From contig KZ539019.1 of NCBI GenBank assembly GCA_000934665.2, forward strand, positions 1-36,219: 36,219 nt of DNA. Direction: 5' to 3'. Position 1 is the first letter of the stretch, and every line of letters starts with the position of its first letter. Made by a program: the position numbers and the translations under genes. The DNA is from Catajapyx aquilonaris (taxonomy: Eukaryota). Shown here piece after piece: positions 1 through 36,219 of this stretch. The notes below the pieces were generated by a model, which saw nothing but the letters and a program-made list of their open reading frames with translations, searched no databases and was not told where the DNA came from.

Positions 1-97
1 AAGACGTAATTAAAGCTATTCGCCGATTTTCGTCAAAATCTGACAACCCAAGGGTCAATTTTCCTTAAAAGCTCGGTGAATTGACATGGAATGACCC
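1..97. mobile_element. Probable right end of a non-autonomous DNA transposon, in a CaMKI intron
   Basis: Ends in TTGACATGGAATGACCC (reverse complement GGGTCATTCCATGTCAA), a terminus I recall from invertebrate DNA-transposon TIRs. The partner end would be outside the window. Confidence 0.35.
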
Positions 98-421
98 ATT
101 AGTGTCAACATTCCCTGCTTTGAATACTTTCATTTTGGAGCTGCTCTTGTCCTTCGCAAGTTTTCCATGAAATCCTAGGATGGGAGTGAGGACCAAGCTC
201 CAGGGACTTGTGCATGTCTGAAGGGCCAGTTTTACTTTGCAATTTGGTCGTTATGTTTATACATGCTATAATGAAGGCCCGTCATTGTCTTTCCTGCAAA
301 GTACATACAGTACATGCATAGATGCAGTATTTCACCACCCATTGTGACTCTTGAAAACATTTTGTTGCATGGTAGCTTAAGATATTTCCCGGGTGTTTTG
401 ACTTACGTGTGCTTTTTGCAG

Positions 422-509
422 GATATCTGGAAATGCAGCAAGCAGCAAGAACATCCATGGAACTGTGTCTGAACAACTGAAGAAGAACTTTGCCAAATCA
501 CGCTGGCGG
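422..509 (+). CDS. CaMKI: CaMKI internal exon: end of kinase domain, autoinhibitory segment and first half of the calmodulin-binding helix
   Basis: Acceptor tttttgcag|G, donor CGG|gtaggt. Encodes (W)ISGNAASSKNIHGTVSEQLKKNFAKSRWR, matching the CaMKI regulatory segment (vertebrate [21 protein letters not shown]; Drosophila-type NIHGTVSEQLKKNFAKSRWK). Kinase exons lie upstream of the window. Confidence 0.95.
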
Positions 510-1498
510 GTAGGTTTTGAAAGTTTGGCCCTGAGAGGGGCCAGCCGTGGTTGCAGCTCCCCTTCTTGTCTGGATTTGCCTCTCATCTCATTGCATACAT
601 ATTTTCATCTCATCTCCCTCTTTCTCTCTTTATTCATCTCAACTTGATTGATTTCCTTTTCGTGTGAATGAGACCTTCTTGGAATCTTGCCTCCTGGGTT
701 CGGTTGAGAGTGCCGAGGCTTGCCTGATGGAGCTATCTTCTTACCTCTTTGTCTCTTTTTTCATGTTCTCGTATCTGCCTTTTTTTCTCCCCCTCCTGCA
801 CCCTCCAGCCTCTTTCAATGGCATGTCCCTTACCAAGTTTTACTGCACATTCGAAAGGGGTTAAAAATGGGAGTGGGTTCCACATCAAAGGGATCGTGGC
901 CATTTACATTAATGTACTTATACAGTGCGCATTGCAGAGTTGCGATTTCTGTTTGCCTTTAAGCTCAATTACACCAGAGTGGAAGTGGGATTGAATTGGA
1001 AATTTGTGCGGCATAATGCTGTTCATTTTGCAGTCTGTCAAGTTACGTGCCATCCAAACGGCAAGATTCGATTTTTTTGTATGTGGTTTCTGGTTGTAGG
1101 ACGAATGTAGAAACTAGGCCAGTTATGTCAAAAGTTGTGCGGAGTTTCATCATTGGGAAAAAGAATACCAGTATTCATAATTTAATAGGGATAAAACTTC
1201 ATTGTGAATAGTTGACTATTAGGCAGGTACTGCATCATCCACCATGGAACTTGCTGGGATGAATGTGAAATTCATTTATCATTCCTGCTAGTTACTGCAA
1301 TAGATGGGATTAACTAAACTAGAATCAGTACCACACTTAGGTGGAAATAAGATCTGCATGTGCATTATAAAACACATGTGGTGCAAACAAGTAGAGAGTG
1401 GTAAACATTGGTAAGGGAGGGTTTGTTTGGGAGCTAAACCTGCCGTGTGGAGAGAGCTGCGGGTGGATGAGGTTTGGGTGTCCCTGGTCTTGTTGCAG

Positions 1499-1742
1499 CA
1501 ACTGATGCATGCCATTGCCATGGTGCACAAGATGCAGAGGTTAGCACTGGGTAGCACGGGTAGCATGGAGGTGGTGGAGGATGAACGGGAAGAGGATGAA
1601 GCAGCGCAGAAGAGTGGAGAGTCAAATGGGGAGGATGAGGATGACGACATGATGGCAGCAGTATGCAGGCAAAGGGCCAAGGTCCCCAAGTGTCCGCCAA
1701 CTATTCACGAGGAAGAGGGGGAAGCCTCTCCCAACACCGCTG
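1499..1742 (+). CDS. CaMKI: CaMKI alternative exon A: second half of CaM-binding helix plus acidic tail
   Basis: Phase-0 acceptor tcttgttgcag|CAA. Encodes QLMHAIAMVHKMQRLALG, which aligns to CaMKI QAFNATAVVRHMRKLQLG, then an E/D-rich tail. The 3' end is uncertain: weak donor CTG|gtttgt at 1742/1743, or read-through to TAA at 1838-1840. Confidence 0.8.
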
Positions 1743-3300
1743 GTTTGTTCTTATTCTGCGGGAGAAAAGAAAACGAGATGCAACACATCTCTCCCGTCTT
1801 CCAGGACATCTCTGTTTTATTATGCCAATTGAGTCTGTAAAAAGGGTGACGTGATGAAACCACCCATGCTTGTAGTGAAACAGGTTGTGCCATTGGTTAA
1901 TATTTGGTTGGCAAAATGTCACATTGGCCTGGAAATTGGCACATAAGCATGACTGTTCATGTTAGGTGATGTTAAGGCATATTGTGATGGTAAATTCTGT
2001 CATGGTAGCTTTAAAGAAATTGAATGGCACAGTTTTGTCAATAACGATGGTTGTCGAAAAAGACAGTCTTTTAAAAAGTGTAAGCCTGGAAAGGTTATGT
2101 CCTTGCGGAGACGGGGTGATGACACACTGGTATCCTGGCTGGCTGACTATTATTGGTTGGATGGATGGAGAGTTGGCTGACAAAATCATGGCTCCCACTT
2201 AGGCTTTTTTTGTCTCTTGTATGTACTCGTTTGCATGTCTGGCTTTTAACCCCCATTTTCCCTTCATCCTTTTCAATGCGTAGCCTTGCTTGACTTACTG
2301 AATGCCTCATTTTCAAGCCTCGTGCACTGTTTTTTACACTTCACATGCATATTTTACCAAGGGTTGAACAACTGTGTTGGGAGCTTCTGGCCTGGGAGCC
2401 TTACATAAACAGTCTCATGCATATTTTAAAGCTTGAAATTAACTTGCAAGGCTCTTGCAGAATGTTAGCTCCCGACACACAACACATATGCAGATGTTGG
2501 TGTTACCTGTCACGAAATATTCTGCTCACAAATAACATGGTTAGTAATCAATTGCTGTGCCATTAGATGCTCATATTAACATGTTAGTTACCGCTTAATG
2601 TACACCAAGCAACGCCCACGTTTGAAAATTAGGAGTGGTGTGGTTATTCTTTGCAGTAAGTTAGAGTGTAACACAAGTAGGTGACACAAGAATTCATGAT
2701 AGTTATGTTAATTTCTTAGTGTGACATAGACAAATGCTTTCTGCTCTTCTGTTGAGTAGCAAGTTTGTGAGGAGTACTGATTGAAAACAATCTGTATGTC
2801 TGATGGTGTGCATACTTTGTAGCAATGTCCGACTCCTTCTAAGCTAGTCAGTTTTAAAACCCTTCACACAAGTGAAGTACACTTGTGTAAACTTAGCGTT
2901 GTTTTCAGTTGGGTACTCCTACCACTAGTTTAAGTGTCCAAAGTTGCTTACATGTTGTATCAGATACCTAGACGCCAGTGAGCAGGCTTGGTGTTTCCAA
3001 ACATGTATGACTCACAGTGTAGATGTGAGCTAAAGTTTCTTTTCCTTTTTGTGATTTGGTCATGTATCATCTGCCGGTGGATCCAGGTTTAATACTGGAA
3101 ATAATTTCACGATATTTGCATTTTGTCAAGGGCATATTTACACAATCATTTTGACCAGGACCCAAAAGTAAAATGAATGTGGATGTATACCTGGACCCAC
3201 TAGTGAAATAATATTTACAGTGCTTTAGCAAGTGAGGTCAACACACAATCTAATTTTGGTCCTGTACCTTTCTCTCTTGCTGCCACCCTTTGGACAACAG

Positions 3301-3522
3301 TACGCCTACCATGCAACGGCCGCAATCCGTCAGATGAAGCTGCTGGCCCTGCAGGGAAGCAGCAGCAGCTGCAGCCCACAGCGATCCAGGGATAACAGTT
3401 CGGAGCGGCGGGAGGACGGGGACGCCCATCCAGGTGGCGGTAAGGCTGAGGAGAAGATGAACGGGGGTCTCTCCTCGACGGCCTTCTCTTCACCCCCTGC
3501 GGTCACACAAGAAAAGGCCTGA
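3301..3522 (+). CDS. CaMKI: CaMKI alternative terminal exon B: second half of CaM-binding helix plus C-terminal tail
   Basis: Long pyrimidine tract and phase-0 acceptor caacag|TAC. Encodes YAYHATAAIRQMKLLAL (cf. Drosophila-type QAYYAATVIRQMQRMAL), then ...PPAVTQEKA and TGA at 3520-3522. Confidence 0.9.
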   Translation, partial: YAYHATAAIRQMKLLALQGSSSSCSPQRSRDNSSERREDGDAHPGGGKAEEKMNGGLSSTAFSSPPAVTQEKA

Positions 3523-5687
3523 TGGCAGCCCCGGTCCCTCCACTCCCCCATGCCGCCCGACTTCCTCTCCTTCCTCCGCCCCATCCCAGGAGCCAACTCA
3601 GCATCAACATCATGGCTATCAGCTGTTGTCACAGAGCAATTCCTCCTTTCCAGTGTGGTATCCCGCTGCCTCATTTCACCTAAAGTGCACGTTTCTGGCA
3701 AAGTCGCTATTAATTAACAGGGCTTCGTCCTAGTTGCCGGCCTGTAGTAGCCACTATGGGTGGTTCTAATTATAATGGTGATTATGTGCCAATGAGGTTG
3801 GCCAACTCTGTGCTTACATGAGAAGGGCTAAGTAGTTGGATTATGCAGGGTTTGACCAAAGTGCCGAAGATTGGGCAGTCTCACCGTGTGCGGAATATAC
3901 TTGAATGTAGGCAGCAGCCCCTTTCATAAGTTGCATACAATCAACATACCAGTACATCCTCTACCCTTTGTTGTTGCGTACATTTTTGTGACGAACCCAG
4001 TGAAGAGCAGCTGCAGGTCCGATATCAGAGTGCACTTACGGAATAAGGAATTTACTGTTTTCAGGTTATATTTTGTGATGATAACGATATTCTAATGTTA
4101 AGATATATTATATTTTTTTAGATTGCTCACTTACATTATAATTTACTGCCAACCTGTGCCATGAAGGTTACTTCTTTGTTAACTTGGTGACTAACCATTC
4201 TTCAATGCCTTTGCACCACTAAACCCCATATCCATCCACATTTAGAGTTTGGGCACATTTGACAATCACTTGTTATGTACAGGCCAGACAGGATTCTGAG
4301 AAATGAAGAAATCTATGAAGTGCATTGCAGGTCAAGACCCACCTGCACAAGCCCAATTTCTCGTAACCGTGGTTTTTCGGCATGTAACTACAAGTACCAG
4401 GGGTAATGGGAATTGAATGGGTGCACCGTTTCATGATGCATATCACTTGTGCAATGATAATAAGTGGGGTCGGAAGCATCAGACCATCCAGTTTAGTGGC
4501 TACTACTGCCTTCTGTTTACAGAACGCTTGAAGGTAAAGTTGGGACAAGAAAGCTGGATATAATGCCCATTACGTAGCTTTTTTTCATCGCCTAGTTGAG
4601 TGTGACATCTTTTGTATAAAATTATGCTACCAATGAAAAATGTGGGAGGTAAAAAGCGGTCAGAGAGCAGAGATTAGTCTTTCCGTAATTCTATATCCAG
4701 GAGAAAAAAAGACACTACCTTCTTGAATGTCAGTATATAGAGCTTCTGTAAGCAGAGTAGCAGAAAGACTCAAGTGTCCCTCGCCCTTCTCTAGATACGT
4801 GACAGTTCACCTTCTTCGCGGGTTAGAAACATGTACATAGTCACTCAGAGCCCGCCTCCTTTATCAGAATGTTATTTCCATAGATTTGCTGCTACAAAAT
4901 TGATGCCAAGTCAGTGCACTTTAGGTGAAGCCATCATTCGCACACTACCTAAACGAACCACCAGTTTCCCTGTTGTTAAATATTCCAGGGCCAGCAGGCC
5001 CAACTTAACTTTCAACAACTGTCATGTGAGATGCCCTTGTGCCCAACTACCACTCCCCCAAAAAATAACTGGGGAATATGCTTGTGAGTAGCAATAGTTG
5101 CCCCTTCCTCTTACCCATCCCAATATGCCCGAACTTTTTTTTATTTTCCATGCAGACTGCTAGGTGACCTTTACATCCTCGTTTCGGTGTGATGGTGTCA
5201 TAGTGGAATCTCTGTGCCCACAGTGGAGAGGAACTAAAGAAATTGAAAGGTGCTATTTATTGTATCAAATCAATTTAGTTGAGGATCACCGTTGAAGTGC
5301 GGATGATATACATATAATTATATATAAAGAAGTTTTGTCCCCTTCACCACAACCCCTTCGTCCTCCCCCATACGTTAAAGTAGACTTAGCAGGTGGTATA
5401 AATATTTGTATTTAGTACTTTGGGTTTTGTAGACACTTTATTTTGTTATTAGGAGGTTGTAGCTATTTGTTTTTCTTATTCTGTCTGTACATATATGTGT
5501 AAGAAAGGAAGGAGGTTTACTACCTTTTTTGCTATATTCCGTCACTTTTTTTTGTTGTGTGTGCGCGTGCGTGTGCTGCCGCCCCCTCACTTCAAAGAAT
5601 GGGAGATGTGTCATGGATGAGCATTGCAAAGTTATGGATTAAAATTAGTGGCAACATTATGTATGCTGAATATTATAAAAAATTATA

Positions 5688-5820
5688 CAGTGAAACCTGT
5701 CTATACCAGACTGAATACAGGCAGACCATTTGACAATGAATTTCTGTCACTAACGATTGTAATCGATTCAGTACTGAAATTTTGTCAAAAAGAAGTGACT
5801 GCTATAGACTGGTGTCACTG
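5688..5820. mobile_element. MITE of Tc1/mariner-pogo type, 133 bp
   Basis: Imperfect TIRs CAGTGAAACCTGTCTATACCAG vs reverse-complemented right end CAGTGACACCAGTCTATAGCAG. TA on both flanks (5686-87, 5821-22). Confidence 0.75.
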
Positions 5821-7648
5821 TAGCGGCCAAAGTGCATCCCATAAATAGATGAGTTAGTAAGCTTACTGTGACCTGATGAATTTGCACAAGACTTACCCAT
5901 TCAGCTACCCTGATTTTCAGCCAAGTTGTATATAAAAATTGTTGCCACTATTTTTGACTCGAACCATGCCAGCGCAGCAGCAGCTCATTTTGCCATATCC
6001 TTCGTGTTAGTAGATCTTATACTCAAAATGGCAGCACCAGCAATACCTGTTCTTTCGATCATTCCTTCAACTTTGTTCAGCCCCCCTGATGGCTGGCTGC
6101 TCTCTAATCCACCTCACTCCACAAGATCTCTAATGGGCTGTGGGTGGGGGGAACAACCCTTTTTGTATGACATGGGGTCTGTTGTATGAAACCGTTGTTG
6201 TTTCATTTCCACTTGTGTTCATTGGCTACTGGCTAAACTTGGTCTTCAAGGCAGGGGGATGTGTCAGCTCTCATTGAAGCATTTTTTTAAAAGAGGTGGT
6301 GGTTCCATTGCGAGACAAATAAAATCACTCTGAAGACTGCCGATTCATACAGCTCGGGCTTGCGTCCGGTTTGTGGTTTGTTTACACCACTGTCACCTGT
6401 GTATGTATGATACTGCATCCGTTGAAAGTAACTGTCCATGACTTAGTAATTCAATCCCCGTGTTGCTGTTTGGGCGAGTTTAGTTGGGCAGACATATTTA
6501 CAAGTTTACTCCTTGGCATTTTGCAGGGGGATACGCAGATTACGATATTTTCAAAATGATAGAGATTGTAAATTTTATATGTGCAGATATGTGTGGCATA
6601 CATTACGTTCTAGGTACACTGCTCTCTTACTTGTTCTATGCAAGGTGATTTTGATGCAATGCTGAGCTAAAATTGCGAACATGTTTCAATTTTATCTATG
6701 TGTGTCATCAACTTTATCATGCACCAAAGTCTGCGCAGCTCTAGCATTATTTTGTGACCAATGGTCCAGTCCATTGTTACAAAATCACATGTTTTGATTC
6801 ACTTGCTTGATTTTCATGCAAGTGTTGACCTTAAACTGAATTTACTTCTTGTGGGAAAATAATGGTTTACTTAATTAATGTGATCGGTGGACGGCAGTCG
6901 TTGCCAATTCCTTCCAATGAATTGTGTAGAGACATAGCGGATTTATTCCCCCCTCCGCACCCACTCGCATAGGAATCTTTCGGAGTGAATACTGACTCTC
7001 TTTCCAAACCACTGTATATAACGAGACAAATCTAATTGTGTAGGTTTAGCCACACGATGGGAGTGAGTGAAGGGTCGTAAACCTAGTGCGAATGGACGAG
7101 CATGTGCAGACAGGGCAAATGTGTGTGCATGCGAGTGCATAGGTGGGCTAGGCCAGCAGGTTTCAGGACATCACCGAATAATCAACTGATGCCCCACCAC
7201 TATTTGGTTGTAAAGTTACATGCTGACAAGTATGTGCATGTTTCTTTTTGTTTTGATCAACATTCCACAAATGGTGTAATTAGTGCTTGTAATCGACACT
7301 GGAGATTTTTTACAAAAAATAGTTTGGACCTATCCTGTAATATTTTGCAGACCAAATATTGGTGCAGGCAAGAAGTGTGTTTATCTTATGACCTGATGGA
7401 AACACTTGAGTAAGCAAGACATGGTGGGAGAATTTGTACATGTATATGTTGAATTGTTTCGTACAATCATGTTGCATTAGAAGTGTTCAAATTTTGTTAT
7501 CTTTATTTTGTTTTTCCCCTACCCTCTTTTTCTATATGTTCACTTAAGAAAATCGTAAATAATTACCTGGTGATTACATTTGAAGAAGAGTAATGCAGGC
7601 TGCTGGCAGCCTTGAAGTGGTCTCAGTCGGCATTATTTTTTTCCACAG

Positions 7649-7809
7649 CCACTTTGGTTCACACTGTTGCACTGTGTCGGAAAGTTCAAACTTTGACTCT
7701 GAAAGAGAATGTACAAAGAGGACGCCATCACATGCTTTGTAAACCCACAGTTTCCGCGACGTCACCACAGGTCCATACTGGGATACAGCTTTCATTCTCA
7801 TTTGTTTGA
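7649..7809 (+). CDS. Candidate additional CaMKI exon resembling exon A
   Basis: Strong acceptor ttatttttttccacag|CC. In phase 1 it reads (A)TLVHTVALCRKVQTLTL, 7/17 identical to exon A QLMHAIAMVHKMQRLAL with mostly conservative changes. Stop at 7807-7809. Phase does not match the 509 donor. Confidence 0.35.
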
Positions 7810-8990
7810 ACGTTTCGATTTTCCATCATATTTGTTACAAATTATACGGTTATCTTGCCTACTACCAGGGTTTGCATTCCGGTATCAAACCAATTTGACG
7901 AAGCAGCAGCAGCAAAGACATGTCAGTAAAGCAATGTGAGCAAAAGTGGCTTCTATATCTGCTCTCTGTAGAGGTTGTGCTTACATACTGTAGAGCGTAG
8001 CATTCTCTGCAACCAGGTAGGCAAGTTGTCTATTTTGTGGGGAAAGTGCGGATAAATTGTGATTGTGGTGATCTATTTTGTCCCAGTATGGAGGTACAGA
8101 TGAGAATAAAGGAGTGATGGGAACTGACATCCCGGTTGTTGGCACGTTATTTCCAGCACCTCTGTTGCCATGGCAGCAGTTGGATCTATAGAGCTGCCAT
8201 GGGAGACATGGCCAGGGAGCTGGTATCATTTAGTGTCAAAGGTCCTCTTCCAGTGCGGCTTGCAAACTATCCCAACCAGGCGTCCGGGGTCCAAATATTA
8301 GATCTCATGTTGGATCCCCCGTGTCAGGTAGGTTCAGCACCAAATGGTTTAGCTCTATTGATTGAGCACCCGTATGGTTTTATTAGGTGGGCCAAGTTAC
8401 CTTCCGCAACTATTACACTGCATCGATCAGCATACTAGTGAAGCATGTGGTTAATGAGGTAATTACACAAATTTGCCAATTAATTTCATCATAAAATGCA
8501 ATTGAGCATTGTGAGCAAAATTGAAAGTCAGCCGTCTGGCACGCTCATTTTCAGGAAAAGAAAAGAAAGAACTCCGCAGACAGTGATGAGGAAAAGTCAC
8601 CAATTGAGTCACCATGGAAACTCAGCATATCCAGAAAAGTCTTGATGGATGCACCGCACTGTGAAAACGGATGTCAACAAACAGTCACCATTTCTGCTTC
8701 TGAGGTATGTATGCAAAAGTGGCTTTGCATTTGCTCACTTCCATATTGTCACACTGATGTTAAGTGTACGACATAATTTTGCATACTTTGTTGCCACTAA
8801 TATCAAAAAAGGGTACCGTAAGATAATATACGCATGACGAGTGACAATGACAGACCAGTACACCCCTCATTGTTACCCCATATTCAGACTGTGAGCTGGC
8901 ATTTTCACACCTTTACTGCCTCCTAAATGAGTGTTATAAAAGGTAAACCACCAGCCAGTAAAAAATGCACCCCTCACCCACTTCACACAG

Positions 8991-9305
8991 TTATTTATGG
9001 CCTGTCCCCTCATGACATTCATTAAGTCCCAATTTGTCCCTCAGAGTATTGTGGAGTGGCGTCACCTAACGAGCATGAGACTGGTGCTGAGGCAGCCTTC
9101 TGCCCTCTGGAACACCTTCAGACTGGATGACCTCAACCTCCTGGTTCCGACTGGACGTCCCCTGTCATCACGGACACCGACGCCGGCCCCTGAAACTATT
9201 CTGGACATGCTGAGGCGGCAGACCATGGCTGCCCTCAGGGTCTCTGTCGATAGGTCCAGTTCTTCAGAAGGGTCAGGTTCCGCCTATGAAATCACTTCCT
9301 TGTAA
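8991..9305 (+). CDS. Candidate distal terminal coding exon (possibly CaMKI) ending in a class I PDZ-binding motif
   Basis: GC-richer coding-like ORF. Two in-frame phase-0 acceptors: cttcacacag|8991 and tttgtccctcag|9045. Ends ...SAYEITSL-stop (T at -2, L at 0). Confidence 0.45.
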   Translation, partial: LFMACPLMTFIKSQFVPQSIVEWRHLTSMRLVLRQPSALWNTFRLDDLNLLVPTGRPLSSRTPTPAPETILDMLRRQTMAALRVSVDRSSSSEGSGSAYEITSL

Positions 9306-9975
9306 TTAGAGAGCCAGTTTGGTGGGAGAATTTTTTTCTTTTCTTCTGTTTTATATAACAACATAACATACCGGTACAATTAATGAACGATAACAGTAGC
9401 CCAAACTACTTTCTAATTGCCCAAACATAGATAATGAGTTACGTTGTCAACTTTCTCGTGATGTATCAAATTGTTGGTTCTTGTCACTGTGCGGTGTGTG
9501 TGCGGAGGAAGACATGGAATGTGAAGGCAATAGAGGTTTTTGTACTACAATGGAGGACAGTTACGTATACAATTGTGTTTCATAAATAAGTACTGTCGAT
9601 ATGTCGCGTTTGGCCGAAACTTTTCATGACATACCGGTACAGTATGGAATAACAACAGATGAGCAAGTCCACTTTTGGGCATATAGTGAGAGCACAGTAA
9701 TTGTTCCTGAGATGGAAAATGAGCTATATCAAACAATGAAACCAACAAGCACAAAGTAATGGTACGGTAATAAATAAAAGGCGCTCTATGTACACTGGAA
9801 GAATTAGTGACATCACACTGGCCAAGTCACTGGGGAATCTGGAATACATGGGCCCAGATTCTAATAGTCAAATGGGCCCATGGTTCCAACACACTGGCAG
9901 TGATCAAGAAAAAAGCCGTATCTGACGGAGGCAGCAGTTGCGGCTTTTTAGCTGATCAGCAGAGATCGCGAGACT

Positions 9976-10485
9976 TCACTTGGGTCTCTTCCTGGCGGCC
10001 CCCAGTTTGGCTTTGGCCCTGTTGGAGGGCACAGCGGCTGACCCGGGGCTGCCCCTTGAGGCGGAGGCTCCGAGGGCCTTCATCTTCTGCCGCTCCTCGA
10101 TCTTGTGTCGGAGGGTGAGCAGGGTGGCTGGGCTGGCCCCTGTGCCCGTTCGGACATGCTTGCCAGTCATGGCCCTTGGAGCTCGGCGGCGGTGCTGGAG
10201 GGCCGGCCCGGGGTCCAGCCCGGTGGCGGACAGGTCGGTGGCAGAGAAGTCGTCGGAGGTGGAGGGCTGCCGGTCGGAGGTCGGGGTCAGGAGTCGGGAG
10301 TGGTGCTCTGGGTGGGGGTGGTGCTGAGGATGGTGGTGACGGTGTGTTGGATGCGGCGAGATGCTCCCGTGTGGGGAGGGTAAGGAGGCGGTGGTCACAG
10401 CCGGGGCAGGGTCGGAGGTTAGGGATGGGGGCTCGCCCACCACCCCCTGGGACTGCGACGCTAGCTGCCGAAGAAGCTCCTGGGC
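9976..10485 (-). CDS. Exon 2 of an uncharacterised 403-aa nuclear protein (aa 235-403)
   Basis: Acceptor gaccttccag|GCC with upstream ctgac branch motifs, phase 0. GC-rich ORF with a His/Pro tract, the block RRRAPRAMTGKHVRTGTGASPATLLTLRHKIEERQKMK and a basic C-terminus ARKRPK. Stop TGA at 9976-9978. Confidence 0.85.
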   Translation of the reverse strand, partial: AQELLRQLASQSQGVVGEPPSLTSDPAPAVTTASLPSPHGSISPHPTHRHHHPQHHPHPEHHSRLLTPTSDRQPSTSDDFSATDLSATGLDPGPALQHRRRAPRAMTGKHVRTGTGASPATLLTLRHKIEERQKMKALGASASRGSPGSAAVPSNRAKAKLGAARKRPK

Positions 10486-10541
10486 CTGGAAGGTCAGCAG
10501 GTCAGTTTTTTGCAAATTACATCACACCCTGTACCGCTCAC
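10486..10541 (-). other. 56-nt spliceosomal intron (phase 0)
   Basis: CAG|gtgagc ... ctgac ... ttccag|GCC. Lower-GC island inside GC-rich coding sequence. Removing it fuses ORFs 10494..11243 and 9976..10515 in frame (...HSFQ|AQELL...). Confidence 0.9.
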
Positions 10542-11243
10542 CTGAAAACTGTGCAGCAGATGCGAATAGTACCCCAGGTATAGCCAGGGAGGTGCGTAGG
10601 GCACTGCCGATGCCAACTGGAGCTGCAGCAACTGTTGCTGCCTGTGGTAGATAGCCCCCAGGTCATCCTTGCCCTCGGGGTCATCATCCTCATCCTCATC
10701 CTCCTTCCGCCTATTGTTGTTATCCTCCTCTATATGACCCCTGTACTCCTCCTCCTGCTCCTGCTCCGGGTGCCTGTAGCTCGGATGCAGATGTGACCTC
10801 CTCTTCTTCAGGTTAAGGTCAAGGGGCTTGGACATATCAGGTGTGGCATCTCCAGACGGATTAGGAGCGCCGGCGCTTGTGACCCCTTTCTTAATATGTG
10901 TCACCATCTCCTCCAACCTCGCCCTTTTGTGCTGCATCATCCCTTCAGCCGCCCGACCATACCTGGCCCTAATCAACGACAACGGAATCAGCGCCCCGGG
11001 TCGGCCCCCATCTCCTTCAGACTCATCCTGGGATTCGGTCGGATGAGGCCGACTTAAATCAATCGGGCCGGATTCAGACACCCCAGGCCGATGTTCCTCC
11101 TCATCATCATCATCCTCATCATCTTCTTCCTCTTCCTCTTCGTCCTCTTCTTCCTCCTCAGCCACCTCCTCTTCCGGAGTCATCACGGCAACACCCGCGA
11201 CGCCCTCCTCAGCCGCCGCCTGCCTCAAGACCATTCCCACCAT
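10542..11243 (-). CDS. Exon 1 of an uncharacterised 403-aa nuclear protein with CtBP-type motifs (aa 1-234)
   Basis: ATG at 11243 follows an in-frame TGA (11262-11264). Contains two acidic tracts, PIDLS (aa 60), PLSLI (aa 87), KRARLEEMV (aa 106) and PLDLNLKKRR (aa 140). Confidence 0.85.
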
Positions 11244-11359
11244 CCATCCATCCGGAGATAATCAACAACTCTGATATCCTGTAACAATATAATAAAGCAT
11301 TGTTGACAATATTAAAATGTGCCGGCTGCTTATTCGCGAACAATCTGCAAACCCATCAG

Positions 11360-11586
11360 CCAATCCAGTCACCCCAACAGCACGTGCGCCTTCCCTCCTT
11401 AGATTAGCCCCGCCCAACCCCTCCCCTTTTTGCGTCTGGATCGTCCCCCCAGCATCCCTGGGAATGGACCAGGACACGCCCCTTTCCCCTAGTTGAGATC
11501 CGCCAATCTCCCAACGACTTCCGCTTCTTGTAATCCCCCAATGGCGATACATGTCATGCCGGCGGACTGGGGCAGTTGTGACGTCA
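11360..11586 (-). promoter_or_regulatory. Probable proximal promoter/enhancer of the minus-strand gene
   Basis: Motif cluster: CCAAT (11360, 11503), E-box CACGTG (11381), GC box CCCCGCCC (11408), ETS ACTTCCG (11517), TAATCC (11531), CRE TGACGTCA (11579). TSS not determinable; a possible 5'UTR acceptor ttacag| sits at 11279/11278. Confidence 0.5.
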
Positions 11587-12940
11587 CAGGTCGTTCATCT
11601 TGACCTCGTTTGTATTATTCAGAAGGTGACCAAAAAAATATGCAGAAAATATAATTGAAAATTTCTATGACCCAGGGTCATTATTGTTGTGGATAATATG
11701 TGGGTGGAAAAATATGTTGTTCCAGGATTCTTAATGGTTTTTCACCTGAAATGTCGGAAAAGGATTATCTGTTGGGATGACCTTGCTGTATGGGAAAAAC
11801 AACTTGGAAGGGTCAGTGCCTGGGCTTAACTTCGTGGGACTCTGACCAACTTGCATTTGGATATATGCTACAAACTGTTTTCGGTTGCGTTCATATAGTG
11901 ACCGATCTATAGCTCAGCGCATCAGGAAATTTATAACTGTTTTTTTGTCACATTACGTAACGTCGTAACGTAAACGGTAAATATGTATACAGGACTTACA
12001 ACGCATTTTTCTCGCTTTTTCCTCCTGGCTAATTTATATAATCGACTATACATTTCCAGGTGTCACTTAAGGCTATAGCTTACACATTTTATAGCCCTAG
12101 GAGTGACTGCCTCTAAATTATTGCGCGGTTATGCTAGATCGCCTATACCTTTTTAGTGTCACGTTACTTAATTAGTGACAGTCTTTAGGCCTACACTAAA
12201 AATTCAATATGCTGAGTTATGCGCTTAATTTTTTTAGTGTACAGGTATACAAAACCTATTTGTGAATATTGTGAGTGACCTACCTAAGTGGCTGCCATGA
12301 CCTCTGAATATGTCCAGGGAGAGAGAGAGAGCACGTGTGAGAGGCCGTTGCGAGCACAACTGAAGGAATGGAAATAAAAGTGGTCTGGGGCCGGAAGGAA
12401 GGAGGCGATGACCCGGAGCTTCTGAGGGTCCAAAAACAAGGGGGGGCCGCCCCTGTATTGCACTTGTTTACCTACCCTTTCTACCCCCTACTTCGTTCAA
12501 ATGGTCACTTGACCCTGCACTGCCAAGAATGTTTTTTTCGAGAGAGGACGGTCCTTAGTCCTTGACCATTCTCATATTCTGAACAACAAGTGGGGGGGCT
12601 TAAAACCCATTTTAGAGTTAGGTCGACCTCCCCCTATGATGGAAGGAGGCATAAATGGTTAGGCCTTTTTCCTAAATTGGGGCGCCTGACCTTCGAGGGA
12701 GAACTGGTGAATTCGTGTCGAGGCGGAGGTCATCAGCATTCTTGTCTTTTGTGTCACGTTCTAGGGTGGATCGAAGCGATTTGTGGGGGGGGGGGGNGCG
12801 ATTTGTGGGGGGGGGGGGCCTCAACAAACGGCCCGTTTATTGCATTCAGGTCAATGAGGTATTGAAAGGGGTTCATTCAGTTCTTGGTAGGAACATATTG
12901 CCCAATCAGATGGCAGGATTCAACAATAAATCGCATGGTA

Positions 12941-13166
12941 CTGCTTGCGACATTTTCTGTTGCGGCAGAAGTGCAAATCGAAATGATCGAGTGTGAGCCG
13001 TGCGAGTAAGAAGAGGTAGCCCTTGAGTGACGTCATCGGCTGGGGGGAAATAGAGAAAAAGGCTTGTTCCCAGCCAGTGACGTCACCCAAGGGCTACCAT
13101 TTCTTACTCGCACGGCTCGAACTCTTCGATTTGCACGTCTGCCGCACCGGGAAATGTCGCTAGCAG
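12941..13166. repeat. Long imperfect palindrome (fold-back/MITE-like), ~100-bp arms and ~24-nt loop
   Basis: 12941-13044 is the reverse complement of 13069-13166 with scattered mismatches and one small indel. Each arm contains TGACGTCA. No clear TSD. Confidence 0.85.
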
Positions 13167-13276
13167 AATGACTGAATTAATGTCCAACACTGTACTATAT
13201 TGCTCAAAAACATGACGAATTTGACTCCAGTACAGCCTGTACTTGAATGTGCAAATTCGCCTCTTATGTTTTTGAG

Positions 13277-13278
<2 letters not shown>

Positions 13279-13365
<87 letters not shown>
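13279..13365. repeat. (AT)n microsatellite, ~43 units
   Basis: Uninterrupted AT dinucleotide run of 87 nt. Confidence 0.99.
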
Positions 13366-13369
<4 letters not shown>

Positions 13370-13910
13370 AGTACGGCGAAATTACTGTCCGTACAAAGAA
13401 TGTATATCATTTATACACAGAATATTGACTGTACTTTTGCATGTAGTGGTCATGTCGGGTCAGAGTAATACACGATAGAATTTTCCAAGAAGGGTGACTC
13501 TTGGCTTCATCAGAAGAGCCGGAATCAGGAATGTGGCACGCGTGAAATTGTACTCTAGGAATTAGTTTTACACTCCTGAAAGTTATGTAGGCGCCACATT
13601 GGACCGGTTTTGTGAGGTTCTTGCATTTGCATATATTGCGGATTTTAGTGAATGAATTTTGCCAAAGTTGCAAAGTATTGGTTTTTGACTGCTGCTGATT
13701 AGAGTATATCACAGCAGGGTAATTGTTCAAAAAAGTAAATCTAGGCTGCATGGCAATTTTTACTGATAGCGTTTTATACACACCTCTAAAATCTGCTATA
13801 ACTTAGTATAACTTATAGCTGATTATTGCACGACATAAAATATGGATAGATAAAGTAAGCCGATTTTCTGCCTGTATCGCAAAGAAAATTGGCAGATTTA
13901 TTTGAAAATA

Positions 13911-14363
13911 CAGTTGAATCCGGATATAACACCTTCTGGTATAACAAATTCGAAAGGCCGGTCCCGCCATACTTCCAGCATAGGTCCTGTGTATTTTTTT
14001 AAACTCCTGATAAAACAGACTCATTTTCACCTCATCTCGAGTATAACAGACCATTTCTGGGCCCATCTGGTATACCAGAGAAATTTTATTACTGTATATA
14101 TTTTATATATAAAATTTGCAAAATAGAAGACGACAGAAGAAAATTTCGTATTCTTTTGGTCCTGCATAATTTTCGGATGAGCTAATTTTGCATTTTTGAT
14201 GGATTACTTTAATCAGCATGTAGTCGTGTGCATTATAGGCATATTGACTGCAGAAAACTGGTGTATTCGTTGCAATAAGTGTTTGGCCAAGGTGTTTGGC
14301 TGTAACAAATCTCGGTTATAACATACTTTTTCCCTTAAAGTCTGTTAAATCCGTATTTAACTG
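13911..14363. mobile_element. pogo/Tigger-like MITE, copy 1 (with extra internal sequence)
   Basis: TIR CAGTTGAATCCGGATATAACA vs reverse-complemented right end CAGTTAAATACGGATTTAACA. TA on both flanks. Homologous to 22086-22274. Confidence 0.8.
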
Positions 14364-17300
14364 TAATAATTATTGGAAGCCAGGCCAGATCACTATATCA
14401 CAGTTTTGCACTATAAATTATTTTAAATGGTTTATACATTTTCCTTAAAACTGGTCTTTGCCATGGTGAATAAATTTCACACATTAGTTCATTTCCAGTA
14501 TATTCCTGTTGGGTTTAGGTCAATATCCTCTGCCTAATGTTTCTTCCGAGAATAGCTTCACATACGTATACAGTACATACATAAATACGAAAGTGTGGCT
14601 TACACTTGTAGTTTTAAAAAAAATCCTAATTTTTTATACTGTCTGAGAATGTGCGTGCCCTGCTCCATATGCAACATTGCTCCAGTATCTTTGACCTCCG
14701 CCTCTTCTAAGGTGTGGCCTACTATAATCAACTGATACGCGGCCTGGTTTGCCTTAATCACATGTTACCCTCATTGAAAATAATGTACAATGCTAATACC
14801 CTTATTCCTCGTGTGTGGCCGAGAGGTCACCCTTACAAACCCATCAGGTAATTTAACTGTGCAATGGCATCAACAATGGCATAAAAATAATCGGTAAAAA
14901 AATGCCATCTGTGCGAGGTCATCCGCTAAGCAGCTGCAGTTTTCTTCACGCTAGGCCAACAGGTCAGCACACGAGTGGGCAGCATGTGGATGGGAAGCGT
15001 GGGGCGGGTAGGAGGCTTACAAAACATGCGACGGAGCGATGACCCAGCCATGAGGTCATTGACCTTAACTATCCGTGTGTGTGCAGCAGGAAGGCAAGCA
15101 GGGCACAAAAATAGCCTTTTGCAAAAAGATGACTGGAATGCTGCTGGTGGGTCAACCTTGCCCGCCCTTTCGCCCCGGGGCCGTATACACGTCACAGTTG
15201 CAGTACCGTGGGAACACGTCCGGATTCGCTTTCCTGCCGCCTGTCAACCCTCGTGTCTTATCCATAAAGATTCCCGTCGGGTTCCCTCGACCATTTTTTG
15301 AGATTCGACCAAACGGGATTCGACCCAAAACAATCGGTGCAACATATAACGGAAAGGCGGTAGATATTCGGTTTTTGCCGTTAGTGGCAACCAGTGTGAC
15401 TGGTAATGACGATAGATTTTCGCCAGGCCACCGGGTGCCATAAAAGTAGTACGTGATATGTTGAGACAGGTTCTAAGCTGTCGTTTACCGCAATGTGAAT
15501 ATTTCGACCTGAAATTATTTGGTATGCATCGGTTATTTCGAATATATTAATTAATTACATTAATTAACACCACCAGAATGTGATATATGGGTGGTGTAAG
15601 CAATGGGCGTAACACTGGTGTAAATAGCAAGCCAGCGGGTACAATATAACAAATGTGTTTCATGATTCGCTAATAAACGTCACATGACATATGGGGATAT
15701 TATGTGTTGTCCTAGGCGCCGCTTAGCGGTTCTTTTCGCAATTTTTGAGGAAAAGTGGTGGGTCTGTCAGGTAGGGTGGGCTATATACCTTATACGATGG
15801 GTGGGATAGGAGGGGGGGGGGGAGGTAAAAGGGAGGGGTCACTAACCCTCATCAGCCGCTTCAACAAGTTATAGCCGACTGGTCACATCCCGGAACTTGT
15901 GTTTCTTTTTGCTCATTTTCTTATTCCTGAATGGGGTCCAAGTTCTTGCGTGACCGTCTGAATCACTCGGGAAAAACCTAGGCATGCGTTTGTGGGGGTA
16001 ATTATGCAATTTGGAACCCAGTACTAGTGGAAACCGATTGTAAGTTTCGTGTCAAAATATATAGGTCAGACTATCAAAAGATAGCGCCACATAAAGGAAA
16101 TCAGGAAAACATTTATTTATTGTACCAAGGACACCTGCATAGTTGTTAAATTTTAAGTCATTACGAGAGCAGTTCGGCCTCCCCACCACCAGAGGCGCTG
16201 CCCCCATTGCGCATGTGCAGAACCAATCTGCTCAGTAAAAATATTTAAAATATTTACCCATCCGGTTTAAGTTAAACAATAATAAATCTTGATAGGAATT
16301 CTTAGTGGTCAACCTGTGAGCGAAACAAAAACCAGAGTGGGACAGAAGGTCACGTGTGGAGTTTCTTAATGTGGGCATGTTAGATGAGCATTCTTGGAAT
16401 CCACTTCCCTCCCCCACCACCTCCTGCCCCCATGGCTTCGAGACCACGAGGACCTAAAAAAAGGGCCAGCCTCTCTCTCTCTCTCTCTAGCCCCAGCTTC
16501 CAAAGCTCATCTTAAGGTCGGAGCATCCGAAATAAAATCAAGAGACTTGAGCGCCCGAAGGGGCCACGAGTTGATGCTGCTGCAGGATGAGGAAAACGAG
16601 TTTTGGCGCGGAATGTGAGGGGTTTAAATGAGGAGGGTTTGGAATGGGATGGGACCTAACGTTGCGATAATCCATTATTTTAATTTCATTTTATATATTC
16701 AGCAAATATGAAATATTATGGAAGAATAAATATCACCTGATCTATTTTATAGGTATTCAAATTCTTCAGGCCCAACCCATATAGTTTTATGAGCAGTTTC
16801 CCATGCACATCCTGCAACACAGTGTCTCAGCAGTAAATCGTACACTATAATTATTTGTCCCGAACTATACTTTTCGTTGGTGGCTTTTACTGCTGGGAAA
16901 CTGGCTGACCTCATGTCGCTGGACATCTGTGCAATCGTAAATGCAAGGGGTCGTTCACATTAGTTTTATTTTGGGAGGAAAAGTGGGATGGGGGTAACGC
17001 ACTTTTTTGTGCTCCAACAGGCTGATTTGAAATTTAAAAGGCAAGGTCTACAGCCTTAGTATATATAGGGAGGGTTGTATCGACTCAGATTAAGGAGTCA
17101 ATGACATAATCAGAGATCAGTTTGGGAATACCTACGCATAATTTGTTTAGAAAGCAAAAAATAATAATTCCACTTTTTAAAGTGAATTTACACGTACAGA
17201 ATAGGGGGAAGAAACTACACACAATGACAGTTGAAGGTCTAATTGCTGGGTACACGGTAATTAAATGAAGTGACTTATCACCTGCGCAATGAAAATGTAA

Positions 17301-17402
17301 TAATACCTTCAGGTTGAAAATTTTCAAACCACGTCATTTTAATTACAGGCGAAAAATAATTGAAGAAATTTCCACATATTGCACTTTAAATTCCGCCTTT
17401 TC

Positions 17403-17537
17403 TATATCCTCCTGATACCCCTGGTACAGTATACTGTATACCTTTGTTTTTTCCAGAACCTTCTGACTAACTCAAGCGCGTAAAAAAAACAAAAACAAAG
17501 GTACAGTATACTGTACTCCGGGTCTCAGGAGGATATA
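17403..17537. mobile_element. Short fold-back element/MITE with ~47-bp arms
   Basis: TATATCCTCCTGATACCCCTGGTACAGTATACTGTATACCTTTGTTTTT vs reverse-complemented right arm TATATCCTCCTGAGACCCGGAGTACAGTATACTGTACCTTTGTTTTT. Possible ATAT TSD around CCTCC...GGAGG (17408-17532). Confidence 0.75.
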
Positions 17538-17596
17538 CAAATATTTGTTGCTAATTTTCCGCACATTATTTTGCACATTTTACATGAATATTTATA

Positions 17597-17811
17597 CGGG
17601 GTGTTCCAAGTATCCGGGTCACTTTTGGATACTGATAGCAGTTATATTTTTGTAGCTTGTTGTGCCCCTATTAAACCATGGGGGTCGAATGTAGTAGGTG
17701 CTATAGAATGGGACACATAGCTAGGGGCACAACAGCCGTTGTCTACAAAAAATAACTGCTATCGGGCGCTAGCAGTTATCCAAAACTGACCCGTATACTT
17801 GGAACACCCTG
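17597..17811. mobile_element. mariner-type MITE, 215 bp
   Basis: TIR C(G/A)GGGTGTTCCAAGTAT(C/A)CGGGTCA(C/G)TTTTGGATA at both ends, TA flanks (17595-96, 17812-13). Inverted symmetry continues internally. Confidence 0.88.
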
Positions 17812-18367
17812 TATATACCGGTAATGTGGACTGGTGTGATTTTTTGAAAAATTGCTATTTTGATTCAAATATTAGCCATTTTTGTATACTTATATTTTGC
17901 ATGGTAAGTATATACAAAAAGGACTCATATTTGAGTGAAAATAGCGATTTTTTAAAAATCGTAATTTTTTTAAACGCTATTTTTACTCAAATATATAACG
18001 CCTATAAATTTTATAGTCGTTTAAGTCTTCCCACTTAAATTTGAAATTAACCACTTATTCATAAAATTTCACTATTTCCAGTGGAAAATTTGGGTTTTAA
18101 GTGAAAATGCCCCTCTTCCCTTACGTGCTTTAAAAAATTTCAAAATTTATTCCTCCTACCCTACTGAAAATATATGACAGCTCTATTAAAAATAGATAGT
18201 ACCCATCCTGCATCCTAATGTAGTTATGTAACTTGCGTATCCAGTTCCGGTACATCTAAATTTGGTCTCTTGCACTTTTCCTCATACGCATCACTCAAGG
18301 TTACATTTAAATATAGGTAAAATATTGTTTACCCTATCAATATTTTTTTTTTTGGGGGGGGGGGGGG

Positions 18368-18499
18368 NNNNNNNNNNNNNNNNNNNNNNNNNNNNNNNNN
18401 NNNNNNNNNNNNNNNNNNNNNNNNNNNNNNNNNNNNNNNNNNNNNNNNNNNNNNNNNNNNNNNNNNNNNNNNNNNNNNNNNNNNNNNNNNNNNNNNNNN
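18368..18499. other. Assembly gap (N run) between a G run and a C run
   Basis: 132 N. Confidence 0.99.
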
Positions 18500-20274
18500 C
18501 CCCCCCCCCCTCCCTTCTCCCATATATTTTTTTTTTCTTTTTTCTTTTTCTACTTCTTTCCATTCCCATCCGCCCTGATGCTCACTACTCTTCCTGTCGG
18601 ACTCGTTTGGCAGTAGAGTCATTGGCCCATAGGATTTTATTACCACCCCCGCCACTGGCTCCACTGTTCTACCTGGCTGTCTTTAGAGGCCAGCAATTAT
18701 GCAATGTTTGCCAATTTGGAGCTGATAATTTTCTGCATCCGTGAGAAGTTGCGTGTGCTGTGTGCAAGGCGAAAATTAAGGAGGATTGGGCCCGAAAAAA
18801 AAGGTGGGGTTATATGGATGATATGGCAACATGGCAGGGTTGCCATTTTTTGAGAAAAATTGGTATAAATTGCGAATTTAATTTTGGCAGTGAGTGATTC
18901 ATATTGCTATGGCGAAAATTGGAAACTTAAGACTAAAAGTAGGCCTATTTAATATTATTACATATATATGTAATACAGGAGGTGGCAATGCATAATTAAG
19001 GAATAATTGTGCTCATACTGCAATAGTACTTAATTTAAATTATTTAAAATGAATTTTAAATCCTATGACATACTGTATCGTGGTCAACATGTGCCAAACC
19101 TCGCCAATATACCCCGTTGGTCCACCCTCCCCCCCTCCTCTACCCTCTTTCAACCTAGCAAGTCTAAGTGCAGGGTCAGACCAGTTGAGAGTCTACGTCA
19201 CAAAGCTGTATACGTGGCTTAGGGGCCGTTGAGCTCGAAACAAATCCTCCAATGGCATCAAGGCGATGCCACTTGCTAAGTAACTCTTGCAAAGAAAAGG
19301 AGCATTGGGGGAAGATGGGAGAGGAAGGGGTGGGGGGGTAGACGGTTTTTTTTTAAAAAAAAAATCTGGTTGCGGTCACTTTGCGGGCGGGTCATCTGGC
19401 GGACAATGACCTCATGACGTCACGCCCCATGAGTTTTTTTTTTAAATTTTAAAAGGCGGAACCGGAAGCAACCTAGAAAATTGAGCTTCAAAAGTGGTTT
19501 TACGTACCAGTATGTTGTGTAATGCGGAAATGACATATGCAAATTGATTGAACCAGTTTGCTCATATGTAATATTTGGCGGCTAATGTAACAAAAGGGCT
19601 GCAATATTTTTATCTAGCTAAATTGCACCTCCCACCCTCCTGGAGAGAACCCCCTACAGGTGTGCCCAGCAGTCCACGTGAAAGCCATAAAACGACTTAG
19701 GGTATACAAAAAAAAAGAAAGCTGTAGGAAAAATTAGGAGTCCAGGTCACAGTTCAAGTCTCAAAAAAGAGACGAGAAAAATGTTAATGAGTTCTAGGTA
19801 AAAAAAAATTTGTTCGCAAAATTTCTAGGGTTAGAAATATGGGCGGTTTAGAACAGGAACGAATGGATACAACCACCTGTTTTGAATGTGACTTATCAAT
19901 TTGTTCCTCTCTAATCGTCAATTAAGCCGTCTTTTGAGTGGCTGGCACACATTACATGCAATTTAATGGTGGCTTAGGTATTTGAAAAATTTGGGTTGTG
20001 TCCGGTTCGTAATGTTACTGCAATATGTAGCTACACTTTAAAATGGCATTTTAATAAGTAAAAATTAATAAAAAAATATTCTGGTTAAAATTTTCACTAA
20101 AAATGAGCAATTTCACAAAATCGTTGATGGAATTTCCCTCGGCAAAGATTTACTTGAACTCAAATCGAGTGGCATATTACTCGAAAAAATGGTGAAAATA
20201 AGAGACTACTCTTTCAGCGAGTGAAATTAGCTACTCATTATGAGCGAAAAATACTCAAGAGATCGAATGATTTT

Positions 20275-20530
20275 CACTCAAAACAAGTGGGATTCAAATC
20301 GAGTGAAAATGACTCAAAACGCTGGGATTTAAATCAAGTGAAATGACTCAAAACAATGGGATTCAAATCAAGTGAAAATTACTCAAAACGAGTGGGATTC
20401 AAATCAAGTGAAAATCACTCAAAACGACTATAGGATTCAAATCAAGTGAAAATCACTCAAAACGACTAGGATTCAAATCAAGTGAAAATCACTCAAAACG
20501 ACTAGGATTCAAATCAAGTGAAAATCACTC
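20275..20530. repeat. Minisatellite, ~36-bp unit, ~7 copies
   Basis: Unit GGATTCAAATCAAGTGAAAATCACTCAAAACGACTA starting near 20290, 20325, 20359, 20395, 20433, 20469 and 20505. More degenerate copies upstream to ~20150. Confidence 0.95.
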
Positions 20531-22085
20531 ATAACTAGTTAAAAATAGTCGATTTTTAAATTTTTTATGATGATATAAGTTTTGAATTGTTATGTACACA
20601 CCTATAGGTAAAATAATGCACCGTGTATGCCCCATTAATTTTATGCATAAAATTGTACTCACACCAACTGCTAATGACTACCATCGGTTAGTTATCAGTT
20701 GTTGGGAACTTTTAAGTTCTTATTATGGAAGAAAAAGAAAGGTGTGGAGTAAAAGAAGCAGCAACATCAATCCTGTCGTCCTTGGCCGGGTCCTTACGTA
20801 ATGTGAGGCTAAATTTAGGGCATCAGGTTGGATGGACATGCGCTTGTGGACCGCCACCCTCCAACACCCCCCATCACATACACACCATTTACATCATATG
20901 CTATTTTTGGCATCATCTTCGCCTTTCTCTTTCTTATTAATTTCACACGTCAACTGATCACATTTTTTTAAATACCTATTTTTTTCACCCTAAACAGGTG
21001 GTCACACATGCTATTTCAAGTTAGGTAAGGTGTTATGTAATCTTATTAGGTCTATAAAAATTATATTGCGCATTGTCACGCCACACTCACATGTAAATAA
21101 ATAGTTTTAAAAAATTTGGTTATATAACTATAACTGACCTAGCTCACTCGCATTTTCTGGCCATGCAGCTTCTTTCCACCGTCTCCACACACTCACACAC
21201 ACTCACATAATTGACTTAAAAGTCAGAGTGGGATCTTGGCCGTCCCGCGTCTTTTCCCTCCCAAAAGTGTAGCCCACTCCGCGCGCACCGGACCCTGCGC
21301 ATGCGCCTTTACAACATATCCACAACGATATAGAGCAAAGTAGACACTCCGAGGCAAAAAAAAAGTGACACACACTCGATTGTTATGCCTTTCTTTTAGA
21401 TGACTTGAGATGAATTTATGGGGGGGAAATTCGCGGTGGGGATTCGGCCAGTAAATAATTCAAACTCATGTCTTAAAGATGATTGGTTGGAAGGGCTTAT
21501 TGTTCATATTTTTAGAGAGAGAAATATGCGAAGGGGGATTTAGCGGGACTGATGTTAATTGCAGGGGTACTGTTGGTTCGTGGGGGGTGCTAATTGGTCG
21601 GGGGGTACTATTTTTGGGGGGAGGCGTGACTGTTGTCGCAATTTGTGGTGTCCATTTAAAACTGGTAATATTTCCGACGGTTCTTGCTTAATAACTAGAA
21701 ATATTACTAACTGTATTTTTAAAAAATTATATTCAATTCGAGACCCGCCCAATAATCAGGTAGATAGAATGGAAAAAAATGGAAAAATTTGACTTTTTTT
21801 GTTTTTTGTTTTTTTGCAAACTGCAATAGCTGTAGAGAATGGACTATAATGAAGCCGACCTTTCAGTTTAGAATTTAAGTTGTAATAAATTATTAGGTCA
21901 CTACAATGAACCTATTAATAATGTATTAATATTAATATTGAAATATAATTAAACAATGAAAATCAAATGAAAAATATTGGTGTCATTTTAGGTTATTAAA
22001 AATTAACCTGCTGCACTTCATTCATTGCAGTTAAATGGCACGTCCTTGTTAGTGGTATTAACTGTTATTAAATTTATCAAATATA

Positions 22086-22274
22086 TAGCTTAATCAGGAT
22101 ATAGCAGCCTCGGCTATAACAGACTCGAAAGGTCGGTCCGTACACTTCCATATATGGCCTGCGTATTCAGCTATAACAGACCTTGGTTACATACGTAATA
22201 AAGTAAAATAAATAAATAATATAACATACTGATTTTCACGGTCCCTTGAAGTCTGTTATATCCGGATTCAACTG
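22086..22274. mobile_element. pogo/Tigger-like MITE, copy 2 (189 bp)
   Basis: Right end TGTTATATCCGGATTCAACTG is the exact reverse complement of the left TIR at 13911. Internal CGAAAGGYCGGTCC and CCCTTRAAGTCTGTTA are shared with copy 1. Confidence 0.8.
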
Positions 22275-23768
22275 CAATATACACATGCTCGTAAAGTGTA
22301 TGGTAAACTATTCAGGAATGGGCAAAAACATTGCACAATGAATAAATAAATAAAATAAAACCCTCTCATTTGAAGACATTGCGCGCCATGTTAATGTAGG
22401 TCACTGAACGAGGTCACCTCCGGACCGTCTCGCATATTACGTCACTCCATGATATTTACGATCCCATCAGCCCCCAGTTGCCCTCACCGTCCACCTTCCG
22501 TCTGCCCCAAGAAGTACCATCCTCCACTCAAACCCGTCTGAGTCCGCCACCAAAAGGTCACCCCCCAGTCAGCCTTCCACCAAACCAACAGATGGCGCAG
22601 GTGTCCCCACACCTCACGCCTTCTTGCCCATTTTTTTTATATTAAATCCGGAAGCTGACGTCAGACCCTTATTCGAGCCAATGAGCCTGAAAAGCCAGGT
22701 AGGATCGATCTATTCATGATACGGATCTAGCCTAGAATGAGTCAAAAGGAGGGGGGGGGGGGGTCATGACGTCAATTGGATCGACATCATGCGAAATCAG
22801 GTGCAAAATAGCCACGATTTATAGACCTTAAATTTAAATCTGGATCATATAACCATGCCATGCAATATATAAAATGCAAAGTAGGTTTGTTTGTCCACTA
22901 TTTCGTACCAATTTGCTGCTGTTTTTTTTTTTGTAATGAGAAAAAAAAGGTGGTTGCGAACAAAATTGTCTTTTTGGCAGAACAAGAAGGCGGGAATCAG
23001 CAAGGCGTGGAAAACAAGGAGAGGGTAAAATGGAGGTTGAGCGCCTGAAAAGAAGTCTTCGCATGACTATCTGAGAGAATCTTGTGGTCGCAGCCCAACG
23101 ACCTGAGGCCCCACTTTGGACTACCTCCTACTTCCTCTCTTTCTCTACAAAATGCTTCTTTTTTTATTGTAGTTCTGATGTTATTTCGGCCACCTACCTA
23201 CCCCTGGTGTTCCTTACCTTTCTTCTGTGGACTGGAAATTCATGCGGTGAATCTGGCACGTAAATCACTTATGAAGGATAGATAAGCTAGGATTAAAGGC
23301 ATTGCAGGTAGTTGGAGCCTAATAGAGCTTGATGGATATTGGGCAGATGATCTATTAGGGTAATTATATGGCTGGTTCGACCCCCATGCAAATGCTATAT
23401 ATTTATATTATTAAAAGTCGAATGTCATGGAAAGTCCTCCCGCACCGTTTGGGAGTGGTCTCTGAATTTTCGTCGCGTTTTCAACATGTGCAGTAAACCC
23501 CCCCCCCTTTTTTTGTTGAAAAAGTGGCCAGAGACTTTGTGAAACGAAAAAAAACGCCGATTCCACGGAATTCCCATTTCCGCCGTTGGGCACCACCTGG
23601 GTGGCGACTCGCTTATATTTCTGCACGTCGCCGTCGGATGTCGCTTCGATAATGCTGCGGGTCTCTCTCTTTCTATCCACTTTCGCCTAATTTTGTGCCA
23701 AATGTTGGCAAGTCGGTGCCTAGTTAATATATTGTTTTGTAACTAGTTTATTAATAATTCCGATAGTA

Positions 23769-24185
23769 CTATGAGGCTCAAATTGTTTCGGCCACTTCAT
23801 CCTGGTCTTGAAGCAACCCTTCGCACAGGCCCCACTGTGTTCTTGTCTTCAATAAGCTGTGGGACCGGAAGTATGTGTTTTTACTGTTACTGTGGGCTAC
23901 TGTCCCCATAATTTCTCTTGTGGGGACATTTTGGGTCCCCACATATCTACACACCAGAACGTTACCGTTACAGTGGGGACGAGTGGGGACATGTCCCCAC
24001 AATTTCGATTTGCAGGGTTTCACAAAAGTCCATTTCTCTCAGCCTAGGCTAGTTAGGGTGTTATAGGTTAGGTTAGAAACGTTGTAGCTTATTGAGCGCA
24101 AGTTGTCTTAAGGAGGTGTGCGTGTGTGTGCGAAGGGTTGCTTCAATACCAGGATAAAGTGGCCAAAACAATTTCATCCCCACAG
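23769..24185. mobile_element. TA-flanked MITE with ~59-bp TIRs, 417 bp
   Basis: CTATGAGGCTCAAATTGTTTCGGCCACTTCATCCTGGTCTTGAAGCAACCCTTCGCACA vs reverse-complemented right end CTGTGGGGATGAAATTGTTTTGGCCACTTTATCCTGGTATTGAAGCAACCCTTCGCACA. TA at 23767-68 and 24186-87. Confidence 0.85.
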
Positions 24186-24352
24186 TACATTCCGGATCAT
24201 CATTGGACCTTTCAATAGCAGTTTATATTCCAAAGGCTCATGGGTAATCACAGCTTAGAAAAATTATCACGTTATCTTCAATACACAAGAGTAATGACTT
24301 CCTCAGGGTGGCCTGGCCATACGTGAAATTGAAATACGGGCATATGGGGGGG

Positions 24353-24474
24353 NNNNNNNNNNNNNNNNNNNNNNNNNNNNNNNNNNNNNNNNNNNNNNNN
24401 NNNNNNNNNNNNNNNNNNNNNNNNNNNNNNNNNNNNNNNNNNNNNNNNNNNNNNNNNNNNNNNNNNNNNNNNNN
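24353..24474. other. Assembly gap (N run) after a G run
   Basis: 122 N. Confidence 0.99.
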
Positions 24475-27400
24475 GCTCTTCCTCGCGGGATTTAAATCAC
24501 GTTTAAGCCACCAAGTGTATCCGTGCAGTACTTGCTTTATTTTTTTTTATTTTTTTAAAAGGGGGAGGACTAGGGGGGGGGGGTAGTACACCTCTCTCAT
24601 TACCTCAGTATTTGTATATAAAAAATAGGGTTTGAGTTCGCAGGTGGGCGCTCACCTAGAAACAGCGCACGTCCCGCCAACCTTAACTTGACTATGGCGA
24701 CGCCCATTTGCCAGGTGCAAAAGCTATGGTGGGTGGTGAGGGTGGTGGATTTGAGGTGTTGGTAGCTGGGAGGGGGGTGGAGATCGACGACCCTTAACTT
24801 TACTTGCTGCCATTTGGCTAATTCCGGCACACTCCATCCACACTGCGCAACCAGGTAAGTGCTGCTATCCTAGTAAGACCGCTGCCCGCTTGTGTATGGT
24901 GGGTTGCATGCATAGCAGGATACGAGGTGCCGGTTGGTACCAGGGGGGATCACACCTGTTCTTTCTTCAGCCCCTAGCGACATCGATCCTTTTATTTGCT
25001 TCAAAGCTGCTGGGTGATGGACTATCTCAATGGAGTTCCCCCCCCCCCNCCCCCCCCCCCCCACCTTGCTCCTACCCTGCCCATTATTTGCGTTCTTAGA
25101 ATTGATGTAACGGGTGGTGGATAGCACCGAATGTGAGCGAATGGTATTAACATGCATGAGCGGGTGGAATGTACGATAACAGGTCAAGTTTACCACACAA
25201 GCCAATGTACGTATCTTATCATATGTCGTATCCAACACACAGGCATTTATTAACGATCGTGTCGATTTAGTGTGAGTTGGTGTGTATGTGCTGTCAGAAG
25301 TAAGTGCAATTTGGCTAGCTACAATTCGTGACGAATTCATGACGATATTGCCTAGGGTTTTTCTAGTTCATAAAAGAATAGACAAATGTATGAGCAAAAT
25401 TATTTTTGTACAAATGGAGCTTACAAAACTTACGAGCCTATAGTTCAAAACTAAGTTATAGTCGCGTGTCTGGCGAAACCCAAAACCCCAATATCCGCAT
25501 TGATCAATTTTTATAGCATCATGTAACAAGAGATGGGGCATTTTCTTCGAATAATAAATTTCTGAGGGGCTTCAGCCAATATTGGTTTATTTCATATTGG
25601 CTGAATCACATTGTACTGAATATTACATGTTATCAGTGCTCAATATCATGTGAATAGGGAAGATGGTCTTGAAGATTCTACTATCCATTCAAAACTTGTA
25701 AAGATAATTTTCGATGTTAACTGCGTTTTAAGGCGGATAATTAAGCCGACTAAATAAATATATTATGAACAATTTCCGGTGGACGATTAGCCTATGTAAA
25801 AAAAAAACAGATAACAAACATATATGTATTAACAACAAGGACACGCACAAAATGAATTTTAGAACAATATACTAACAGTTCACATCGTTACTACACAACT
25901 CGGGGCAAGTCTAGGTCGAATTATTATGACAGCAAAATTACCGGGTGCACTGTCTTAATACCTTAATAACTGTGGTTTGAATACGACCCCAGACTATATC
26001 ATGTTTTGGTAGGTCAGTTTTCCCCTCGGTAAATACTACCAGTCTGTTCCATAATACCTTTTGGTTCATTGAAGTGGTAGCTACCCATACCGCCTATTTT
26101 TATAGACCCTCCCTTAGCTGCCAGTTTGTCCATCGACCCCCCCAATTTTAGCACAAGACATTACACATTTTGCACCAAACACGACACACCGCGTGACACG
26201 CTTCTAGAGTCAAGCTCCCCAGTATTTAAGCCCCCCATAGTCACACATATCGCGAATATCTCCCCCTCTGAAAATTTCGACTTCTGATTCGAGGTGGCAA
26301 CCTCGTAGAGATGGCGTGACTGCGCCCAATTACGAGCACTAACGTTGGCTTGGCAACGGGCTGCATGGGCCAAGGCGCATGCATGCAGTCACCCAGCCAT
26401 TCTTCCTTCCAAACAGTACATTTTTTTTAAATATAAAAATATAAAAATCCATATATGAATCGCGGCCATCTTGGATTTAGCGCAGCATCTTCGTAGCGTA
26501 CGAGCAACCCACTACGGAAGCTCGTATGTTATATGTTGCCAGCTCTTCCACCCAAAAAAGGGCGATGGCCTCGTCATGGCAACGTGGCCACCCCCCCCCC
26601 CTTATTTTTTATAGAAGTCGATAAATATGGCGCCGTACCATCGATCTATGTTGGAGATGGCGCCTCCTGCACAAAATGTCGATGACAGAATCACGCATGT
26701 TGAGTGAAAAGGGGTGTAGTCATCATATATGACCGCTGTTTCCTAAGTCATCAGGTGTGTAATTATATGCCTTTTTTTTTACGTTTGAATGGGGGGGAGA
26801 CAGATGAAAAACTGATAAAGCTGACCCTTACGTGTTATTCACATGTCCGCGCACATGCTAATAAAATAATCAATTGCCAATTCCTGATTGGTGCTTTTCC
26901 CATGTGGTCCATCCAGGGATTCTGTTACAGCTCCTCCCCATGGCTACTCCACTGCGACATATTCTGACCTTTATATGACCTTTTTTGAAAATGTCATCTA
27001 GATGACATCAGCTTCTGTATTGCCCTTATGAATGAAGTGTCAGTGTTTCGCGACAGGTGTTGCCTCTCTGTAGCACTCTCTCCATGAGTGATTTTTCCCT
27101 CTACCATGGTGACGTGTACAGGTGAGGCGCAGGTGATGGTGGTGGGTGGTTGAGGAGGGGGGTTTCCATACAGCAGGCAGCAGGGGTGGGGTTTCTGGTT
27201 GGTGGAGAGCTGGTGGGGGGTATCAAAAAGAGAAGGAGTTCCCCGGGCGAAATCCTCTGCGCGGTCGCACTCGAGAAGCAACGCTGACCAGGGAAAGCAG
27301 CAACTTTAGGGCCATCGTACAGGTAGGACCACTCAGTGTTTTTAAGGGGCAGGAAGTGACTACCTGGCAACCATGGTGCGACCTTGTGTTTCGCGGGCTC

Positions 27401-30400
27401 CCTGGGAAAACATGGCAGGTGGGGATGACATAGGTACAAAAAAATAGATGGTTGAATCATGGTCGTGCCATGTCGACGATGTCGTGCCATGTGCCGATAT
27501 TGCCGGTATGGCGGCCATATTGTCTAAAAAGTTACTGAAAAGGTGAACCACCCTATTGGGAGGGTTCTGTTTTTCCTAAAGGTCGTGGTGGAGGTTTTTC
27601 GAGTAACAAAAGCGCGTCACGGACCGGTGATCATGGATAATCTTGCCCTCCCCAACTCCCTACCACCGCCATACCTGAACCCTCAGAGAAGTGTATTTTT
27701 CCTGGGTTGCCACGTGCTCGTCTTGTGTTTAAAAATAATTAGGAACCGTGATGGTACATGAGGGTACGTATTTCGCCATTTTGGATTAGGGGTGGGGGGG
27801 TGGGGGTGAACCCATGAGAAATTACCTGACGGTGCAGATTCAGGGTAAATTATAGGGGGGGTTGTATGGTGGTGCCAGGTAGTGCAATAATACTATGTTG
27901 GACCGGTATGTCATTTGTGTTAGGTCCAAACAGGATAAGGTAAGGTTCAGGTGTAATTATATCCTTACACAAATGTCACAGCACTATTAATTACTATCAG
28001 TGACACGAGTTATTATCAGTGCACTATATGTAGTTGACACCAGCTGTAATGAACAATTATTTTAGTCGACTCGAGTAATGCACCACCCTGTCGGTTAACG
28101 GTTCTGGAGCTAAGACCGGATTTAGCTACCTGTGCCTTTCACCTACCGGTTAGTTGAGAGCCAATATAAACATTTAGATACGCGTCTTGATTGGTTCCAC
28201 CATCCATCACGGCATAAAGATATCGTTATGCTGATTCCAGTAGACGTTTACGGGATGGGAGTCAAACACCTATATTCAGTAGTGTGAGCGATAATTGAGT
28301 ATTTTAAGCCAAAATATTTGCTATAATTGGTGTGCACAAGTAATGACACATATGTAAATATATATTCAGATAAATGCTGTAATCCAGTAACCAGCTCTTA
28401 TAACCCTTCCAATATAGCCCCATGGGGTTATTGCGAATGTATGCTCTGTTTTTAATTAGCTAAATATACCCACCAGATATGGCGTGAGCAATAAAACCGA
28501 CATAGACGAACATGGAAGAAGCATAGCGTGTGCTCATGCCGTATTACCCATCACAGAGTTAAAAATAATATTTCGAGGAACCAGTTTTAACCTTAGCCGC
28601 ACTGATCTACAGTTTTTTTGGCCTAATGAATTTTTTGTGTTTCCTCCAATCTTATCACCATGTGTCTAATATCAGCAGGTAACTGGAGGGTCAATGTTAC
28701 ACTCACGTTGTTATCCAATCCGTGATAATTTGTCGGCTGTCTGTAAACCAGCACATTGATATCGCGAAACGCCTTACTGGATAGGGCTAGCGCGCACACG
28801 CACAAAAAAAAAGGCTTGTTAGCCGGGAAAAGATCATATCTATGAATCTATATTTGACTCTGTGAGAACGGCCAGGAAGTCCCGGATCCGATCCCGATAA
28901 TAGTTTTCATATAAGTCGATTCAGCTCCGAATAATTGGCTATCATCTTCTGACCTGCCTGGTGAGCATGCCTCTTGGTCCCAATAATGGCGTCCAGTAAA
29001 CTGACCGTTATAATTACTAATTCATTTACACATAATAGTAAGCGGTCTAGACGTTTGACCAGGGGGTATGCTACGGGGGGTAGGTAAAATGTACCCGCGA
29101 TCGACTACCGTGGGCGGAAGTGACGTCAGCTCCAGGGCCGAAAGCACCGCAGTGCGGCGGAGGAAGGCAGGGCAGGCTTGGAAATATGGATCGATAGTTC
29201 CAAGCGTGGCCGACCTAGGGTAGCCCATGCGAGGCCAACCGAAGAGGATTTTTGCCCTAAACCAAGGCCGAGACCGAGACGAATTTTTCGCGAAAGAGCG
29301 CTTCCACATTTTTTTGAAGCCTACATTTTTTTGTGAGACGGGCTAAACCATTACATCCCTAGTGGTCACCAACACTGTCACCTTGAGGGAGCATCAGCCG
29401 GAACGCGCCGGTTCCGCTCTAGGACCACTGTCTCATCCTAAAACCCACCCCCCCATACTCACATATCCACACTTACCTGCACGTCAAAAATTAACAGCAT
29501 GTTGTCATGAACTTACGAAAAAGTGGGTGGCGGAAAGGCGGATTTCGCCTTCTAAAAAAAAAAAAGCTTACCTTTTTGTCTGAACCCAAAATGGCAGACG
29601 CGCACGAAACGTTCTCAGGCGTCCATAACGTAAATAACGCGATAAGACCCCCACGGTTATTGTAGCATGAATTTATTTTTATTTCAAATATGACGATACT
29701 ATCGATGCCCCCCTTAAAAAGTTGTGGACATTGGTATTAACACCTGGTTAATGTATGTGGGTATATTCTATGTGATTTTAGACGCCCCTGTTTGGTTGGT
29801 TGGGGTTTTGTCCATTTGAGAATCGATCTGAAGAAGGATTGGGCGTCGGGGGCGCCGGCGTAGCGTGTGGCGCCTTCATGTCTGCCCCTGTGTATAACCC
29901 TCCCACCCTAGACATTTCGTGCCCCCCTACCAAAAATTTTAGTCTTATACGTTATTCATTTTGAGACCCCCTGTTTGTCACTTAAACTTGAAAAGAAACT
30001 AGTTTTTAAATTATTTCCGCGCGTTTTGCAATGAACAAGTTTTGTTGGTTTTCTGCTCCATTGCCACAGCGATCAGCGGAAGTTGCACCATCTGACAACA
30101 CTGGGGGAGGAGACCCGTTAATTTCCGGAGGCGCAGATGTTGAAGGAAAGAGGGGAAATTTTTTTAGTATATAAATTTGTCAGATTTTTAACATCAAATT
30201 AAGTTATTTCCAATCCCTATTGTGGAACTGGTGTGGAACACAATTATGGAGCACCCTGTAGGTTTCGGGACGGAAGTGAGGTCGTCAGATGAGCGTCGAC
30301 CTTTGGCCATGAGGTTAACTTTGTTTAAAAAAAATCCGGCGGTTCCGTAACGCTCTGCTGCAAACACACCTCATTCAAACCCCCCCCCCCTCCCCCACCA

Positions 30401-30932
30401 TACGAAAATTTCCACCCCTCTCTCCAGTACCTCCCCCGACAATCTACACCAGAAAAACCAGTCGGCAGTTCCGGCGACGATGCTTCCCACCGCTAACTCC
30501 TTTTTTCCCGCCACCTTATTTCCAACCCTGTACTTCCGTTCAATCTTGGAAACACGATGCCCCTAAGGGCCTTGCGCCTTCACCATTCACAGATCGGAAT
30601 TAATGAATTAAAACATGTGTAGGTTTTTTTGGGGATGTTAAAACCGGTTAACTGTAGGTTAAAAGTGTGTAGCTACCTATTGGACGGTTGAATAGTGAAT
30701 AGCAGGTGGCACGACATGTGGTGCATAATTCAGGTCTTGTCCTCATGAAAGTTCATGGAACGATCCATTAATGTTTGAAGTCTGGCCTAGAAGTCGCTTT
30801 TGCTATTGAAGGATTTAGTATTTCTGGAGCAGTTTGATTGGGAATGTGCGTATGTTTAGAACAGTGATCGGTCTGTTAGAAAAACTGTGGGGTAGGGGGT
30901 GGAGTAAGTGGGGTTAAAACAGCCGTATGTAG

Positions 30933-31179
30933 GTCTATAACCGCAAATTTTGGATATTGGAGAGGTAATCGACGTGCCTACACCCTGACTGAAAATGGTG
31001 CATGTTCCGTAACAACTACGTGCGTTAGAACCATTTGAAGTTGTACTGCACTACTGATAGCTGGTGAAGTGCACTGTGAATGCCTCTAACATATCCGAAT
31101 TTAAGTCTATAACCACAAAATTTAGGTATTCAGTAGCTAATAGCCGTATCTACACCCTATCTTAAAATGAACCATATTC
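30933..31179. repeat. Diverged direct duplication, two ~75-bp copies 172 bp apart
   Basis: GTCTATAACCGCAAATTTTGGATATT...CTACACCCT...AAAATG (30933-31007) vs GTCTATAACCACAAAATTTAGGTATT...CTACACCCT...AAAATG (31105-31179), colinear without gaps. Confidence 0.75.
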
Positions 31180-31882
31180 AAAGTACATTCCTCATCAGCA
31201 TGATCCTCACATTTCTCTGTATAAAATGAGCAGTGGCACGCCACAAAACTGCTCATCCGAATATTTTGCTCACTAAAATTCCACATTCGTGTACCTCTTT
31301 TCACATCAGCCGGTTGACCCCTCAGGTTTTGCACGGAAATATTCCGGAGGTGGGGTTAGAACAGGGTGGGGTATTATTTTAGGTTACGGCCAGAGTGCAA
31401 TGCGCACGGAGAGGGCGTGGCCAACCGCTACAAAGTGGCAACCCCGCGCGACGTTGCGTGTTCGTCTTGGGACTTGGTTCCTGGCGGAAAGCCATTTAAG
31501 CCAACCCCCCCTATACTATATGCATTTTTTTTTCTATCCCCCCTCTAAACCCACCCCCACAACTTCCAACCCCCCCTATACCTAAAACCTTTCCAACCAA
31601 ACTAAAATGATGGAAGCTCTGACGGAATGACGGATTGGATCTTCCCAGAAGCCGACACGCCATTGCGGGGAGCCCCAAAATCCAGGGTTGGAAATAAGGG
31701 GGTGGTCGAAATTACAGTACTGACCACTGACCCCCCGGGTGTCATGCCAACTGGCCACTGGGTTTGCAACAAACCTATTAATTTGGGAGGGTTATAAATT
31801 GATCAGATTTATATCGTGTGTAAATTAAGAGGGATTCTATGAAGTGGGGTGATAAGAATCACGGCATTGTTGGGTATTTAAA

Positions 31883-32182
31883 GCGTAAGAGTCGCGAAAG
31901 GAGTAAGAGTATCGAAAGGAGTAAAGGTCAATTCACATATACGTGAATAAACACTTGCGAGCGATTTTCACGTTTTGCTTTTTCGCGACTTTTACCTCAC
32001 GAAGTGAGCGAATTTTTGGAAAATTTTCAGGGCATTCACCGTATCCGCGACGCGATAAAACTTACTCGTTAGTTACGGAGCATGCGCTGTGCAGCAGGGC
32101 AGCCAGTCGGAGGAAGGACGGGGAAAGAGTAAGAGTCGCGAAAGGAGTAAGAGTAGCAGAAAGAGTAAGAGTAGCGACTACC
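31883..32182. repeat. Two clusters of ~18-bp direct repeats (GAGTAAGAGT(C/A)GCGAAAG), probably a non-autonomous mobile element
   Basis: Exact 27-mer GTAAGAGTCGCGAAAGGAGTAAGAGTA at 31885-31911 and 32129-32155. Partial inverted copies (TTTCGCGACT, CTTACTC) lie between. Confidence 0.7.
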
Positions 32183-34794
32183 ACAAGTATTTCTCCGCTA
32201 TTTTATTCAAAAATCTGGCAGCAATTTTTTAATTAAAAATTAATAAACGAGCATACCCTAAATATCGCAATTAGCCCAATTAGCATTCTGATGTACTTTC
32301 TGATAAATGATGTAGTTCCAGTACTAGCACGGGTAGCACTGTAGATGGCGCTGCAGTTTCCCTAGAAAAAGTATAGATGGCGTTAACCCCGCCCCGTTTT
32401 AAAACGGCATTCACACATTTGAGGCCTATGTAGCATGTAGGCCTATAATTTTGAGAGCCTGAACTACCATCGATCCTATCCTTCCCCCTCTTCAAGTCAA
32501 TATTTGGCGCAGTGTTTGTGCACGAATATGTCGTCGAATGCTATTGCGACTCACGCCAACCCTCACTCTTTAATGGCCCTATGTCGTCGTAGTCCCTCCC
32601 ACCCACTACCCCCCCTATCCACCCCCTACCTCTCCACCACTCCTGTTCCCCACCTCTCAGGTGCTCAGATTTGTTGCCGGATTCCTAGATGACTTACATG
32701 CACAACATGCGGTGCTGTTGTCACGATAACAGTTTTGTGGAACCCTTGTGAATTGGACCCATCAATACGGTACTGTGCTTTTTTTTAAACATTATTATTG
32801 CTGATATCCGGTTAAGCGCCATCTATGGGACATTTTAGCAACGAATGAGCTGTGCCGATAATTATTTCAGAACTTCTTACAATTTGGCCCCTTGCACCCC
32901 TATAAAGGGGTTGTAGCACCCCCAAATTATGCAACTCTGGATCTTAACAATGGGACGCCAGCTTGGGACAGCAGATGGCATTTTTTTTCAAATTAACCCC
33001 AGCACTTCCTTTGCACCCGTCTCATCAACCAGCTGCTGACCTAAGATTGTCCTCGGTTGCCACGTGGCCCAATCCGGGACTGTCCCGAATACGCTTTGTC
33101 CATTGAAATTGAAAGTGAAGGCCCGGGGTGTTGTGTGAGGTAGGTTCCACATTCCCGCGTTGAAGTCTTTGCGATGTTGCCTAATGTCCGGAAGAACTTA
33201 AGACAGCTGCTTGCTTAATCACAAAAATTGCGTCCCACCTGTCAAACCGGTTCCGGAAGGACTTAAAGACAGTTCCGAAGACCTTGTAGGCGCCGACACT
33301 TCCGTTTCGTAATTGTCGCAATGGCCATCACACATTTATGAGATGTATTTGGCACATATGGTTCATTCATTACATGAACAGAACAACGGTGCGTTACTTG
33401 TACTTTCTCTCATTCTGTGCTTGAGCGTGGCGGAATGGTCCTTCTCCCATGCGGCCGTTGACCTCTTCTTCTAATCCTCAGGAAAAGGAAGTTACCCCCT
33501 ACCACCCCCTCGAAAAAGGAAAAAAAAAAAGTGTGCACAATTGTTGCGTAGCCAACAATCAGGACGACGAACCCCAAAAATTTGTTGCAATGGGTGGGAA
33601 TTATGGTGCGTACATATATACCGGGTGAGTCATATGGTCACTCCCCAGCAGGACATGGCATGGGAAACACCTTTGTCCAAAAGTTTTGTGGTTTTACACC
33701 TGTTCAGGGTCATTAAAACGTGAAGAGTTGTCCATTCTTATGTTTTACAGTGTATTTTTGGGTTGACTTGTGCGAAAAGGTGAAGTCTTGCGAAAGGTTG
33801 AAAGAAAAGCGGAAAAGAATTACAACCTGCTTTTTTTTTTTGTACGTTACAACATGACAGCCCCAAATTAAAGTAACGGTTTTCTTCCAAATTGGCATCC
33901 TAACAAAAAGAGGGGATTCTTCGAGTTCACCACAGTCTTTGGAACCTTATTTTTTGTTTTGTAAGGTTTTAAGGAGGGCAGGTATGGGGAGGCTTCTTGT
34001 TTCATTTCCTTTGCATCTGCTTTATACAGTGTGTGTACCAATTTTTTAAAGTGTAATTATGATTTGTGATGTGGCATTATTGTTAATTAATGTTTTGTCC
34101 TATTTTGTTATGTTGCTTGTTGTGCATGTTGTGCAGTCTTTTTGTATAGAGCTTGCGGTTTGTTGAGATGACAGGTGACATTTTGGGCGACATTTCCCGG
34201 TCGCAAGTGACATTACAAAATATTTGTTGTTCAACAATGCTTGAAATGAAAAATATTTTGTACCTTCCTATTCTTCAGTAAGCGTCACATTCACCGCTTA
34301 AGTAGCAGTATACCGGTTGGCGTTCTGAACATGATTTCAATTAGTAAATAAGGAAGGTGTTGTTGATAAGTCAGATAATACTTTTAATAACAGTTATTAT
34401 AAAATATTAAATTGTCACACTGTCAATCTGCTGTTATTTTGTTTGCTGCATATTTTGTTATTGTTTAGCTTATTTTTCTAACTGCATATATGTTATGTCG
34501 CATGTACAAGTCAGAAAGTGTGTCGTATGAACCAAAACTACCTGTAAATGAACCTGAGAACACTACCAATCTACCTGTCATCACACCCACTACCGGTCCA
34601 CGAAATGTCCCAACATACACAAAAAAATTGAAAACCAGCCCATTTGTTGTTCAGACATGCAATTTGTATATACTCCAGCCGGTTTTGCTAATTAACAAAT
34701 CTAACGTAACACACTTTCTGACTTCCCAATTTTTGTTCCCGCAGATTTTTTGTGATGGCTTATTATTGCACTTTATTTGTTTGCTATAATGCGC

Positions 34795-34876
34795 CTACTC
34801 TCCCGAATGGCACTGGTAGAATTCACGGGGGATTGTTGTGATCCCGTGATTCTCGAGTGCTATCCAGGAGGGGTTG
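34795..34876 (+). ncRNA. mir-263a: pre-miRNA miR-263a (miR-183 orthologue, MIR-96/183 family); mature 5p ~34806-34829
   Basis: 5p arm AATGGCACTGGTAGAATTCACGGG is 1 nt from insect miR-263a AAUGGCACUGGAAGAAUUCACGGG and shares GGUAG with vertebrate miR-183. It pairs with CCCGTGATTCTCGAGTGCTAT, with basal stem CTCTCC/GGAGGG. Confidence 0.95.
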
Positions 34877-35395
34877 TGGTGCACGCTCCCTGGCCCTCCT
34901 GCCTCCCCGTGAAGGCCATCTGACGCAACATCCGGTCCTGCGCAGTCGACTCTGCGCATCCTCTCAGAGGAAAAAGGCTCTCGACTTCTCAAGAAACCAA
35001 ATAGTCTCATTACTTATATACTCTTCATTGTCTACAAACTTTTCGGCCATTCCTTCTCTATCTCTTTTTTTTATTTATTATTATATTAATGCGATCCTGG
35101 GAAAATAGTAAGGAAGGAAGGAAGGAATTTGCCTGGGAAGATTCACAAAAAAATATGGGGTGCCCGCAGGCTATTTCTCAGCGGTTTGCACGATCCTTTT
35201 TGTACCAGACCACTACCACCAACCTAAACTTTCCAGTGGTCACCACACAACTGACCATAAAAATGGCTACCGTGATTTCGCACAAGTCTATATCAAACAC
35301 TGTTGTTTACAAGTTGGGCTAATTTAACAACGTTTTTTTTCTTGTCTTTCTATCAGGAAAAGGAAGAGATTGCAGACTGGTTGCATCATTTGGAC

Positions 35396-35476
35396 CTCCC
35401 ACTATCCTTGGCACTGGAAGAATTCACAGATGGAATTTAGAATCGTGGGTTCCCCGGTGCCAAAGATAAGAAGGAG
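35396..35476 (+). ncRNA. mir-263b: pre-miRNA miR-263b (miR-182-related, MIR-96/183 family); mature 5p ~35407-35430
   Basis: 5p arm CTTGGCACTGGAAGAATTCACAGA matches arthropod miR-263b. It pairs with GTGGGTTCCCCGGTGCCAAAG, with flanking TATC/GATA and CTCC/GGAG stems. Clustered 600 nt from miR-263a on the same strand. Confidence 0.95.
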
Positions 35477-35555
35477 TTAGAGCAACTGGAGGTGGCATAT
35501 ACTGAGGATCAGGATGTTATGAAGAAAGTGTGCTTATTTGGATGATCTGCACTGA

Positions 35556-35561
35556 AATAAA
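35556..35561 (+). terminator. Candidate polyadenylation signal of the pri-miR-263 transcript
   Basis: AATAAA ~80 nt after the miR-263b hairpin, followed by T/GT-rich sequence (TGTTCGTTCATTTTGT). Confidence 0.5.
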
Positions 35562-36219
35562 ATCTTCAACTGATGTTCGTTCATTTTGTATACTCCTTTA
35601 CAGTGATTAGACGATTTAATTATTGCGAGGCAAATTGTAAAATATTTTCTACACAAATGGAAGCCATCCGAGGCATTATTGGCTTACTGTCATTGTGATA
35701 GACTGAAACCTGTAGTTACCTACCGATTCTGTCTGTTTCCTATCTGTCCGATTTGTCATCTGATATTCATTTATTACACACTGCATATTGAACCGTGTAT
35801 ACGAAGCGCATGGTCGGAATGTCACCTTGTCGGATGCAAATTGCATTAGTCATGATCAACCCTTATTGTTACGGACAAGATAACGATTATTAACCTGCCA
35901 ATAATGCCCAAGGTTGGAACTGTAAATGCTAGTTTGGATTGCGCAATTGTGCAAAAGCGTTAGGTATGATTGTGTTAAGTCTAATATGCGTTACTTGCGT
36001 GATTATACCAGGAAAAACAAGTAAATGCACTGTAATGAGGTGTAGGTTGTGCTGCATGGAGCGTGTTACAGTACCTGATGGACTATCTTTCTGTCGATAC
36101 ATTTGCACATACTGTAAAGACACTGTCACCTTATTCATTTACGCATGTATTGATCATAGTGGTGATTTCATATCATTGTTCCAATCATACCTTTCTCCTT
36201 TCCCATTTGATACTTGGTA

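Follow-up and report, generated by a model that had tools for sequence, protein, structure and literature searches.

A two-exon gene of Catajapyx aquilonaris encoding a predicted mostly disordered protein with a CtBP-type docking motif: a possible nuclear co-regulator

Background

The 36,219-nt stretch of Catajapyx aquilonaris DNA analysed here (GenBank assembly GCA_000934665.2, contig KZ539019.1, positions 1 to 36,219 of the forward strand), referred to as the window, contains two ORFs that can be spliced into a reading frame for a protein of 403 amino acids (AA). This locus raises the question of whether a protein resembling no known family is encoded by a real gene and, if so, whether it could recruit a corepressor through short linear motifs (SLiMs) alone. 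A first-pass annotation made from the sequence had proposed a candidate corepressor adaptor similar to Hairless or Ripply, which would bring CtBP to a DNA-bound factor.

Gene structure and transcription

The gene model on the minus strand comprises the following features.

11243..10542, minus strand: coding exon 1, residues 1-234 (product P0001), 702 nt, 234 codons; X5 contigs over 10541-10671, 10725-11086 and 11172-11280
10541..10486, minus strand: intron, 56 nt, GT..AG, phase 0; read from the sequence and skipped exactly by an X5 contig
10485..9976, minus strand: coding exon 2, residues 235-403 and TGA stop (product P0002), 169 codons; X5 contigs over 10184-10484 and 9322-10084
11244..11280, minus strand: putative 5' UTR, about 37 nt; an X5 contig reaches 11280
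9322..9975, minus strand: 3' UTR, about 650 nt; unbroken X5 contig 9322-10084, contig-based end

After removal of the 56-nt intron, both exons form a single ORF of 403 AA. The intron has the donor CAG/GTGAGC, the acceptor TTCCAG/G and two CTGAC branch-like sites; if it were retained, translation would stop inside it and yield a form of 249 AA. A 432-nt contig of the run X5 joins 10484 to 10541 and skips the 56 nt, the ends of which read CT..AC on the plus strand, and the joint was found in none of the contigs of the DNA run X1. X5 is a second run from the same organism, the kind of which is not on record (it is not recorded as RNA). Within the 3.5 kb examined, X5 contigs occur only at 9322..11280, apart from a 34-nt repeat, and their span outlines a transcript of about 1.9 kb. 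The start of transcription is one that we infer, since contigs cannot show the end of an RNA. Two out-of-frame ATGs, at 11251 and 11247, lie in the putative 5' UTR.

The depth of X1 is even at 32 over most of the gene and 14-27 over a masked acidic-repeat stretch at 11087-11171, and this even depth indicates a single copy. The depth of X5 is low across the coding part (1-4.6). In composition-preserving local shuffles of the spliced transcript (three block sizes, 3000 shuffles each), no ATG-ORF reached 403 codons, the longest measuring 321, 353 and 259 codons; the 403-codon ORF is not due to chance. The GC content of exon 1 is codon-periodic (0.69/0.38/0.64 by codon position). Exon 2 is GC-rich, and another minus-strand frame is open there for 181 codons. 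The locus is a real, transcribed, single-copy two-exon gene. The strand, the coordinates and the joining of two ORFs over a 56-nt intron had been given correctly in the first-pass annotation, with the splice now seen independently in the X5 contig, and all peptides quoted there are present in the translations of P0001 and P0002.

Search for homologous proteins

Both exon products were compared with Pfam without any match above threshold, the best being DUF3245 with an E-value of 0.046 and 14.7 bits against a cutoff of 26.4. Other sub-threshold likeness was restricted to acidic-tract families, namely Prothymosin (E 0.15) and DNA_pol_phi (E 0.93). With no Pfam domain at all in either exon product, the earlier observation that a recognisable DNA-binding domain is absent was confirmed. 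Across the window, none of the 148 ORFs with 65 AA or more between stops matched a Pfam family at E <= 0.001; therefore, the neighbouring genes could not be named, which leaves no basis for an argument from synteny.

A word-index search with exon 1 against proteins of 411-2000 AA and 128-410 AA gave no relative among the candidates listed, which were limited to about 8000 and probably crowded by acidic words; the set of 411-2000 AA leaves out any relative of 403 AA. The same search with residues 90-169 of exon 2 against proteins of 411-2000 AA was blank. An exhaustive HMMER search with residues 50-234 against a library of 1.84 billion proteins returned a single match and not even the protein itself. 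This phmmer match (E 6.6e-4) was to a 660-AA tandem-repeat protein in seven stretches and was judged to be spurious. In the ESM Atlas, the best scores for exon 1 were 0.85 (a Znf238.2 fragment cluster) and 0.79 (E1A), both below the lead level of 0.9, and exon 2 had no usable match. The ESM recognition values of the two exon products were 1511 and 1099, compared to 2300 for most known families. A phmmer search of the PDB at E <= 10 gave chance rows only (IF-2, Dlp-1, WASP acidic tails and antibody light chains). A metagenome scan and a viral scan yielded 589 and 594 pattern matches, none of which was confirmed by tblastn. The protein had been called unrecognised, and it stayed so in the Pfam, word-index, HMMER, PDB, ESM Atlas, metagenome and viral searches.

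This lack of any homolog, extending to the missing self-match in the library of 1.84 billion proteins, could mean that the transcript is young, lineage-restricted or of de novo origin, with a GC-rich, repeat-rich ORF that is open by chance and has little or no selected function. Such an origin would agree with the low ESM recognition values, the low X5 depth over the coding part, the second frame open for 181 codons in exon 2 and the large share of low-complexity sequence, which is in part encoded by triplet repeats. However, blank searches weigh little here, since the libraries may cover this animal lineage poorly, and the ORF exceeds all 3000 local shuffles at each block size. The spliced intron keeps the frame exactly, the codon periodicity of GC in exon 1 is strong, the promoter and the 3' UTR are well formed, and amphipathic helices are confidently predicted by AlphaFold2. 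A transcript with little or no selected function is considered unlikely.

Protein composition and predicted structure

The following segments of the protein were distinguished.

11094..11174, minus strand: acidic run, residues 24-50, nearly all Glu/Asp (27 residues); encoded by a GAN-type triplet repeat (family D1)
10893..10928, minus strand: KRARLEEMVTHI, residues 106-117, core of the most confident helix of exon 1 in the AlphaFold2 model
10462..10589, minus strand: predicted aromatic/hydrophobic helix PWLYLGYYSHLLHSFQ/AQELLRQL, residues 219-242, spanning the intron; halves modelled exon by exon
10300..10353, minus strand: His/Pro-rich run HPTHRHHHPQHHPHPEHH, residues 279-296 (18 residues), read from the translation
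10072..10134, minus strand: predicted C-terminal helix SPATLLTLRHKIEERQKMKAL, residues 352-372 (helix 119-139 of P0002, mean pLDDT of 89 in block 121-130)
9979..9993, minus strand: basic C-terminal tail RKRPK, residues 399-403, NLS-like; read from the translation, with a putative role in nuclear import

The protein contains 70 Asp and Glu, 47 Lys and Arg, 25 His, 37 Pro, no Cys, one Trp and two Phe residues. Its net charge is -23, and a second acidic block exists besides the Glu/Asp run. Much of the sequence is of low complexity, which stems partly from triplet repeats. The AlphaFold2 models, computed per exon, have a mean pLDDT of 60.8 for exon 1 and 60.1 for exon 2, and helices are predicted only at residues 88-123, 160-182, 193-212 and 219-232 of exon 1 and at residues 2-10 and 119-139 of exon 2. 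The helix at 88-123 reaches a mean pLDDT of 82 in block 101-110 and 78 in block 111-120. The helix across the intron is composed of residues 219-232 of P0001 and residues 2-10 of P0002, each exon being modelled separately, and residues 219-242 together with the helix at 193-212 form the only hydrophobic cluster of the protein. According to these models, the protein is mostly disordered with few helices; composition and models bear out its initial description as mostly low complexity. It is probably nuclear.

A nuclear protein of this composition might also act through its blocks of charge and without CtBP, binding chromatin or histones as an acidic protein, serving as a chaperone-like protein or speckle component, or functioning as an acidic activator, with any CtBP-like motifs being incidental. 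The 27-residue Glu/Asp run, the second acidic block, the net charge, the 25 His residues and the basic tails are consistent with this, as is the sub-threshold Pfam likeness to the acidic-tract families Prothymosin and DNA_pol_phi only. Long acidic runs and basic tails suit such other nuclear roles equally well.

CtBP-type motifs

Three segments had been named as CtBP-type motifs.

11052..11066, minus strand: PIDLS, residues 60-64, canonical PxDLS CtBP-docking motif followed by Arg; read from the translation, non-helical, low pLDDT
10971..10985, minus strand: PLSLI, residues 87-91, PxDLS-like near-miss; read from the translation, at the start of the predicted helix 88-123
10797..10826, minus strand: PLDLN followed directly by LKKRR, residues 140-149 (140-144 and 145-149); read from the translation, non-helical segment

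The motifs were compared with a pattern that we take to be ELM LIG_CtBP_PxDLS_1. PIDLS and PPSLT (253-257) fit this presumed ELM-style pattern, giving two matches compared to 0.18 expected (P = 0.015), and PLSLI and PLDLN miss it at the last position. Of the three proposed motifs, PIDLS is therefore canonical, whereas the other two are near-misses. In the shuffled protein, the strict PxDLS motif is expected 0.017 times and occurs once. The broader pattern P[ILVM][DNS]L. occurs three times compared to 0.082 expected (P = 5e-5, 20000 shuffles), a pattern that was set after the motifs had been seen.

PIDLS lies in a segment with block pLDDT values of 50-53 and without secondary structure predicted by AlphaFold2, so that its PxDLS core is placed in a disordered, accessible stretch. 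Both PIDLS and PLDLN lie outside the predicted helices, with basic residues after them. Since PLSLI caps the predicted long helix at its N-terminus, it is less likely to dock as an extended peptide. The LKKRR patch is a candidate nuclear localisation signal or, alternatively, a PLKKR-like motif. On reading the 403-AA translation, no LxxLL, eh1 or WRPW motif was seen. The segment RAAEGMM (97-103) was also considered as a Sin3 SID, but its hydrophobic positions, compared by eye, do not fit what we take to be the Mad1 SID pattern.

According to 10.1101/2025.06.30.662346, the peptide crystallised with CtBP1 in structure 1HL3 is PIDLS, and papers on E2F7 (PMC4063256) and FOG (PMC2193678) are listed as containing the same motif. 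For PLDLN, which ends in N, no precedent was found in the literature searched, and PLSLI appeared there only in papers titled on Li-metal batteries and beta-strand statistics. In Drosophila repressive domains, according to PMC9890238, PxDLS recruits CtBP, PLKKR pulls down subunits of the Smrter complex, and both occur together in the repressive domains of Snail, Escargot and Worniu. The legend of Figure EV5 in that study gives 136 PxDLS-bearing tiles inside repressive domains compared to 1303 outside. The presence of such a motif is a weak predictor.

This predominance of tiles outside repressive domains also favours an action through charge blocks. However, such an action does not account for three P-hydrophobic-[D/S]-L motifs where 0.08 are expected (a pattern chosen post hoc), for two of them lying in disordered segments with basic residues after them, or for the exact match of PIDLS to a crystallised CtBP ligand (10.1101/2025.06.30.662346). 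Incidental motifs in a charge-driven nuclear protein are considered somewhat unlikely.

Comparison with known co-regulators

A close analogy is offered by RAI2, which according to PMC11187106 is mostly disordered, has no folded domain and acts on CtBP via repeated SLiMs alone. The 403-AA protein is likewise predicted to be mostly disordered, has no recognisable folded or DNA-binding domain and contains at least two SLiMs of the PxDLS type. In RAI2, the non-canonical motif ALDLS is present in two identical copies, and their spacing of 21 residues drives the formation of CtBP filaments (PMC11187106). In contrast, the protein described here has no ALDLS, and its PIDLS is separated from PLDLN by 75 residues that include a predicted helix. 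Moreover, RAI2 is described in the same source as inactivating CtBP rather than recruiting it to DNA (PMC11187106). Sequence similarity to RAI2 was found in none of the searches.

The combination of PxDLS and PLKKR in Snail, Escargot and Worniu has a counterpart in PLDLN adjoining a Leu-Lys-Lys-Arg patch at residues 140-149, and PLKKR in flies is reported in PMC9890238 to pull down Smrter, Ebi and HDAC3. However, those three proteins are zinc-finger DNA binders, whereas no domain is recognisable here. The basic patch also differs, being N-LKKRR compared to P-LKKR-P, and no homology was found.

Hairless, the arthropod adaptor of Su(H), and Ripply, the adaptor between Groucho and Tbx proteins, use SLiMs to link a corepressor with a factor bound to DNA. 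Hairless is marked by an N-terminal box that binds Su(H), by an eh1-like motif for Groucho and by PLNLS at its C-terminus, and Ripply by a WRPW motif that binds Groucho and a Ripply homology (FPVQ) domain. The 403-AA protein may share with them the concept of an adaptor that is small or disordered and lacks a DNA-binding domain. Kinship with Ripply, however, was not borne out: the sole Trp is located in PWLY rather than in a WRPW motif, and no Ripply family is among the Pfam matches at E <= 1. Kinship with Hairless was judged by the searches, none of which found a Hairless relative, and by PLNLS, which is absent from the translation. Since kinship has no support, the earlier Hairless/Ripply-like label stands only as an analogy of mechanism.

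Adenovirus E1A has acidic stretches and a PLDLS-type motif near a basic NLS close to its C-terminus. The 403-AA protein resembles it in its acidic stretches, PxDL-type motif and basic NLS-like patch, and in the ESM cluster score of 0.79, which is below the lead level. It differs in lacking Cys altogether, and with it the Cys-rich CR3, and in having neither an Adeno_E1A Pfam match nor a hit in the viral contig scan. Its gene is cellular, with an intron and a promoter of its own.

The protein could nevertheless belong to a known family and have diverged beyond the reach of sequence searches, for example as a protein like the N-terminal part of Prospero/Prox or as an orthologue of Hairless, of RAI2, of LCoR or of an E1A-like viral gene. 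Besides the E1A cluster in the ESM feature search, KRARLEEMVTHI presumably resembles a motif of Prox1. Prospero binds CtBP through ALSLV (10.1101/2025.06.30.662346). Against this, no homeo-prospero domain exists in the protein or in the 148 ORFs of the window, none of which has a Pfam match, and residues 50-234, among them KRARLEEMVTHI, gave the spurious repeat protein and no Prox-like match in the exhaustive HMMER search; kinship with Prospero/Prox1 is not supported. KRARVEN, KRARLEE and RAKRARV were not encountered in the literature searched. Pfam matches at E <= 1 are acidic-tract noise, the PDB, viral and metagenome scans are blank, and ESM scores below 0.9 are leads only. Divergent membership of a known family is very unlikely.

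Proposed function

Our leading, still tentative explanation is a lineage-restricted, SLiM-based nuclear co-regulator with CtBP as the first candidate partner. CtBP would receive PIDLS (60-64), and perhaps also PLDLN (140-144), in its PxDLS cleft, and import into the nucleus would be directed by LKKRR and the terminal RKRPK. Alternatively, LKKRR may provide a PLKKR-like contact to the Smrter/NCoR complex. The helices at 88-123, at 193-242 across the exon junction and at 352-372 could hold a partner protein or mediate self-association. A role of the gene in repression is plausible because of the one textbook CtBP motif; the docking and any repression are what we infer from the primary structure.

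If the motif reading is true, the gene encodes an invertebrate co-regulator without a recognisable domain that acts on CtBP, and perhaps on NCoR/Smrter, purely via short linear motifs. To our knowledge, few such domain-free co-regulators are known (RAI2, Hairless). Co-regulators of this kind escape homology-based annotation, and with about 1.9 kb and one tiny intron, this gene would be a compact test case for the origin and turnover of SLiM adaptors. Should the motif reading be wrong, the gene would join the many fast-evolving orphans that encode disordered proteins and would be of limited interest.

Flanking regions and possible regulation

A further feature was found upstream of the gene.

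11281..11600, minus strand: promoter-like block; sites read from the sequence, putative function

The block contains a CRE octamer TGACGTCA at 11579-11586, a GC box CCCCGCCC at 11408-11415, an E-box CACGTG at 11381-11386, a CCAAT at 11360-11364 and AT-rich, TATA-like stretches at 11286-11316. No X5 depth was recorded in the bins between 11340 and 11807. A mir-263/183 pair neighbours the gene. In the 3' UTR, an AU-rich-element nonamer TTATTTATT is located at about 9769-9777, and TATAAA occurs at 9350-9355, 28 nt before the end of the X5 contig.

A more specific form of the SLiM-based co-regulator can be drawn from these sites, which we regard as a long shot. The protein would be an inducible and short-lived nuclear SLiM hub, lineage-restricted, domain-free and of an evolutionary origin separate from vertebrate RAI2, with several CtBP motifs (PIDLS, PLDLN and perhaps PLSLI) and a PLKKR-like Smrter contact. 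Such a hub might bridge two corepressor complexes to a partner that the aromatic helical hairpin holds; alternatively, it might titrate CtBP or polymerise it when required. It is pictured as inducible and short-lived because of the CRE, E-box and CCAAT sites in the promoter and the AU-rich element in the 3' UTR; the CRE, the E-box and the AU-rich element also suggest that the gene might be of the immediate-early or clock type. The octamer TGACGTCA is over-represented in the window as a whole, with seven copies compared to 0.37 expected, partly inside repeats.

Gene structure and transcription

Two open frames on the minus strand of the window sequence, between 11243 and 9976, form a gene of 403 codons when joined across a short intron.

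Gene model
11243..10542, minus: exon 1, 702 nt, 234 codons, phase 0, encoding the exon 1 product P0001
10541..10486, minus: intron, 56 nt, donor CAG/GTGAGC, acceptor TTCCAG/G
10485..9976, minus: exon 2, 169 codons and TGA, encoding the exon 2 product P0002
9975..9322, minus: 3' UTR with an AU-rich nonamer, TTATTTATT, and TATAAA

The intron has a strong donor, two CTGAC branch-like sites and an acceptor rich in pyrimidines, and the gene lies in a GC-rich island (0.62 GC in 10001-11000 vs 0.33-0.50 elsewhere). Public runs of the same organism were compared over 9000-12500. X1-X4 are DNA runs, all four from a single sample from which the assembly may have been built, and X5 is a fifth, smaller run from another sample and study, of unrecorded kind, in which 0.68 of the sampled words were present. 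The 56-nt intron proposed in the first-pass annotation was confirmed by a 432-nt X5 contig that joins 10484 to 10541 and skips exactly these 56 bases, its joint reading CT..AC on the plus strand, i.e. GT..AG on the minus strand. Among the X1 contigs, none carries this skip. All peptides quoted in that annotation were found in the translation and assigned coordinates. If the intron were retained, the frame would stay open for 15 more codons to a stop (10494-10541, minus), giving a 249-aa form with all three PxDL-type motifs and without the His-rich region and the C-terminal helix.

X5 contigs are confined to 9322-11280, save for a 34-nt repeat at 11881-11914, whereas X1 covers the whole stretch. 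Its depth stays even, near 32, falling to 14-27 where the acidic repeat is masked (11087-11171) and peaking at 11881-11914. The even depth indicates a single-copy gene. From the exact splice joint and the restricted coverage compared with X1, we infer that X5, although its kind is unrecorded, behaves like RNA and 9322..11280 like a spliced transcript of about 1.9 kb, whose ends contigs cannot show. The repeat at 11881-11914 is a high-copy one (DNA-run depth 461 vs about 32 nearby), in which many contigs end with differing continuations.

Coding is favoured by several measures. When the spliced transcript was shuffled with local composition kept, the longest ATG-ORF reached 403 codons in 0 of 3000 shuffles for each of three block sizes (maxima 321, 353 and 259 codons). 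The GC content of exon 1 per codon position is 0.69/0.38/0.64, and its two alternative frames, over the full coding sequence, hold 16 and 26 stops. A transcript of recent origin with an ORF of little selected function would agree with the lack of relatives described below; set beside these coding measures, it is considered improbable.

Upstream sites, coding strand
11579-11586, minus: palindromic CRE, TGACGTCA
11408-11415, minus: GC box
11381-11386, minus: E-box CACGTG
11360-11364, minus: CCAAT
11286-11316, minus: AT-rich TATA-like stretches

The X5 contig stops at 11280, downstream of all five sites on the coding strand, and TATAAA is positioned 28 nt before the contig end in the 3' UTR. Functions of these putative promoter sites and 3' UTR motifs are suggested by their sequence; taken with the AU-rich element, the promoter sites hint, as a lead only, at an inducible, unstable message. 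Two out-of-frame ATGs (11251 and 11247, minus), 8 and 4 nt 5' of the first ATG of the ORF, open short overlapping uORFs. At codon 4, a further in-frame ATG (11234) is flanked by a purine at -3 and G at +4. Its context is better than that of the first, so translation may really begin there.

Search for relatives

Pfam searches with the exon products returned acidic-tract noise only, and word-index protein searches with exon 1 (two) and the C-terminal 80 residues (one) gave no matches. An exhaustive phmmer search of residues 50-234 against 1.84 billion representatives gave one match (E 6.6e-4), to a tandem-repeat protein aligned in seven stretches, which was regarded as spurious. This search returned no self-match either, so the protein is absent from the collection. 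How well the collection covers this animal lineage is not established, so the blank argues only weakly for a true orphan. No relatives came from PDB sequence searches, ESM Atlas feature searches, or metagenome and viral contig scans. The description of the protein as unrecognised thus holds across all these searches, and extends to its sequence family. A known family might still include it as a very diverged member that such searches miss; with no relative in any of the collections searched, this is regarded as the least probable explanation. The gene is real and escapes annotation by homology.

Protein layout and candidate CtBP docking

The protein contains E 43, A 39, P 37, L 34, S 34, R 31, G 30, D 27 and H 25, with no Cys, one Trp and two Phe, and has a net charge of -23. 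The exon products were modelled separately with AlphaFold2, without alignment. The exon 1 model (mean pLDDT 60.8, pTM 0.20) has predicted helices at 88-123, 160-182, 193-212 and 219-232, the first containing KRARLEEMVTHI with blocks 101-120 at pLDDT 78-82. The exon 2 model (mean pLDDT 60.1, pTM 0.18) has helices at 2-10 and 119-139 in exon 2 numbering, with block 121-130 at pLDDT 89.

Predicted layout of the protein, N- to C-terminus
1: acidic N-terminus, predicted disordered
2: PIDLS, after the acidic N-terminus
3: long basic-amphipathic helix, predicted, beginning at PLSLI
4: PLDLN-LKKRR segment, predicted disordered
5: second acidic helix, predicted
6: aromatic helix-turn-helix-like cluster (193-212, PYAPP, 219-about 244) crossing the splice junction, exons modelled separately
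7: His/Pro-rich stretch, predicted disordered
8: single confident C-terminal helix, predicted, 352-372
9: basic tail, terminal RKRPK

The first-pass annotation counted three CtBP-type motifs. By its sequence PIDLS is a canonical CtBP ligand motif, while PLSLI and PLDLN are near-misses. According to 10.1101/2025.06.30.662346, the CtBP1 crystal structure 1HL3 contains PIDLS as its peptide, and the motif also turns up in papers on E2F7 and FOG. In the AlphaFold2 models, PIDLS and PLDLN lie in segments without secondary structure, followed by Arg and by L-K-K-R-R, respectively. A literature search found no precedent for Asn at the last motif position of PLDLN. An extended docking conformation is less likely for PLSLI, because it caps a predicted helix. 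The loose pattern P[ILVM][DNS]L., which was tailored to these three matches, occurs 3 times in the protein vs 0.082 expected from 20000 shuffles (P = 5e-5). An ELM-style pattern matched twice (PIDLS, and PPSLT at 253-257) vs 0.18 expected (P = 0.015), and strict PxDLS once vs 0.017 expected in shuffles.

A Drosophila proteome-wide screen (PMC9890238) reports 136 PxDLS-bearing tiles in repressive domains vs 1303 outside (Figure EV5), a sobering base rate for motif presence. Its other results back the reasoning from motifs: it reports that domains with PxDLS are CtBP-dependent and bring CtBP down, that Smrter, Ebi and HDAC3 are pulled down by a second, basic motif, PLKKR (as in Snail YxxCPLKKRP and MeCP2 PIKKR), and that both motifs occur together in Snail, Escargot and Worniu domains. 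PLDLN-LKKRR resembles this pairing in arrangement but reads N-LKKRR instead of P-LKKR-P, and LKKRR could equally be a PLKKR-like contact or a plain nuclear localisation signal.

The preferred reading, which is tentative, is a nuclear disordered co-regulator that would dock CtBP through PIDLS and perhaps also PLDLN. The basic patch may contact a second corepressor, and the helices would hold a partner protein or self-associate. The protein could serve either as an adaptor that attaches to a DNA-bound factor, the role put forward in the first-pass annotation, or as an RAI2-like modulator. PMC11187106 describes RAI2 as binding several CtBP tetramers at once and inactivating them; its linker has 21 residues, whereas PIDLS and PLDLN are spaced by 75 residues with a helix between. 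The protein did not show the features tested for membership of Ripply, Prospero/Prox1, RAI2 or E1A. For Hairless, the comparison covered the searches, which returned no relative, and the translation, in which PLNLS does not occur. Of the CtBP-ligand class it has a canonical core in a disordered stretch, the sole class feature found, and by mechanism it would group with known SLiM-bearing corepressor partners. What supports the functional claim is a single canonical motif of 5 residues, together with the two near-misses. An acidic nuclear protein with incidental CtBP-like motifs would suit the Drosophila base rate, with the shuffle expectation for the loose pattern on the other side, and is judged a less likely but serious alternative.

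Other features of the window

The octamer TGACGTCA occurs 7 times vs 0.37 expected (0 of 100 shuffles reach 7), at 11579, 13028, 13078, 19415, 22656, 22767 and 29121. Two copies lie inside a foldback, one in each arm, and the overrepresentation is thus partly repeat-borne.

12941-13166: foldback, ~226 nt, nested inverted arms, 84% complementary over 51 nt and 88% over 56 nt
13279-13365: perfect (TA)n microsatellite, after the foldback

By its structure the foldback looks MITE-like, and the pair at 22656/22767 may be a second copy of such an element. The coding sequence has a CpG observed/expected of 0.58, between 0.46 on the left side of the gene and 0.77 on its right, a moderate depletion. 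N runs, 256 N in all, at 12797, 18368-18499, 24353-24474 and 25049 indicate a scaffolded draft assembly.

No Pfam family matched any of the 148 window ORFs of 65 aa or more; the gene is therefore the only unit in 36 kb recognisable as protein-coding, and synteny is of no help. A 102-aa ATG-ORF on the opposite strand (8997-9305, plus) stops 17 nt short of where the X5-outlined transcript has its 3' end; it has no Pfam match, X5 depth is 0 over 9000-9233, and it is probably not a gene.

Two hairpins exceed the Rfam gathering score:
34796-34874, plus: mir-263 family (mir-183 clan), 56.6 bits
35396-35475, plus: mir-263 family (mir-183 clan), 51.8 bits

The name mir-263 denotes invertebrate members of the mir-183 clan, and the window is therefore taken to come from a bilaterian invertebrate. 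The hairpins, with 5' arms AATGGCACTGGTAGAATTCACGG and CTTGGCACTGGAAGAATTCACAG, lie 600 nt apart and about 24 kb from the gene, and are probably a clustered miRNA pair.
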